A stretch of DNA of 64,000 nucleotides from a virus, in IMG/VR virus record IMGVR_UViG_3300023179_000033, positions 1 to 64,000 of that record. One strand, written 5' to 3'. The notes beneath the pieces are model-generated. The model searched no databases, was not told the origin of the DNA, and worked only from the letters and a program-made list of their open reading frames with translations. A program made the position numbers and the translations under genes. Every line of letters starts with the position of its first letter. Positions within the stretch are counted from its first letter, which is position 1. Below, one piece after another: positions 1-64,000 of the stretch.

Positions 1-34
1 TCATTAGCAAATTAACTTATTTGTAAATATTCTG

Positions 35-352
35 TTAGTAAATAGAGTTATTTTCTTTTCGTGCAATTTCATTTATGTATTTCTTTATAAGATTATATAA
101 TCTAATTTCTTCTTTGTTTGCTTCTCTTTCTACTGGGCCAAAATCATAAAATATATATTCTTTTAGTTGATGATGCTTAAATCTATGTATTCCTTTGTCA
201 TCATCTCCTTTAACGAAAACATATCTGAATGGCAAAGGTTCGTTTTTTAATTTATATAGTCTTCCATACTGAGGTAGAGTATCTGGATCTATACCATCAG
301 GCATAATCACTTCTTGTTTATCAAAAAATTGTAATATTTTTTTAAATATCAT
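35..352 (-). CDS. hypothetical protein
   Basis: ORF track 35..382; ATG at 352 preferred because it overlaps the upstream stop (ATGA). Confidence 0.6.
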   Translation of the reverse strand: MIFKKILQFFDKQEVIMPDGIDPDTLPQYGRLYKLKNEPLPFRYVFVKGDDDKGIHRFKHHQLKEYIFYDFGPVEREANKEEIRLYNLIKKYINEIARKENNSIY

Positions 353-525
353 TTTTTTCTTTTTGATTTTACTGTTTTCCAAATAATATCATTGGTATCT
401 AAGTCTGAACTCCAAAGCATTAATTTACTATACAGTCCATACCCAAAACCATTAAACCATTGCATTGTGGTTATACTTATAATGTCTCCAATAATATAAA
501 ATATATAAGATAATATTAGTTTCAT
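349..525 (-). CDS. small membrane protein (58 aa, below ORF-track cutoff)
   Basis: MKLILSYIFYIIGDIISITTMQWFNGFGYGLYSKLMLWSSDLDTNDIIWKTVKSKRKK; fills the gap, ATGA-coupled to the next gene. Confidence 0.6.
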   Translation of the reverse strand: MKLILSYIFYIIGDIISITTMQWFNGFGYGLYSKLMLWSSDLDTNDIIWKTVKSKRKK

Positions 526-538
526 TCTATATATAATA

Positions 539-1381
539 TTATAAATTTATAGATTTATCAATAACTTTTAAATATTTAACTCTTGCATCATATAGTCTAT
601 ATATAAAATTTGGATCATCTGATTGATTATAATATATTTCTGGGCCAAAAAATTTATTATGAAGAAATTTTTCTTTAGTAGAAATATTATTTTTTGTCTC
701 ACTTAATTTTAAAGGATTTATATTTTCATCATAACATATTTTCGCCAAGCTAGATTGTTCTATAATTGAACAAAATCTATTTGGATTCAGATTTTGTGGT
801 AAATTAATACTTTTATATTTAGAAGCTAAAGTAATTGATTTTTCAGTCCATTTTTTAAATAAATTTAAATTTTTTCCACCAATAATTGAGCAATTATAGG
901 CGTAACCACAATTTAACTCTTTTAGATCTGTAAAATTTTCTTTCTCAAAAAAATTAAAATATTCTTTATAATGTTTTCCATATCCATAGTAACCATTAAA
1001 ATCTTGATAATCATTCTTTTCGTAATATTCTTGTCCAGTTACAACAACTTCTGGTATTTTATAAAATAAATTTTCTAATAAGAAGAAATCAAAATCTAAA
1101 TGAAAAAATGGTTGATTATATTTTTGAATATTATCTAAAATAGAAAAGAATTTTATCTGAGACCAGACTAATTTATTAATATCCAATTCCATAATCTTAA
1201 TCTCAGTATTTAAGGGAATGTAATTTTTTATTTTTTTATAGAAAGAGTCTGTAGTATACAAGAAAACTTTGCCATAATCTTTGCAAAGATTCATAGATGA
1301 ATAAATATTTTCTTTATTTAAAAATATAAAACTATCGCTAAATAAAGTATCTTGTTCTTGAAATGAAAATATAAAATTCAT
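539..1381 (-). CDS. DUF6734-like nucleotide-diphospho-sugar transferase fold protein
   Basis: LYTTD, WSQIK, PFFHLDFDFFL (DxD), YNCSIIGG, IIEQ motifs. Confidence 0.55.
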   Translation of the reverse strand: MNFIFSFQEQDTLFSDSFIFLNKENIYSSMNLCKDYGKVFLYTTDSFYKKIKNYIPLNTEIKIMELDINKLVWSQIKFFSILDNIQKYNQPFFHLDFDFFLLENLFYKIPEVVVTGQEYYEKNDYQDFNGYYGYGKHYKEYFNFFEKENFTDLKELNCGYAYNCSIIGGKNLNLFKKWTEKSITLASKYKSINLPQNLNPNRFCSIIEQSSLAKICYDENINPLKLSETKNNISTKEKFLHNKFFGPEIYYNQSDDPNFIYRLYDARVKYLKVIDKSINL

Positions 1382-2019
1382 ACTTTATAACCATAATTTA
1401 TTTCATCAATTTTAAAAAATGAATTTAAATATTTTATCAAATCTTTATCATAATAATCTCGATAATTTTTAAGCAAGTTTAAATTAATTTGTTTATAAGA
1501 GATCTGTTTTATATCACAAAATTTTTTAAAATCTGCATTAAAGTATTCTGATCTAATTATAAAATTTGTTAAATTTTTATTTTCATTAGAATGAGTATAA
1601 AATGTATTTGTCTTTAATATGTCTGATATATTTGCTGTATAAATTACCCAATCTTTAAAGTCGAAAAATTTAGCGGGTTTAGATAAATAATTGTCTACCT
1701 CATAATTTCTTAAATTTAAATATATACTGACTAATCTCTCCCAAGGATTACGAATTATTGTAAATTTAAAATAGTCTCTAAATTCATCATTTTTAATTAA
1801 ATCTAAGGCGGTAAAATAAGAATCAACTGATGACACTACTTCATTTTTTAAATTTATATATTTTAAATTTAATTTTGAACAAAGATGAGAAAAAAGAGTA
1901 TTTTGGAAATTATTGTCAGTATTAAACATCCATAATGGCATACATATAAATATAATCTTTTTATCTCTTGATATATAAGAAGCTTTGTTTAAATAATCTA
2001 GATCTGAAATATTATCCAC
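1378..2019 (-). CDS. sulfotransferase family 2 protein (5'-PAPS loop degenerate)
   Basis: FKFTIIRNPWERLVSIY, FIIRSE, YRDYY, D..NYGY; the usual HIPKTxGTS loop is missing. Confidence 0.65.
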   Translation of the reverse strand: MDNISDLDYLNKASYISRDKKIIFICMPLWMFNTDNNFQNTLFSHLCSKLNLKYINLKNEVVSSVDSYFTALDLIKNDEFRDYFKFTIIRNPWERLVSIYLNLRNYEVDNYLSKPAKFFDFKDWVIYTANISDILKTNTFYTHSNENKNLTNFIIRSEYFNADFKKFCDIKQISYKQINLNLLKNYRDYYDKDLIKYLNSFFKIDEINYGYKV

Positions 2020-2039
2020 TATATAATAGTATATTAATT

Positions 2040-2816
2040 ATGATATTAATCCAACAATATTTTTATTCTGAAAATCAAGAGCGTCAAAAAGAGATAAATC
2101 AAACTCTACAAAAAAATATTGAAAACCCCCTAATCAAAGAGATTCATTTACTTAATGAATCAATATATAATTTAAAATATCTTAAAACGAAAGAATTTAA
2201 TATAGGAAAAAGATTAAATTATACTCTAGCAATCAAACACGCTTTAAGTTTAAAAGATGAAATAGTTATTATTTCAAATAATGATATTTATTTTGATGAT
2301 AGTCTTAAAATAATAAAAGATTGGAAAGATGAATGGAATAATAAAGTTATCTGTTTAACTAGATACGAATTAGATAAAAATAATAACCCAGTAGATCAAG
2401 GTCAAAGTGAAGTATTTTATTATAAGAATATTATGATGAATGTTGAACCAAAATGGTCTCACGATAGTTGGATATTTAAATCTAATCAAATGCAACCCAT
2501 AGAATGCGATTTTCATTTAGGAACTTTAGGATGCGAAGGAGCTTTTGCTTGTGCAATTAGAAATAAAAATCTTGATATTATCAATGGATATCCTTATATT
2601 AAGGCTATTCATAATCATAAATCTATGCATCGAACTTACGATCCAAAACATCAAATACATTCCGTAGAAAGTTGCACGAAAATAAAATATGATATTTTTG
2701 GAAATGAAATAAAAACTATTAGAAATATATCTAATCTAAACTCAGATAAAAATAAAAATTCTATTGAAGCTAGATTAGGTTTAACTTTAAAAAATGGAAA
2801 ACTCGTTCCATTGTAA
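2040..2816 (+). CDS. glycosyltransferase-like protein (GT-A)
   Basis: ISNNDIYFD, CLTRYE, SHDSWIF, FHLGTLGCE, AIHNH; ATG 2040 is in frame with ORF 1968..2816. Confidence 0.55.
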   Translation: MILIQQYFYSENQERQKEINQTLQKNIENPLIKEIHLLNESIYNLKYLKTKEFNIGKRLNYTLAIKHALSLKDEIVIISNNDIYFDDSLKIIKDWKDEWNNKVICLTRYELDKNNNPVDQGQSEVFYYKNIMMNVEPKWSHDSWIFKSNQMQPIECDFHLGTLGCEGAFACAIRNKNLDIINGYPYIKAIHNHKSMHRTYDPKHQIHSVESCTKIKYDIFGNEIKTIRNISNLNSDKNKNSIEARLGLTLKNGKLVPL

Positions 2817-2821
2817 ATTAA

Positions 2822-3031
2822 CTAAGATTTCGGTATAAAATTAATTAGAGCTTCGTCACCATATACTTGAAATGATTGCAATTTATATTGTTTTTTATCT
2901 AGCATATTTTTTAATTCATTAATATATTCGCTTTTTGTATATATAACTAAAGTTTCTCCGTCATTAACATCAACTCCATATTCATCAGCAAATTCTGAAC
3001 ATATTGCTAACGCTTCACTTTGGTTGCTCAT
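2822..3031 (-). CDS. hypothetical protein
   Basis: 69-aa ORF; GTGTAA motif 8 nt upstream of ATG. Confidence 0.6.
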   Translation of the reverse strand: MSNQSEALAICSEFADEYGVDVNDGETLVIYTKSEYINELKNMLDKKQYKLQSFQVYGDEALINFIPKS

Positions 3032-3083
3032 AATATATATTACACAATATATATTTGGCTTTTTTGTATTAGTAAATAGAGAT

Positions 3084-3171
3084 TGGAACGAGTAGGATTC
3101 GAACCTACGGATGATATTAAACCATCGGAAGTTTAGTAAACTTCTGCTTTAGACCACTCAGCCATCGTTCC
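3084..3171 (-). tRNA. tRNA-Ser-like, anticodon ACU, long variable arm, no encoded CCA
   Basis: GGAACGA/UCGUUCC acceptor stem, UGGCUGAGUGGUCUAAAGC D arm, GAAGU-UUACUAA-ACUUC anticodon arm, GAUGGU/AUCAUC variable stem, GUAGG-UUCGAAU-CCUAC T arm. Confidence 0.92.
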
Positions 3172-3172
3172 A

Positions 3173-4165
3173 TTAAATTTTCTCTTTATTTCCAGAGAAG
3201 GTTATTTCTATCGGCTCTGTCAGAATATGATTTAATTGAGATTTAATAAAAGATTGCATCGCTTGTAATGTATTAAATTTATAAAGATTATTATTTTGAA
3301 ATAATTTATAAGTATGTATTTTTTCTAAAACATCACATTTATTAATAATAAGTTTATTTACTCCAGAAATCTTAATTGCATCAATAAGTTTATTTAAATT
3401 CAACCAATTAGCTATTCTTCTTCTACCAGTAGTTGAACCAAACTCTTGGCCCATATCAATAAGCATATTTAATTCTGGATCTTCCCAAAGACTTTCTGGA
3501 AACAAAGGATCTACTCCACTCTTGGTATCGTATATCTTTGCTACTCCAATAATATCTCGAATCTTTTTAGGAGAAAAACCTAAAGAACAAGCAGAATAAG
3601 GTAAAGTTTCACTACTAGTAACATAAGGATAATCACCATAATTAATATCTAACCAAAAACTTTGTGCTCCTTCGCAAAGTATATTCCCATAAAATTCTCC
3701 GTCCCAAATATATTTCTTATCAAGATAATCTTTTGCTAATTTTCCAACTCTAAGCATTTTATCTGCATAAGCTGGTGCAATTCCTTGACCAGTAGTTCCT
3801 AGTTTTGATTTTAAAAATTTAAGATCGTATTCAATATGTCTTTGAGTAATTAAATGGGTTTTTGGACTAACTTTAATCAAAGATGTATCGAATCCTTCTT
3901 TTTCCAAATATTCTATTTCATCAAAAAATTTATCTATATTAATAACGCAATTTGGACCAATAACACTTAATTTATTTTGAAAAACACCACAAGGTATAAT
4001 ATGAGTTTTATATTTTTTATCACCAATATAAACTGTATGTCCTGCGTTTGGGCCTCCATTCCAGCGACAAACTATATCATAGTTTTTAGATATGGCATTA
4101 CTAATCTTTCCTTTTCCTTCATCGCCCCAAGCCAAACCAAAAATTATATCAACCGCTTTGATCAT
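3173..4165 (-). CDS. purA: adenylosuccinate synthetase (short form)
   Basis: WGDEGKGK, GGPNAGHT, GTTGQGIAPAY, EGAQ, YPYVTSS, GSTTGRRR, NKCD. Confidence 0.95.
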   Translation of the reverse strand: MIKAVDIIFGLAWGDEGKGKISNAISKNYDIVCRWNGGPNAGHTVYIGDKKYKTHIIPCGVFQNKLSVIGPNCVINIDKFFDEIEYLEKEGFDTSLIKVSPKTHLITQRHIEYDLKFLKSKLGTTGQGIAPAYADKMLRVGKLAKDYLDKKYIWDGEFYGNILCEGAQSFWLDINYGDYPYVTSSETLPYSACSLGFSPKKIRDIIGVAKIYDTKSGVDPLFPESLWEDPELNMLIDMGQEFGSTTGRRRIANWLNLNKLIDAIKISGVNKLIINKCDVLEKIHTYKLFQNNNLYKFNTLQAMQSFIKSQLNHILTEPIEITFSGNKEKI

Positions 4166-4391
4166 TATTTTTTGATTTTAATTCGTTAATATGATTTTCT
4201 AAATTTTCTTTGGCCTTCGTACAGAAATCTTGTCCAGATTTTCCACAACAATTTTTAAATTTTTTATTTTCCAATGGGCAAAAAGCATTTCTTCCAATTT
4301 TGGGTAGAACTCTTACTACTGGAGAAAATGGAGTAGCTCTTGCGTATGGATTATTTGGTAATATAACTTTAGTATTTTTATTTTCTTCCAT
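4149..4391 (-). CDS. SEC-C motif protein
   Basis: KIGRNAFCP..KKFKNCCG resembles the SecA C-terminal metal-binding motif. Confidence 0.7.
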   Translation of the reverse strand: MEENKNTKVILPNNPYARATPFSPVVRVLPKIGRNAFCPLENKKFKNCCGKSGQDFCTKAKENLENHINELKSKNNDQSG

Positions 4392-4452
4392 ATATATATA
4401 TTATATAATATCTTTTATAAAAGTAAAGATAAATGTATAGTGTAATTATATT

Positions 4453-5472
4453 ATGTTTAAATATATATTAGGATTTTCAGCTTTTGCACTAGCCTCTTGT
4501 GCGGCTTTCTTTTCTGTAAAAGGAATAGCTCTATTATTTGCCGCAAGTTTTTGGAGTGTAGCAGTTATGGCTGGAAGTATGGAACTAGCCAAATTAGTTT
4601 CGGCTAGTTATCTTTATAGATATTGGAATGAAATAAATAAAATTTTAAAGAGATATATGTTATCTGCCACGATACTTTTAATGGCAATTACAAGTCTTGG
4701 TATATTTGGTTTTCTTTCTGACGCATTTCAAAGAAATTTTTCTCAATATAGTTTAAATATAGTTAAAATAAATAACTTAAAATCTCAACAATCTCTTGTT
4801 ATTTCGCAAATTGATTTTAATAAAAATAAACTTAAAGATCTAATTGAACTTCAAAAAACATATCAAACTTCTTTAGATTCCGCTGTAAAGCAAGATGTCA
4901 CTATTACTAAAACTACTGGTGGTGGTTTATTTAGTTCTGCTAAAACGGAGAAAGTAACTGATGCAAAATTAATTGATAGTAGAAATAAGATTGTTGAAGG
5001 ATCACAGCAAAATATAAATTCTTTATTTGCTCAAATATCAGTAGCAAATCAAGATTTACAGAATCTAGAAAAGCAAGCGTCTGATCTTGCTCAAGAAATT
5101 TTAAAACTAGAAAATGATAATACTAAAGGGGAAATTGGAACATTTAAATTTGTAGCAGAAGCTTTTGGATTAAAAATAGAAACAGCTGTGAGAATCTTTA
5201 TTATATTAATTGTTATTGTTTTTGATCCTTTAGCTGTATGTTTAGTTATAGCTTATAATTCATTAATAAAATCAAATAAAATGCGATCAAACTCTGAACC
5301 TATAATTATAGAAAAAACAATAGAAAAGATAGTTGAAAAACCAGTAGAAATTATTAAAAATGTATTTAAAGAATTTAAAAGAGGCACAAAGCGTATTCAT
5401 AATGAAACATTAGCAGATCCAAATTTACCAGAAAATCAAACTGATAAATATATTAAGAAAACTTACAGATAA
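4453..5472 (+). CDS. membrane-anchored coiled-coil phage protein
   Basis: three N-terminal TM segments, MELAKLVSASYL, long coiled coil, C-terminal IVIVFDPLAV TM segment. Confidence 0.65.
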   Translation: MFKYILGFSAFALASCAAFFSVKGIALLFAASFWSVAVMAGSMELAKLVSASYLYRYWNEINKILKRYMLSATILLMAITSLGIFGFLSDAFQRNFSQYSLNIVKINNLKSQQSLVISQIDFNKNKLKDLIELQKTYQTSLDSAVKQDVTITKTTGGGLFSSAKTEKVTDAKLIDSRNKIVEGSQQNINSLFAQISVANQDLQNLEKQASDLAQEILKLENDNTKGEIGTFKFVAEAFGLKIETAVRIFIILIVIVFDPLAVCLVIAYNSLIKSNKMRSNSEPIIIEKTIEKIVEKPVEIIKNVFKEFKRGTKRIHNETLADPNLPENQTDKYIKKTYR

Positions 5473-5628
5473 TTATTTTTGTTTAATATAAAAATCTTTT
5501 TTGTTCTTTGAAATTTTTGCTATATAATTTTTTGCTTTTTTATATCCATCTTTGTTTAATGGAAAAACTCCGTATAGAAAATTATCATCTTTAGAATAAA
5601 TTCCGTAATATTTCTTTTTACTTTTCAT
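5473..5628 (-). CDS. small basic hypothetical protein (51 aa)
   Basis: MKSKKKYYGIYSKDDNFLYGVFPLNKDG...; fills gap in a minus-strand gene run. Confidence 0.55.
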   Translation of the reverse strand: MKSKKKYYGIYSKDDNFLYGVFPLNKDGYKKAKNYIAKISKNKKDFYIKQK

Positions 5629-5791
5629 TATTAAAATAATCTTCGATTAAGTTTTTAAGTAATCTTAAATGATAAACATTCCAACTATCTCCATCTTCTA
5701 ATTTTCCATTTTCTAAGATATCTTCATATAAAGCTTTTTCCGTGAGTTGATTAATTAAATTAATAATTCTAGCTTCTTTTTGTTCTTTCAT
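5618..5791 (-). CDS. small hypothetical protein (57 aa)
   Basis: MKEQKEARIINLINQL...GDSWNVYHLRLLKNLIEDYFNNEK; fills gap. Confidence 0.55.
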   Translation of the reverse strand: MKEQKEARIINLINQLTEKALYEDILENGKLEDGDSWNVYHLRLLKNLIEDYFNNEK

Positions 5792-5803
5792 AATATATTA
5801 TAT

Positions 5804-6217
5804 TTAAATATTAAGCTTTTTTAAAGAAACTTTATAAAAATCAAATATCTCATATGCGAGTTGATCTTTATGGTATTCTTCTGTATAATAAACATGCTTT
5901 ATTCCATGAGAGCAAATATTAATTGCACAATTAGCGCAAGGTAATAAAGTAGAAGCTAGAATATATGGCTCATCATATCTTGTTATACAAGCTAAAGCAT
6001 TTGTTTCAGCATGAATAATATATTTTCTTCTTTCATCTCTATCTTCCCAAAAATCATTTGAGATTTGTTGCTTAGATAATAATCCATTATACCCTACGCT
6101 AAGTATCCTACCTTCTTTATTTAAAACGCAAACTCCTACCTTTTTATAAGGATCTTCTGATCTATCTTTTACTACATCTGCGACTTTAATAGCCATTTCT
6201 TCAAAAGATATTCTCAT
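5804..6217 (-). CDS. dCMP deaminase
   Basis: RSED..KVG, GYNG, HAETNA, PCANC zinc motifs. Confidence 0.92.
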   Translation of the reverse strand: MRISFEEMAIKVADVVKDRSEDPYKKVGVCVLNKEGRILSVGYNGLLSKQQISNDFWEDRDERRKYIIHAETNALACITRYDEPYILASTLLPCANCAINICSHGIKHVYYTEEYHKDQLAYEIFDFYKVSLKKLNI

Positions 6218-6870
6218 AAATAATGTAATTTAACTTTGTCTTTATTTATTGTAACAAATGAAGAAGTCTTCTCGCAAAAACTTCCTATATTAATATATCT
6301 TTCTTCATAACTTGGCATATGAGTATGACCACAGATTACTTTTTGATAACCATTTGAATCTATATATTTTAAGGCATTTTTCTTTATGTCTGAACTTTTT
6401 TCTACAAAATTATTAGTTCTATTTTTAAATAACCTAAAGAAATCATCTGCATAAGGAGTATAGTGCCTAAAGAAATAATAACATTTGATTATAAAATTTG
6501 TTATCCATTTATATTTTGTAAAGTAAATATCAAAAATATCACCATGTACAACTAATATCTTATGATCTTTTAAATTTATTACATGTTCATTTTTACAATT
6601 AAAACCAAGAAGAATACTCATAAATTCAGCTTTAAGAAAGCAATGGTTACCAATTAAATAAATTATTCTACATCTTTTAGAAAGTTTTCTTAACTTTGAA
6701 AGTACCTTCCAATGTGTTTTACATAATCTATGTAAATTATGATGATCAAAAAGATCCCCTGCGATTATAATATTTTTAGCTTTATGTTTTTTTAAAACTT
6801 TTAATAATAAATCGGCTTTACAATCTTTATCACCTAGATGAATATCGGATATAATTAAATAATCATACAT
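6214..6870 (-). CDS. calcineurin-like metallophosphoesterase (LpxH-like)
   Basis: SDIHLG, GDLFD, GNH, HGDIFD, CGHTH, NIGS. Confidence 0.85.
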   Translation of the reverse strand: MYDYLIISDIHLGDKDCKADLLLKVLKKHKAKNIIIAGDLFDHHNLHRLCKTHWKVLSKLRKLSKRCRIIYLIGNHCFLKAEFMSILLGFNCKNEHVINLKDHKILVVHGDIFDIYFTKYKWITNFIIKCYYFFRHYTPYADDFFRLFKNRTNNFVEKSSDIKKNALKYIDSNGYQKVICGHTHMPSYEERYINIGSFCEKTSSFVTINKDKVKLHYL

Positions 6871-6871
6871 A

Positions 6872-7180
6872 TTATCTTGTCAAATAATCCATTTTTCTTT
6901 GAAGTCTAAAATTTTCTTGCTCCTTCGCGCCTATAACGGCTTGTATTCTTGATCTTTGAATTGATTCGTTTGGCTTCATTACTGATAGTGTTTGCTTCTG
7001 ATTTTCTAGCATTTTTATCATTTGATAATTAGCATTTTTTTGAGCAGTTAATATATGATAATCAACCCCTCTTTCTAAACAAGATTGCTGTGCGTTGCCA
7101 TGTGATATACTCCAAATTGCAATACATATATAAATAATATATTTGAATATATCATATAGATGAACTTCGTTATTTTCCAT
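6872..7180 (-). CDS. hypothetical protein with N-terminal signal/TM segment
   Basis: hydrophobic segment followed by a coiled coil. Confidence 0.55.
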   Translation of the reverse strand: MENNEVHLYDIFKYIIYICIAIWSISHGNAQQSCLERGVDYHILTAQKNANYQMIKMLENQKQTLSVMKPNESIQRSRIQAVIGAKEQENFRLQRKMDYLTR

Positions 7181-8267
7181 GAGCTATTCCCTCGTACATG
7201 CTATTAGCAGTAACTATAACCGCTTTTATTTTGTTGGTCCAAAGTCCTCCTCGCATATCTTCAAGATTTCTAAATCCAAGATAACTCATCGCACTTCTTA
7301 ATCCATTAGCGAAATCATAAATAATATCTTCTATTGTGACATTTTCATTTATAGGCACAAGCGTATTATCTCCTTCAACAAAAAGATTTTTCTTTGTTCC
7401 ATCATATAGTTCATAATCTTCTACCACATCCTTACTTGCCATTCCCCTGTATTTTGCAAATAATTTACCATCCTTCTGAATTACATTTTCATCATCAACA
7501 ACATCAAGAAGCCCAGCGAAAATTCTGCCACATATTACTGCATCGCAACCACTAGCAATCGCTTTTACAAGATCTTTTGGATATCTAATGCCTCCGTCTG
7601 CTAAAATACTTGGACGATTTTCTGGATTTGGTTGATCTTGTTTGAATAAATCTACTTGAGAAAGCTCCCAATTTCTAATAGCTTTCCATGCATAAAAATT
7701 ACCAGTTAAACTTGGACACCAAATTCCAGTTTTTAACTGAGTTAAACACATTGATCCCGGTCCAATAAGATGTCTAAATCCATCCGCTTTTAGATTCGCT
7801 AAACGATAAACACTTCCTTTTGTAAGAGTATTGCCTACAATGATATCTTGAGAAAATCCAGATGTTTTATACCATCTAAGAAAATCTTCTACATTTTTTG
7901 CTAATCCATTTGCTGTATCTAAAAAGTAGATGTCTGTATATATACTTGTTGCTTTTATTCTAGCTTCGGCATCTTTCAATCCAATAGCTGTAACGCAAAG
8001 ATTACTTTCATCTTTTATAATTTTAGCTTTAGAAGCTTGTTCCTCAATAGACATAAAACGATGCAGTACTCCAGCGCAACCAAGTTTATTCATCTTAATG
8101 CAAGATTTTACTGAAGAAACTGTATCCATTGGAGATAGGATAATTGGAATTTTTATTTTAAAATGTTTTGAAATTTTTGTAGTAGTATCAACTTCTTTTC
8201 TGGAATTAATATCAGAGAAATTTGGAAGTAAAGATATATCATCGTAACCTAAAGCAGTTTTAAACAT
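7170..8267 (-). CDS. IMPDH/GMP reductase family protein, probably GMP reductase
   Basis: SPMDTV, LHRF, IGPGSMC, ADGGI, YRGMAS, GLRSAMSYLG; no CBS domains and no Arg-Tyr flap dyad. Confidence 0.85.
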   Translation of the reverse strand: MFKTALGYDDISLLPNFSDINSRKEVDTTTKISKHFKIKIPIILSPMDTVSSVKSCIKMNKLGCAGVLHRFMSIEEQASKAKIIKDESNLCVTAIGLKDAEARIKATSIYTDIYFLDTANGLAKNVEDFLRWYKTSGFSQDIIVGNTLTKGSVYRLANLKADGFRHLIGPGSMCLTQLKTGIWCPSLTGNFYAWKAIRNWELSQVDLFKQDQPNPENRPSILADGGIRYPKDLVKAIASGCDAVICGRIFAGLLDVVDDENVIQKDGKLFAKYRGMASKDVVEDYELYDGTKKNLFVEGDNTLVPINENVTIEDIIYDFANGLRSAMSYLGFRNLEDMRGGLWTNKIKAVIVTANSMYEGIAHGK

Positions 8268-8273
8268 ATGTTT

Positions 8274-8302
8274 ATATTAAACTACTTATACTCTTGTGTC
8301 AA
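8274..8302 (-). promoter_or_regulatory. sigma70-type promoter
   Basis: TTGACA-17-TAATAT just upstream of the ATG at 8267. Confidence 0.7.
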
Positions 8303-8584
8303 TTAAAATTGTTTTATAATTGCGTTTGTTTCGTTTTTAAATATTATTTCTGAAGAATTTGTGATTTTTTTGATTTCTTCGACTGCTGATATATTTATAT
8401 TTATAATTTTATTATTATATATATCATAAAAAGCTTGAGTTCTTCTTCCTCTACTACAAGAGCATCCACCTTGGGAGGCATTAAAATAATCAATGATTTG
8501 TACAAGATCTCTTAAGTTTTCATTAGATATATTTGATCTTAAAAATTCAGTAAATGAGTTAGCGGTAAATTCAGTTTTGTTCAT
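8303..8584 (-). CDS. hypothetical protein
   Basis: 93 aa with GGCSCS..RR motif. Confidence 0.55.
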   Translation of the reverse strand: MNKTEFTANSFTEFLRSNISNENLRDLVQIIDYFNASQGGCSCSRGRRTQAFYDIYNNKIININISAVEEIKKITNSSEIIFKNETNAIIKQF

Positions 8585-8924
8585 ATTTATGCATTAGACT
8601 TAAAGTCATATATTCCATAATAGATATTACATATAATATACCTATATATAATAGTGGAAAATTATAGATAAATAAAATAATTAAATTCAACCAAAATCCT
8701 AAGCATAAGGGACAACTTAATAATTTGTAAAAGAATCCATTTTTCATACCAAGAAAATCAGCAAAATCAAGATAGGTAACTTTAATAAAATCTTCATATT
8801 CTTTAAATATTTTAATATTATTTAATTTAAAAAGTTTAGCATACTCATAAAGAAAATTAGTTTTAAACCAAATAAATAAACCAGCGGCGCTTAAACTACT
8901 TGATAAAACTATATCCAAAATCAT
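8571..8924 (-). CDS. membrane protein with CPxC motif (DUF1360-like)
   Basis: KLLSCPLCLGFW flanked by TM segments. Confidence 0.55.
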   Translation of the reverse strand: MILDIVLSSSLSAAGLFIWFKTNFLYEYAKLFKLNNIKIFKEYEDFIKVTYLDFADFLGMKNGFFYKLLSCPLCLGFWLNLIILFIYNFPLLYIGILYVISIMEYMTLSLMHKYEQN

Positions 8925-8951
8925 ATTTAATTATATTTAATATAAAACTAC

Positions 8952-8980
8952 TTGACGAATATATTTATGTGTGGTATTGT
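8952..8980 (+). promoter_or_regulatory. sigma70-type promoter
   Basis: TTGACG-17-TATTGT, 6 nt before ATG 8987. Confidence 0.6.
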
Positions 8981-8986
8981 ATATCA

Positions 8987-9580
8987 ATGATTATTGGCAT
9001 AACTGGTGTGGCTAGATCTGGTAAAGATACTTTTTATTCTATATTAAAAAAATATTTAAAAGAGAAAAATATAGATTGCCAAAGAATTGCTTTAGCGGAT
9101 GAACTTAAAAAAGAACTTGGAGATTTTGTAGAAAAGAAATTTAAAATTGATTTAAATAAATGCGATGGTTCTGACAAAGAATTAATACGCCCTTTGATGG
9201 TTGCATATGGCAAATGTAGAAGAGTTCAAACTGAAGGTAAATATTGGACATCTTTAGTTGATCCAAAAGTAAAAGAACTTAAAAAACAAAATATACTTCC
9301 TATAATTACAGATATCAGATATATAGAATATAAAGAAGATGAATATTCTTGGTTAAAATCTCATAATGGTATATTAATTCATTTATCTAGAAAATTAGAT
9401 GATGGCAGTTTTGTACAACCCGCTAATATTGAAGAAAAATCTAATGACAATAAATTAAAAGCTGTTGCAGATTTTACTATCTGCTGGGATACATGCCAAG
9501 ATACAAACTTCTTGTATGAATTAATGCAAAAGAATTTAAGGAATATATATGACAGACTTACAATTAATACGAAAAATTAA
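8987..9580 (+). CDS. deoxynucleoside monophosphate kinase (T4 gp1-like P-loop kinase)
   Basis: MIIGITGVARSGKDT, ALADELK, ITDIRY..E. Confidence 0.8.
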   Translation: MIIGITGVARSGKDTFYSILKKYLKEKNIDCQRIALADELKKELGDFVEKKFKIDLNKCDGSDKELIRPLMVAYGKCRRVQTEGKYWTSLVDPKVKELKKQNILPIITDIRYIEYKEDEYSWLKSHNGILIHLSRKLDDGSFVQPANIEEKSNDNKLKAVADFTICWDTCQDTNFLYELMQKNLRNIYDRLTINTKN

Positions 9581-10139
9581 AAATTTAAAATGTGAAAAAA
9601 GTTTAATCGAACTTTACGAAAGACACCAAGGTATCTGTAATAAAATGTTACAAAAGTATTGCAAGGTTTGTTATGATATTGGAGTATCTCTAGAAGATCT
9701 AAATTCTGAAAAGATATATGTTGTATATAAATCTGCTTTATCTTTTAAAAATCGTAAAGGTATAAAATTTTCAACTTGGTTAGGTAATCAAATGAGGTAT
9801 CATTGTTTAAATACTTTTAACAAGCAAAGTAAAGATATCTCTATGGAAAATGAAAATATCAAATATATAACAGAAACTAATCAAGCAAAACAAATAGACA
9901 ATACATTATTAAATAAAGAAAAAGTTGATGTTATTTTTAATATTTTAGATCAAATGCATGATCCAAGAATAAAAAAGATCTTTAATTTAAGATATTTTAC
10001 TGATAGTAAAATTCAACCTTGGAATAAAATAGGTAAAAAAATGCATATTAGTACTCAAACTGTGATTAATATTCATAATAAAGCTTTAAAATTCATTAAT
10101 CAAAAGATGTCTAGCGCAATTTCGTTTGACAAAATCTAA
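9549..10139 (+). CDS. phage sigma70-family RNA polymerase sigma factor
   Basis: region 2 (F..RKGIKFSTWLGNQMRY) and region 4 HTH (PWNKIGKKMHISTQTVINIHNKAL). Confidence 0.82.
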   Translation: MTDLQLIRKIKNLKCEKSLIELYERHQGICNKMLQKYCKVCYDIGVSLEDLNSEKIYVVYKSALSFKNRKGIKFSTWLGNQMRYHCLNTFNKQSKDISMENENIKYITETNQAKQIDNTLLNKEKVDVIFNILDQMHDPRIKKIFNLRYFTDSKIQPWNKIGKKMHISTQTVINIHNKALKFINQKMSSAISFDKI

Positions 10140-10154
10140 AATTTAAAATATAAT
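10126..10154 (+). promoter_or_regulatory. consensus sigma70 promoter
   Basis: TTGACA-17-TATAAT, 8 nt before ATG 10163. Confidence 0.8.
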
Positions 10155-10162
10155 ATAAAAAT

Positions 10163-10450
10163 ATGAATAAACCACAAAATAAAAACCAAAACGAGCTAGG
10201 TGCGCTTTGGAAAAAGAAAAGCAAAACTGGAATGTCATTCCTATCTGGTTATATTAATGATCACGATGGTCAAAGAATTGATATTGTTGTTTTTGCTAAT
10301 GGAAATAAGAAAAACGAGAAAGCTCCAGATTATAGACTATATGTTTCAAAACCATTAGAGTCTAATAATACAAAAGCTCCCGTTGCTGCTAATAAACAGA
10401 CTGTAAAGAGTAAGCCTGTAGTAGAAGAGGTCGAAGACGATATTCTATGA
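10163..10450 (+). CDS. DUF736-like small protein with acidic tail (possible ssDNA-binding)
   Basis: LGALWKK...FLSG...KAPDYRL; C-terminus EEVEDDIL. Confidence 0.6.
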   Translation: MNKPQNKNQNELGALWKKKSKTGMSFLSGYINDHDGQRIDIVVFANGNKKNEKAPDYRLYVSKPLESNNTKAPVAANKQTVKSKPVVEEVEDDIL

Positions 10451-11538
10451 GTTTTACTCTAAACTTGCCCGTAAACTCAGTTAGTTTTGGACAAGTTTCA
10501 ACTCTTCTTTTAAGAGAGTTGTATAAAAAAAATCTTACTGATTTTAACCTTTATCCAATTGGCGATAGACTAGATTTATCTACTCAAGAATTGGATGAAG
10601 GTTTTTTTAAATTCGTTCAAGAAAGAACGAATGGATTTCTTCAAAGAGTAAAAAGGAAAGATTCCTGTTTTAAACTTTGGCATTTAAATGGATCTTTTGA
10701 ATCTGTTTCTGATAAAAGATATTTATTATCATTCTATGAATTAGATAATCCAACCGCAGAAGAAATAAATATCGTTAAAAATCAAGATAAAGTATTTTTT
10801 TCTTCTAATTATACTGTAGATACATTTAAAATGTTTGGTTGTTCTAATGTCGAATATTTGCCATTAGCATTTGATAAATATAATTTTAAACAATTAAATA
10901 AAAAATATTTTTCTGATGATAGAATCGTATTTAATCTTGTCGGTAAATTAGAAAAAAGAAAGAATCATAAGAAAGTAATTCAAGCATGGGTTAAAAAATT
11001 TGGTAATAATCCAAAATATCATCTTCAATGTGCAATTTATAATCCATTCTTAAAAGAAGAAGATAATAAAACATTAATAATGTCTATTTTAGAAGGCGTA
11101 AATTATTTTAATGTTTCTTTTATGAATCATATGCCTAAAAATGGAATGTACAATGACTATCTAAATAGCGCAGATATTATAATTGGTATGAGTGGAGGTG
11201 AAGGTTGGGGATTACCAGAATTTCATTCTATTGCTATGGGTAAATATGGAATTATTTTAAATGCTCATTCATATAAAGATTGGGCAGATGAAAATAATTC
11301 TACATTAGTTCAACCATCTTCTAAAATTGAAGCATACGATAATATGTTTTTCCATAAAGGACAACCTTTTAATCAAGGTAATATTTTTACCTTTAATGAT
11401 GAAGAATTTATATCTGCTTGTGAAAAGACTATAGAGAAAGTTAATTTAAATAAAATAAATAGTGAAGGTCTAAAATTACAAGATAAATTTACTTCTGAAA
11501 AATTTGCACAAAATGTATTAAATATACTAGGAGTTTGA
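10447..11538 (+). CDS. glycosyltransferase family 4 (GT-B)
   Basis: GKLEKRKN, SGGEGWGLPEFHSIAMGK. Confidence 0.8.
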   Translation: MSFTLNLPVNSVSFGQVSTLLLRELYKKNLTDFNLYPIGDRLDLSTQELDEGFFKFVQERTNGFLQRVKRKDSCFKLWHLNGSFESVSDKRYLLSFYELDNPTAEEINIVKNQDKVFFSSNYTVDTFKMFGCSNVEYLPLAFDKYNFKQLNKKYFSDDRIVFNLVGKLEKRKNHKKVIQAWVKKFGNNPKYHLQCAIYNPFLKEEDNKTLIMSILEGVNYFNVSFMNHMPKNGMYNDYLNSADIIIGMSGGEGWGLPEFHSIAMGKYGIILNAHSYKDWADENNSTLVQPSSKIEAYDNMFFHKGQPFNQGNIFTFNDEEFISACEKTIEKVNLNKINSEGLKLQDKFTSEKFAQNVLNILGV

Positions 11539-11539
11539 T

Positions 11540-11887
11540 ATGCCAATTTATATATATCAAAACCCTAAAACAAAAGAAATAAAAGAAATCATACAGAGCG
11601 TGCATGATAAACATGAATATTTTGAAAATGGAATAAAGTGGAATAGAGTTTTTACTGCGCCAGAAGTAAATACAAATGATAAACTACATGCTGAATCTAC
11701 ATCTCAACAATTTTCAGAATTAACTGGTAAACAAAAAGGTACAATGGGAGATCTTTGGGATAGAAGTCAAGAACTTTCTGAAAAAAGAAAAAAGTTATAT
11801 GGTGGAGAAGATCCTGTAAAGAAAAAGTATTACGATAATTGGTCTAAAAAACGTAAAGGTAAAGTACACCCAAAAAGTCAGTCTTAA
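11540..11887 (+). CDS. FmdB-like N-terminal ribbon protein (no Cys)
   Basis: MPIYIY...E..QS...RVFTAP pattern. Confidence 0.5.
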   Translation: MPIYIYQNPKTKEIKEIIQSVHDKHEYFENGIKWNRVFTAPEVNTNDKLHAESTSQQFSELTGKQKGTMGDLWDRSQELSEKRKKLYGGEDPVKKKYYDNWSKKRKGKVHPKSQS

Positions 11888-11967
11888 TAAAATTGTTAGT
11901 AACTTTCTTGTTTTTTCTTTTCTTAACCTTAAAATCAATGTAATATAAGATTCATAGTCTGAGTCTT

Positions 11968-14223
11968 ATGAATATAAAAGTAAAAAAAAGAAATGGTACA
12001 TCAGAAAAATTTAATATAGAAAAAATTCATAGGGTAATCAACTGGGCAATAAAAGATCTATCAAATGTAAGTTTGACAGATGTAGAGATAAATGCTAAGA
12101 TAAATATCAATGATGGAGTAACAACTAAAGAAATTCATAAGCTATTAATTGAATCTTCTGCTAATTTAATTTCAATAGAAAAACCAAATTATCAATATGT
12201 AGCTGGTAGACTTTTAAACTATCAATTAAGAAAAGATGTATGGAAAGGTAAGCATGCACCAAGGCTATTAGAGTTTTTACAGCAAGGATTAAAAAATAAA
12301 ATCTATGATCCTATTATTTTAGAAAAATATACCGAAGATGAAATTAATAAAATGGGTGAGTTTATTGACCACGAAAGAGATTATAATTTTACTTATGCAG
12401 GTATAAAACAATTATGTGATAAATATCTTATCAAAGATAGAGTCTCTGGCAAGATTTATGAAACACCACAATTTGCGTATATTTTAATTGCTGCTTACGC
12501 ATTTATTAACTATCCAATAGAAACAAGATCAAATTATGTTCGTAAATTTTATGATGCTATAAGTAAGCATAAAATTAATTTACCAACACCAGTTATGGCT
12601 GGAGTTAGAACTCCAAGTAAAAATTATGCAAGTTGTTGTTTAATCGGAGTGGATGATACAAAAGATAGTATAACCGCTAGTGCTACGGCTGTTAGCATGG
12701 CTACTGCCAGTAGATGTGGAATAGGAATTGATGTTTCTAAAATTAGAGCGATTGGTTCTCCAATTAAGAATGGTGAAGTTGTACATACAGGATTAATTCC
12801 ATTTTTAAAAATATATGAAAGTAGTGTTAAAGCTTGGCAACAAAATGGATTAAGAGGTGGTAGCGCAACTTGCAACATTCAATGGTGGCACTATGAAATA
12901 GAAGATATTGTAGTATTAAAGAATAATGCAGGAACAGATGATAATCGTGTTCGCAAATTAGACTATACAGTTGGTATGAGTAAATTATTCTATGATAGAG
13001 TTCTTAAAGATGAAGATATTACTTTATTTAATACTGCTGAAGTTCCAGAATTATATGAAGCTTGGGGAACTAAAGACTTTGATAAAGTATATAAAGAATG
13101 TGAAAGCAAAAAATTAAAAATTAAAAAGAAAATATCTGCTCGTAAATTATTCTCATTAATAATTAAAGAGAGAGTAGAAACTGGTAGGATTTACATTTTA
13201 AATGTTGATCATGCAAATCGTCATGGTGCATGGTTAGATAAAGTTACAATGAGTAATCTTTGCACAGAGGTTATTCATCCTACAATTCCACTTAATGATT
13301 ATCACGATAAAGAAGGCGAAATTGGAATGTGTATTCTTTCGGCAGTCAATATGCTAGAAATTAAAAACTGGCAGGACCTTGAAAAGACTTGCGATCTTAT
13401 CGTAAGATTTCTTGATGAAATCATTGAAATTCAAGATTACTTCAATATTGCTGCTGAAAATTTTGCAAAAAAACGCCGTAGTCTTGGAATAGGTATCACT
13501 AATTTAGCCGCTTATTTTGCTAAGAATGAATTAAAATATACGTCTGATAAAACTCTACCAATCATTGACGAATGGATGGAACATTTTCAATATTATCTTT
13601 TGAAATCAAGTCTCGAATTAGCGAAAGAAAAAGGTAAGTGCGAAAAATTTAATCATACAAAATATTCTAAAGGTATTCTTCCAATTGATACTTATAAAGA
13701 CAAACTCGATGATTTATGTAAAAGAAAGCTATCTTTAGATTGGGAAAAGTTAAGAGAAGAAATAAAACAACATGGTTTAAGACACTCTACTTTATCCTCT
13801 TGTATGCCCTGTGAGAGTAGCTCAGTTATTCAATCCTCTACTAATGGAGTAGAACCAATTCGTAGTCTTATAACTTATAAAATGAGTAAGATGGGTAAAT
13901 TACCAGTTCTAGTTCCGGGAATTGGTAAATATGATAAAAACTATGAATTAGCTTATGATCTAAAAGATAATTCTGGTTTGCTGAAAATTAATGCGATTAT
14001 TCAAAAGTATATTGACATGGCGATATCAACTAATGTATACTACAATTATTCTCATTATGAAAATAATGTTCTTCCAGACGCTAAAGTAATGAAAGAAATT
14101 ATGCAAGCCTATTCTCTTGGTTTAATCAGTCTTTATTATAATAATACAGATGATGGCGATAAGGAGCAGTTAATGAATCAAAAAGAAGATCGTGATTGTT
14201 CTTCTGGTGCGTGTAAATTGTAA
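11968..14223 (+). CDS. nrdA: ribonucleotide reductase class Ia alpha subunit
   Basis: ATP cone (VKKRNG), ETPQ, PTPVMAG, ASCC, SNLCTE, CILS, SLYY, C-terminal CSSGACKL. Confidence 0.97.
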   Translation: MNIKVKKRNGTSEKFNIEKIHRVINWAIKDLSNVSLTDVEINAKININDGVTTKEIHKLLIESSANLISIEKPNYQYVAGRLLNYQLRKDVWKGKHAPRLLEFLQQGLKNKIYDPIILEKYTEDEINKMGEFIDHERDYNFTYAGIKQLCDKYLIKDRVSGKIYETPQFAYILIAAYAFINYPIETRSNYVRKFYDAISKHKINLPTPVMAGVRTPSKNYASCCLIGVDDTKDSITASATAVSMATASRCGIGIDVSKIRAIGSPIKNGEVVHTGLIPFLKIYESSVKAWQQNGLRGGSATCNIQWWHYEIEDIVVLKNNAGTDDNRVRKLDYTVGMSKLFYDRVLKDEDITLFNTAEVPELYEAWGTKDFDKVYKECESKKLKIKKKISARKLFSLIIKERVETGRIYILNVDHANRHGAWLDKVTMSNLCTEVIHPTIPLNDYHDKEGEIGMCILSAVNMLEIKNWQDLEKTCDLIVRFLDEIIEIQDYFNIAAENFAKKRRSLGIGITNLAAYFAKNELKYTSDKTLPIIDEWMEHFQYYLLKSSLELAKEKGKCEKFNHTKYSKGILPIDTYKDKLDDLCKRKLSLDWEKLREEIKQHGLRHSTLSSCMPCESSSVIQSSTNGVEPIRSLITYKMSKMGKLPVLVPGIGKYDKNYELAYDLKDNSGLLKINAIIQKYIDMAISTNVYYNYSHYENNVLPDAKVMKEIMQAYSLGLISLYYNNTDDGDKEQLMNQKEDRDCSSGACKL

Positions 14224-14226
14224 CCC

Positions 14227-15291
14227 ATGAAAAGTGTTTTAAATTTAAAAAATATAGATTATACAAAACAACCATTATTCTTTGGCGAAGATCTTAATCT
14301 TCAAAGATATGATCGTTTTAAATATCCTATCTTTTTTGAGTTGTTCAAAAAACAAGAAGAATTCTTCTGGTGGCCTCACGAGATAGCTTTAAATAAAGAC
14401 CGTAGTGATTATAAAGATCTAGCTGGTCAAGAAAGATTTGTGTTTGATACTAATTTAAAATTTCAAACTCTTGGAGATAGTATGCTTTCTAGGAGTATAC
14501 ATTCTCTTAAAGATTATGTAAGCAATCCAGAACTTGAAATATGTATGAATACTTGGCAAAGATTTGAAGGTATTCATAGCTATTCTTATTCATATCTACT
14601 TAATAATGTGCATCCAGACGCAAGTAAATTTTTTGATAGTATTATGGAAGATAAAGAAATTGTATCTCGCGCAGAACTTATCAGAAATAATTTTGATAAA
14701 ATTCTTGGTGATGATGATAAAAAAGATTTAAAGCAAAAGATTTTTGATTGTATTCTTTCAGTTAATGTTATGGAAGGGCTTGTATTTTATGTTTCATTTG
14801 CCTGTTCTTTCTATTTTGGATATCGTGGTAAAATGGAAGGCAACGCTAAGATTATTAAATTTATTCAAAGAGATGAAGCTTTACATTTTGCTACAACTCA
14901 AAATCTAATCAAAATTCTTAAAGAAGAAGATAAAGAAGGCTTTACTTCTATCGTCAAAAGAAGCGAGGATAAGATATATGCATTTTATGAACAAGCTGCT
15001 AAAAATGAAATTGAATGGGCAGAATATTTATTTAGCAAAGGCTCTTTACTAGGTTTAAATGCAGAGGTTTTAGGTGGCTATTCTAAATGGCTTTGCGATG
15101 CTCGTTTAAGATCATTAGGGTATAAGAAAATCTTTAATCAAAAAGATAATCCTATTGCTGGTTGGTTAGATAGCTATCTTGATAGTAGTAAAGTACAAGC
15201 TGCGCCACAAGAAACGGAATTGCAATCATATAAAATTGGTGCTAGAGATACAAATTTAAGCGATAAAGATTTGGAGGATATAGATTTATAA
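14227..15291 (+). CDS. nrdB: ribonucleotide reductase class Ia beta subunit
   Basis: FWWPHE, D, EGIHSYSY, EGLVFY, RDEALH, APQETE. Confidence 0.97.
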   Translation: MKSVLNLKNIDYTKQPLFFGEDLNLQRYDRFKYPIFFELFKKQEEFFWWPHEIALNKDRSDYKDLAGQERFVFDTNLKFQTLGDSMLSRSIHSLKDYVSNPELEICMNTWQRFEGIHSYSYSYLLNNVHPDASKFFDSIMEDKEIVSRAELIRNNFDKILGDDDKKDLKQKIFDCILSVNVMEGLVFYVSFACSFYFGYRGKMEGNAKIIKFIQRDEALHFATTQNLIKILKEEDKEGFTSIVKRSEDKIYAFYEQAAKNEIEWAEYLFSKGSLLGLNAEVLGGYSKWLCDARLRSLGYKKIFNQKDNPIAGWLDSYLDSSKVQAAPQETELQSYKIGARDTNLSDKDLEDIDL

Positions 15292-15320
15292 TAATGTAAT
15301 ACAAAAGTGTATTATATAGT

Positions 15321-15515
15321 GTGACGGAAAAAAAGAAAAAAGTAAATCAACTCAATATAAAAGAGTGCGAAGCTATACTTAACAGATTAGCTGGACAAAC
15401 TGAATGTAAATACTATCAGCATGTTTTAAATCACTATAGGAAATTATTACCTTCTCATAGTATGGCTATTGAATTATCTAATGTCCCAAGTGATAATAAC
15501 GCAACTTTGCCATAA
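15321..15515 (+). CDS. hypothetical protein
   Basis: GTG start, GTGTAT motif 8 nt upstream. Confidence 0.55.
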   Translation: MTEKKKKVNQLNIKECEAILNRLAGQTECKYYQHVLNHYRKLLPSHSMAIELSNVPSDNNATLP

Positions 15516-15554
15516 TTTATATAAAAAATATAATCTATAAGTGTAAATATATGT

Positions 15555-15887
15555 GTGAATTTAGATATCACACTATTATTTAATATCGTTTTAGGGGCAT
15601 TATCCTTCTTAGGTGGATGGTTATTTACTAGAGTATTCTCTATATCTGATCGTCAAGAGAAATTAATTAAAGATTTAAATGATAAAACCTTTAGCGATTT
15701 TATAGCTTTAAGAAAAGAAGTGGAAGTAGAAAGCCGTAAACATCAACAAGAAATTGCAGATTTAGCTTTAAAAGTCAGCACTACTTATGTAACCAAAGAA
15801 TCTTTTGAAGCCTATTTTGATAGAATAGAAGCTAAACTTGATCGTAATTTTGAAACAATACAACAATATTTAATAAATAAAAAATAA
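15555..15887 (+). CDS. single-TM coiled-coil protein (possible holin/lysis accessory)
   Basis: N-terminal TM then coiled coil ending YVTKE..DRIEAKLD; GTGTAA 8 nt upstream. Confidence 0.55.
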   Translation: MNLDITLLFNIVLGALSFLGGWLFTRVFSISDRQEKLIKDLNDKTFSDFIALRKEVEVESRKHQQEIADLALKVSTTYVTKESFEAYFDRIEAKLDRNFETIQQYLINKK

Positions 15888-15908
15888 AAATTAACTGTAA
15901 TAGTTAAT

Positions 15909-16424
15909 GTGACTGTTTCGGAAAGAGATATTGATTTTTTTGCAAAGAAATTAGGTTTATCACCAGAAAAGACTTTCCTGTTGTTGCAAGATCCAGATTG
16001 TCTTCCAGAAATTTTAAATAAAGTAGCAGAAGACAATATAGATGGAATTGTAGATATTAGCTTTCCAGTTTTCGCCGAACTAACTATTATAAAATATAGC
16101 AAAGATTTAAAATATCCATTCGAAGAAAAAGAGTATGTTTCGCAAGCAGTTGGTTCTAAATTCTATGATCTAATAGAAACTCCATTACAAAATAAATATT
16201 TTTTTACCTTACAACATGATGAAGATACAGCTAAATCTGTTCTAGTATTTCTTGGATTTTTTTATAAAAGTTTAGAAAAACTCAGAAGATCATATCCATC
16301 AGAAAATGTTTATTATAATATAGCAAAAAATGGTTTTGAAAATTCAGAAAAAGAAGAAATATCTTATCATCTTAAAGATTGGATTAAAGTATTAAGAATT
16401 ATACATAATGAAGTTTGGTATTAA
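15909..16424 (+). CDS. hypothetical protein
   Basis: 171-aa ORF; CTGTAA 8 nt upstream. Confidence 0.65.
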   Translation: MTVSERDIDFFAKKLGLSPEKTFLLLQDPDCLPEILNKVAEDNIDGIVDISFPVFAELTIIKYSKDLKYPFEEKEYVSQAVGSKFYDLIETPLQNKYFFTLQHDEDTAKSVLVFLGFFYKSLEKLRRSYPSENVYYNIAKNGFENSEKEEISYHLKDWIKVLRIIHNEVWY

Positions 16425-16457
16425 TACTATATTCTTAAATTATTTAACTTTTCTTTG

Positions 16458-16754
16458 ATATCCAAAAGGGCTTTACCTCCAGATTTTATATATCTGAAGT
16501 TAAGTATTATCAATCCAACTTTTCTTTTGACTCCAAATTTATCACGATCTCAGCGATAAACGGGCCATCGCACTTATTGGTCAGAGGTAGCTTCTACCAC
16601 TACATTCTGCGATGCCTATAGCTACATTCCCTTCAAAAGCCATATTATGTACAAACGAAGGTTTTAATAGTTGTCAGCCCTTTAGACATTGCTATCTCAA
16701 GGATTGATAGTTGATTTTTTGACATCAACAAACTGCTCTAATTGGAAGCTATGT
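16458..16754 (-). ncRNA. putative structured non-coding RNA of unknown family
   Basis: GC-enriched intergenic block with no long ORF; closing helix of about 14 bp and several internal hairpins with G-U pairs on the minus strand; dedicated promoter. Confidence 0.7.
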
Positions 16755-16760
16755 TAATTT

Positions 16761-16789
16761 ATATTAGAATACATTTGCTTTTTTGTCAA
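16761..16789 (-). promoter_or_regulatory. sigma70-type promoter for the putative ncRNA
   Basis: TTGACA (16789-16784)-17-TAATAT (16766-16761). Confidence 0.7.
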
Positions 16790-16809
16790 TTTTTTTTATA
16801 ATATATAAA

Positions 16810-17019
16810 ATGGAAATAATTAAAAATAAAGCCAGATGGTTATTGTATACTGAAAAATGCATAAAGCATTATAACATAGATAATGATAATATTTATGATG
16901 AACCTAGCGAATATCCTTGCATTGTAATACCACAATTAATTTCGGACATAAATGGCGCAAGAGTTAAATTTAATTTTGTTTATAAAAAAGATTGCCAAAA
17001 ATTATTAAAACATTTATAA
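16810..17019 (+). CDS. hypothetical protein
   Basis: MEIIKNKARW...EPSEYPC; ATG in frame with ORF 16783..17019. Confidence 0.6.
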   Translation: MEIIKNKARWLLYTEKCIKHYNIDNDNIYDEPSEYPCIVIPQLISDINGARVKFNFVYKKDCQKLLKHL

Positions 17020-17049
17020 TAGTGTAACTATTATTAGTTCTTTCTCATT

Positions 17050-17471
17050 GGGCGCGTACTGGTTTCGATTTTAGGAATCGGAATTAAAATGCAGGTAGAG
17101 GTTTAGGTGGGTCTCTTTAAAAAGCCTTAAAAGTATTAACTGCTAAAACAGCTAAATACAAAGGTCATATCTCTGCTAGAGTTTCTCTAGTCGAGGAGAC
17201 CGCTTCTGTAGCTTAAGTTCTACAGCGTGATTACCATGACACATCTACTGGATAATTGCGTAATTAGATGTATTTTTATAAAATCCTTTTCATTTAATTT
17301 TTTATAAAAATTATTAAGGGTAAATTTGACCAAGGTTGAATTTATTATTAAATGAATAGCTAAAAACCAATTGTTTATTCGACTCTTTAGCGAATCAACG
17401 GAATAAACTAAACTTGTAGTATTTTAATTTAAATTCACTAAAACACGAAGGTTCAACTCCTTCCGCGTCCA
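17050..17471 (+). ncRNA. ssrA: tmRNA
   Basis: 5' GGGCGCGUACUGGUUUCGA; 3' GAAG-GUUCAACUC-CUUC CGCGUCCA; acceptor stem with G3-U wobble; tag ORF 17142..17216. Confidence 0.93.
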
Positions 17472-17524
17472 AAGAAAATGATCTTACAAAAAAGAAACGA
17501 TAAATTTTATAAATCAAATTAAAA

Positions 17525-18142
17525 ATGAAGAAATTAAATCCAACAGTTATACATTTAAAGGAAAGGTTTGATAGATTAATATTTATAAATAATCTTAAAA
17601 AATATTTTCCAAGATTAAAAATTTTAGAGGCAATTGAACCTAAAAATGCAAACATATATTATGACAAATGTGATTTTGGAGCGGGATGTACAGCATCACA
17701 ACTTATGGCTATAGATCAATCAAATAAAAACGAACCACTTTTAGTTCTTGAAGATGATGCGGTTATTGATATAAAAAAATATGAACAATTTTTATCTTTA
17801 GAAGATCCACCAAAAGACTGCGGAATAATTTTACTTGGTGGAGATTTTTTGCCAAAATCTACCAGTTCTTGGACAGAAGTGACAACTGATTATTGCGGTA
17901 GTCATGCAATGATTTATATGCCAATTATACATAAAACTAAATTTCTTGAAAATGCTTGGAAATATTTATTTTTCTTTCCGAGAGAAGGTCCTGATAGTTG
18001 GATTACAGAAGCGATAATGAGATTAGTAATTAAATCTGTAAATTTAAAAATTTATCGCCCAAATGTTCTTCCATTTACTGCTGGAAAATCAATTTCAAGC
18101 AGATCTAAAAAAATTTTTAATAGAGATAATAAGGAAATATAA
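17525..18142 (+). CDS. glycosyltransferase family 25-like
   Basis: VIHLKER.DR, GAGCTAS, LVLEDDA, GSHAMIY. Confidence 0.75.
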   Translation: MKKLNPTVIHLKERFDRLIFINNLKKYFPRLKILEAIEPKNANIYYDKCDFGAGCTASQLMAIDQSNKNEPLLVLEDDAVIDIKKYEQFLSLEDPPKDCGIILLGGDFLPKSTSSWTEVTTDYCGSHAMIYMPIIHKTKFLENAWKYLFFFPREGPDSWITEAIMRLVIKSVNLKIYRPNVLPFTAGKSISSRSKKIFNRDNKEI

Positions 18143-18179
18143 ATGTGTATCATATTTATATAATAAGATTGCTAAGAAT

Positions 18180-18374
18180 ATGAAATCAAAATATAAAATA
18201 GGCGACAAAGTAAAATATAAATGCATCTACAATAATGAAATAGCAGTTGGTGAAATAATTAATATAAGACAAGCAAATTTGAATTGGGACTATAGTATTA
18301 GATATGAAGTTTTTGTTAATTTAGTTTATGTTCAATGGGTAAAAGAAGAAGATATACTTGAAAAAGTAAAATAA
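18180..18374 (+). CDS. small SH3/KOW-like protein
   Basis: KYKIGDKV...GEI...YEV...WVKEEDI. Confidence 0.55.
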   Translation: MKSKYKIGDKVKYKCIYNNEIAVGEIINIRQANLNWDYSIRYEVFVNLVYVQWVKEEDILEKVK

Positions 18375-18377
18375 TAA

Positions 18378-18779
18378 TTATCTTATTTCTTTTCTTCCCT
18401 TACCTTTATTTAAATTTCTATGAGAATCAGTTAGTGAGTGGCAATTTGGACATAAAACTTCTAAATTGTTTATATTATTATTTTTAAAATCTCCATCTTT
18501 ATGATGAATTTCTAATGTGCTTTTGCCTGTTGTTGAATTTTTTTTATTCCAACCGCAGATTTCGCATGAGTAGTTTTTTTTGTTTATTAAATAATTTCTA
18601 ATAAAAGGTCTAATTTGCCCATTTGTTGCATACCCTCTATCGTTTCCATTTAACCAGTTTTGTACTTTAACATTGTTTTGATATTTAAACTGGCATGTAT
18701 TATTACAATAATATTTTATAGGTTTATCACATTCTTTGTTACAATTTTTGCATTTTCTTCTTGGCTTTCTAATATTCAT
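18378..18779 (-). CDS. HNH endonuclease
   Basis: CKNC..YCNNTC, CEICG, LEIHHKDG...NN..NLEVLCPNCH; ATG 18779 lies 8 nt after GTGTAA. Confidence 0.88.
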   Translation of the reverse strand: MNIRKPRRKCKNCNKECDKPIKYYCNNTCQFKYQNNVKVQNWLNGNDRGYATNGQIRPFIRNYLINKKNYSCEICGWNKKNSTTGKSTLEIHHKDGDFKNNNINNLEVLCPNCHSLTDSHRNLNKGKGRKEIR

Positions 18780-18872
18780 ATAAAATATTACACTCAAAAA
18801 TAGACCATTTAATAAATAATATTAGGTCTAATATAATAATTTTATATATATGATTTAGTGTAAATCTAAAAT

Positions 18873-19181
18873 ATGATAAATAATATAACAAGCAATGATG
18901 GCGGAGAAAAAAGAATAGGATTAGTTTATAATAGTGATAGTGGTTATTATCAAGGTTTTGATTTTAGTAAAATAGATGATATTGAAAGTATTCTTACAGA
19001 TGGAATAGATGTTAATGTAGCAAATTTTGCAGCTCAATCAGCGTATGTTGATGCGTTTGGCCGTCAAAGAATTTCGAATCCATTTACATTAGCAGATTAT
19101 TCTCATGTTTATGGAGAAGAGACAGAACTATTAATTAAAACAAGTGGAAATAATTCTTATATAAAACTAGATAATTTTTAA
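18873..19181 (+). CDS. probably truncated phage structural-type protein
   Basis: DAFGRQRISNPFTLAD motif, which I recall from much longer phage proteins; ORF ends soon after. Confidence 0.45.
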   Translation: MINNITSNDGGEKRIGLVYNSDSGYYQGFDFSKIDDIESILTDGIDVNVANFAAQSAYVDAFGRQRISNPFTLADYSHVYGEETELLIKTSGNNSYIKLDNF

Positions 19182-19206
19182 TATTTTTAGTGTAATATTA
19201 ATTAAT

Positions 19207-19503
19207 ATGACAGAATTTTTTAGAGACTCAGGATTTGAAAAACTTTCGTTGATAAGCGGAAACGCTAATCCCGGTTTAGTTGCGCCAAGACCAGCAGCAA
19301 ATCAAAGTATATTTTTACTTGGTGTTCATTCCACAGGAGCTACTACTTTAACTCAAGGAAGTGCCACAGGTCCATTAATTATGTATGTTGGCGCAGGAAA
19401 TTCTAATTTTCCATCAACAATTCAAGTTCCGAATAATAGCGGTGTTTATAGTTCTGTTGGTGGCGTTTCTGTATTTTATTACATTTCAGACTCAATAGTG
19501 TAA
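19207..19503 (+). CDS. small Gly/Ser-rich beta protein, probably virion-associated
   Basis: composition; GTGTAA upstream. Confidence 0.55.
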   Translation: MTEFFRDSGFEKLSLISGNANPGLVAPRPAANQSIFLLGVHSTGATTLTQGSATGPLIMYVGAGNSNFPSTIQVPNNSGVYSSVGGVSVFYYISDSIV

Positions 19504-19507
19504 GTTT

Positions 19508-20710
19508 ATGAAAAAAGAACTAGAGATTGATTTTAGTTCCGAGATAACAGCTAAAAAGGGAAAAGCACCTCTTAATAAACCATTTCGTCTTCCCTCTGGA
19601 AGTAAAAAGAAATTTGGTGTTTACGTCAAGAATGATAAAGGCAATATTGTAATGGTCAAATTTGGTGATCCAAATATGTCTATTAAAAGAGATGATCCAG
19701 CTAGACGTAAAGCTTATAGATCAAGACATGGTTGTGATACTGGTCGCCGTGGGCCAAAATGGAAAGCTAATTATTGGTCTTGTAAAATGTGGAGCGCAAA
19801 ACCAGTTAGCAAAATTACAGCTAGTGAAGAAGAGATAACTTTAGAAGCTGATATTCAAGCTAAAAGCAAAGGCCTTTGGTACAATATTCAACAAAAAAAG
19901 AAAAGAATGGGTAAAAACTATCGCCCAGCACCAGAAGGCTCTAAAGATCGTCCAACTCAAGAAGCTATTAAAAAAGCCCAAGCTAGTGATTATTTAAATG
20001 AAGAATATGAATGGGATGGGGAAACAGAATTTGATCAAATTGTATTCTTAGAAGACAAATCATTAGCTCAAGTTGAAGAAATTGAAGATCCAGAAGATGA
20101 ATTAGAAGATTATAAAGAAGATTTTTACGAAATGATAGTTGGTTCAATTAATTCAATTCAACAACATGCAAAAAATATTTTAGATAAACTAAATGATCCA
20201 ATGGTAAAAGAAAATCTTACAGAACCATTTTTACAACAAATGGCTGCGCTCGCAGAAGATTATATGATTACTATTCATAACTTTGTAATGTTCAATAAAG
20301 AAAATGAGATGGAAGTAGAAACAGAAGCTCAAATGCACGGACCAATTGGTGATTATGTATCTAAAGATTCAGGATTCTCTGGGCCAATTAATGAATATGA
20401 AAATGCAAATACAATTTTTAAAGTAGGCGATAAAGTTAAAAATATTAATTCACAATGTAAGCATTATGGTAGCGAAGGAATCGTAAAAGAAATTCGTGAA
20501 CTTCCAGAAGATATGGGATACGCAGTTATCTATGAAGCAACTAATGATGGCTCAACTTGGAAAAAAGGAGATATGATTGGAAAAACAGAAATTCAATTAG
20601 AAAAAATTGAAGCAAAATGGAGTATGAAATATAAAAGAAGCATAGACTGCAATAATCCAAAAGGTTTTAGTCAAAAACAACATTGTAAAAGTAAAGCATC
20701 AGAAAAATAA
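19508..20710 (+). CDS. modular head-internal/scaffold-like protein
   Basis: basic modules (KKFGVYVK..VKFGDPNM..RHGCD; GLWYNI..DRPT; KWS.KYKRSIDCNNPKGFSQ..HC) joined by acidic linkers. Confidence 0.65.
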   Translation: MKKELEIDFSSEITAKKGKAPLNKPFRLPSGSKKKFGVYVKNDKGNIVMVKFGDPNMSIKRDDPARRKAYRSRHGCDTGRRGPKWKANYWSCKMWSAKPVSKITASEEEITLEADIQAKSKGLWYNIQQKKKRMGKNYRPAPEGSKDRPTQEAIKKAQASDYLNEEYEWDGETEFDQIVFLEDKSLAQVEEIEDPEDELEDYKEDFYEMIVGSINSIQQHAKNILDKLNDPMVKENLTEPFLQQMAALAEDYMITIHNFVMFNKENEMEVETEAQMHGPIGDYVSKDSGFSGPINEYENANTIFKVGDKVKNINSQCKHYGSEGIVKEIRELPEDMGYAVIYEATNDGSTWKKGDMIGKTEIQLEKIEAKWSMKYKRSIDCNNPKGFSQKQHCKSKASEK

Positions 20711-20746
20711 ATTAAATATAATCTCCTAGTGTAATCTTAGGAGAAT

Positions 20747-21277
20747 GTGAATAAGCTTAAGAATTTGTTCAATTGGTTTGGATGGAAAAGTAAACTAATA
20801 TTAGTACTTTTAATAAATGCAGCAATAGCTTATTACTCTCTTAAGGCAGGATTTAATTTAGCTAAAACTTATAGTATATCAAAACTTCCTAATTCTTGTT
20901 TTGTTGATTCTGTAGTATTTGCTTCAAATGCAAATTATATATTATCAAATGAAAATACATGGGCGCAAATTTATGCTTTTCAATATCATTATAAAGATGA
21001 ATTAAAAACAGAAATAGAGTTTGATAAAACTGCAATAGAATATACGGTCAAAATACCAAAATATCATGGTCATGCAGTTTGTGTTTTTGAGCATAAAAAG
21101 ATGCTATGGATTTATGATAGTAATTATGGAACAATGCCTATTGGAGCTAGTGGAAATAGAGGAGAATATCACTTAAGAATAACCAATTGGATAGAAGATA
21201 AATATAATGCAGTAGTTTTTAATAGTATACTTATTGATGATGATAATAAAAAAACATTAGAATGGATAAAAGAATGA
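20747..21277 (+). CDS. membrane-anchored protein with putative Cys-His-Asp (transglutaminase/papain-like) triad
   Basis: N-terminal TM; NSCFVDS, GHAVCVF, WIYDSN; AGGAG RBS. Confidence 0.55.
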   Translation: MNKLKNLFNWFGWKSKLILVLLINAAIAYYSLKAGFNLAKTYSISKLPNSCFVDSVVFASNANYILSNENTWAQIYAFQYHYKDELKTEIEFDKTAIEYTVKIPKYHGHAVCVFEHKKMLWIYDSNYGTMPIGASGNRGEYHLRITNWIEDKYNAVVFNSILIDDDNKKTLEWIKE

Positions 21278-21375
21278 ACGAAATTAAAGTTCAACTGTCT
21301 GTAAATATATGACCTTGCAAAGGAACAAGGATAAATGAAAATTTTAGCATTCATAATGCTAAGTAAAAATCAAAT

Positions 21376-21396
21376 AACCGCGTAAGCGGTTTTTTT
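21376..21396 (+). terminator. intrinsic terminator upstream of the PEP-CTERM cassette
   Basis: AACCGC-GTAA-GCGGTT followed by a T run. Confidence 0.8.
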
Positions 21397-21413
21397 ATTA
21401 TAAGCAGATAAAT

Positions 21414-22148
21414 ATGAAAATAAACTCATTGAAAATATTAGCTAAAAAAGTATCCGCAACTTTATTTGCGGTTTTTTTGTCTTTAAATATAGCAAAATCA
21501 GAAGTAATTTTTACTGAAAATTTTGAAGATGGATCATGGGATGGATTCACCGCGTATCCCTCTGCGAACACATCAGTATTAAATTCTGGTGATACAATCT
21601 ATGGCGCTCCAACAACAGGAGAAATTGGGACATATATTATAGCTCCAGAAGGATCAAAACTAGGTAAAATGTGGCCATTATATTGGTCTCCCGGAAATGT
21701 AACTACATCTATCTTTGTAAAATATGATGATTATTGGGCAACACCAGAAACTGGATGGGTTCCTTATTTACAAGGCAAACAAGTCAAACTATCAATGGAC
21801 GTTTATATATCTAGTTATGATCCAATGCAAACTACTACTAATGTAAGTATATTTGCAAAATTCTTTAATCAAGACTATTCATACTATTATGATTGGGCAT
21901 CAGTAATTACTTCTGTAAAAGATTCATTGTTAGATACATGGGTAGCTAGGGAAATAGTTGTAACAGTTCCAAATGATGTTTCAGTTATTCAATTTGGATT
22001 AGAGATGACTCAACAAAATTATAGTTCTGGTTCTATAAATGTTGATAATATGGCAATTCAAATCGTGCCAGAACCATCATCTTCTTCTTTGCTTCTAATT
22101 GGTTCCATATCTTTAATTGCACTTAGGAGATTAAAGAGAAATGGATGA
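21414..22148 (+). CDS. PEP-CTERM sorting-domain protein (beta-sandwich, CBM-like)
   Basis: signal peptide; C-terminal VPEPSSSSLLLIGSISLIALRRLKR. Confidence 0.9.
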   Translation: MKINSLKILAKKVSATLFAVFLSLNIAKSEVIFTENFEDGSWDGFTAYPSANTSVLNSGDTIYGAPTTGEIGTYIIAPEGSKLGKMWPLYWSPGNVTTSIFVKYDDYWATPETGWVPYLQGKQVKLSMDVYISSYDPMQTTTNVSIFAKFFNQDYSYYYDWASVITSVKDSLLDTWVAREIVVTVPNDVSVIQFGLEMTQQNYSSGSINVDNMAIQIVPEPSSSSLLLIGSISLIALRRLKRNG

Positions 22149-22380
22149 TAATTTGAAAACTTTATTAAAAAAAAATTACTATCAATCAGACCCTAAACAA
22201 ACTGAAAATTTTATAAAAAATTTTCATCAATATAGAATTAAAAAACAATCTGAAAGAAAAACTAATTTGCTTGCAATTTTATTATTAATTGTTGTAGCAG
22301 TCTGTGGATTTTCCATAGTCTTAAAAGAAACAAACAATAAATTAGATATACAAACATCATCAGGAGAAATAAAAAAATGA
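22141..22380 (+). CDS. small single-TM protein (anti-sigma-like topology)
   Basis: basic N-terminal region, TM segment, short tail IQTSSGE. Confidence 0.55.
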   Translation: MDDNLKTLLKKNYYQSDPKQTENFIKNFHQYRIKKQSERKTNLLAILLLIVVAVCGFSIVLKETNNKLDIQTSSGEIKK

Positions 22381-23147
22381 AAAAAATACTAAAAATATTA
22401 GCCGCATTGTTATTAATTAACATAAGCGCTCACGCTGAACTTATTTTAGTTGATTTTGGTGCTTCTGGCGCAGGATGGTATGGTGGAGCATCTGTAGTTG
22501 GCGCAGATGCTAATGGTAATTATTGGAATAGTGTTACTTCGGGATCATACTATTCTAATCTATTAAATACTGCTGGAAATCAAACTTCTATTGGAGGATT
22601 TGGATTTATAACTGGTATGGCATTTAATAGTTATAATGGACCCGCAGGACCAACATCTAATCCCCTTATTCAATCTCAAATAAATGCAACTGCATTTACA
22701 TCTGCTGCAGGTATATTTGGAGTAAAAGAAGCATTAGTAGATTATATTGCAACAACTTCTAGCGTACCAAGTGTGAAATGGAGTATAAATGGTTTAGATT
22801 CATCAGTTTTATATACTATAAAATTTTATGGATCAGCAAAATATCAAAATGATTATGCTACAAAACTTAATGTATATAGTGATAATACATTTAATTCAAG
22901 TAGTCTAATTGCTACGGCTACAGCTAATTATCAAAGTCCTACTCAGTCATGGGTAATTAATACAACAGATATCGGCGTACTACCTAATTTAACAACAACA
23001 GGTTCATTATATTTTGAAATGCGTGGCGCAAACGGAGGAACAGGTTTAATAAATGCTATGAGTATCGAATCATTAGCGGCTATTCCAGAACCTTCTACTA
23101 TGCAATTAGTTTTATTAAGTTTGTTAGCACTTAGAAAAAGAAAATGA
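22377..23147 (+). CDS. PEP-CTERM sorting-domain protein
   Basis: signal peptide ending SAHA; ILVDFG..DANGNYWN; C-terminal IPEPSTMQLVLLSLLALRKRK. Confidence 0.88.
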   Translation: MKKILKILAALLLINISAHAELILVDFGASGAGWYGGASVVGADANGNYWNSVTSGSYYSNLLNTAGNQTSIGGFGFITGMAFNSYNGPAGPTSNPLIQSQINATAFTSAAGIFGVKEALVDYIATTSSVPSVKWSINGLDSSVLYTIKFYGSAKYQNDYATKLNVYSDNTFNSSSLIATATANYQSPTQSWVINTTDIGVLPNLTTTGSLYFEMRGANGGTGLINAMSIESLAAIPEPSTMQLVLLSLLALRKRK

Positions 23148-23488
23148 AAAATATATTACTTATTATTTTAGTCGCAATAGCTTTAACAACGTATTCTTAT
23201 ACAGAGAATCAAATTAAAATTAATTTAGCAAGAAATAATAAAGGACAAATCTTATTAAATATAACAGGACATACATCTCCAGTAGTAATAGAAATGAATG
23301 GAAAATCTCTTGCATTTAATGTTGGAGATAAAGAAATAAATTTAGATGAAGCTTTAGATGAAGCTTTAGATGTTGATTTAGAGTCCGTAGAGACAGCCAG
23401 CGGAGTAGAAAGACCAAATATAAATAATCAAGTGCCACCAGTTTCTAATAATATTAATCCTAATCCACCAAAAGCTACGCCATATTAA
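23144..23488 (+). CDS. secreted protein with Pro/Asn-rich tail
   Basis: signal peptide; 12-nt tandem repeat TTTAGATGAAGC at about 23341 (LDEA LDEA); VETASG. Confidence 0.6.
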   Translation: MKNILLIILVAIALTTYSYTENQIKINLARNNKGQILLNITGHTSPVVIEMNGKSLAFNVGDKEINLDEALDEALDVDLESVETASGVERPNINNQVPPVSNNINPNPPKATPY

Positions 23489-23505
23489 AGTGTAAGATAT
23501 GACAT

Positions 23506-23763
23506 ATGCTAATAAAATGGTGGAAAAATTTAAAATATTACGATAAATTCTTTTTTATAGTTTTTATTCCAGCTATACTTTTTACTCTTTGGGGTATAAG
23601 TGATCTTTATATAAATTATTTCGATGAATTAACTTTTCAAGATCATATGCAATTTTTTTTAAGAATATTCTTTCCTATTAGTTTGGCTACATTTATAACA
23701 ATTTTAGAACGCAGAAAAAGAAATAAATTAATAAAAGATATTAAAAATTATCTAGATAAATAA
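23506..23763 (+). CDS. two-TM membrane protein with basic tail (holin-like topology)
   Basis: two hydrophobic segments; GTGTAA 10 nt upstream. Confidence 0.55.
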   Translation: MLIKWWKNLKYYDKFFFIVFIPAILFTLWGISDLYINYFDELTFQDHMQFFLRIFFPISLATFITILERRKRNKLIKDIKNYLDK

Positions 23764-23838
23764 TTATTTTAGTCTTTCAATAAGATAAAATATATAAATA
23801 AAAACTGCACCACAAATTAACCAAGAAGCAATACTCAT
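23764..23838 (-). CDS. 24-aa single-TM microprotein
   Basis: MSIASWLICGAVFIYIFYLIERLK; GTGTAA 9 nt upstream of ATG. Confidence 0.5.
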   Translation of the reverse strand: MSIASWLICGAVFIYIFYLIERLK

Positions 23839-23853
23839 ATAAAAGTATTACAC

Positions 23854-23882
23854 TTAGCGCCAAGGATTGAACTTGACGCTAA
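23854..23882 (-). terminator. stem-loop 3' of hsp20
   Basis: UUAGCGUCAAG-UUCAAUC-CUUGGCGCUAA, 11-bp stem with one G-U pair; no U tract. Confidence 0.45.
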
Positions 23883-23890
23883 GACTATTA

Positions 23891-24247
23891 TTAGTCTATT
23901 TTGATTTTATTTTGTAGTTTTTTATTCTCTTTACCAAAAGTAATAGTAAGCAAACCATCTTCGTGCTTTGCCTTTACTTCGGAAAGGTCTACTTTTCTAG
24001 GTAAGTAAAAAGATTTTTCATATTTTACTTTGCCTTCTTTTCTTGTAGCCCTAATTGTTAGATATTCTTGATTTGCAGTAATCTCAATATTTTCTTTCTT
24101 AAATCCTGCAAGAGGTATTTCAAGAGAATATTGATCATTTTCTAAAACAAAGTCAGAATATCCTTTATCATAATTAAATATAGAATCATTAAATATATTT
24201 TCAAATATATCTAATGGTCTACTTCCATTTCTTAGTGTCAATAGCAT
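23891..24247 (-). CDS. small heat shock protein (Hsp20/alpha-crystallin)
   Basis: LAGFKKENIEI, YEKSFYLP, AKHEDGLLTI; AGGAGG RBS. Confidence 0.93.
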   Translation of the reverse strand: MLLTLRNGSRPLDIFENIFNDSIFNYDKGYSDFVLENDQYSLEIPLAGFKKENIEITANQEYLTIRATRKEGKVKYEKSFYLPRKVDLSEVKAKHEDGLLTITFGKENKKLQNKIKID

Positions 24248-24277
24248 AGGTTTTATGCCTCCTTTGTTTTATTTATA

Positions 24278-24294
24278 TGCAAGATCTATGCCAA
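24278..24294 (-). promoter_or_regulatory. sigma54 (-24/-12) promoter for hsp20
   Basis: TTGGCATAGATCTTGCA = GG-N10-GC; repeated GACAAAA boxes at 24304-24372. Confidence 0.75.
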
Positions 24295-24409
24295 CCTTTT
24301 ACAGAGACAAAAAGAGTAAATTGAGACAAAATGACATAATATTATAATTTGTAACATTGACAAAATAGCACATTTCTACTTGTAAATATTTTATGTGTAT
24401 ATATTATAT

Positions 24410-25240
24410 ATGCCTATTCCAAATCCCAAGGAAAACGAGAAACAAAACGACTATATGGGTCGTTGCATGGACTTTTTAAGTAAAGAAGATAGAACTAAAA
24501 GACCTCAAAAACAAAAAGTTGCAATTTGCTTAAATACTTATCGCAATCCAAAAAATAAATCAAAGGCAAATGAAGTTGAAATAGATTTTTCTGAAGATAT
24601 TAAAAATATGAACAAAATAGAAGAAACTCCTAAAGTTGAAGCAACTATTCAAGCTCCAACAAATAATGCCGTAACTGCTCCAACACCAGAAATTCAAAGT
24701 GAAGCAGTTAAAATTGAAGTTCCAAAAACTGAAACTCCAAAATTGCCAGAGGAACCAAAAAAAGTTGAAACATCAAAATTTGAAGCTCAACAAAAAACAG
24801 AACATGCAAAAGGCCCAGTATGGATGGAAAAGGGTAGCGCTGAAACACAAGTTAAAGCTGAAACCGATGGTAAAGGTGAACTTATTCAAACAACAATGTT
24901 GCAAATGCAAAAACAATATCAAATTTTTCATTGGCAAACAACTTCATTTTCACAACATAAAAGTTTTGGAAAAATCTATGAAAGTTTAGATGAAAGCATA
25001 GATACCTTTATTGAAACATATATGGGTAAATATGGCAGAGTAATTTCTGCTTCTAAATTCAATCTTGAAATGTCAAATTATTCTGATTTGAATTTTAGTA
25101 CCGCAACAGATTCATATATTGAATTTTTAATTAATTTAACAAATATGCTTGACTCAAGTAGAGATACAGATCTATTAAATATTAGAGATGAGATTCTTGG
25201 TAATTTAAATAGATTAAAATATATGTTAACATTGGTATAA
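24410..25240 (+). CDS. modular protein with C-terminal Dps/ferritin-like domain (DUF5856-like)
   Basis: N-terminal MPIP.P..E..MGRCM..Q.VAIC, Pro/Glu linker, FHWQT.SFSQH..YESL..IDTFIETYMG..LKYMLTL. Confidence 0.75.
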   Translation: MPIPNPKENEKQNDYMGRCMDFLSKEDRTKRPQKQKVAICLNTYRNPKNKSKANEVEIDFSEDIKNMNKIEETPKVEATIQAPTNNAVTAPTPEIQSEAVKIEVPKTETPKLPEEPKKVETSKFEAQQKTEHAKGPVWMEKGSAETQVKAETDGKGELIQTTMLQMQKQYQIFHWQTTSFSQHKSFGKIYESLDESIDTFIETYMGKYGRVISASKFNLEMSNYSDLNFSTATDSYIEFLINLTNMLDSSRDTDLLNIRDEILGNLNRLKYMLTLV

Positions 25241-25244
25241 AATT

Positions 25245-25544
25245 ATGAGAAAACAATTAGTTCTAGAATTAGATATTACAGAAACAGATGCCTATCAAAA
25301 AAGTTATAAAGGCAAAAAAAGAAGCGAATTAAAAGATAGTGATTTTCTTTTTCCAGAAACTCGTACTTTCCCAATTGTTACTCCTCAAGACATAAAAGAC
25401 GCAATTAGTAATTTTGGTCGCATGAAAAGTAATATGACTTATGATGCTTTTGTTAAGAAATTATATAAAAAAGCTAAAAGCAAGGGTGCTGATTTCGTAG
25501 CCGCTATTCCAGAAAAAACTAAAAAAGAACACAATCTTTCTTAA
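25245..25544 (+). CDS. DUF6582-like small phage protein
   Basis: RSELKDSDFLFPE.R.FPI...AISNFG. Confidence 0.65.
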   Translation: MRKQLVLELDITETDAYQKSYKGKKRSELKDSDFLFPETRTFPIVTPQDIKDAISNFGRMKSNMTYDAFVKKLYKKAKSKGADFVAAIPEKTKKEHNLS

Positions 25545-25573
25545 TTGACTTTTGATTAAAGTTCATTTATAAT
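25545..25573 (+). promoter_or_regulatory. sigma70 promoter heading the glycan cluster
   Basis: TTGACT-17-TATAAT, 6 nt before GTG 25580. Confidence 0.75.
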
Positions 25574-25579
25574 CAATAA

Positions 25580-26491
25580 GTGGACTCTGCAATTATTAAT
25601 ATCGGCGGTCATGGTCTTGGAGATTGCATATTATCTTTGCAAATTTCGTATCTTTTAAGACTTAAGAATGTTCAACATATAAATTTAATTTCTACTAGAC
25701 AACAGGTATTTGAGCCTCTATACTCAATATTCCATAGTGGTTTTGATCTTTATAAAATAGACGAAAAATTTTCTCATGAAAACGCAATTATAAGTAACCA
25801 AACATTAAAAGATGAAATAACTAATCATTATAAGTCAAATAATATTACATATAACGTGCCAGATCTTCTTTTTAGAAATCCATTGGCTCTAGACTATAAG
25901 AAATACGGCCTTACTCCTTCTGTAATTAAAAAAACAAGAACAATGACAGCCTACTTCTCAAGCAAAGAAAATATAATATATTGTGGTCTATGTTCTACAA
26001 CTGATGGCTATGTATACAAAAATATACCAGCATTATTGAAATTGCTAGCCGAATTTTTACCAGATTATACAATATATTTTCCTATAGTTAAATCTTGGGA
26101 CAAAGAGATAAATAATCTTGGTAATTTTGATATATCTTTTCCATCAAATGTATTTATACACAATAATCCATCTTTTGAAGATTCACTTGAATATTTAAAG
26201 AAAAGCTCGTATGGAATATTTACTTGCAACGGCCCAAGTCATATTGCATATCAGATTGGTATGCCTAGATTAGTTCTTGATCCACAATTCAATAAGATTC
26301 CTTGGATGAGTAGATGGAAAGAGGATTACGAAGAATGCATTGATATTAATACAAATTATAATGATATAGTTAAACTTGTAGAAGCAAATTTAAGATATCC
26401 AGAAACAACTTTAATAGATAGAAAAAAATTATTAGAGTTAATTCAAAATGGATATAATAACTGGAAGGATATATTCTTTTTTAAATATTAA
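25580..26491 (+). CDS. GT9-like (heptosyltransferase-type) glycosyltransferase
   Basis: GHGLGDCIL, TCNGPSHIAYQIG. Confidence 0.7.
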   Translation: MDSAIINIGGHGLGDCILSLQISYLLRLKNVQHINLISTRQQVFEPLYSIFHSGFDLYKIDEKFSHENAIISNQTLKDEITNHYKSNNITYNVPDLLFRNPLALDYKKYGLTPSVIKKTRTMTAYFSSKENIIYCGLCSTTDGYVYKNIPALLKLLAEFLPDYTIYFPIVKSWDKEINNLGNFDISFPSNVFIHNNPSFEDSLEYLKKSSYGIFTCNGPSHIAYQIGMPRLVLDPQFNKIPWMSRWKEDYEECIDINTNYNDIVKLVEANLRYPETTLIDRKKLLELIQNGYNNWKDIFFFKY

Positions 26492-26492
26492 T

Positions 26493-27191
26493 ATGAGTAA
26501 AAAAATATTAGTTTTTTCATATCATGACGAAAATTGCCATGAAGGACCAAGTTTTAAAACTATTGGAGAAATTACTCGGCAATCGAAAGAAGAATATTGT
26601 AAAATTCATGGATATGATTTTTATTTAAAAGACAAAGATTTTGATAAATCTTGGACCGCAAAAAGTGAAAGAATAAATATTCTAATAAACAATATAGATA
26701 ATTATGATTGGATTTGGTATTTAGATACTGATGTTATGATAATGAATCAAACTATTAAAATAGACTATTTAATAGATGATAATTATGATGTAATTTTAGC
26801 TAGAACACCAAATCAACAATTAATAGATATAAACGATGGATCAATGCTGATAAAAAGATCAGAATGGTCAAAAAACTTTTTAAATCATATTAATGATGTA
26901 GTAAAAAAGTCTTCTCACTCTTGGCCATGCCAACAAGCAGTTATTGATTATGTAAATATCACTCATCCCGAAGAAGCCAAAAAGCACATAAAAATAGTTC
27001 CTTTAAGATTTTTTAATAGTTATTATCATATATGGTATCCAGAACAAAATTTTCAAATAGGAGATTTTGTTTTGCATGCCGCAGGTTCGTCAAATGATTA
27101 CAGGATTAGGCTTTTTAATGAAATGAAAGATAAGATTATCAAAAAACCTAAAGATTTATTTACAATACAGCCATTTAATGGATATAATTAA
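26493..27191 (+). CDS. GT34-like (GMA12/MNN10) glycosyltransferase
   Basis: YCKIHGY, WIWYLDTDVMIMN, GDFVLHAAG. Confidence 0.8.
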   Translation: MSKKILVFSYHDENCHEGPSFKTIGEITRQSKEEYCKIHGYDFYLKDKDFDKSWTAKSERINILINNIDNYDWIWYLDTDVMIMNQTIKIDYLIDDNYDVILARTPNQQLIDINDGSMLIKRSEWSKNFLNHINDVVKKSSHSWPCQQAVIDYVNITHPEEAKKHIKIVPLRFFNSYYHIWYPEQNFQIGDFVLHAAGSSNDYRIRLFNEMKDKIIKKPKDLFTIQPFNGYN

Positions 27192-27193
27192 AC

Positions 27194-27943
27194 ATGAATC
27201 AATATTTAAATTATAGAGGAATCTTAGTGCCATTTTTTAATTTGGAACAAGGAGGAGTAGATACGGCTATTAGATGCGGTATTTATCCTTTGGAAGAAGA
27301 TGTTACATTAAATAAATTATATAAACCAAGAGATGTTGTATATGACATTGGAGCATATATAGGTTCTCACTCGATACTATTCGCTTTAAATGGAGCAGAA
27401 GTTTTTGCTTTTGAACCATCACCATTTAATTATCATAGATGCGTAGAAAATTGTAGAAATTTTAGACAAATACATGTTTTAGATTATGCATTACACGAAA
27501 AAGAATATGAAGTTGAAACATTATTTAAAGATTGCAATAACCAAGACGGAATAGATAAAAAACAAAAAATTAAATATAAAATATTATCAAATATAATAAA
27601 AGAAAAAAATCTTCCACTACCTAATTTTATAAAAATGGATATAGAAGGCATGGAAACATTAGTATTAAAAACTATGGAGGATATATTTATTAATGTGCGA
27701 CCTATTATTTTCATCGAACTTCATAAAAAACCTATAGAAAATAAAACTCAAGATTATGAAAATAATCCCCATTGGAGGCATATTTCTGAAGGAGGATTTG
27801 ACTTTAATATTTTGAAAAAATATAATTATAAATTTATTTGGAGAGATGGTAAAGAAAATTTTATAGATAAAAATGAAGAATTAGATTGGAATAATGAAAT
27901 TGGTCCATCAGTTATATTAATACCAAAAGAAAAAATTAAGTGA
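27194..27943 (+). CDS. FkbM family methyltransferase
   Basis: YDIGAYIG, FAFEPS, FIKMDIEGME. Confidence 0.88.
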   Translation: MNQYLNYRGILVPFFNLEQGGVDTAIRCGIYPLEEDVTLNKLYKPRDVVYDIGAYIGSHSILFALNGAEVFAFEPSPFNYHRCVENCRNFRQIHVLDYALHEKEYEVETLFKDCNNQDGIDKKQKIKYKILSNIIKEKNLPLPNFIKMDIEGMETLVLKTMEDIFINVRPIIFIELHKKPIENKTQDYENNPHWRHISEGGFDFNILKKYNYKFIWRDGKENFIDKNEELDWNNEIGPSVILIPKEKIK

Positions 27944-28563
27944 AATATTTAAAAAATCAAATAAATTTTTTAGAATCAATACATAATAAAGAACCTTATT
28001 CAAGCGCAGGAGTTGATATTAATCATATAATACTCTTATTTGGAATAATTTTATCTCAAAAACCAATCAATATATTAGAATTAGGAATTGGTTCTGGATT
28101 AGTCTCTCAAACAATTTTAAATGCAATAAAATATAATGGGATAAAGTGCAAATATGATGCTTTAGATTTTTGTATATCTGATATTAATTGGCAAAATGGA
28201 GGTTGGGAATATCCAACTATTGATTTAATAGATAATTTAAAAAAAGAAAATGTAAATCTTATTTCTGAAGAAGAAGGAGTTTTTGTTAAACAATGCGAAT
28301 CAAATAAATATGACTTAATTATAAGTGACGCAGATCATTATAATGCTGGCGAATGGGTTGATGATATTATTAGAATTTGTAAGCCAAATGGAATTATTTT
28401 CTGTCATGACGTTTTATTTTTTAGGAAGGGTTCATTTCAAAGTCTAAAAAAATATATAGATTATGTAGAAAATAATTCAATACCTCATTATCTCTTTGAA
28501 AAATCCTCCAGACATGATGAAAAATGTGAAAGAGGATGGTTAATGATAATTAATAAAAAATAA
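27940..28563 (+). CDS. class I SAM-dependent methyltransferase
   Basis: ILELGIGSG, DLIISDADH, GIIFCHD. Confidence 0.82.
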   Translation: MKYLKNQINFLESIHNKEPYSSAGVDINHIILLFGIILSQKPINILELGIGSGLVSQTILNAIKYNGIKCKYDALDFCISDINWQNGGWEYPTIDLIDNLKKENVNLISEEEGVFVKQCESNKYDLIISDADHYNAGEWVDDIIRICKPNGIIFCHDVLFFRKGSFQSLKKYIDYVENNSIPHYLFEKSSRHDEKCERGWLMIINKK

Positions 28564-28564
28564 A

Positions 28565-28921
28565 ATGATAAAAGTCTCTTTAGATGAAGCTTATATATTT
28601 GATTTGCTTTCTATTCTAGATTTAAAAAAAGATAAATCTAAAAATATAGAATCATATAATACGCATATAGAAAATTATCATAATTTATATCTAGAAATAT
28701 TAAATCAAATTGGTATTGAAAAACTTACTGAAATATTAAATAGCGAAGAATATAAAGAATTAAAAGAAACAAATATAAAAGTATTTGATTTAGTTGATAT
28801 AGGATTAAAGGATGATGGTTTAGCAGGAAAAACAGCTAAAGAAAACTATCAAAGATTTATATTAAAAAATAAATTACAAAAAAAATTCTTTAAAAATAAT
28901 TTAAAAGAGACTAAAATATAA
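28565..28921 (+). CDS. helical protein typical of glycan clusters (DUF6165-like)
   Basis: D.LSIL..K...N..VFD...N.QRF.LK pattern. Confidence 0.5.
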   Translation: MIKVSLDEAYIFDLLSILDLKKDKSKNIESYNTHIENYHNLYLEILNQIGIEKLTEILNSEEYKELKETNIKVFDLVDIGLKDDGLAGKTAKENYQRFILKNKLQKKFFKNNLKETKI

Positions 28922-28924
28922 TAT

Positions 28925-30160
28925 ATGCTGAAATATAGACAAACTTGCAGATCTTGCGGTCATAGTCATCTAGAGAATATTATTGATTTAGGTTATCAAC
29001 CAATTCAAGGATCTTTTGTTTATCCAAATAAACCTAAACCACCAACAAGGGCGATAGATGCAAGTATTGTTATCTGTCAAACGAAAACAGGTGGATGTGG
29101 ATTAGTACAAAATAAAGTGTCTATCTCTCCAGAAATTCTTTATTCAAATTATGGTTATAGAAGTTCTGTATCAAATACCATGAGAAATCATTTGAATGAT
29201 ATTGTTAATAATATTTTATCTTACCTAAAAAATAAAAATATTAATCCTTCTAGAGTTCTCGACATTGGCGCAAATGATTTATATATGTTAAAGCAATATC
29301 CAAAGAATATAAATAGAGTTGGAGTTGATCCAAGTGATGTTATCAATCAAGTAGAAAAAGATGGAATAGAGACAATCAATGATTGTTATCCAACAAATAA
29401 AGTTCTCGGTACATTTGATATCATATCTTCTATTGCTTGTTTTTATGATATTGAAGATCCTACAAAATTCTGTCAACAAATAGAAAAATCATTAACACCA
29501 AATGGTGTTTGGGTTGTAGAATTTGCTTATCTTTCAGAAGTATATGATAAATTAGCATATGACGGAATGGTTCATGAACACGTTTGTCTTTATTCAATTG
29601 CTACATTTGAGCATATCCTAAAAAGAACAGGACTAAAGATAATTAAACTAGAGGAGAATGATACCAATGGAGGATCTGTACAAGCTTGGGTAGTAAAAGA
29701 AGATAATTCTTATCTTGAAGAAGATTCATTTAAACAAGATATTCTTAAAATTAAAATTAAAGAATTTCAAATGGCCCTTGAAGATGATGAAACCTATATC
29801 CCATTCATGGAAAGAATAGTTGAACATAAAAAAGAGCTTGTTAAAATTTTGAAAGATCTAAAACAGCAAGGTAAAAAAATTCATATCTACGGAATGTCTA
29901 CAAAATTAAATACAATTCTATCATATTGTGGAATTGGTCCAGAATTAATTGAATGTGCTGCTGAAAGAAGTCCAGAAAAATTTGGCGCAACTACCATTAG
30001 TGGGATACCAATGGTTAGCGAAGAGCAAAGCCGAAAAAATGCAGATGTCTATTTGGTTGGACCATATCATTTCAAAGAAGAAATTCTCAAGAGAGAAGAA
30101 GAAACAATTAAAAAAGGCGTGAAATTTTTATTTCCATTACCAGAAATAAATATAATTTAA
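28925..30160 (+). CDS. NDP-sugar C-methyltransferase
   Basis: CRSC...C....C zinc site, LDIGAND, HEHVCLYS, NGGS, YGMSTK.NT, FLFPLP. Confidence 0.88.
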   Translation: MLKYRQTCRSCGHSHLENIIDLGYQPIQGSFVYPNKPKPPTRAIDASIVICQTKTGGCGLVQNKVSISPEILYSNYGYRSSVSNTMRNHLNDIVNNILSYLKNKNINPSRVLDIGANDLYMLKQYPKNINRVGVDPSDVINQVEKDGIETINDCYPTNKVLGTFDIISSIACFYDIEDPTKFCQQIEKSLTPNGVWVVEFAYLSEVYDKLAYDGMVHEHVCLYSIATFEHILKRTGLKIIKLEENDTNGGSVQAWVVKEDNSYLEEDSFKQDILKIKIKEFQMALEDDETYIPFMERIVEHKKELVKILKDLKQQGKKIHIYGMSTKLNTILSYCGIGPELIECAAERSPEKFGATTISGIPMVSEEQSRKNADVYLVGPYHFKEEILKREEETIKKGVKFLFPLPEINII

Positions 30161-30161
30161 T

Positions 30162-30980
30162 ATGATAAAAGCGATTGGCTTTAACCAAGGTCAAATTGGT
30201 GATCTTGTAATCAACTTAATTCCCTGCAGAGCTTTTAAAGAAAAATTTCCTAGTTCTCATTTAACATTTGGAATAAATAAAAAATACGAATCAATACTTC
30301 CAATTTTTAAAAATAATGAACTAATTGATGATTTTAAAATTTGGGAAAATTACGATAATTGGCCAAGTGAAAATGATAAAAAATATTTAGAAGAAAAAAA
30401 TTTTGATATTGTTTTTAATCCAATGCCAAAACATAAATATGAAGATTGGTACTTAAGATGTCATCATACTGAAGCAGTATGTTTAATGCATGATTTAGTT
30501 CCTCCTAAAAATCTTCAAATTAATTTAAATCGATGGTTTGATTTAAATGAAGAATATAAAGATTGCGTTGCGATCACATCATTTTCTAGCGGAGGAGCAA
30601 TAAGAGATATTCCTATGGATTTTACAAATAAAATTATTGAATACATTCATTCTTTAGGGCTTAAAACTATTCAGCTAGGATTAAAAAATCATCCAAAATT
30701 AAATACAACTTATGCACCTTTGGGTGGAGAAATTTTTGATGATATTAAAATTGCATTATCTTGTAAATTTTTATTAACAGCAGATACGGGAATGAATTAT
30801 ATTATGTCGGGATATCAAGCGAAAGTACTATCTTTATATTCTTGTTTATCATATCCTGTTTATGCGCCATTAATTAATAGAACGCCAAGAAATCCAAATG
30901 CAATTGCTTTAGAAAATTATAATATAAGAGACATAAATTTTGAACTTATTAAAGATTCAATTCATAAATTATTAAAATAA
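30162..30980 (+). CDS. GT9-like glycosyltransferase
   Basis: QIGDLV, LLTADTGMNY. Confidence 0.7.
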   Translation: MIKAIGFNQGQIGDLVINLIPCRAFKEKFPSSHLTFGINKKYESILPIFKNNELIDDFKIWENYDNWPSENDKKYLEEKNFDIVFNPMPKHKYEDWYLRCHHTEAVCLMHDLVPPKNLQINLNRWFDLNEEYKDCVAITSFSSGGAIRDIPMDFTNKIIEYIHSLGLKTIQLGLKNHPKLNTTYAPLGGEIFDDIKIALSCKFLLTADTGMNYIMSGYQAKVLSLYSCLSYPVYAPLINRTPRNPNAIALENYNIRDINFELIKDSIHKLLK

Positions 30981-31852
30981 TGAATTTTACAATTAAAACT
31001 TTTGGTTGGAGAAATACAATTTTAGATCAAGTATCTAGAATAGACCAAGGATTAAAAACTCTTGGATGCGAGTTTGTTGAAAAATCTCCCGATATTGTTT
31101 ATTCGAATAATGATATGTATGATGATATTCTAGAGTACGCCAAAAATCAAAAAAAGAAACCTTTTATCATTTTAAATGTTTTAGATTTGCAAATCGGTAA
31201 TCCAACATATAATCTTAATAAAGTAAAAGACCAGTTATCTCAAGCAGATGTCATTACTTGTATTTCAAAAACTGTACAAAAACAAATAAATGAAGTCTTA
31301 GATTTAGACGCGGAAGTTATATATAATCCAGTTAAAGATATAAAACATGATCCAAAAGTAGGGAAAAGTATACCATTTCTTTATGTTGGCAGAGCGAATG
31401 ACCCTAGAAAAAGATTTTCTTTAATTAAAGAAACCTTTAAAAATTATCCAGAAATTAATCAGACTTTAGTAATTTGTGGTTCTGAAAATCCAAATCTTGG
31501 TATTTATACGGGTATTTTATCTGATGAAGATTTAAATTTGGTCTATAATTCTTGTAAATTTTTATTACTTCCTTCTGCTTTTGAAGGTTTAGGACTACCA
31601 ATGATAGAAGCTATGTTAGCTGGATCTATTCCAATCACTTGTAGCGATAATCCAACCGCCGTAGAATTATCTCCTAAAGAATTTATATGTGATCCAGATC
31701 CAAAATGTTTTATGACAAAACTTATCGAAATCAGCAAAGATTATGTAAAATTTCAAAAAATTTCATTAGAATATGCAGAAAAATATAAAATATTAATGAA
31801 TAAAAATACTGTTGCAAAAAATATAATTGATATATATAAAAGAAATAAATAA
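30980..31852 (+). CDS. glycosyltransferase family 4
   Basis: LYVGR..RK, LLPSAFEGLGLPMIEAM. Confidence 0.88.
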   Translation: MNFTIKTFGWRNTILDQVSRIDQGLKTLGCEFVEKSPDIVYSNNDMYDDILEYAKNQKKKPFIILNVLDLQIGNPTYNLNKVKDQLSQADVITCISKTVQKQINEVLDLDAEVIYNPVKDIKHDPKVGKSIPFLYVGRANDPRKRFSLIKETFKNYPEINQTLVICGSENPNLGIYTGILSDEDLNLVYNSCKFLLLPSAFEGLGLPMIEAMLAGSIPITCSDNPTAVELSPKEFICDPDPKCFMTKLIEISKDYVKFQKISLEYAEKYKILMNKNTVAKNIIDIYKRNK

Positions 31853-32784
31853 TGAAACCATTTTTATTAACAATGACACAAGAACGGAAAGAACATATAT
31901 CTTTAATGTTAAAAAATATTTATCCAACTTTTGACGGAGTTATTGCGCTAGTTAATTTACCATCAAATGATGGAACGATAGAATTATTACAAGCAAATAA
32001 AGGTAATGGTAAAATTATAACTCAAAATTGGACGCCTAATCATGGTTTTTTAATGAATCATCTTCTTTTTTATGGCGGAATACAGAATGGACAATATTGC
32101 ATTTATCTAGATTCGCCCGAATCAATGACAGATTTGTTTATAAAAGAATTGCCTCAAATGTTAAATGATTTTAATAATAATAATATTGGTGCGCTTTATT
32201 GGGATCAAAGACCATATATTTTTAAATATAATCCATACATGGAATTTTATGGAGCAGTTCATTGGGGGTTAACAAATATAACAGGAAAAATTATTACATT
32301 ACCAGAAAAAGATAAATATATTATTAATCGGAGAAAGGAAACTCCAAAATATTTTGGATCTATTAATGGGTCAAAATATTATTTATGTTATTTTTTAGGC
32401 AATGATATGCAATTATTATACGGAAAATATGGTCAAGATGTTGTAAATCATCATGAAGCTTTAAGGAAAAAATTTCAAATGTATTGCGTAAATGTTTTAA
32501 AATTAAATATATCTACATTGGATGACATGATTAATTACATGAAAAAAATAAAAAATAAAGAAATTGCACCAGATGAATATTTTGTAGACATGGTAGAACT
32601 AGAAATAAGATTAAGCGAATTATTTCAAATAGAAGTACTTGGGCAAGATTTTATGAAAGACGTTGTTCCTATGAGAGATCGGTTTTCTTTTAAAGATTAT
32701 TTAGCCGGAAATTCTGGATTTCCGAAAGATTATTTGGGCACGAGACTTCAGTATAATCGCCAATTTAATATAAAAGATGATTAA
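31852..32784 (+). CDS. GT2-like glycosyltransferase
   Basis: SNDGTIELL, IYLDSPE, F.GAVHW. Confidence 0.55.
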   Translation: MKPFLLTMTQERKEHISLMLKNIYPTFDGVIALVNLPSNDGTIELLQANKGNGKIITQNWTPNHGFLMNHLLFYGGIQNGQYCIYLDSPESMTDLFIKELPQMLNDFNNNNIGALYWDQRPYIFKYNPYMEFYGAVHWGLTNITGKIITLPEKDKYIINRRKETPKYFGSINGSKYYLCYFLGNDMQLLYGKYGQDVVNHHEALRKKFQMYCVNVLKLNISTLDDMINYMKKIKNKEIAPDEYFVDMVELEIRLSELFQIEVLGQDFMKDVVPMRDRFSFKDYLAGNSGFPKDYLGTRLQYNRQFNIKDD

Positions 32785-32787
32785 ATT

Positions 32788-33552
32788 ATGAAAATCGGGA
32801 TTATATATTGTGCATATAATTGTTTTTCTTATGTAAAAGATAGTTTATATTCTTTTGGAGAATGTAAAAGACAAGGCGTAATTTCCGAAATTTCTGCGGT
32901 ATCCATACCATTTGCAGAATATTTTGATTTGAATCAAAACAAAGATGAAACTACAAATTTTTTAATTCATTTACATAAAAAACAACTAATTGATCAACTT
33001 TTTACTGAGCCAAACTATATTCAAGAACATATAGCTAGAGATTTTTGTTTGCAATATTTAAAAAATAAAGATTGCGATATCATTTGGATGGTTGATGGAG
33101 ATGAATTTTATTCAGTAGAAGATATTAAAAATATAATAAATTTTATTAATAATAGTCCAAGTTATTATTGGTATAGTATTAATTTTAAAAATTACATATT
33201 TGATGGCAAACAATGGATTGATGATTTCTGTCCTCCAAGAATATTTAGAACAAAATCTAATACATTAACTATAAATAAATTTTATTGGGATAATGATTTA
33301 TCTTATAAAAATAAAAATAATGAAATTTTTAATTATAAATTATTAAATAATTTAATGATTCCAAAAGATATTGCTCATATAAAACATTTTACATGGCTAC
33401 ATGAAAATGGAAGATCAAAATACGAATATCAAATGAAACATTTTGGTAGCTGTGGATATTTATGGAATTATGAAGAAAAAAAATTAGAATTTAATGAAGA
33501 TTATTATATTAAAAATAATATTCAAAAACCTAAAGTAAATATAGATAATTAA
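32788..33552 (+). CDS. GT2-like glycosyltransferase
   Basis: IIYCAYN, RDFCL, WMVDGDEFY, PRIFR, IKHFTW. Confidence 0.65.
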   Translation: MKIGIIYCAYNCFSYVKDSLYSFGECKRQGVISEISAVSIPFAEYFDLNQNKDETTNFLIHLHKKQLIDQLFTEPNYIQEHIARDFCLQYLKNKDCDIIWMVDGDEFYSVEDIKNIINFINNSPSYYWYSINFKNYIFDGKQWIDDFCPPRIFRTKSNTLTINKFYWDNDLSYKNKNNEIFNYKLLNNLMIPKDIAHIKHFTWLHENGRSKYEYQMKHFGSCGYLWNYEEKKLEFNEDYYIKNNIQKPKVNIDN

Positions 33553-33553
33553 T

Positions 33554-33582
33554 TTGACTTTTAAAATAAAATAATATAATAT
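33554..33582 (+). promoter_or_regulatory. sigma70-type promoter
   Basis: TTGACT-17-TAATAT before ATG 33590. Confidence 0.6.
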
Positions 33583-33589
33583 AAAGTAA

Positions 33590-34198
33590 ATGTCAAAGTA
33601 TTATGAACATATAGCTGGATGGTTTGATTTTCAAGATATTTATACTGAAGCTGTAGAAAAATCGCAAGAAAATGATATTTTAGTAGAAGTTGGTTCGTTT
33701 TTAGGAAAATCTACATCTTATATTTTAGATGAAATACAAAAATCTAATAAAAAATTAAAATTTTACGCTGTAGATACTTGGGATTTAACAAAAGATGATC
33801 AATTTCATTTTACAGCAGAAATGCCTTGGGGAGAAAAATATATAGATTTTAGTAAAAGATTAGGAGATAAAGCATTTTATAATTATTTTATAGATAATAT
33901 TAAATATTGTCCCGGAGGACATAATTTGACCAAATCAATTCAGTCATATTCTTGGGATGGAGCAAATTATTTTTTAGATAATACTTGTCATTTTGTTTTT
34001 ATTGACGCAGGACATTCTTATGAATCTGTAATCAAAGATTTAAATGCTTGGTATTCAAAAGTTAAAATAGGAGGAATTTTTGCAGGCCATGATTTAATTG
34101 GAGAAGGAGTTCAAAAAGCTCTTAAAGAATTTTGTTATAAAAATAATATATCGCAAATTTATCAAAGAAATGCTAGTTGGTTAATGTATAAAAAATAA
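33590..34198 (+). CDS. class I SAM methyltransferase (Methyltransf_24-like)
   Basis: VEVGSFLGKS, AVDTW, FIDAGHSYE, GGIFAGHD. Confidence 0.88.
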   Translation: MSKYYEHIAGWFDFQDIYTEAVEKSQENDILVEVGSFLGKSTSYILDEIQKSNKKLKFYAVDTWDLTKDDQFHFTAEMPWGEKYIDFSKRLGDKAFYNYFIDNIKYCPGGHNLTKSIQSYSWDGANYFLDNTCHFVFIDAGHSYESVIKDLNAWYSKVKIGGIFAGHDLIGEGVQKALKEFCYKNNISQIYQRNASWLMYKK

Positions 34199-34212
34199 TT
34201 CAAATCATTATT

Positions 34213-34260
34213 ATGATATTTGATACCTTCATGTATAATGGAGAAGAGGATATTATTTAA
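34213..34260 (+). pseudogene. orphan 5' fragment of the GT17 gene
   Basis: MIFDTFMYNGEEDII* matches the first 14 residues of ORF 34816..35658. Confidence 0.8.
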
Positions 34261-34268
34261 AATATAAA

Positions 34269-34297
34269 TTGACTTTTATATATATTGTTAATATAAT
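34269..34297 (+). promoter_or_regulatory. sigma70 promoter
   Basis: TTGACT-17-TATAAT, 6 nt before ATG 34304. Confidence 0.75.
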
Positions 34298-34303
34298 TTT
34301 AAC

Positions 34304-34813
34304 ATGAAAGAAAATTTTAAATCATATAAATATATTGTAGACGGAATTATAAAACAAATAGATGCTGAATATATATTAGAAATTGGCTTAGGCCCCGGAT
34401 GGACAGCAGAACCATGTTTAAAATTTTTAACATCAAAACAAAAAGGTAAATATACTGCAATAGATATGGCGCCTCCACAAGAAGGACTGAATATATTAAA
34501 CCAATATGATAAAAAATTTTGGGAATTAAGAATTGGAGATACAACAAAAGATGATAATTTATTTCAAAATTTTCATGAAAATAGAAATGATATTATTCTT
34601 GTAGACGGATCTCATTGGTATTCACATGTCGCGATGGATATTCAAAAATTAGTAATTTATGGTTGCGCAAAACCCGAAACAATATTTGTTTTTCATGATT
34701 CTGAAGGTAGTCACACGAGATATGGTATTTCAGAAGCATGTCAAAAAGTTGGTATAAAATTATTTGAAATAATACAAGGAAATATTATAATTGGAAAATT
34801 TAAAGATTTATAA
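34304..34813 (+). CDS. class I SAM methyltransferase
   Basis: ILEIGLGPG, IILVDGSH, FVFHD. Confidence 0.8.
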   Translation: MKENFKSYKYIVDGIIKQIDAEYILEIGLGPGWTAEPCLKFLTSKQKGKYTAIDMAPPQEGLNILNQYDKKFWELRIGDTTKDDNLFQNFHENRNDIILVDGSHWYSHVAMDIQKLVIYGCAKPETIFVFHDSEGSHTRYGISEACQKVGIKLFEIIQGNIIIGKFKDL

Positions 34814-34815
34814 AA

Positions 34816-35658
34816 ATGATTTTTGATACCTTCATGTATAATGGTGAAGAAGATATCCTTGATATTCGTTTAAATACTTTAGGAGAAATTGTAGATAAAT
34901 TTATAATACTTGAATCTCCAAGATCTCATAGTCTTTTACCAAGAGAGCTAGAATATCCAAAACAAAAAGAAAGATTTGAAAAATTTAAAGATAAAATTTC
35001 TTACTACTCATTAGATTATTGTAAAAGTAATAATTTTGTATTAAATGATTGGTCTGGAAGAGAAGTTTTAGAAAATATTTTAATAGAAAAGGAAAATTTA
35101 ACTACAAAAGACATAATAATACATGGAGATTTAGATGAAATCCCAAGGACTAATGTTTTAAAAGATTTTATTGCTTCAAATTCATTATTAAAACCATGTA
35201 CATTTATGATGGATAGAAGGCTTTTATGTTTAGATTTAGAGCTATCAAATATAGAACATGATAGAGCTCGAGGCAATTGGTTTGGGTTAAGTTTATTTTT
35301 AGGCGCACATTTAAATAAATGCAAACTACATTGGTTAAGACAAATTAGGTGCAATACCATAATAAATGGGATAGATTATAAAGATTGCTATACTTTAGTA
35401 GAAAATGCGGGATGGCATTTTAGTTATTGCGCTGGACTAGAAAAAACAATTGATAAATTTAAATTCTTTTGCCATGCAAATGAGATGCATAACTGCGTAA
35501 AAGATAAAGAAGGTTTAATTCAATGTATTAAAAATAAGCATTCTTTTGATCCACAAAAAACTCAGTTAATTAAAGTTGAATGGAATAATCAAAACATTCC
35601 CGAATATGTTTTTAATAATTCAAATCTATTTAAAGAAATACTAAGTTTTAATTATTAA
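34816..35658 (+). CDS. glycosyltransferase family 17 (GnT-III-like)
   Basis: FDTFMYNGEEDILDIRL, DLDEIP, AGWHFSY. Confidence 0.85.
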   Translation: MIFDTFMYNGEEDILDIRLNTLGEIVDKFIILESPRSHSLLPRELEYPKQKERFEKFKDKISYYSLDYCKSNNFVLNDWSGREVLENILIEKENLTTKDIIIHGDLDEIPRTNVLKDFIASNSLLKPCTFMMDRRLLCLDLELSNIEHDRARGNWFGLSLFLGAHLNKCKLHWLRQIRCNTIINGIDYKDCYTLVENAGWHFSYCAGLEKTIDKFKFFCHANEMHNCVKDKEGLIQCIKNKHSFDPQKTQLIKVEWNNQNIPEYVFNNSNLFKEILSFNY

Positions 35659-36503
35659 TGAATTTTATAAATAAAAATAAAAATCAAGAGGATCTAGAAA
35701 TTCTTGGCAAAATTTGTTTTGATACATTAACTTCAAATTTAGATATTAAACAAAAATCAGACAATTTTTGCGGTATTTATTTTGAAGGTAGAAATAGAAA
35801 TATAAATGCTGTAGAAGATTTTTCTGTCGTACATAGTTTTAAAAATTTTTCTGAATATAATTATCCTATTTTTATATTTAGTCCTAATTCAGATAATTTA
35901 TTAAATAATGATTCAAGATATAAAAATGCTAGGGTAGAACATATCAAAATACCAATACAAGATAGTCATGATAAATATTCTCAATTTATGATTAAAGATA
36001 TTTGGGAATATCTTCCTAAAGGATTTGAAAACTTACTTTTTTTTCATCCAGATGGTTTTTTAATTAAAAATGGCTGGGAAAGTTTTGTATTAAATAATAA
36101 ATTAAAATATATTGGTTCTGCTTGGTGTCATAGCCCAAGCATTGAAATTAATAATAATGGAAATTGGCAAAGCATGGGATTTCCTAGTATTCGATGTGGT
36201 AATGGAGGATTTAGTTTTAGATCAAGATATGCTTGTGAAGAAGCAAGTAAACGATATTCGAGATCAATAATAAGAGAACAGGGCACAAATGGAACAAGAG
36301 TAGCAGAAGATTTATTTTATAGTCACATTATAAATGGTATTTTTGAACAGGGTTCAGTAGCAAATATTCAACAATGCATGCAATTTTCACTTGACCCAAT
36401 AACATTAAATGAGTATAATAACAAATTAAGCTTTGGATTTCATTATCCCAAGAAGATAAATGAATTTCAAAACTATAGAGATTTTTATTTAAATATAAAA
36501 TGA
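35658..36503 (+). CDS. DUF5672-like glycosyltransferase-fold protein
   Basis: FFHPDGFL, YIGSAW, GNGGFSFRS, AEDLFY, FGFH. Confidence 0.75.
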   Translation: MNFINKNKNQEDLEILGKICFDTLTSNLDIKQKSDNFCGIYFEGRNRNINAVEDFSVVHSFKNFSEYNYPIFIFSPNSDNLLNNDSRYKNARVEHIKIPIQDSHDKYSQFMIKDIWEYLPKGFENLLFFHPDGFLIKNGWESFVLNNKLKYIGSAWCHSPSIEINNNGNWQSMGFPSIRCGNGGFSFRSRYACEEASKRYSRSIIREQGTNGTRVAEDLFYSHIINGIFEQGSVANIQQCMQFSLDPITLNEYNNKLSFGFHYPKKINEFQNYRDFYLNIK

Positions 36504-37801
36504 GCGAACACAGACAAAAAATTAAAGATTTTATAAATAAGTTACAAGAAGAATATGGTAGATTGCCTAAGTTCTGTCATAATTTAAATGCACCAGATAA
36601 TAAAGTATACTATTCTGGCGCATTTTTTGATGATAACGAAATTGTAGCAGCAATAGAAACCTTATTATTTGGTAAATGGTCATCTAGTGGAGAAGTTTGT
36701 GCTCAATTTGAAAGACAATTCAGCAAAGCAATAAATCAAAAGTCTTCATTCTTTACTAATTCGGGTTCTTCAGCTAATCTATTACTAGTTGCTGCTTGTA
36801 AAGAATACTATAAATGGAAAGATGGAGATGAGATTATAGTATCAGCAGTAGGATTTCCAACAACTGTTTCAGCTATTATCCAAAATGGGCTAAAGCCAAT
36901 ATTTGTTGATATTGAATGGAATACATTAAATTACGATATCTCTAAAATAGAAGAAAAAATAACAAATAAAACGGTAGCAACCTTTTTATCTCCAGTATTA
37001 GGTAATCCACCCGACATGGACAAGTTACTTAATATCATCAAATCTTACAATATAAAATTACTTTTAGATAATTGTGATTCTTTGGGATCAAAATGGAATA
37101 ATAAATATTTGAATGAATATGCAGAGGCGTCATCTTGTTCATTTTATCCTGCACACGAAATTACCACTTTAGAAGGAGGAATGGTTTCATCTAATAATGA
37201 AGAAATCATCCAGTTAGCCCGAAGTTATGGAACTTGGGGCCGTGATTGCTACTGCGTAGGTACTTGTAATTTATTAGCAAATGGTTCTTGCGGAAAAAGA
37301 TTTTCTAATTGGCTTACAGATTTTCCAGAAACAATTATAGATCATAAGTATGTATTTAATAGAATTGGGTATAATTTAAAACCATTGGATTTGCAAGGGG
37401 CAATTGGAATTGAACAACTTAAAAAGCTTGATTTTATTTGTAAAAAAAGAAAACATAATCTTGATAAAATACTTTCAATTTTTAAAGAAAATTTAAATTT
37501 TGTAAGAAGTGTAAGCATTTTTAATAAAACTGATTGGGTTCCGTTCGGTGTTCCTCTTATATGTAAATCAAAAGAGGAAAAAATAAAATTGGTAAATTAT
37601 TTAGAAAATAACGGAATTCAAACAAGAAATTATTTTGCGGGAAATCTTTTAATGCATAAAGGATATAAGCATTTAGACGATTATAAAAAATATCCAGAAT
37701 CAAATAAAGTTTTAGATTTAGTATTTTTTATTGGGTGCGCTCCAACTATTGACGATAAAAATATTAATTATATAGAAGAAAAAATAAAACAATATGAATA
37801 A
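36500..37801 (+). CDS. rfbH: RfbH/E1-type NDP-4-keto-6-deoxyhexose 3-dehydratase (PMP-dependent)
   Basis: NSGSSANL, LGNP, DNCD, SFYPAH (His at the usual Lys position), WGRDCYC..CGKRF, GYNLKP. Confidence 0.85.
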   Translation: MSEHRQKIKDFINKLQEEYGRLPKFCHNLNAPDNKVYYSGAFFDDNEIVAAIETLLFGKWSSSGEVCAQFERQFSKAINQKSSFFTNSGSSANLLLVAACKEYYKWKDGDEIIVSAVGFPTTVSAIIQNGLKPIFVDIEWNTLNYDISKIEEKITNKTVATFLSPVLGNPPDMDKLLNIIKSYNIKLLLDNCDSLGSKWNNKYLNEYAEASSCSFYPAHEITTLEGGMVSSNNEEIIQLARSYGTWGRDCYCVGTCNLLANGSCGKRFSNWLTDFPETIIDHKYVFNRIGYNLKPLDLQGAIGIEQLKKLDFICKKRKHNLDKILSIFKENLNFVRSVSIFNKTDWVPFGVPLICKSKEEKIKLVNYLENNGIQTRNYFAGNLLMHKGYKHLDDYKKYPESNKVLDLVFFIGCAPTIDDKNINYIEEKIKQYE

Positions 37802-38609
37802 AATTAGCGTTTTTGGCTCTACAGGTTTTATTGGTAAAAAGTGGATAGAATTGTATTCAAAAGAATCTTTTTCTGAAGATAGATCTTCAATTAAATCAGA
37901 AAATAAAGATATTCTTTATTTTAGGGCAACAAATTCTAATTATAATGTTTTTTCAGATCCTTCTTTAGATGTAAAAACGAATTTAACATTACTAACAGAA
38001 TTATTTAAAAATATTGATTCTAGTTATAATTTTAATTTAATATCTAGTTGGTTTGTTTATGGAAAAAATAATTGTGAAATTAATAAAGAGATTGATTATT
38101 GCAATCCGAAAGGTTTTTATTCTATAACTAAATATACTCAAGAACAATTAACAGAATCTTATTGTGAAACAAATAATATTAAATATAAAATATTAAGACT
38201 TTGTAATGTTATCGGTGGAGATCAAAAAGCTACAGCCAAAAAGAATGCTCTAGAATTTCTAATAGATAAATTAAAAAAACACGAAGAAATCAATATTTAT
38301 GAAGGAGATAATTATAGAAATTATTTAAATGTAGAAGATGTCTGCAAGGCAATTAAATTAATAATTGAAAAAGGAAAAAGTAATGAAATATATAATATTG
38401 GAGATACAAAAAGCACAAAATTAATAGATATTATTGATTATTGTAAAAATAGATTAAATTCTAAAAGCATCATCAAAATGATAGAAACGCCAAAATTTCA
38501 TCAACAAGTTCAAACTAAAAATTTCTGGATGGATACATCTAAATTACAATCTTTACATTTTAAACCAAAATATTCCTTAGAAGAAACTTTAAATAAATTA
38601 TGCAAATAA
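37794..38609 (+). CDS. NAD-dependent epimerase/dehydratase
   Basis: GSTGFIG, SSWFVYG, YSITK. Confidence 0.85.
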   Translation: MNKISVFGSTGFIGKKWIELYSKESFSEDRSSIKSENKDILYFRATNSNYNVFSDPSLDVKTNLTLLTELFKNIDSSYNFNLISSWFVYGKNNCEINKEIDYCNPKGFYSITKYTQEQLTESYCETNNIKYKILRLCNVIGGDQKATAKKNALEFLIDKLKKHEEINIYEGDNYRNYLNVEDVCKAIKLIIEKGKSNEIYNIGDTKSTKLIDIIDYCKNRLNSKSIIKMIETPKFHQQVQTKNFWMDTSKLQSLHFKPKYSLEETLNKLCK

Positions 38610-39169
38610 AAAAAATATTCGAAATAGGAGTTGGTGAGGCATATACTTGTAGAACTAAAAGATTTTGGGGTTCTGATATAGAATGCCATTTATTTGAACC
38701 AAATCCAATCTTATATAAAGATTTAATAGATCAAACAAAAGAGTATAAAAATGTTTATGTATATAATATAGCAATAACAGATAAATCTGGAGAAGAAGAA
38801 ATATCATTAATGGGCAACTGTTCTTATATTAATGGGATTATATCTCCGGTGATATTGCATCAAGGTTTTGATTCTGATGCCATAAAAAATGCGTCAAAAA
38901 TAAACATTAAATCCGAAACAATAGATAAATTTGATAAAGGAGATATCGATGTATTATTAATAGATACAGAAGGGTGCGAATGGTTTGTTTTAGAAAAACT
39001 TATTAGTAGACCAAATCAAATAGTAATTGAAACAAGCACAATTGCCGCAGATGGATTACCAACACCAAATAAAAATATAAATAAAATTTTATTTTGGATG
39101 TGGAAAAATAATTATCAATTAGCCTTAAAAGATGAGAATGATAGCCATTTTATGAAGATGAAAACATGA
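38600..39169 (+). CDS. FkbM-like methyltransferase
   Basis: EIGVG, LFEPNP, LLIDTEGCE. Confidence 0.75.
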   Translation: MQIKKIFEIGVGEAYTCRTKRFWGSDIECHLFEPNPILYKDLIDQTKEYKNVYVYNIAITDKSGEEEISLMGNCSYINGIISPVILHQGFDSDAIKNASKINIKSETIDKFDKGDIDVLLIDTEGCEWFVLEKLISRPNQIVIETSTIAADGLPTPNKNINKILFWMWKNNYQLALKDENDSHFMKMKT

Positions 39170-39957
39170 AATATAAAAAAATAAATATTTATAATCGTCA
39201 CTTTAGTCGCAATAAAATTAACCCATTAAGACCAAAATGGTTTGATTACGAAAAAACTTTTGTAAATTTATTAAAAACTACAAATGGAAATCTTTGTAAT
39301 TTAAATATTATATTTGAAAAAGAAGAAGATTACGATAAATATTTTATAAAAAAATATGAAAATCATGCCAAATTTAATGTTAAATTTATTAATACTAACC
39401 GAGAAAAATGGCTTAATAAAACTAGCGAGGATATTGCTTGGAGCAGAAGCATTGCCGCAGCCGCAGAAGTTATAAAAAATGATAATTTACCATCTGATGA
39501 ATTAATTTATATAACAGATGATGATTTTCTTCATGTGCCTTATTGGGCAGAAATAAGTAAAGATTATATTGAAAATTTTATTAATCATGAAAATTTTTGG
39601 TTATGTCCTTGCGATTATGGTGATAAATATTATTTTATAGATGAAAAAGAAACTATTGATCCTTGGGGCACAAATCTTGGGATGTATAAAGACTTAACTT
39701 CAAAGATTAGATTAAGTAATTATTGTCATTGGCGATCTGTTCCTAACTGCTTAACTTCTAGTATGATGCCTGTAAATACTTTTAATCGAGATTTTGATCC
39801 TTATTGGAAAACTGGATACTCAGATGGTTCATTATGTAATGAATTAAAACAAAAGTATAATACTGAATTTTGGACACCAATCAAATCTTTAAGTTGTCAT
39901 GTAGTTCATCCATTTCTTCCCCCATTTATAGATTGGGAAAAAATAAATAATTTATAA
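39166..39957 (+). CDS. GT-A fold glycosyltransferase
   Basis: LIYITDDDFLH, HWR, TPI.SLSCH, PFIDW. Confidence 0.6.
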   Translation: MKYKKINIYNRHFSRNKINPLRPKWFDYEKTFVNLLKTTNGNLCNLNIIFEKEEDYDKYFIKKYENHAKFNVKFINTNREKWLNKTSEDIAWSRSIAAAAEVIKNDNLPSDELIYITDDDFLHVPYWAEISKDYIENFINHENFWLCPCDYGDKYYFIDEKETIDPWGTNLGMYKDLTSKIRLSNYCHWRSVPNCLTSSMMPVNTFNRDFDPYWKTGYSDGSLCNELKQKYNTEFWTPIKSLSCHVVHPFLPPFIDWEKINNL

Positions 39958-39990
39958 AATAAATATAAATAACTAAAATATATAATAAGC

Positions 39991-41031
39991 ATGAAAAAAG
40001 TTATAATTACAGGAGTTACAGGTCAAGATGGATCATATTTGGTTGATTTTCTATTAAAAAATACAAATTATGAAATATATGGAGTTGTAAGAAGAAGTTC
40101 TAATCCAAACCTTAAAAATATTCAACATAATTTAAATAATCAAATGTTTAAATTAATTACCGCAGATCTATCTGATAGTAATTCTATAGATGAAATTGTA
40201 AAAGATATTAGACCAGATTATTTTATTAATTTTGCTGCTCAATCATTTGTAGGAAGTAGTTGGCAACTTCCACTTCAAACATTTGATGCAACTGCTTTAG
40301 GGGCTTTAAGATGTCTTGAAGCTATTAGAAAATATGCACCACATTCTAGATTTTATTCTGCTGGTTCTAGCGAAGAAATGGGCGATGTAATTTATAGTCC
40401 TCAAAATTTAAATCATCCTATAAGGCCAAGAAGCCCTTATGGAGCAGCCAAAGCCGCAGCTAGACACATCACAAAAGTTTATAGAGATTCATATAATCTT
40501 TTTGCAATTCATTCTATTCTCTATAATCATGAAAGCGAAAGAAGAGGCGAAGAATTTGTTACAAGAAAAATTACAAAAAATGTTGCAAGAATTTATCATG
40601 CAATTAAAAATAATCAAGAATTTTTGCCATTAGAACTTGGTAACCTTGACGCAAAAAGAGATTGGAGCCATGCTCAAGATTTTATTGAAGGTATTTGGCT
40701 TATGATGAATCAAGATAAACCTAAAGAATTTATTTTATCATCTAATGAGACTCACTCTATTAGAGAATTTGCAGAAAAAGCATTTGGATACGCTGGAATT
40801 AATGGTCATTGGATTGGCGAAAAACATAATGAAAAATTTATAGCTAATATTAATAATAAAGATATAGAAATTATTAGAATTAATCCTAAATTTTATAGAC
40901 CAGCAGAAGTTGATTTATTGCTTGGAGATTCAACCGAAGCAAGAACTGAATTAAGATGGATACCAAAAATTTCATTTGACAATCTTATTGAAAAGATGGT
41001 AAAGTCAGATATTGAAAACCATCAATCATAA
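39991..41031 (+). CDS. gmd: GDP-mannose 4,6-dehydratase
   Basis: ITGVTGQDGSYL, AAQSFV, PRSPYGAAK, NHESERRG.EFVTRKI, LGNLDAKRDW, RPAEVD. Confidence 0.95.
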   Translation: MKKVIITGVTGQDGSYLVDFLLKNTNYEIYGVVRRSSNPNLKNIQHNLNNQMFKLITADLSDSNSIDEIVKDIRPDYFINFAAQSFVGSSWQLPLQTFDATALGALRCLEAIRKYAPHSRFYSAGSSEEMGDVIYSPQNLNHPIRPRSPYGAAKAAARHITKVYRDSYNLFAIHSILYNHESERRGEEFVTRKITKNVARIYHAIKNNQEFLPLELGNLDAKRDWSHAQDFIEGIWLMMNQDKPKEFILSSNETHSIREFAEKAFGYAGINGHWIGEKHNEKFIANINNKDIEIIRINPKFYRPAEVDLLLGDSTEARTELRWIPKISFDNLIEKMVKSDIENHQS

Positions 41032-41356
41032 GCTTTGTCAATTAATAGTTAAAAAATATATAAAAGGCCAAGTAAATTGGCCAAGAGAAATTAAAATAGC
41101 GCAAAAATTAGTAAAAAAGTTTAATTCATTTGATTTTTGGGATAATCTTCAAGAATTAGGAAGTCCGCCTCCATCACTTGCTTGGTTTCTAAAAGCAGAA
41201 GGCAAAGCTTTTCTTTTAAAAGAATATGAACTATTTAATTTAAATTTAAATCAAAATATAATTAAATTACAAGAAAATAAAATAGAAGAAGATAAAAACA
41301 TTTGCAAAAAACCTAAAAGCCTGCTAGAATTTATAAGATATGGGAAGAAAACCTAA
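41012..41356 (+). CDS. hypothetical protein
   Basis: TTG-start ORF overlapping both neighbours; TTGACA-18-TAAAGT upstream at 40976. Confidence 0.55.
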   Translation: MKTINHKLCQLIVKKYIKGQVNWPREIKIAQKLVKKFNSFDFWDNLQELGSPPPSLAWFLKAEGKAFLLKEYELFNLNLNQNIIKLQENKIEEDKNICKKPKSLLEFIRYGKKT

Positions 41357-42482
41357 AGAAGAAATCGTTCAATCTACTGGCCCAAGTGCATCAGATAGAT
41401 TATTGTCATTTTTAAAAGATAATAAAGAAGACCATTATAATTTTGAAGATGAGATTTATTATAAAGTTTCTACGGGTAGTTTAAATCTAGATATTGCTAC
41501 TAGCGGCGGTCTTTGTCCCGGTTTGCATAGATTTATCGGAATGAATGAAGGCGGCAAAACTTCAGAAGCATTAGAAGTAGCAAAGAACTTTTTGAAAACA
41601 GTAGATAATTCTAGAGCGCTGCTTTTTAAAGCCGAGGGTCGTCTTAGCAAAGAAATCAAAGAAAGATCAGGAATGAAATTTGTTACAGATCCCAAGGATT
41701 GGGTAGACGGAACTTGCTTTGTATTTGAATGCAATATTTTTGAAACAGTTTCTGAATTAATGAAAGATCTAATTCAATCAAATGATGAAAATAAAAGGTA
41801 TATCTTTATTCTTGATTCAGTTGATGGACTTATTACCAAAGGCGATAAAGAGAAAACTTTGAGTGAAGCAACTAAAGTCGCAGGTGGAGCAGTCATCTCT
41901 TCAATGCTTATGAAGAAAATTTCTCTTGCTCTTTCTAAACGCGGTCATATGGCAATTTTTATTAGCCAAGTGCGTTCTGATATTAAACTTGATCCATATG
42001 CAGCAAATAAAGAAGTAAGACAAACAACCGCTACTGGCGGTAATGCATTATTGCATTTTGCTAATTGGATTCTTGAATTTGAACCTCGTTACAATAAAGA
42101 TCTTATTCTTGAAAAACCAAATGAAAAATACGATCCAATTAAAAATAAAATTATTGGACATAATGTAAAAATTGGTATTAAAAAATCAACAAATGAATCA
42201 ACCAATTCTAAAGTTCAATATCCAATTAAATATGGCAGAAAAGAAGGTTCATCTGTTTGGAAAGAATATGAAGTTATAGATCAAATTTTATCTTGGGAAT
42301 TTGCAACAGCAAAAGGCGCATGGGTTACTTTCTCAGATGAAATCATAGAAGAACTTAAAAAATCAAATATTGAACTTAAAAAGCAACATCAAGGGATAGA
42401 TAATCTAAGATTATACCTAGAAGAAAATAAACAAATTACAGATTATTTTTACGATAAATTTATTAAGACGCTTGCATCATGA
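41340..42482 (+). CDS. recA: RecA/UvsX-like recombinase
   Basis: STGSLNLD..GG, GMNEGGKTS (Walker A), FILDSV, FISQVR, TGGNAL, KGAW. Confidence 0.9.
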   Translation: MGRKPKEEIVQSTGPSASDRLLSFLKDNKEDHYNFEDEIYYKVSTGSLNLDIATSGGLCPGLHRFIGMNEGGKTSEALEVAKNFLKTVDNSRALLFKAEGRLSKEIKERSGMKFVTDPKDWVDGTCFVFECNIFETVSELMKDLIQSNDENKRYIFILDSVDGLITKGDKEKTLSEATKVAGGAVISSMLMKKISLALSKRGHMAIFISQVRSDIKLDPYAANKEVRQTTATGGNALLHFANWILEFEPRYNKDLILEKPNEKYDPIKNKIIGHNVKIGIKKSTNESTNSKVQYPIKYGRKEGSSVWKEYEVIDQILSWEFATAKGAWVTFSDEIIEELKKSNIELKKQHQGIDNLRLYLEENKQITDYFYDKFIKTLAS

Positions 42483-42898
42483 GATTGTTAAATATTAACG
42501 GCAAGCTCGTTAATAAAAATGTAAGAAATAATCTAATAAATTGGGAAGGTAAAAGTCGCAGTAAATTACAATTTAAATTTAAGCAATTTTTTCATCCTTA
42601 TTGGAAAAATCATATTGTATATGAAGAATTTCCTGTTTATGGAACAATGCTTAAAGTAGATATATTAAATGCAACAAAAAAGATTGCTGTTGAGATACAA
42701 GGCGATCAACATGAATCATTTAATAAATTTTTTCATGATAACTCTAGATTAAAATATTTAAATAGTATAAAAAGAGATGTAAAAAAAGAAAAATGGCTTG
42801 AATTAAATGGATTTAAATTCTTGGAATTGTATGAAAATGATTTAAAAAATTTGTCACCACAATATATAGAAGAAAAATGCGGAATTCTTATTATTTAA
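42479..42898 (+). CDS. Vsr/DUF559-like PD-(D/E)XK endonuclease
   Basis: VD...IAVEIQGDQH...FH...RD..K. Confidence 0.75.
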   Translation: MRLLNINGKLVNKNVRNNLINWEGKSRSKLQFKFKQFFHPYWKNHIVYEEFPVYGTMLKVDILNATKKIAVEIQGDQHESFNKFFHDNSRLKYLNSIKRDVKKEKWLELNGFKFLELYENDLKNLSPQYIEEKCGILII

Positions 42899-42907
42899 GT
42901 GTAAAAA

Positions 42908-43189
42908 ATGGTAGTGACTAATAAGAAAAAATTTAATTTTCCAGAATCTTTGTTAAAGCAAATTGACGAATGCAGTTTTGGCGGATATATTTTATTTAAC
43001 TTTTCAAGTAAAGGTGAACCTCAAGTTTTCACAAAATTTGATAATCAAATAAATGCTATGGCTCTTTTATATTATGTAAATACTTGGAGTCAAAGTATAG
43101 ATCAACTCAATTTAGAAGCTACCACAGATTTAATTGCAAGAAAAAGTTCAGAAGATGACGATTTAGATTCTCCAGAAGAAGAAAATTAA
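42908..43189 (+). CDS. hypothetical protein with acidic tail
   Basis: 93 aa; GTGTAA at 42899, so GTG 42914 is a possible start. Confidence 0.6.
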   Translation: MVVTNKKKFNFPESLLKQIDECSFGGYILFNFSSKGEPQVFTKFDNQINAMALLYYVNTWSQSIDQLNLEATTDLIARKSSEDDDLDSPEEEN

Positions 43190-43194
43190 AACAC

Positions 43195-43223
43195 TTGACT
43201 TTTAATTTTTACTCTGGTATCAT
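43195..43223 (+). promoter_or_regulatory. sigma70-type promoter
   Basis: TTGACT-17-TATCAT before dnaB. Confidence 0.65.
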
Positions 43224-43233
43224 GTATTACTGA

Positions 43234-45684
43234 ATGATATATTCACTACAAGTAGAAAGACATGTATTAAGCGGGCTGTTAAAACATCAAGATTTGTTTG
43301 CTGATATTGATGTATTTTTAACCGAGAACGATTTTTATAATGACGTTCATTCGTCAATATATACTGTATTTAAAAATATTAAACATAAAGGCGAAAATGT
43401 AGATAAGATTCTATTAGCTGAAAAGATCAAGAATCTAGGTATATCATTTAAAGATGAAATTAATATTTTTGACTATATTGATAATTTAAGTTTTTCACAG
43501 ATCACAGAAGAAGCTACTTTAAATGCTTGTAAAGAATTAATCAAATTAAGAATCCGTAGAGAAATATCTCAAACAGCAGATAAATTAAAAGAATATGTTA
43601 ATAAAAATTCAGAAGATTCAATTGACGATATCATTGGCAAAATAGATCAGATATATAATAAGAAGATTTCAGCATATTCAGAAAATGATATGCCAGTTAA
43701 TATTTTTTCTGAAGTAGAAGACCTTATTGAAGAAATTGGTAATTCTCCAAAAGAAGATACAGGATTGATTACGCCATATTCTGAATTTAATAGAATGTAT
43801 GGTGGTTTAAAAAATAGTAATATTTATGCAATTGCTAGTAGACCGGGGCAAGGTAAAGCTTTAGAAGAAAATACTATTATTTTAACACCAAATGGATTTT
43901 TAAAAATAAAAGATATAAAAGTTGGAGATTATGTATTTTCTATAGATGGCAAACCTACAAAAGTACTAGGAGTAAGAAAATGGGAAAATAGACAAATTTA
44001 TAAAGTATCTACAGATGATAATCAATATATTTTAGCAGATGAAAATCATGAATGGACAGTTCAACAAAGAAGTGATTATAAATGGAAAACTTTAACAACG
44101 AAATATCTTTTTGAAAATAAGTTTAATAAAAAGCCCAAAATTCCTAATTATAAACCTATTCAATTAACTCAACAAAGATTGTTAATTGATCCATATATAT
44201 TAGGAGCTTGGCTAGGTGACGGCAATAGTAACTCAAGTGTATTAACATCAAATGATGCATTTATAATTAATAAATGGAAAATTTTTGGAAAAAAAATTGG
44301 TTTGAAATGCAAAAAATATTCAAGATATGGATATAGATTATGCTCTAATAATAAAAAGAATATATTTACATCATATATAAAATATTTAAATATATTCAAT
44401 AATAAACATATACCTCAAATATATTTAATGGGATCTATAAAACAAAGAAGAGCTTTACTCCAAGGCTTAATTGATACGGATGGATACGTAGCACCAGATG
44501 GTCAAGTTGAATTTTGTAATACAAATAAAAAACTTGCGGAAGATGTTTTATTCTTAATACATTCTTTGGGTATTAAAGCGTCTATGTATGAATCTGATTC
44601 CTTTTTATATAATAAATTTTGTGGTAAAAAATATAGAATAAGATTTTATTATCAATATGCTGCTAAATTACCAAGAAAACGAAAAAATTGTATTAATAGT
44701 AAAAAATATAATCATAGATATTTATCTATAGAAAAATATGGCGTGGGAAATACTGTATGTTTACAAGTAGATCATCCATCTCATTTATTTTTAGCTGGTA
44801 AAGCTTTAATAACGACTCACAATAGTACATGGTTAAATGATATCTGTTTTAAAACTTCTATCAATCCTAAGAATAAAACCAAAACTTTAATTTTAGATAC
44901 GGAAATGCAAACTGTAGATATCCAATTAAGAATGGTTGCATCGCTAACTGATGTACCAGTATGGTATTTGGAAACAGGAAATTGGCGTAAAAACGAAGAG
45001 ATGACCAAAAAAGTTCGTGCGGCTTGGGCAAAAGTAAAAACATATGAATATTTTCATTATCATGTAGGAAATAAAAATATTGATCAAGTTTGCTCTATCA
45101 TTCGTAGATGGTATCTCTCAAAGGTTGGTCGTGGAAATCAAGCTATGATTGCTTATGACTATATCAAACTAACTGGAGAAAAAGTTGGTCAAAATTGGGC
45201 AGAACATCAAGCTATTGGAGAAAAGATTGATAAACTAAAAAGAATATCAGAAGAAATACATTGTCCAATTATTACTGCAATGCAATTAAATAGAACAGGC
45301 GAAAATTTTAATAGAAATTCTAATAATGTAGTTGATGATAGTTCTGTAATTTCACTCTCCGATAGACTTCAATGGTTTGCGTCATTCGTAGCCATCTTTA
45401 GAAGGAAAACTCTTGATGAAGTTACGCTTGATGGACAAGCATTTGGAACGCACAAATTAATTCCAACAAAAACAAGATTCCAAGGTAAAGATGCGGCTGG
45501 ACACCAAGATCTAGTTAGAAGATTAGATTCTGCGGGAAAAGAAGTATGGGCGCAAAACTATTTAAATTATCAAGTTACAAATTTTAATATTGAAGAGCGT
45601 GGTTCACTCAGAGATGTTGCAGAAAGACAAAGAGAGCAATATGAACTCACCGATCAAAATAGAAATGATGGAGAATTGCTATGA
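43234..45684 (+). CDS. dnaB: replicative DNA helicase with intein
   Basis: ASRPGQGK/ST Walker A split by the intein, DTEM, YDYIK, AMQLNR, KTR. Confidence 0.93.
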   Translation: MIYSLQVERHVLSGLLKHQDLFADIDVFLTENDFYNDVHSSIYTVFKNIKHKGENVDKILLAEKIKNLGISFKDEINIFDYIDNLSFSQITEEATLNACKELIKLRIRREISQTADKLKEYVNKNSEDSIDDIIGKIDQIYNKKISAYSENDMPVNIFSEVEDLIEEIGNSPKEDTGLITPYSEFNRMYGGLKNSNIYAIASRPGQGKALEENTIILTPNGFLKIKDIKVGDYVFSIDGKPTKVLGVRKWENRQIYKVSTDDNQYILADENHEWTVQQRSDYKWKTLTTKYLFENKFNKKPKIPNYKPIQLTQQRLLIDPYILGAWLGDGNSNSSVLTSNDAFIINKWKIFGKKIGLKCKKYSRYGYRLCSNNKKNIFTSYIKYLNIFNNKHIPQIYLMGSIKQRRALLQGLIDTDGYVAPDGQVEFCNTNKKLAEDVLFLIHSLGIKASMYESDSFLYNKFCGKKYRIRFYYQYAAKLPRKRKNCINSKKYNHRYLSIEKYGVGNTVCLQVDHPSHLFLAGKALITTHNSTWLNDICFKTSINPKNKTKTLILDTEMQTVDIQLRMVASLTDVPVWYLETGNWRKNEEMTKKVRAAWAKVKTYEYFHYHVGNKNIDQVCSIIRRWYLSKVGRGNQAMIAYDYIKLTGEKVGQNWAEHQAIGEKIDKLKRISEEIHCPIITAMQLNRTGENFNRNSNNVVDDSSVISLSDRLQWFASFVAIFRRKTLDEVTLDGQAFGTHKLIPTKTRFQGKDAAGHQDLVRRLDSAGKEVWAQNYLNYQVTNFNIEERGSLRDVAERQREQYELTDQNRNDGELL
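43858..44823 (+). mobile_element. class-3-type intein with LAGLIDADG endonuclease (322 aa)
   Basis: starts Ala (ALEENT), ends THN/S; HEW, TVCLQV and TTHN give the W-C-T triplet; LGAWLGDG and LQGLIDTDG. Confidence 0.9.
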
Positions 45685-47360
45685 ATGTAGAATTAATCTC
45701 AATTACAAAACCAGAAATTAAAGGAATTAAAAATGCAGAAGATCTTGTAGCATTTTGCGCTAGAGTTAGCAATCCATCTAATCAGATGAATACAGAGACT
45801 GCGCCAAAACTTTTAAAGTTTTTAATAAAACATAAGCATTGGAGTCCATTTGAACTAGTAGATATGTGCGTTGAAATTAAGACTAGTCGTGGTATTGCTG
45901 CGCAGATTCTTAGGCATAGATCATTTAGTTTTCAAGAATTTTGTATATCTGGCGATTCATTGATAACATGTATTATTCCTTCTAATAAATTACCTAATTA
46001 TATTCCTATTGAAAAATTATTTAAAAGACAAAAATGGAAAAATTATAAAAATATATTAGTTAGAGTTTATGATGAAAATAGAAAAGAATTTACGACATCA
46101 AAAATAAAAGAAGTTTTTTATACTGGTAAAAAACCTGTATATAAAATTACTTTATCAGATGGTAAAGAAATAAAATGCACAAAAGAACATAAATTTTATA
46201 CAGATTCTGGATTTAGGAGTTTAGAAGATATAATCGGTTTAGATACTAAACATCATGCTATGACAAAACAAGGATATATTGCTGTTAATGGTATTCCTTG
46301 TTATCAAAATTACGAATGGATGCGTCAATCAAAACAAGAAGCCCTAATTAATAAATTAGGTTTAAAATATATATCACAGAAAGCAAATTGTTCTTATCAT
46401 ACTATAAGAAAATGGCTAACTAAACATAAATTAAATTTTACTAAAAAAGAAGTGGCAATATGTTTTCCTATTTGGAATAAAGATAAATTTGGATATAAAA
46501 CTAATTTAATTGTTTCTGAAAAACATAAAGAAGCTATAAGAAAAGCTAGAAGTAAAGAAAAATGTAATTTTTGGAAAGGTGGATGTGATAGATCAGAACG
46601 ATTAAAAATTGCAGATTGGTGTCAAAAAATAAGAAAACAAAAATTACAAGAATTTAATTATAAATGTAATATTTGTGAATCAAACTCAAAACTAGAGCTT
46701 GACCATATAATACCGGTATATAAAGACAAAACAAAAGCATATAATTATGATAATATTCAAGTTTTATGCTCTAATTGTCATGATAAAAAACATAATATTA
46801 ATGGCGATCCAAAAGAATACAGGCTTCTTAGCGGGGGAAATACTTTATCAATTAAATATGTTTTAATTGAAAAGATAGAATATTTAGGAAAAGAAGACAC
46901 GTATGACATGGAGGTATATCATAATAGCCATAATTATATAGCTAATAAAATTTTAGCACATAACTCTCAAAGATATAGTATTGCAAATGAGTTTGAAGAT
47001 ATTGAACTTCGTTTGCAGGGAGATAAAAACAGACAGGTTGGCGAAAAGTTAATGCCAATAGGTACAGATGCTTACGATAAAGTAAATGAATTACTAGTAG
47101 AATCATTATCTTTGTCACAGCATTGTTATGAAACGATGATAGAGAATGGTGTTGCAAAAGAAGTCGCCAGAATGATATTACCATTAACAACACAAACAAC
47201 TATGTATATGAAAGGTTCATTAAGAAGCTGGATTCATTATATCGAATTAAGAACCGAACAAAATACTCAAAAAGAACATAGAGAAATCGCGGAAAGATGT
47301 AAAAAAATATTTATTAAGGAATTTCCTACAATAAGTGAGGCTTTAGAATGGAACAAGTAA
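45681..47360 (+). CDS. thyX: flavin-dependent thymidylate synthase with intein
   Basis: ARVS, HWSPFE, RHRSFSFQEF/SQRY, EVARMILP, LRSWIHY..LR, QKEHR. Confidence 0.95.
   Translation: MNVELISITKPEIKGIKNAEDLVAFCARVSNPSNQMNTETAPKLLKFLIKHKHWSPFELVDMCVEIKTSRGIAAQILRHRSFSFQEFCISGDSLITCIIPSNKLPNYIPIEKLFKRQKWKNYKNILVRVYDENRKEFTTSKIKEVFYTGKKPVYKITLSDGKEIKCTKEHKFYTDSGFRSLEDIIGLDTKHHAMTKQGYIAVNGIPCYQNYEWMRQSKQEALINKLGLKYISQKANCSYHTIRKWLTKHKLNFTKKEVAICFPIWNKDKFGYKTNLIVSEKHKEAIRKARSKEKCNFWKGGCDRSERLKIADWCQKIRKQKLQEFNYKCNICESNSKLELDHIIPVYKDKTKAYNYDNIQVLCSNCHDKKHNINGDPKEYRLLSGGNTLSIKYVLIEKIEYLGKEDTYDMEVYHNSHNYIANKILAHNSQRYSIANEFEDIELRLQGDKNRQVGEKLMPIGTDAYDKVNELLVESLSLSQHCYETMIENGVAKEVARMILPLTTQTTMYMKGSLRSWIHYIELRTEQNTQKEHREIAERCKKIFIKEFPTISEALEWNK
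45942..46964 (+). mobile_element. intein with HNH endonuclease (341 aa)
   Basis: CISGDS ... CTKEHKF ... TYDMEV..HNYIAN.ILAHN/S; internal CNIC..LELDHIIP..NIQVLCSNCH. Confidence 0.9.
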
Positions 47361-48253
47361 ATGTTTATCAAATCCTAACGGACTTAGGATATAAATTAAA
47401 AGATTATGGTAAAGAATATAGAACTAAACCCTTATACAGGGAAAGTGATAATGATACTGTATTAAAAATATATAAAGACTCAGGACATTGGTTTGATTTT
47501 AAAGAAAATATTAGTGGAGATTTTAATTCTTTGGTTAGCATGACTCTTAAACTAGAGAATCCAGAGAAAGCAAAAGAATGGCTTAAAGATAAAAATTTCT
47601 CATTTAATCGTGCTTTTGAACCAACAAAACCATTATTAAAATCTACAAAGAAATTTGATATTGATCTTTTAAACAATTTAGATCAAGACAATAAATATTG
47701 GAATAAAAGAGGAGTAGATAATCAAACCTTATTAGATTTTAAAGGTGGGGTTGCAAAAGCAGGAAAGATGAAGAATAGATATGTTTTCCCAATATTTGAT
47801 ACTAAAAAGAATATTATAGGATTTTCTGGCAGAGATATTACTGCAATTTCTAAAATAAAATGGAAGCATTTAGGAGAAAAGAATGATTTTCTTTATCCAT
47901 TATTTTTAAACTCAAATGAAATAGAAAAGCAGAAAGAGATAATACTTGTTGAAAGTATTGGCGATATGTTAAGTTTATATCAAGCTGGAATTAGAAATGT
48001 TTTAGTTACATTTGGTACAAATCTTAGTTTATCAATTTTAAATTATTGTTTAAAAACTGATATGAAAAAAATCTATATAAGTTTAAATAATGATTCTAAT
48101 AAAAATAATGCAGGTAATATTGCAGCAGAAAAAACTTACGCCAGACTTAAAAGATATTTTGACGATAAGCAACTAAAAATATCTCTACCAACAAAAAAAG
48201 ATTTTGGTGAAATGACTAAAGAAGAAATTTTACAATGGAAAGCAAATCTTTAA
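47348..48253 (+). CDS. dnaG: DNA primase (TOPRIM), zinc finger degenerate
   Basis: NRYVFPI..IIGFSGR, ILVESIGD, FGT, KKDFGEM. Confidence 0.85.
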   Translation: MEQVNVYQILTDLGYKLKDYGKEYRTKPLYRESDNDTVLKIYKDSGHWFDFKENISGDFNSLVSMTLKLENPEKAKEWLKDKNFSFNRAFEPTKPLLKSTKKFDIDLLNNLDQDNKYWNKRGVDNQTLLDFKGGVAKAGKMKNRYVFPIFDTKKNIIGFSGRDITAISKIKWKHLGEKNDFLYPLFLNSNEIEKQKEIILVESIGDMLSLYQAGIRNVLVTFGTNLSLSILNYCLKTDMKKIYISLNNDSNKNNAGNIAAEKTYARLKRYFDDKQLKISLPTKKDFGEMTKEEILQWKANL

Positions 48254-49224
48254 AAGTATTATCTGCTTCTAGAATTAAAACTCTTGAGACTTGCTCTTGG
48301 GTTTATTGGAATAACTATCATACTAAAGTTCCTCAAACTCAAAATGATGGCGCGGCTAGAGGTGTTATTTGCCATACTATTTTTGAACTTCTCTTAAATC
48401 CAAAACACAAATCGCATTATACTAAAATCATAAAAAAGAATTCTATTAAAGGTAGTAAAGCAATTACAAAATTAGTCAAAAAATTAAAAGCTAAAGTTGG
48501 ACTAGATGAGTCGAACTTTGATATTTTAGATCAGATGATTATGGTTGGTCTAAAACATGACTTTTTTGGTGAGAAAGATGGTGAGATTGTTTCTCCAGAA
48601 TATGCCTTTGAAATTAAGAATGATAACCCTAAATATCATATTAAGGGCTTTATTGATAAGCCTATTAAATCAAAAAACAAAATGGTTATAATTGACTATA
48701 AAAGCTCCAAGGCTAAATTTAGGGGAGATGACCTTGAAGCTAATATTCAAGCTATGATGTATAGTTTAGCTAGTAAAAAATTATGGCCTAAACTTAAACC
48801 TATTGTGCGCTTCTTATTCTTAAGATTTCCAAAACAACCTATACAAGAACTTGAGTTCACCGAAGATCAAATCAAAGGATTTGAATACTATCTAGAACAT
48901 ATAAATGACTATATCAATAAATTTGATGAAAATGCGGCCAAAGCTAATTTTGCTATAGATAATGATAAGAGTAAATGGATGTGCGGAGTAGGTAACTGGA
49001 GATGTCCATACAGAGATTCCTATGAATATTATGTAAAATTAAATGATAAAGGTGATATTATTGAGACTAGTCTAGATGGTAAATTTAAAGATATTAAAGG
49101 ATTTGAAATTCAAAAAAGAAAATATATGGGTTGCCCAAAGTTCAATAATATAACAAAAGATGAATTTTTAGATAAAAAACAAGACGAATTTTTAGATAAA
49201 AAACAAGACGAATTTTTAGATTGA
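48235..49224 (+). CDS. PD-(D/E)XK nuclease (RecB/Cas4-like exonuclease)
   Basis: LSASRI...C, G...H, KGFID...IIDYKS, Q..MY, C-terminal Cys cluster. Confidence 0.85.
   Translation: MESKSLKVLSASRIKTLETCSWVYWNNYHTKVPQTQNDGAARGVICHTIFELLLNPKHKSHYTKIIKKNSIKGSKAITKLVKKLKAKVGLDESNFDILDQMIMVGLKHDFFGEKDGEIVSPEYAFEIKNDNPKYHIKGFIDKPIKSKNKMVIIDYKSSKAKFRGDDLEANIQAMMYSLASKKLWPKLKPIVRFLFLRFPKQPIQELEFTEDQIKGFEYYLEHINDYINKFDENAAKANFAIDNDKSKWMCGVGNWRCPYRDSYEYYVKLNDKGDIIETSLDGKFKDIKGFEIQKRKYMGCPKFNNITKDEFLDKKQDEFLDKKQDEFLD
49159..49221 (+). repeat. 24-nt tandem repeat (about 2.6 copies) encoding DEFLD-KKQDEFLD-KKQDEFLD
   Basis: AAAAAACAAGACGAATTTTTAGAT at 49174-49197 and 49198-49221, plus a partial copy upstream. 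Confidence 0.9.
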
Positions 49225-49249
49225 TTACATATAAAACTTCAGCTATACT
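49221..49249 (+). promoter_or_regulatory. sigma70-type promoter
   Basis: TTGATT-17-TATACT before ATG 49257. Confidence 0.55.
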
Positions 49250-49256
49250 AAATAAA

Positions 49257-50003
49257 ATGATACCATTGTTTAAGTCGCACTATTCTTTGGGCAGATCAAT
49301 CTTAACTATTGAAAATAAAGATGCAGCAGACGATTATCCAGATTCAATTATTCAAATAGCAAAAGAGAATAATCTTAAAGAAATTTATCTTGTAGAAGAT
49401 AATATGTCTTCTTTTCTAGAAGCATATACTAATACTAAATTAAATAATATCAAATTAAATTATGGATTAAGAGTATCAATTACAGAATCTATTAATGATA
49501 AAACTGAAGAATCTAGACAAAAGAACTCTAAAATTATTATATTCTTTAAAAACAAAAAAGGCCACGAACTTTTAACAAAATTATTCAGTATTGCCGCAAA
49601 AACAGGATTCTATTATGAGCCAAGATTAGACTATGATACTTTAAGTAAAAACTGGAGTGATGATCTAATATTAGCAATACCATTCTATGATTCATTTATA
49701 TTTAATAATACTTTAAGAAATTCAATCTGTATACCTCAATTTAATTTCACAAAACCAGTTATATTTATTGAAGATAATGATTTACCATTTGATTTAATTA
49801 TCAAAGATAAAATGCAAAAATATGCAAAAGAAAATGAACTTGAGGTTTACAAAGTTAAAAGTATCTATTATAATAAAAGAAAAGATTTTAAAACATACTT
49901 AACATTCAGATGCATTAATAATAGAAGTATTTTAAATAAACCAGAACTAGAACATATGTCCAGTAATGAATTTTCTTTTGAGAGTTATTTAGGAGCAAAA
50001 TAA
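49257..50003 (+). CDS. stand-alone DnaE PHP domain
   Basis: LFKSHYS..SIL, EDN, YGL, FFKN..G..L.KL.S.A..GFYY.PR.D. Confidence 0.82.
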   Translation: MIPLFKSHYSLGRSILTIENKDAADDYPDSIIQIAKENNLKEIYLVEDNMSSFLEAYTNTKLNNIKLNYGLRVSITESINDKTEESRQKNSKIIIFFKNKKGHELLTKLFSIAAKTGFYYEPRLDYDTLSKNWSDDLILAIPFYDSFIFNNTLRNSICIPQFNFTKPVIFIEDNDLPFDLIIKDKMQKYAKENELEVYKVKSIYYNKRKDFKTYLTFRCINNRSILNKPELEHMSSNEFSFESYLGAK

Positions 50004-50641
50004 TGGACGAGCATCTCTTAAGATACGACAAAAAGAAAACGCTAGTTTTTATAGATTGTGAGACATTCAATCTTTGTTTAAATTTTTGCCACAATCTTCC
50101 TTGGCAAATTGCAATGATCAAAGTGCAAGGTGATAAAAAAATTGATGAAAAAAACTTTTATATTAAATGGCAAACAGAATTAAAGATAAGTCAAGACGCT
50201 GCGAGAATTACTAGATATGATCATAAGAAAGTGCAAAAAGAAGGCCAAGATCCTAAAGAATTATTTCCAACAATTAAAGATTGGCTAGATCATGCAGATT
50301 ATATTATCGGCCATAATACTTTAGGTTTTGATATTTACTTAATAAAAGAATATTATAAATATATGGGTTGCAATTGGCATCATTTAGTAAATAAATTTAT
50401 TGATACAAATGCTATTGCTCGTGGAATTAAATATGGAACACAATATAATCCAAAAGAAAGTCTAATTGAATATCAATATAAAATATATCATACAAGAAAG
50501 AAAAATGTAAAAAGTTCATTAACTGCACTAGGTAAAGAAAATGGAATTGAACATGATTATGATAAACTGCACGATGCAATTAATGATCTTGACTTAAATT
50601 TAAAAGTATGGAATAAATTGAAATGGCAAGTAGAGGTATAA
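50003..50641 (+). CDS. DEDDh 3'-5' exonuclease (DnaQ-like)
   Basis: FIDCET, GHN..GFD, IDT, HDAIND. Confidence 0.88.
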   Translation: MDEHLLRYDKKKTLVFIDCETFNLCLNFCHNLPWQIAMIKVQGDKKIDEKNFYIKWQTELKISQDAARITRYDHKKVQKEGQDPKELFPTIKDWLDHADYIIGHNTLGFDIYLIKEYYKYMGCNWHHLVNKFIDTNAIARGIKYGTQYNPKESLIEYQYKIYHTRKKNVKSSLTALGKENGIEHDYDKLHDAINDLDLNLKVWNKLKWQVEV

Positions 50642-50642
50642 T

Positions 50643-50858
50643 ATGGCATCATTAGATGATATTTATGATATGGTTCAAAAATTAGATGATTCTAATATAG
50701 AATATCTTTTAATTACAATACAAAAAGGTAAAAAGACTGGAAAAGCAGATGTGTTTTATTGCTTAAAAGATAAAAACTCAATGAGGATATTAACTCATGG
50801 ATTAAATCAATTTAGTAAAGAGATAGATAGGTTAGAAGATGAAGGAAAATTTGAATAA
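50643..50858 (+). CDS. hypothetical protein
   Basis: 71-aa ORF closely coupled to neighbours. Confidence 0.6.
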   Translation: MASLDDIYDMVQKLDDSNIEYLLITIQKGKKTGKADVFYCLKDKNSMRILTHGLNQFSKEIDRLEDEGKFE

Positions 50859-53445
50859 TATTTTAGAAGATAAAAAGTTTTCCTCTAAATTTCAAGATTT
50901 AGATTTAGGCTTACATGGCGTAAGACTTCCAGAATTTAACATTGAATCTTCAACAAAACGACATCTTAACCTTAGCGAAGATGTTTCAAATTATGATTTC
51001 CTTAGAGCATTAGCTCTAAATGGATTTAAAGATCTAAAAATAGATAAAAGTCTACCAGAATATAAAAAATATGTAGATCGCGCAAAATATGAGTTAGAAA
51101 CATTAAAAGAATTAGGCTTTATTGATTATGTACTACTTGTTTGGGATGTTATTAATTTTTGTAAAACAAGTAATATTCCTGTTGGTTTAGGTAGAGGTTC
51201 TGCTGCAGGATCTTTAATCCTTTATCTCATTGGCGTAACAAGAATTGATCCAGTTAAATATAACCTTTATTTTGAAAGATTTATATCCAAGATTCGAGCT
51301 AAAAAGCAAGTTGTTAATGGGATAACCTATTTGGATGGTAGTTTAATGTGTGACGTAGATCTTGACATTTGTTATTACAATCGTCATAAAGTATTGGAAT
51401 ATCTTGAAAATAAATTTAAAGGTAAAACAAGTAAAATCTTAACTCTTAATACTCTTAGCGGAAAATTACTTATAAAAGAATGCGGTAAAATCGTAGGCGA
51501 AAAAACTGAAGAGGAAATGACTACAATATCTTCTTTAATTCCAAAAGTATTCGGACAAGTTAAAGATATTACAACTGCTTATAAAGAAATATCTAAATTC
51601 CAAGAATGGTGTGATGAAAACAAAGAGGTTTATGAGATAGCTTTAAAACTTAGAGATTTAATTAAAAATAAAGGCGTACATCCATCTGGAGTATTACTTT
51701 CATATGATGATTTAGAGAAAGTATGTCCAACAGAATTTTCTTCTGATAAAGAGCCTGTTTCAAGTTTTGATATGAATTGGGTAAGTTTATTTAATATTAA
51801 ACTAGATATTCTAGGCTTAAGAAGCGTCTCTGTCGTACATGACGTATGTAAAAATATAGGAATAAAAGTTGAAGATATTAATCTAAATGACGAATCAATC
51901 TACAGAAATCTTCAAGATCTAAAAACTCCACATGGATTATTTCAAATTGAAGCAGATACAAATTTTAAAGTATGTCAAAAAGTAAAACCAAAGAATCTAG
52001 AAGAACTTAGTGGCGTTCTTGCTCTAGCTAGACCGGGAGCACTTCAATTCGTAGATAAATATGCAAGATACACAAATACAGGAGAATACGAAAGTATTCA
52101 TCCATTCTTTGATGAGATCTTAAAACAAACTGGTGGAGTCGCACTTTATCAAGAGCAGTTGATGCAAATGGCGCACAAGATTGGATTTACTCTCGATGAA
52201 GCAGAAATCTTAAGAAGAATTGTAGGTAAGAAAAAGATTGAAGAAATTAAAGCATGGCAAAAGAAAATTGATGCAAAGATAAAACAAAGTAAATTACCAA
52301 AAGAAGTCGGAGATATTCTATGGAAGATTATGGAAGACTCTGCGAATTATTCATTTAATAAATCTCATTCACTTGCATACGCAGCTTTAGCCGCAGTTAC
52401 AATTTATCTTAAGTTTAATTATCCTCAACAATTCTTTTTATCCTTATTAAAAATGAGTAGAAATGAGCCAGATCCAATTGGTGAAATATCTAAAATCCAA
52501 AAAGAGATGCATGAATTTAAAATTGAACTTTTACCACCTCATATTATTAAATCAGACATGGACTTTTCAACAGAAGATACAAACATTCGTTTTGGTTTAC
52601 TATCTATTAAAGGAATTTCCGATAAATCAATAGAAAAATTAAATAGCTTTAGGAACAAATATTCTAATAAATTTGAAATATTTCAAGCCGCAGAAGAAGC
52701 AGATCTTAACATCGGAGTATTGTCCGCATTAATTCAAGCGGGCGCATTAAGTGGATTTAGTCAGTCTAGATCAAAGATTGTATTAGAAGCTCAACTCTGG
52801 AATATTCTTACATCTAAAGAAAAAAGATATGCAATTTCATTTGCTGAAAAATTTGATTATGATTTAATTAAAATTATTAAACATCTTAATCAATTTACTG
52901 ATGAAAAGAATCATACTGTCATTAAAGATAATAGATTAAAGACAATTAAGAATAAATATGATCCATATTTAAAAATCTATAATCAAAATAGTAAAAGTGA
53001 AAGTTTCGCTAATTGGTATTATGAAAAGAAGCTTCTAGGATATACATATAATAAATCTCTTAAAGAAATCTTTTCTGAAAAAAGAGAAAATTTAAATTAT
53101 GTTTCAGATATTACAGATATTCCAATAAATACTAAAATAGCATTTGTTGGTCAAATTGATGAAGTATTTTCTGGTGTATCCAAGAATGAAAAGAAAACAA
53201 GATATGTCCGTTTAAAAATATCAGATGAAACAGGATATATTAATGTTTTAATATTTAATGACAATATTGAAAACAATAAATTATTAAATAACAAGAATTT
53301 TGAAGAAGGTAATATTGTTATAGTAAAAGGGTTAAAAAGAGATGATTGTATATTCGGTGATCTAGTAGCAATTCAAGATCAACAAATCTATATGAAATTA
53401 AATGATTTAAAGAAAATAATTGACAACAATAATAATAAAGAATAA
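50839..53445 (+). CDS. dnaE: DNA polymerase III alpha catalytic portion (lacks PHP domain)
   Basis: GRGSAAGSL, LYFERF, DVDLD, HPSG, KLDILGL, GLFQ, YQEQLM, YSFNKSH, C-terminal OB fold. Confidence 0.95.
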   Translation: MKENLNNILEDKKFSSKFQDLDLGLHGVRLPEFNIESSTKRHLNLSEDVSNYDFLRALALNGFKDLKIDKSLPEYKKYVDRAKYELETLKELGFIDYVLLVWDVINFCKTSNIPVGLGRGSAAGSLILYLIGVTRIDPVKYNLYFERFISKIRAKKQVVNGITYLDGSLMCDVDLDICYYNRHKVLEYLENKFKGKTSKILTLNTLSGKLLIKECGKIVGEKTEEEMTTISSLIPKVFGQVKDITTAYKEISKFQEWCDENKEVYEIALKLRDLIKNKGVHPSGVLLSYDDLEKVCPTEFSSDKEPVSSFDMNWVSLFNIKLDILGLRSVSVVHDVCKNIGIKVEDINLNDESIYRNLQDLKTPHGLFQIEADTNFKVCQKVKPKNLEELSGVLALARPGALQFVDKYARYTNTGEYESIHPFFDEILKQTGGVALYQEQLMQMAHKIGFTLDEAEILRRIVGKKKIEEIKAWQKKIDAKIKQSKLPKEVGDILWKIMEDSANYSFNKSHSLAYAALAAVTIYLKFNYPQQFFLSLLKMSRNEPDPIGEISKIQKEMHEFKIELLPPHIIKSDMDFSTEDTNIRFGLLSIKGISDKSIEKLNSFRNKYSNKFEIFQAAEEADLNIGVLSALIQAGALSGFSQSRSKIVLEAQLWNILTSKEKRYAISFAEKFDYDLIKIIKHLNQFTDEKNHTVIKDNRLKTIKNKYDPYLKIYNQNSKSESFANWYYEKKLLGYTYNKSLKEIFSEKRENLNYVSDITDIPINTKIAFVGQIDEVFSGVSKNEKKTRYVRLKISDETGYINVLIFNDNIENNKLLNNKNFEEGNIVIVKGLKRDDCIFGDLVAIQDQQIYMKLNDLKKIIDNNNNKE

Positions 53446-53448
53446 TAT
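53420..53448 (+). promoter_or_regulatory. sigma70-type promoter
   Basis: TTGACA-17-TAATAT before ATG 53455. Confidence 0.65.
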
Positions 53449-53454
53449 ACTTAT

Positions 53455-53997
53455 ATGATATCATTTTATAAACCAAATAGTAAAAATACAGGTACAGCTT
53501 GTAGTTTCAGCGTAAATTCAAAAGAAGGATCAGTATGGAGTTCATTAATTAAGCAAAGTTCTTGGAATGAATCTACAAAAACTGGCTCATTCTCTGATAA
53601 TAAAGATAATCCACAAAAAAGTGCAAGGATTAAGTTTTCACAAACAGAAGTTGCAGGTCTACTAGAAACTCTCGATAAAAATACTGAGTTTTCTGCATAT
53701 CATTCTTCAGATAAACAAATAACTAAAATTAAATTTGCACCTTATATTAAAGATGATAAGCAAGTTGGCTTTTCTTATAGCGTTCATAAAGAACAAAAAG
53801 ATAATATCGAAAATAAGCAATCATTTTTGCTTGGTTTTTATTTTAACGAAGCTAGACTTTTGAAAGAATTTTTAACTCATTCATTGCATTCTATCTTCAA
53901 ATCACAAGAAGTAGAAGCAATTAAAAAGATTAAAAATTCAAAACAGAATCAAGTATCAAATAAAAATAGCGCCGAAGAAGATGGCGAACTTTGGTAA
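53455..53997 (+). CDS. hypothetical protein, possible ssDNA-binding protein
   Basis: beta-rich; acidic-aromatic tail EEDGELW; located after dnaE. Confidence 0.5.
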   Translation: MISFYKPNSKNTGTACSFSVNSKEGSVWSSLIKQSSWNESTKTGSFSDNKDNPQKSARIKFSQTEVAGLLETLDKNTEFSAYHSSDKQITKIKFAPYIKDDKQVGFSYSVHKEQKDNIENKQSFLLGFYFNEARLLKEFLTHSLHSIFKSQEVEAIKKIKNSKQNQVSNKNSAEEDGELW

Positions 53998-53999
53998 TT

Positions 54000-55931
54000 G
54001 TGTCTCGAAAAAAGAAAATAGTTTATCAATCTGATTTTGCTCTTGCCAAAACTGGATTTGGTAGAGCAGCAAAAGCGCTTTTAACTTTTCTTTATAAGAC
54101 AGGTAAATATGATATTGTTCATTATTGTTGCGGGATGCAGTATTCAAATCCAGAACTTAAAAAAACTCCTTGGAAATCAGTAGGTTCATTACCAGATAAT
54201 CCGCAAGAGATCGAACAGTTAAATAAAGATCCTAATGTAGCTAGATTAGCAAGTTATGGCGCGCATTACTTGGATAGAATCATTCAAGAAGAAAAACCAG
54301 ATGTTTATATTGCAGTTCAAGATATTTGGGGAATTGATTTTGCTATTGATAAAAAGTGGTTTAATAAAATTTCATCTGTGCTTTGGACTACTTTAGATTC
54401 ACTTCCAATTTTACCTACAGCAGTAGAAAAAGCTCCAAAAATTAAAAATTATTGGATTTGGAGTGATTTCGCTACGCAAGCATTACATAAATTAGGACAT
54501 AATCATGTTGAAACTATGCATGGTCCAATTGAGGCATCTAGTTTTTTTAGACTAGAAAATTCAGAAAGAGATAATCTTAGAAAAAAATTTAATATTCCTT
54601 TAGATGCATTTATCGTTGGATTTGTATTTAGAAATCAATTAAGAAAAAGTGTTCCAAACCTGCTTGAAGGATATGCTCTTTGGAAGAGATCAAATCCACA
54701 AATTAAAAATACATTTTTATTATTACATACTCATTGGAGTGAAGGATGGAATATCCATAAATTAGCTAAAGAATATGATATTGATCTAAGAGAAATTTTA
54801 ACTACATATATATGTAAAAATTGTGGAAATTATGAAATTAAACCTTTTCATGGACAAGATGTAGATTGTAGATTCTGTGGCAGTCAAAAGAGTCAATTAA
54901 CAACAAATGTAGGAATTGGAGTTACTGAAGAACAATTAAATGAAGTTTATAATTTAATGGATGTTTATTGTCATCCATTTACAAGTGGTGGACAAGAAAT
55001 ACCAATTCAAGAAGCAAAACTAACTGAATTAATCACCCTAGTAACGAATTATAGTTGTGGAGAAGAAATGTGTACCGAAGGAGCAGGAACTCTTGAATTA
55101 GAATGGAGCGAATATAGAGAACATGGCACAGAATTTATTAAGGCTTCTACAAAACCAAACTCTATAGCAAAACAATTAAATAAAGTTTATAATTTACCAA
55201 TACAAAAAAGAAGAGATATGGGCAAACAAGCAAGAGAGTGGACGATAGAAAATTTCTCTGTAGAAAAAGTAGGTCAAAAAATTAGCGAGTTTATTGATAA
55301 TTGCCCATTTACAGACTATGACTTTTCTTTGCAAGAAGAAGAAAAGAATCCATTTTGTCAAATCCCAGAGATTAAAAATGATGCAGAATGGCTAACATTT
55401 ATGTATCATAATATTCTTAGGATGAAAGATGTAGATAATAATGACGATGGACACAAATACTGGATGAATGAAATTTCAAAAGGTGCAAAACGTCAGGATA
55501 TTGAAAATTACTTTAGACAAGTTGCTACTCAAGAGAATCAAAAAAATAAAAAAATTGATTTTGTAGACCTACTTGATAAAGATGACGAAGGCAAAAGAAT
55601 TTTATATGTTATGCCAGAGAGCATTGGAGATATTTATATCTCAACTGCACTTTTTGAGAATATTAAAAAACAATATCCTAACCATAATTTATATGTTGCA
55701 ACAAAACCAGAATACTTTGAAATTTTGCAAGGAAATCCATATATACATAAACTATTACAATATATGCCACAGATGGATCAATTACTTTGGCTTGAAGGAG
55801 TAGGTGATCATAAAGGCTATTTTGAAGTAGCGTTTCTTCCACACGCAGGAACGCAAAGATTTCTTGATTATTTACATAATGGTAAAACTAATATACAATT
55901 TGATATAAAGGATCAACATGCATTTAATTGA
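54000..55931 (+). CDS. GT4 glycosyltransferase with zinc-ribbon insertion and C-terminal GT9-like N-domain
   Basis: KTGFG, FRNQLRK, CKNC..CRFC, YNLMDVY.HP..GGQEIP..EA, SIGDI...NPYI. Confidence 0.78.
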   Translation: MSRKKKIVYQSDFALAKTGFGRAAKALLTFLYKTGKYDIVHYCCGMQYSNPELKKTPWKSVGSLPDNPQEIEQLNKDPNVARLASYGAHYLDRIIQEEKPDVYIAVQDIWGIDFAIDKKWFNKISSVLWTTLDSLPILPTAVEKAPKIKNYWIWSDFATQALHKLGHNHVETMHGPIEASSFFRLENSERDNLRKKFNIPLDAFIVGFVFRNQLRKSVPNLLEGYALWKRSNPQIKNTFLLLHTHWSEGWNIHKLAKEYDIDLREILTTYICKNCGNYEIKPFHGQDVDCRFCGSQKSQLTTNVGIGVTEEQLNEVYNLMDVYCHPFTSGGQEIPIQEAKLTELITLVTNYSCGEEMCTEGAGTLELEWSEYREHGTEFIKASTKPNSIAKQLNKVYNLPIQKRRDMGKQAREWTIENFSVEKVGQKISEFIDNCPFTDYDFSLQEEEKNPFCQIPEIKNDAEWLTFMYHNILRMKDVDNNDDGHKYWMNEISKGAKRQDIENYFRQVATQENQKNKKIDFVDLLDKDDEGKRILYVMPESIGDIYISTALFENIKKQYPNHNLYVATKPEYFEILQGNPYIHKLLQYMPQMDQLLWLEGVGDHKGYFEVAFLPHAGTQRFLDYLHNGKTNIQFDIKDQHAFN

Positions 55932-57060
55932 AAGATATGCAGCTTCTTGCGGCGTTAAGATAGGTAAACCATATATCTATGATACTTATTTCCCCTTAAC
56001 TGCAGAAAAATATATATCATTTCAACCATTTAGTAAGTATCCATCAAAGAATTATGATTATTGGGATGAAGTTATTGCTATTCTTCATCCATTTTTACAA
56101 AAAGAAAATATCCAACTTGTTCAGATTGGCGCAAAAGATGATAAAGCAATTAATAACACAATTAATCTATGCGGTCAAACAAAAATTTCTCAAGCTGCTT
56201 ATATAATAAAAAATGGATTAATGCACCTTGGCGCGGATAGTTTTGCTTCTCATATTGCTTCTGGATATGGCAAAAAAATTGTAGCATTATATTCAAATAA
56301 TAATATTAATAATGTAAAACCATACTGGACAAAACCAGAAGATATGATCTTACTAGAACCAAAATTAAATAAAAAGCCCCAATATTCAGTAAATGAAATA
56401 CCTAAAAGTATTAATAATATTAAACCCGAAGCAATTGCTGAAGCTATTCTTAAATTACTTAATATTAAATATGAAAATCTTCCAGAAACAAAATATATTG
56501 GACCAGAATATATAAATAAAACATTTGAAATAATTCCAGATAAACCTTTAAATATATCTCAAATACCTATAGATCCAATTGTAGTACGAATGGATTACTT
56601 CTTTAATGAGCAAGTATTAGAATTTTATCTTCAACATAAAAAATGCATTATATTCACAAACAAACCAATAAATGAACAATTATTGAAAAAATACAAAACA
56701 AATATACCTCAATTAGTTTATATTATTGAAAAAGACAATGATCCATCATTCGCTAAAACGTTAAAAAATAATACAATAAACGCTGGATTTATATCTTATT
56801 TACCAGAACAGGAGCTTAATCTATTTAAATTAAATTATATGGATTATGGATTAATTGCCAGAAGAGATTATCCTACAGATAAAATTAATTTTAATGATAA
56901 AACTTATTATAAATCATCAAGAATAATACTATCTTCTGAAGGTCAATTTAATACTAAATATCAATGGGTTACAAAAGATCTTTCTAATAAGTATAAAAAT
57001 GAAGAACTCTTAAACCAAGAACTACATAATTTCTACATATTTTCACTTGACCAGAAATAA
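55918..57060 (+). CDS. GT9-like C-terminal domain protein
   Basis: K.YDYW.EV, VQIG, L.GQT, HLGADSFASHIA. Confidence 0.7.
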   Translation: MHLIERYAASCGVKIGKPYIYDTYFPLTAEKYISFQPFSKYPSKNYDYWDEVIAILHPFLQKENIQLVQIGAKDDKAINNTINLCGQTKISQAAYIIKNGLMHLGADSFASHIASGYGKKIVALYSNNNINNVKPYWTKPEDMILLEPKLNKKPQYSVNEIPKSINNIKPEAIAEAILKLLNIKYENLPETKYIGPEYINKTFEIIPDKPLNISQIPIDPIVVRMDYFFNEQVLEFYLQHKKCIIFTNKPINEQLLKKYKTNIPQLVYIIEKDNDPSFAKTLKNNTINAGFISYLPEQELNLFKLNYMDYGLIARRDYPTDKINFNDKTYYKSSRIILSSEGQFNTKYQWVTKDLSNKYKNEELLNQELHNFYIFSLDQK

Positions 57061-57075
57061 AAACTATAGTAAGAT
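57047..57075 (+). promoter_or_regulatory. sigma70-type promoter
   Basis: TTGACC-17-TAAGAT before ATG 57083. Confidence 0.55.
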
Positions 57076-57082
57076 TTATAAA

Positions 57083-57895
57083 ATGAGTTTAAAATTAAAA
57101 CAAAATCAAGAAACAATTTCTATTGGAAGCTCTGAATTAGTAGAAAATCCAAGTATATTTTCAGGAATCCCAGTTGAAGAACAAAAGCAAGATTTGCAAG
57201 TTCCACCAAATATCATCACAAGAAACCAATATGGTCTTTTAGAAAATGCAAGTATTAAATATATATATAATGATGATGGAACAATCAATTGGCGTAAAAT
57301 GGTAAAGACGGAGTATCTTGTGCCTAATCGTCAAAAGACACAAGAAATAGATGTTTCTAAATTAGAAGATAAAGATTTATTAATCCTCTTGGGCGGAATC
57401 AAAGAATTAGCTCAAATTCGTGGATATACAACTGTAGAATATAAAGTAGTTGCCGCCACAGAAAATTATTTCGCTACAAGCTGTAGGATAACTTGGATTC
57501 CTAACTATGAAACAAATGGCAAGGAAATTGTATTTGAATCTCTTGCAGATGCCACAACAAATAATACTAAATCTTTTGCTCGATTCTTTCTTGCTGCGAT
57601 AGCAGAAAATAGAGCATTTGTTCGTTGTGTTCGTAATTTCTTAAAAATTAATATTGTATCTCAAGAAGAGCTTGGTGATGCTAAATTGCTTGATGAGGCA
57701 GTTTCATCTCAAGAAAATCCCACTTCACCACATGCATTACTTGAAAAAGTCATGAAAGATAAGGGAATTACTTTTGAAATTTTAAAGAAAAAATTAATAA
57801 AAGAAAAAATTGATAATGCTGAAAATATTAATGCTGTAACCGATATACCTAAAAGTAAAATATTTGAATTAATAGAAAGAATTAAAAAGATTTAA
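57083..57895 (+). CDS. possible Rad52/Sak-like single-strand annealing protein
   Basis: LADA...AIAENRAFVRCVRNFL resembles the AETRA..RA helix; last gene of the replication module. Confidence 0.45.
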   Translation: MSLKLKQNQETISIGSSELVENPSIFSGIPVEEQKQDLQVPPNIITRNQYGLLENASIKYIYNDDGTINWRKMVKTEYLVPNRQKTQEIDVSKLEDKDLLILLGGIKELAQIRGYTTVEYKVVAATENYFATSCRITWIPNYETNGKEIVFESLADATTNNTKSFARFFLAAIAENRAFVRCVRNFLKINIVSQEELGDAKLLDEAVSSQENPTSPHALLEKVMKDKGITFEILKKKLIKEKIDNAENINAVTDIPKSKIFELIERIKKI

Positions 57896-57897
57896 TA

Positions 57898-58671
57898 TTA
57901 AGCTAATGGTTTCTTAGAGTTAGGTTGCCAATTTAGAAATATAGATAGATTACCATTCTTGTTATCTAAAGCTTGTACTGCGACAAAATCTGCGGGGACA
58001 TCATATCCAGCAAATTTTATCTTCGCAGTTCCATTAAAATTTATCCCATTTTCTCCTACTCTTGAATCTAAATTTCCTAAACCTTCCCAAGTTGCACGAA
58101 TATAGTTCCCACCAAATGTTAAGTTAGGCCAAACAGTTAAAGTATTTGGGTCAAGATATGAAAGGCCTAAACCAAAAGCTACACTAAAAGATCTTGAAAA
58201 TTCTAAATTGTAATCGTAAAAATTAGTAGGATATTCTTGTCCGGGACAAATTACTTGTTTTTCTGTTGCACCGCCCGGATCAATTCCATCATTCTGTATT
58301 TTATAAATACTTGTACCATTTGCTTCTAGATCAGGATATAAAGGTAATGAATTTAAAATAGTATCTTCATACGCGGGCGAAGATACTACAACATCTGTTG
58401 ATAATGGAGTAGTTGTTGTATCATTATTTGGACAAGCTTCATTCTCAAAAGTTGTCCATTCACCAACTTCAGTTACATTTAAAGTCCAATTTGTTGCTAT
58501 ATTTTTTAAAAAATAAAACTTATTTAAAGGCATTGAAAATGATTTCCTTGCGCTCCAATAGATATTTAAATTTTCATCTGTTATACCTTGTATCTTTTCA
58601 CTATCAGGTATAGCGTCTGGAATTGGACCTAAACGAAAGAAACCAAAAGGAGAATAAATTATATTACTCAT
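57898..58671 (-). CDS. putative virion (tail) protein
   Basis: Thr/Gly/Asn/Pro-rich; end of the minus-strand structural operon. Confidence 0.55.
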   Translation of the reverse strand: MSNIIYSPFGFFRLGPIPDAIPDSEKIQGITDENLNIYWSARKSFSMPLNKFYFLKNIATNWTLNVTEVGEWTTFENEACPNNDTTTTPLSTDVVVSSPAYEDTILNSLPLYPDLEANGTSIYKIQNDGIDPGGATEKQVICPGQEYPTNFYDYNLEFSRSFSVAFGLGLSYLDPNTLTVWPNLTFGGNYIRATWEGLGNLDSRVGENGINFNGTAKIKFAGYDVPADFVAVQALDNKNGNLSIFLNWQPNSKKPLA

Positions 58672-59123
58672 ACATACATGCGTCCAACATCTATTGCCTG
58701 AAACCCTACAGACGCCCCTCCTAATATTGTCATTAAATGATAAACAATATTATTAGATGTAGTAAAATATGTTATTCCATTTATTGTAGTAATATAAAAA
58801 CCTCCAATAAATATTATTTTTGTTAGAAGTTTATACCGATTATCAATGATAGATATTTCATCTGAAGGTAATGAGGTTGAAACTTTTATCTCTGCGCTTA
58901 TAATCGTTACATTTTTAGCCACATTGCATTCTAAGTAAACATTATTTAAAATATCTTTTGTATAAGATAAATTTTTACCAATATTTTTTATATTCACTGG
59001 TGTTCCTGTATATGAATCATATAGAATAGACGAAGGTTCTATGCTGATCCCTTGGCCATTATAAAAAATTTTAAATGGATGCGTATTGGTTAAATTTTCA
59101 AATGATGGATATAAAGTACTCAT
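58668..59123 (-). CDS. putative tail protein (paralog set)
   Basis: HPF, ILYDS, VYLECNV..IISAEIK. Confidence 0.55.
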   Translation of the reverse strand: MSTLYPSFENLTNTHPFKIFYNGQGISIEPSSILYDSYTGTPVNIKNIGKNLSYTKDILNNVYLECNVAKNVTIISAEIKVSTSLPSDEISIIDNRYKLLTKIIFIGGFYITTINGITYFTTSNNIVYHLMTILGGASVGFQAIDVGRMYV

Positions 59124-59125
59124 AT

Positions 59126-59647
59126 TTATTCAATTGTACTCGTAATTCCAAGATATACAATTGGTGAACCATTTGCGAGTGCAAAAAAAGTCCTAATAAT
59201 TGAATATCCTGTACCTATAAATGTATAATTAGTTATACTGCAATCCTTATTAGATACATCTTCAATAAATGGTCTGGACATAGATTTTCTTCCTCCTTGT
59301 CCAATCAAAGCTAATAAAGCTCTGACTTTAGATTGAGTAAATCCTTCCGCTCCATCAGATCCCTCTATACTAGGTAAAAAAACAGAAGATCCTTTTATAG
59401 ATGCACTCGTTATTTGAAAAGATTGATTAATATCACACTCTAAATAAACATAAAATTTAGAATCAACACTATTTAAATTTGCATTAATTTTTTGACTTTT
59501 ATTTGCATCTGTTATATTCGTAATATGTTTTCTTTGAACAGAATCATAAATAATACAATTATCAACATAGAAATAAAAATCATTTCCTTTTTTAGAAATA
59601 TCTACAAGATATAATTGATTTGGTTGTTTTTCAAAAATATTTGTCAT
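59126..59647 (-). CDS. putative tail protein (paralog set)
   Basis: IIYDS, VYLECDI..ITSASIK. Confidence 0.55.
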   Translation of the reverse strand: MTNIFEKQPNQLYLVDISKKGNDFYFYVDNCIIYDSVQRKHITNITDANKSQKINANLNSVDSKFYVYLECDINQSFQITSASIKGSSVFLPSIEGSDGAEGFTQSKVRALLALIGQGGRKSMSRPFIEDVSNKDCSITNYTFIGTGYSIIRTFFALANGSPIVYLGITSTIE

Positions 59648-59648
59648 T

Positions 59649-60185
59649 TTATATTACAGGATAATCTATACCAAAAAATTTATTTGATAAAATACTTAAA
59701 TTATTAGTCCTAACTAATTGTATAACTTTAGATCTTCCAGCAAAAGGTAATATGGCAAAAACTCGTCTTAATTTCGTTGTAGAATAATAACGAAAATTTT
59801 TGTACGCTTGATTCTTAGCATAAACTTTTACGAGCATGTCTGACTCAAAATTAGTTATTGTATCTATATTATCAATGACTTGAAATTGACCCTTTGTAAT
59901 TTTATATTTTATCGTACTATTTGAATCCTCTTCTGAAGCCACTGTCAGAAGCAAAATAAGATACATGTCTTTATTATTAAAAGAAAAATTTGTCCAAGTA
60001 TCAAAAGATGGGGTAAAACTATTAAAAGATGATCCATATGAATCTGTTATTGATCCTCCAGATTTTATTTTATATTGAAAAGATTTTTCATTTGAATTAC
60101 TTGGATCTTTTCTCATTTCTACTTTAAATCCAGATTCATATAAATCTGGAAATGCATCAAAATCTTTAGCAAATGAATTACTCAT
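59649..60185 (-). CDS. putative tail protein (possible distant paralog)
   Basis: ITDS, YLILLLTV..IT; similar size. Confidence 0.5.
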   Translation of the reverse strand: MSNSFAKDFDAFPDLYESGFKVEMRKDPSNSNEKSFQYKIKSGGSITDSYGSSFNSFTPSFDTWTNFSFNNKDMYLILLLTVASEEDSNSTIKYKITKGQFQVIDNIDTITNFESDMLVKVYAKNQAYKNFRYYSTTKLRRVFAILPFAGRSKVIQLVRTNNLSILSNKFFGIDYPVI

Positions 60186-60189
60186 AAGA

Positions 60190-62421
60190 TTATACTCCTG
60201 TTATATAGGTTGTATATGTAGTATTACCTGTTCCAGATAATGTAAGTTTTCCAATCATACCACTATAATCCAAGAAAGACTGATAATTAAAACGAATATT
60301 AAATAATGTTCCAGTATCATACATAAAAGAGCCAGAATATCCAGTTATTGCTTTATTATAATATAATCCTGTATATGCTACATCATTTATTCCTGTATCA
60401 AAAACTCCAGTAAATATATTAAATGAACCGCTAAATGATTTTTCGTAGATTGGAACATTTGGAATAAAACCAGTTACTAAAATATCTCCAGTAGTAAAAT
60501 TATAAATACCAGTTGCATATTTTAATGGTTGACCAAATTCAGTTACGCCTAGATTACCAGTTACATTTTGATAATTTCCGCTAGTTATAAATATTAATTG
60601 ATTAATTAATATCGTTCCATCTGAATCAATTTGATTTATATCGCCGCTTTGTAGACCTGTATATAAACCACTAATTATTTTTGAACCAGTAATATTTATT
60701 CCTGTAACATTAAAAATTCCATTACTAGAAAATAACTTTCCTGTAGACAAAATACCAGTTAATTGCGTAGCTGTTCCTTGATCTATTTGAATTTGCCCAG
60801 TAAATAATCCTGTCCATGAAAATGGATCTCCACTAATACTTGTTGAAGCGTAAGCTAGTCCACTTAAATATCCATTCCCAATTACTAGCGATTGACTTTG
60901 ATATTCTGTTGAGTCTATGTATCCAGTTAAATCACCAGTAAATACCCCTGTGACATTCCATCTGCCGCTTTGTCTAACTAAAGTTTCCGCACCAGTTATT
61001 ATACCACTTCCTGTTATTAATATAAAACTCGCATTACCATTATATTCTGAAAAATATGCTATCGTAGGATATCCAGTTGGCAATAATACATCACCAGTAA
61101 TTAATCTATAATTTAAATCTTCTCTTAGATATCCACTCATAAATCCAGTTATAGATTCAACAAGATAAAATGGATTATCAGGAGGATTAACGTTCATTGT
61201 AGCACCATCTCTATAGAATACAAATCCTGTACCAGTAAGATATCCTGTCCACCAAGAAGTATTAAAACCAGTTGCTTGAGATGCACCTTCGCCAGTAAAC
61301 CTTTGAGTATAGAAAAAATATCCTGTTGCAAATCCAGTTATAAATCCACTTGCTGTATATGTTAGATCTGGATAATTAAATATTCCTGTTGCTGTCACAT
61401 TTCTTACACCAGTAACTAATACTGTATCTGTATACAAATTATTTCTAAAGTTATAACCAGATATAAGAGCTAAACCTGTAAAATTGAAATCTCTACTACC
61501 CAAATCTGCTTCTGTAATTCTTCCTGTACCAAGAAGATTATAACCATATCCAGTTCCAGTTAAAAGACCAAGGGTATCTCCAGTTGCACCAGAAAAATAT
61601 TGAAATTTAATTTCAAGAGGTAAATTATTATATCCTGTTAATACTATCTCTCCAGAAGTTACCTGTTTAGAATAAGTAAGATTCATATAACCTTCATTTA
61701 AAACTTCTCTCTGTCCGCTAAGTAAAAGACCATCTGGATTAGTAAATAGAGTAACAATATCCTCAATGTTATATAATCCTGTTATATTAATAATTTGATT
61801 TATTTTACCAAAATTTGTAAATAAATTTAAAGTCAAATTATAACCACCAACATCATTGACTGTGTTTAGAACAATCTGACCACTTTTTAATCCACTAACA
61901 ATACTATTTATTCCATTAATACTAAATTGACCAGTTGGAGTTAAACTACCAGAAAATATTTTAAATGCAAGATTAGTTTGATTATTTAAAATAAAACCCG
62001 TATAAAGTTTTCCAGCTTTGAAATTCTCTGGTAATACAAAATTATAAATAGCAGGATTTGCACTATTTATTTTTAAATCTGTGTTTAAAATACAATTTGA
62101 AGCATTATAAAAGAAGTTATCAACTTTAAAATTATTTTTAATTCCATTAAAACAAAGAGGTATATTATTGATATAATAAGAATAATTAGCATTCTCTAAA
62201 TCGCCAGAAATTTTAAAATTTGTATTAGCTAAATAAGAATGCACGTATCTATTTTCAAAATCAAAAACTTTTCCGCTTTGAAATGTGAATTGAATTTTAT
62301 TTCCTTCTCCAGAAAAACCAAATGCACCAGAACCTGTTACATTATTAATAGATAAATTTAAGTCAAAACTTAAACCAGTTTGTTCAAAAATAGATCTATA
62401 ACTATAGCCAGAGATTAACAT
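60190..62421 (-). CDS. Thr-Gly/Ser-Gly-rich virion fibre-like protein
   Basis: dozens of [T/S]G dipeptides in beta-type context. Confidence 0.65.
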   Translation of the reverse strand: MLISGYSYRSIFEQTGLSFDLNLSINNVTGSGAFGFSGEGNKIQFTFQSGKVFDFENRYVHSYLANTNFKISGDLENANYSYYINNIPLCFNGIKNNFKVDNFFYNASNCILNTDLKINSANPAIYNFVLPENFKAGKLYTGFILNNQTNLAFKIFSGSLTPTGQFSINGINSIVSGLKSGQIVLNTVNDVGGYNLTLNLFTNFGKINQIINITGLYNIEDIVTLFTNPDGLLLSGQREVLNEGYMNLTYSKQVTSGEIVLTGYNNLPLEIKFQYFSGATGDTLGLLTGTGYGYNLLGTGRITEADLGSRDFNFTGLALISGYNFRNNLYTDTVLVTGVRNVTATGIFNYPDLTYTASGFITGFATGYFFYTQRFTGEGASQATGFNTSWWTGYLTGTGFVFYRDGATMNVNPPDNPFYLVESITGFMSGYLREDLNYRLITGDVLLPTGYPTIAYFSEYNGNASFILITGSGIITGAETLVRQSGRWNVTGVFTGDLTGYIDSTEYQSQSLVIGNGYLSGLAYASTSISGDPFSWTGLFTGQIQIDQGTATQLTGILSTGKLFSSNGIFNVTGINITGSKIISGLYTGLQSGDINQIDSDGTILINQLIFITSGNYQNVTGNLGVTEFGQPLKYATGIYNFTTGDILVTGFIPNVPIYEKSFSGSFNIFTGVFDTGINDVAYTGLYYNKAITGYSGSFMYDTGTLFNIRFNYQSFLDYSGMIGKLTLSGTGNTTYTTYITGV

Positions 62422-62422
62422 A

Positions 62423-64000
62423 TTATGTTGGTCGGTAAGTATTTAATTTTATTGTTGGTTGTATTTTTTGGGCAATCGCTTCTCTTTTTGGTAATACTTT
62501 TGGTCTATTCGCAAAACTTATTTGAGAGGTCGCTCCGTTTTCATTTAAATTTATACTAAATGAAGTTAATCCTTTATCAGGGCTAATATAATCTACAAGA
62601 TCTCCAAAATTTAATCCAATAATTGAAAGAGATAAATTTTTTCTTGGCGAAGTAACAGAATTTACAATTTTTTTACTAAGATCTGCGTGATATTGGGCAG
62701 GAGTAACAGTTTTGAAATTTTTTGTGGCGCCATCTGGCACAAACATATTTATTATAGTAGATCCATCCACAGGATCAAGATCATTTGTTATATCAGATTC
62801 TGCAACATGTAATGATAATGTATTATCATCAATGTCATTTATATTTCCAAAAACTAATTTTTGTCCCGGTACAGTAAATTTTACAGAGCTAGAGACTGTT
62901 TCATAACCATAATATGGCGTTTCCGCAGGTGCAATAAGATTAATAGATCTTTCTCCATTGTAAATTAACGATACAGTTCTAGCGGTTGGACTGTTTAATC
63001 CAACAAATGGAGTATTCTGATCTGGACATTTTCCACAAACTTGCTGTAATAAATCTGCTTCACAAACAGTAATACATTCACTACTTTTTTCACTATTTTC
63101 TTGTCCCTTTACTACTTCTTTTGTATTTTTCATTGTAGTTGTAGTAACTTGCATAATCTTGTTAAGAACACCTTTGGGAGGTAGAAATACAAATACAACT
63201 TTTCTTTGACCATCTTGTACATTTGAATCTTTTAGATTATTTATTAAAGTTATAACCTTATTTGCTTGTTCGGCTAACTTAGTATCTCCAACGCATTCTG
63301 CGGTATTTTTTGCTCCATCAAGTCTTACGTAACCAAGTCCATCTAAGTCTTGAATTGCTTCTTTATATTTTAAAAAAGGATCATCTTTGTTATCATCTAA
63401 CATTGCTTTATCATATTCATCTTGCGTTGTTCCATACGCTGTACTTCTTGAAAATAAATAAAATGTAGGAATATTCCATTCTATCCCGCTATTTTCTGGT
63501 ATAGGTCCTTCTATAACTTTGGCAAATGGAAGATCATATTTATTCTTATTTGTATAAATTTCTGAAGTTGGATTAATAGTAGTTTTTCTTTCTGCAAATA
63601 AACTTGTACTACAAGAACGACTATCTATGGAAGGCGCATTAGCACCTTCATAATATTTTCCAATCATATCTGCGATAGCCGCTTCCCAGTCTTGATAAAG
63701 TTTTAATTTATCTGGATCATATAATGCTACAAAAACTTGCGCTCCATTATACTTAGCAATAAAATCTGTAATCGCTGGATTATTATAACCATAATCATAT
63801 ATTTTTGTCCAAAAATTATCATTTACTTGGCCTTTTTCAATCGTTTCAAAAGAACTAAGCGCAGTATAACCAAGTGGCTCATAATCATTATTCATGATAG
63901 CGTAAACATTTCTTGCAGCAGGACTATATTTTCCAAGAATTGCTCTTGTAACATCATAGTTTGAAACTTTAAGTTTCTCAGGTTTAATACAATTAAACGT
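62423..64000 (-). CDS. large structural protein, partial (continues beyond the window)
   Basis: frame stays open from 63895 to 64000 (TFNCIKPEKLKVSNYDVTRAILGKYSPAARNVYAI). Confidence 0.7.
   Translation of the reverse strand, partial: TFNCIKPEKLKVSNYDVTRAILGKYSPAARNVYAIMNNDYEPLGYTALSSFETIEKGQVNDNFWTKIYDYGYNNPAITDFIAKYNGAQVFVALYDPDKLKLYQDWEAAIADMIGKYYEGANAPSIDSRSCSTSLFAERKTTINPTSEIYTNKNKYDLPFAKVIEGPIPENSGIEWNIPTFYLFSRSTAYGTTQDEYDKAMLDDNKDDPFLKYKEAIQDLDGLGYVRLDGAKNTAECVGDTKLAEQANKVITLINNLKDSNVQDGQRKVVFVFLPPKGVLNKIMQVTTTTMKNTKEVVKGQENSEKSSECITVCEADLLQQVCGKCPDQNTPFVGLNSPTARTVSLIYNGERSINLIAPAETPYYGYETVSSSVKFTVPGQKLVFGNINDIDDNTLSLHVAESDITNDLDPVDGSTIINMFVPDGATKNFKTVTPAQYHADLSKKIVNSVTSPRKNLSLSIIGLNFGDLVDYISPDKGLTSFSINLNENGATSQISFANRPKVLPKREAIAQKIQPTIKLNTYRPT

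Follow-up and report, generated by a model that had tools for sequence, protein, structure and literature searches.

Large, highly structured RNAs without a known job are, to our knowledge, rare, and each of them has so far led to new biology. Among the smaller phage RNAs, the immunity or antisense RNAs c4 of P1 and P7 and CI of P4 carry duplicated recognition sequences, short tracts that set a type-specific recognition differing between close phages and that have complementary targets in the same phage. The templates of defence reverse transcriptases and the bridge RNAs of IS110 elements are structured and 200 to 300 nt long, and short guide segments, repeated or paired, are important to them. 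ROOL and GOLLD, as PMC12286853 describes them, are phage-encoded, often beside tRNA-type genes, carry several pseudoknots defined by covariation and have, in that account, no known function or protein partner; one covariation-inferred contact of ROOL proved to lie between chains. A survey of IMG/VR (Fremin et al. 2023, PMC10690425) gives, in its description of its candidates, 8,495 structured RNAs of 29-151 nt with a mean of 67.

The RNA that we describe here is nearest in kind to ROOL and GOLLD as characterized in PMC12286853, being phage-borne, pseudoknotted and near a tRNA-type gene. It differs from both in having no Rfam match to them, in its length of ~310 nt against about 600-800 nt or more, in carrying two internal tracts that are kept identical, and in belonging, as far as we scanned, to one low-GC phage lineage. 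With the candidates of PMC10690425, taken as that source describes them, it shares the data source and the presence of covariation in phage intergenic regions, but at 310 nt it exceeds their range of 29-151 nt, so the RNA as a whole is not described there; individual hairpins from it may figure in the 8,495. We found no description of this RNA in the literature, in which PMC10690425 was compared through the description of its candidates.

In contrast to the c4 and CI RNAs, no such complement was found in the record of the present RNA, which is also much larger and more structured. Unlike reverse transcriptase templates and IS110 bridge RNAs, it has its own promoter, no fixed coding neighbour, and no reverse transcriptase or IS110-type recombinase gene in its record: neither a reverse transcriptase (PF00078) nor an IS110 recombinase (PF01548) was matched in the 118-kb record, which is 77% complete, and this speaks against a retron or DRT template and against a bridge RNA. 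A type III antitoxin RNA of the ToxI kind, which would be a tandem array of whole repeat units ahead of a toxin gene, is disfavoured as well, because there are only two tracts, of 11-20 nt and 69-75 nt apart, with covarying helices between them, and no constant gene lies downstream.

Rfam, whose families include HEARO, CRISPR repeats and riboswitches besides RNase P, 6S, SRP, group I/II introns, ROOL and GOLLD, placed no known family on the RNA. Against Rfam 15 at the gathering score, the whole window returned tmRNA and tRNA only, and eight homologous loci returned tmRNA only; when positions 16300-17100 were searched at E<=10, the sole match in the block was Termite-leu (E 7.1), and at the same threshold nothing overlapped the RNA in loci of its types B, C and D. 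An earlier note, written from this DNA alone, had been unable to match the block to RNase P, SRP, 6S or a group I/II intron and had proposed that it encodes a novel phage ncRNA driven by a promoter of its own. The gathering-score searches, which put no family on the RNA in any of four types, agree with the first point, and an Rfam search, which the note had named as a check, gave no significant match to a known family. The Rfam negatives, the conserved promoter and the covariation in 70 homologues all support the second. We conclude that the block most probably belongs to a genuine and previously undescribed family of phage non-coding RNAs, whose double-pseudoknot fold is well supported and which has a separate promoter.

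The window, that is, the whole stretch of 64,000 nucleotides that was analysed, covers the first 64 kb of an IMG/VR record that is 118 kb long, with an estimated completeness of 77%, a GC content of ~28% and the standard genetic code. The phage gene set includes a DnaE-type polymerase, a DnaB-type helicase and a UvsX-like recombinase. The source is an uncultured lake phage. A close cultured relative is absent, the phage DNA polymerase being <33% identical to any, and BLASTN found nothing that matched the block among 50,697 deposited phage records. Upstream of the block lie nrdA, nrdB and a 110-aa ORF (orf110). The small ORFs that adjoin it are separate genes and matched no Pfam or PHROG family.

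The block stands out from its surroundings in composition, with a GC content of 0.385 at 16500-16699 where the flanks have 0.22-0.30, and its GC skew is the reverse of theirs. It has no protein-coding capacity: six-frame translation meets all three kinds of stop in each frame on both strands, so no reassignment of a single stop opens any frame. Both results bear out the earlier description of a GC-richer block with short ORFs only, and each of the complementary segments listed in that description is present where it was placed. When the single sequence was folded, its z score against shuffles was -2.24 on the minus strand and -1.96 on the plus strand, a modest advantage of ~2 sd, and the weight of the evidence for a fold is therefore comparative.

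We collected homologues by three routes, and together they yielded 70 distinct homologous sequences from IMG/VR phage contigs. A search with the neighbouring 171-aa protein identified 36 phage loci. In 27 of these the block lies just downstream of the 171-aa gene (24 at 87-97% identity and three at 67-71%), and in four further loci part of the block is inverted at the edge of the locus. Coding genes flanking the RNA in the same loci have 78-91% DNA identity, below the block's 87-97% in the 24 loci, which makes this non-coding block the best-conserved stretch of the locus. Scanning IMG/VR with an invariant 17-letter motif and then with nhmmer gave 87 full-length copies, or 52 distinct sequences, which we divide into type A (38, window included), type B (9) and type C (5). 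The covariance model (R1) scores all 52 of them at 212-378 bits, and by the same scores the other matches to the 17-letter motif were chance.

Five loci that carried the 171-aa gene and seemingly lacked the RNA led us to a divergent type D, upstream of nrdA, and a second pattern scan brought type D to 18 distinct sequences. The RNA is thus present in 35 of the 36 records with the 171-aa gene; the 36th contig starts inside nrdA and cannot be checked. The first covariance-model search missed three type D copies that were later found directly, so that a "no match" from it is weak. The m1 pattern (one of the two tracts described below), scanned over 185,579 prokaryote genomes, returned at least 120 stretches, only one of which was related among the matches listed, and a scan with the m2 pattern added no new members. 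The one related stretch is the last ~110 letters of a 56%-GC Actinomycetota MAG contig, which match the type A RNA; we read it as an assembly chimera and not as evidence of a host. As far as we scanned, the RNA appears to be restricted to one lineage of low-GC phages, and within that widespread lake-phage lineage it is a core gene.

Identity of the RNA to the window's copy is 86-93% in type A, 62-64% in type C, 57-61% in type B and 36-43% in type D, while each type is strongly conserved within itself. The nrdA, nrdB, orf110 and orf171 of type D genomes are 83-91% identical to those of the window, no less than type A's are. Since the RNA types diverge while the backbone genes stay alike, they are best described as discrete RNA variants on a shared backbone. 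Within a type the RNA is more conserved than the adjoining ribonucleotide reductase genes, and yet it is split into discrete types, a pattern that usually marks a determinant of specificity or conflict. The discrete types on a similar backbone suggest that the RNA may set a specificity that differs between phage variants.

We assessed the fold in three alignments and counted, for each, the cells that pair and the double-change pairs, which are changed on both sides with pairing kept; the 70 sequences are related, so cell counts overstate the number of independent events. In a MAFFT alignment that was not fitted to structure, 92.8% of cells pair across 76 hand-derived pairs (the two pseudoknots included), against 33-48% in slid controls (3' partners displaced by 1-3 columns), and 35 pairs show double changes against 9-16 in those controls; 0/500 shuffles reach the observed value. 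A model-fitted alignment, which leans toward the structure, has 83 pairs that are 94.2% paired against 33-47% slid, with 42 double-change pairs against 11-18 slid. RNAalifold alone gave 21 double-change pairs among 51. In a joint model-fitted alignment of 69 sequences, several of type D have their 3' part out of place, and no pairs were counted there; type D was for that reason aligned on its own, where 56 pairs are 94.5% paired against 33-43% slid, with 19 double-change pairs against 1-4. Type D, counted in this separate way, shares the architecture of the other types. Double-change pairs thus exceed their controls in all three counts (35, 42 and 19), and covariation among homologues, which the earlier note had named as a check, is strong across the 70 sequences. 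From the alignments, the RNA is predicted to fold into nine helices and two pseudoknots, and compensatory changes that keep this fold are shown in four types.

From 5' to 3', the RNA begins with P1, P2, a weak P3, P4, the loop of which enters pseudoknot 1, and P5; there follow the junction with GUAGCU, P6, P7, m1, P8, P9, the 3' strand of pseudoknot 1, and m2 (Table 1). Columns 82/99 in P4 alternate between U-A (25 sequences) and C-G (27), and the outer stem AUAG/CUAU of P4 has the counterparts AUGG/CCAU (type C) and GGG/CCC (type D). Pseudoknot 1 is 96% paired in type D with three double-change pairs. In the outer stem of P5 four of five pairs are double-changed, and in type D this stem is 98% paired with four such pairs. 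Pseudoknot 2 occurs in the versions GUAGCU/AGCUAC, GUGGCU/AGCCAC and GUAGGU/ACCUAC. At the position of P7, type D has a short GCC-GAAA-GGC hairpin. The one-sided changes of P8 are from G-U to G-C or A-U, and the pairing register of P9 slips in some sequences.

Much of the structure that the earlier note had proposed from one sequence survives in the alignments, namely the helices CAUCGCA/UGCGAUG (97% paired, three double-change pairs), UUUAUCGC/GUGAUAAA (94.5%, six), CUUCAGAU/AUCUGGAG (90%, six) and CCUUC/GAAGG (91%, four). The hairpin GUUGAU/AUCAAC stands in type A, and types B-D have other hairpins in its place. A long helix had been thought to close the domain; its core, AAGGGCU/AGCCCUU, is 99.5% paired with four double-change pairs, but it is shorter than proposed and is a pseudoknot, given that the loop of a local hairpin supplies its 5' strand. 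Two proposed pairings gave way to others: the CUAC of GGUAG/CUACC pairs instead with GUAGCU at 16620-16625 in pseudoknot 2, and the AUAG of the hairpin CUAUC/GAUAG pairs instead with a downstream CUAU in the outer stem of P4. The minus-strand orientation, argued at the time from G-U pairs, agrees with invariant G-U pairs, for example at columns 120-131 and 212-248 (52/52), which would be A-C on the plus strand and so fix the RNA to the minus strand.

Table 1. Positions in the window of the RNA gene, its promoter, its structural elements and the neighbouring genes
Feature	Position	Strand	Basis or remark
171-aa ORF (orf171), no assigned function	15909-16424	plus	
RNA gene, ~310 nt	16445-16754	minus	both ends inferred from alignments and covariance model
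-35 hexamer TTGACA	16784-16789	minus	identical in 51/52 type A-C and at least 15/18 type D
-10 hexamer TAATAT (family pattern TAnnAT)	16761-16766	minus	17 nt past -35 hexamer
P1 hairpin (GCUU/GAGC)	16735-16749	minus	100% paired; 3/4 pairs changed on both sides
P2 hairpin (GUUGAU/AUCAAC)	16710-16729	minus	86% paired; different hairpins here in types B, C, D
P4 hairpin, outer AUAG/CUAU, inner YGUC/GACR, 9-nt loop	16667-16695	minus	100% and 95.7% paired
Pseudoknot 1, 5' strand AAGGGCU, in P4 loop	16676-16682	minus	99.5% paired; 4/7 double changes
P5 hairpin (CCUUC/GAAGG, apical GU.CAU/AUGGC)	16630-16661	minus	90.6% and 98.4% paired
Pseudoknot 2, 5' strand GUAGCU, P5-P6 junction	16620-16625	minus	98.1% paired; 2/6 double changes
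P6 three-part stem (CAUCGCA/UGCGAUG, AUG/CAU, GGUC/GACC), 12-nt loop	16566-16614	minus	parts 97.3%, 98.1%, 98.6% paired; 3, 1, 3 double-change pairs
Pseudoknot 2, 3' strand AGCUAC, P6 apical loop	16587-16592	minus	100% paired in type D
P7 hairpin (UUUAUCGC/GUGAUAAA)	16538-16560	minus	94.5% paired; 6/8 double changes
Unpaired tract m1 (GGAGUCAAAAGAAAAGUU)	16517-16534	minus	invariant in 52/52 type A-C except one C/U position
P8 hairpin (GUUGG/UUAAC)	16499-16519	minus	85.8% paired; one-sided changes only; weakest helix
P9 hairpin (UUCAGAU/AUCUGGA)	16478-16498	minus	89.8% paired; 6/7 double changes
Pseudoknot 1, 3' strand AGCCCUU	16466-16472	minus	same basis as 5' strand
Unpaired tract m2 (GGAUAUCAAAGAAAAGUU), 3' end	16446-16463	minus	69-75 nt after m1 in 52/52 type A-C
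69-aa ORF	16810-17019	plus	other flank of RNA block
tmRNA gene	17050-17472		beyond 69-aa ORF

Judged on the window sequence alone, promoter-like sites are not above chance in this AT-rich DNA (13 against 12.2 expected), and the case for a promoter comes from the homologues. The minus-strand TTGACA-17-TAATAT that had been claimed lies where it was reported, and TTGACA-17-TAnnAT precedes 51/52 type A-C sequences, the 52nd being cut by the end of its contig. The strict pattern was found in 15/18 type D sequences; two of the remaining three have TTGACA-17-TACTAT and one has TTGATT-17-TATGAT. Between the hexamers the letters vary among homologues, while the length is constant at 17. Thus, a near-consensus promoter of what would be the sigma-70 type is shown ahead of the RNA in almost every homologue, and its hexamers stand at a fixed spacing directly before the onset of conservation, as would be expected of an independent sigma-70-transcribed RNA gene.

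Conservation sets in at ACAUAG, 5-10 letters (about 7 nt) past the -10 hexamer, which places the 5' end near 16754, in agreement with the transcript start suggested in the earlier note. It stops after tract m2, which places the 3' end approximately, near 16445; the covariance model match in the window spans 16440-16757 at 363.5 bits. We found no intrinsic terminator or terminator-like hairpin after the gene in any type, so in types C and D, where nrdA follows on the same strand, the gene could be co-transcribed with nrdA. We propose that host RNA polymerase would make the RNA without phage factors and, if it suffices, that expression would probably come early in infection.

The most conserved parts of the RNA are the two tracts m1 and m2, which are purine-rich and unpaired in every model. 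The core of m1 equals the core of m2 in all 70 sequences, across eight core versions. In types A-C both tracts read YAAAGAAAAGU, m1 with one extra A, and the Y position is C in both tracts of 41 sequences, U in both tracts of 11 and mixed in 0/52; the switch between C and U occurs within type A and within type B. In type D both tracts read UUGGGAAGU or one of five variants, the same variant standing in both tracts in 18/18, and this tract is less purine-rich than that of types A-C. At least seven independent core changes are each mirrored in both tracts, and none occurs in one tract alone. When m2 was shuffled within types, mismatches between the tracts came to 70.5 +/- 4.1 against 32 observed, 0/2000 shuffles being as low, and all 32 observed mismatches lie in the trailing letters. 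Selection for identity within an RNA escapes covariation methods built for complementarity, and tracts that move in lockstep give a concrete experimental handle.

Searches for a sequence that could pair with the tracts were negative over the ranges covered. Close relatives with differing tracts show no compensating change elsewhere in the RNA, and the RNA itself contains no complement of the tracts. Across the window, the ten-letter tract and its complement revealed no partner; over the 118-kb record neither is enriched apart from the RNA gene itself, and the sole 11-letter complement in the record is antisense inside a gene. The energy of a duplex between the tract and the phage tmRNA or tRNA-Ser was -14.0 against a background of -12.0 +/- 2.5, and 55/300 random windows did as well. 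Several specific candidates were also rejected. Four type D records hold extra copies of the type D core, but the copies examined as possible targets lie in unrelated places with the motif in its own sense; two homologous extra copies fall in a coding frame, and no complement turned up in these records. The type D P1 loop offers a seven-letter complement to the type D tract, but the two do not covary. The possible pairing of the type A tract with a pyrimidine run that lies upstream of nrdA fails because the run is unchanged in type D, and a palindromic hexamer overlapping m2 (GAUAUC, GAGCUC), considered as a dimerisation signal, is absent in 5/18 type D sequences.

Given that the tract cores are identical in 70/70 sequences although eight versions exist, we propose a scaffold mechanism, in which the fold would hold out the purine-rich m1 and m2 to contact one thing twice. 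The common partner could be a two-fold thing, such as a protein dimer of host or phage origin, or a nucleic acid with matching sequence; alternatively, m1 and m2 would contact each other. We advance the presentation of both identical tracts to one common partner tentatively, as a possibility with the balance lying somewhat against it. Taken as a whole, the best explanation, a ~310-nt minus-strand non-coding RNA gene whose product would act in trans by a scaffold mechanism, is one toward which we lean slightly. Gene conversion, rather than function, could in principle keep two tracts of 9-11 nt identical. At ~310 nt and with two pseudoknots, the RNA is compact enough for chemical probing and cryo-EM.

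Direct contact between the tracts could take the form of a parallel, purine-rich homoduplex in which m1 and m2 pair like with like (A-A, G-G, U-U, C-C). Because the tracts would meet as direct repeats in one chain, such a contact would be preserved as identity and not as complementarity, and it would explain the 70/70 identity, the lack of a complementary partner, the purine richness and the tolerated extra A in m1. We consider this arrangement unlikely. If true, this would count as a novel type of conserved tertiary element in RNA, with a covariation that standard tools miss.

Leaving aside the scaffold, the tracts could instead be two copies of a cleavage or ligation site in a ribozyme or self-processing RNA, with the pseudoknotted 5' two-thirds as the catalytic core and the 69-75-nt piece between the tracts released or joined. 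Catalytic RNAs typically have such a size and pseudoknots like these two, a folded segment of that length lies between the identical tracts, and conservation stops at the second tract, with no terminator beyond it. However, no Rfam ribozyme family matched at E<=10, the RNA contains no internal guide that is complementary to the tracts and none that changes with them, and contigs from RNA libraries cannot show cleavage. We rate a ribozyme as improbable.

We give equally little credence to a self-assembling "ornate" RNA like ROOL or GOLLD, a homo-oligomer whose copies would be joined to one another by either or both of the pseudoknots or by the tracts. Phage encoding, several pseudoknots, the tmRNA that adjoins the gene in types A and B, and the want of any protein partner in view all fit such a particle, as does the precedent of the ROOL contact between chains in the account of PMC12286853. 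The RNA is, however, half to a third as long as ROOL and GOLLD and matches no model of them, and contacts between copies would not demand that m1 equal m2 within one molecule.

The surroundings of the gene differ between types. The promoter-RNA unit of types C and D precedes nrdA by 120-140 nt and shares its strand (all five type C loci and those type D loci that were examined). Types A and B, which make up 47 of the 70 distinct sequences, have the unit inverted: it converges with orf171, downstream of which it lies, and diverges from both the small ORF and the tmRNA, and no gene follows the RNA on its strand. A few genomes have a methyltransferase-like ORF, or two ORFs without assigned function, inserted right after the RNA. 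There is no constant gene downstream and no fixed protein-coding neighbour. Since promoter and fold are kept while neighbours and orientation change, a free-standing, trans-acting gene is the best reading, and we infer that the RNA probably acts in trans as a folded particle.

These arrangements also bear on whether the RNA could act in cis on the ribonucleotide reductase operon, as a leader or riboswitch that senses a nucleotide and controls nrdAB. Types C and D have the position that this would predict, directly upstream of nrdA in the same orientation and with no terminator-like site between, but a fixed same-strand position, the ground on which we rejected the idea, is lacking in types A and B, which have nothing downstream on the strand and nevertheless keep 87-97% identity and their own promoter. 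In addition, a short region just upstream of nrdA is kept both with and without the RNA, and no Rfam riboswitch matched. A leader is thus distinctly improbable.

Similarly doubtful, and to the same degree, is the idea that a polymerase uses the RNA as template or primer and that identity of the tracts is itself the requirement: the copy of one tract would anneal to its twin, in strand transfer or repeated copying, or replication would be primed through a stable purine-rich RNA-DNA hybrid. The tract drifts freely while its two copies match (eight versions, 70/70), as strand transfer would select, and the promoter is strong with no terminator after the gene. Against these points, PF00078 is missing from the 118-kb record (77% complete), the 69-75 nt spacing of the tracts is not fixed, the place and orientation of the gene differ between types, and the type D tract is less purine-rich. 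Finally, a DNA-level element that makes no RNA, such as an origin or a cluster of protein-binding sites with the tracts as repeated sites, would account for direct repeats in a gene-free, compositionally distinct block, but it is hardly credible beside 42 pairs that are double-changed with pairing kept, many G-U pairs that are sensible on one strand only, a promoter conserved in position, and pieces present in RNA libraries.

We also looked at public sequencing runs, 15 of which share a small part of the stretch's words, ten of them on record as RNA. Contigs from RNA libraries show presence there and are not proof of transcription, because strand, ends and level are invisible in them and DNA carry-over is possible. 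They cover the RNA and the tmRNA, and none covers orf171 (before 16368) or the 69-aa ORF; an uncovered stretch proves nothing, and genes cannot be ranked by contig depth. Four RNA runs, from four studies labelled lake or freshwater, hold contig pieces within 16368-16736 at 85-98% likeness. Three short RNA-library contigs lie wholly within the gene, one of them being 221 nt long with four differing letters.

In three genomes, spanning two RNA types, an ORF resembling a SAM-methyltransferase or spermidine synthase is inserted beside the RNA gene and starts fewer than 10 letters from the RNA's final conserved letters. In one type A genome (L014, n = 1), a pair of ORFs without known function is inserted between the RNA gene and orf171, the 171-aa ORF that adjoins the RNA gene in the window.

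The phage tmRNA gene near the RNA gene encodes the tag peptide AKTAKYKGHISARVSLVEETASVA, and contigs from the public lake or freshwater RNA libraries show that its variable middle (17272-17405, ~135 letters) is replaced in relatives by ~101 different letters.

Features of the window and of homologous phage loci (window coordinates unless a locus is named)
Feature	Position	Strand	Remark
tRNA-Ser, 90 nt	3083-3172	-	ARAGORN; anticodon ACU as written by that program
Promoter-like site TTGCCA-17-TATAAT	16992-17020	+	just 5' of tmRNA gene
tmRNA gene	17050-17472	+	full-model match, 87.3 bits
Free-standing HNH endonuclease gene	18378-18797	-	0.9 kb beyond tmRNA
DnaB-like helicase ORF	43234-45684	+	middle also matches terminase and primase families
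Thymidylate synthase ORF	45681-47360	+	HNH endonuclease domain mid-ORF (aa ~280-380)
SAM-methyltransferase- or spermidine-synthase-like ORF, 216-219 aa	L082:150-809; L068:745-1395; corresponding region of L012		
Two ORFs without known function, 311 and 153 aa	L014:4521-5907	-	

The final ~110 letters of L227, a contig of a public metagenome-assembled genome (56% GC, binned as Actinomycetota), are identical to the type A RNA, and this contig is probably an assembly chimera within the public genome bin. An exact 13-letter copy of m2, the unpaired purine-rich tract at the RNA's 3' end, lies in the same sense on the minus strand at 63197-63209, within a 490-aa minus-strand ORF, where it probably arose by chance in Lys-rich coding sequence.

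For both the thymidylate synthase and the DnaB-like helicase ORF, the mid-ORF matches may represent inteins or homing endonucleases that have been inserted. The free-standing HNH endonuclease gene opposes the surrounding run of plus-strand genes. As ARAGORN writes it, the anticodon of the tRNA-Ser begins with an unmodified A, which is unusual.
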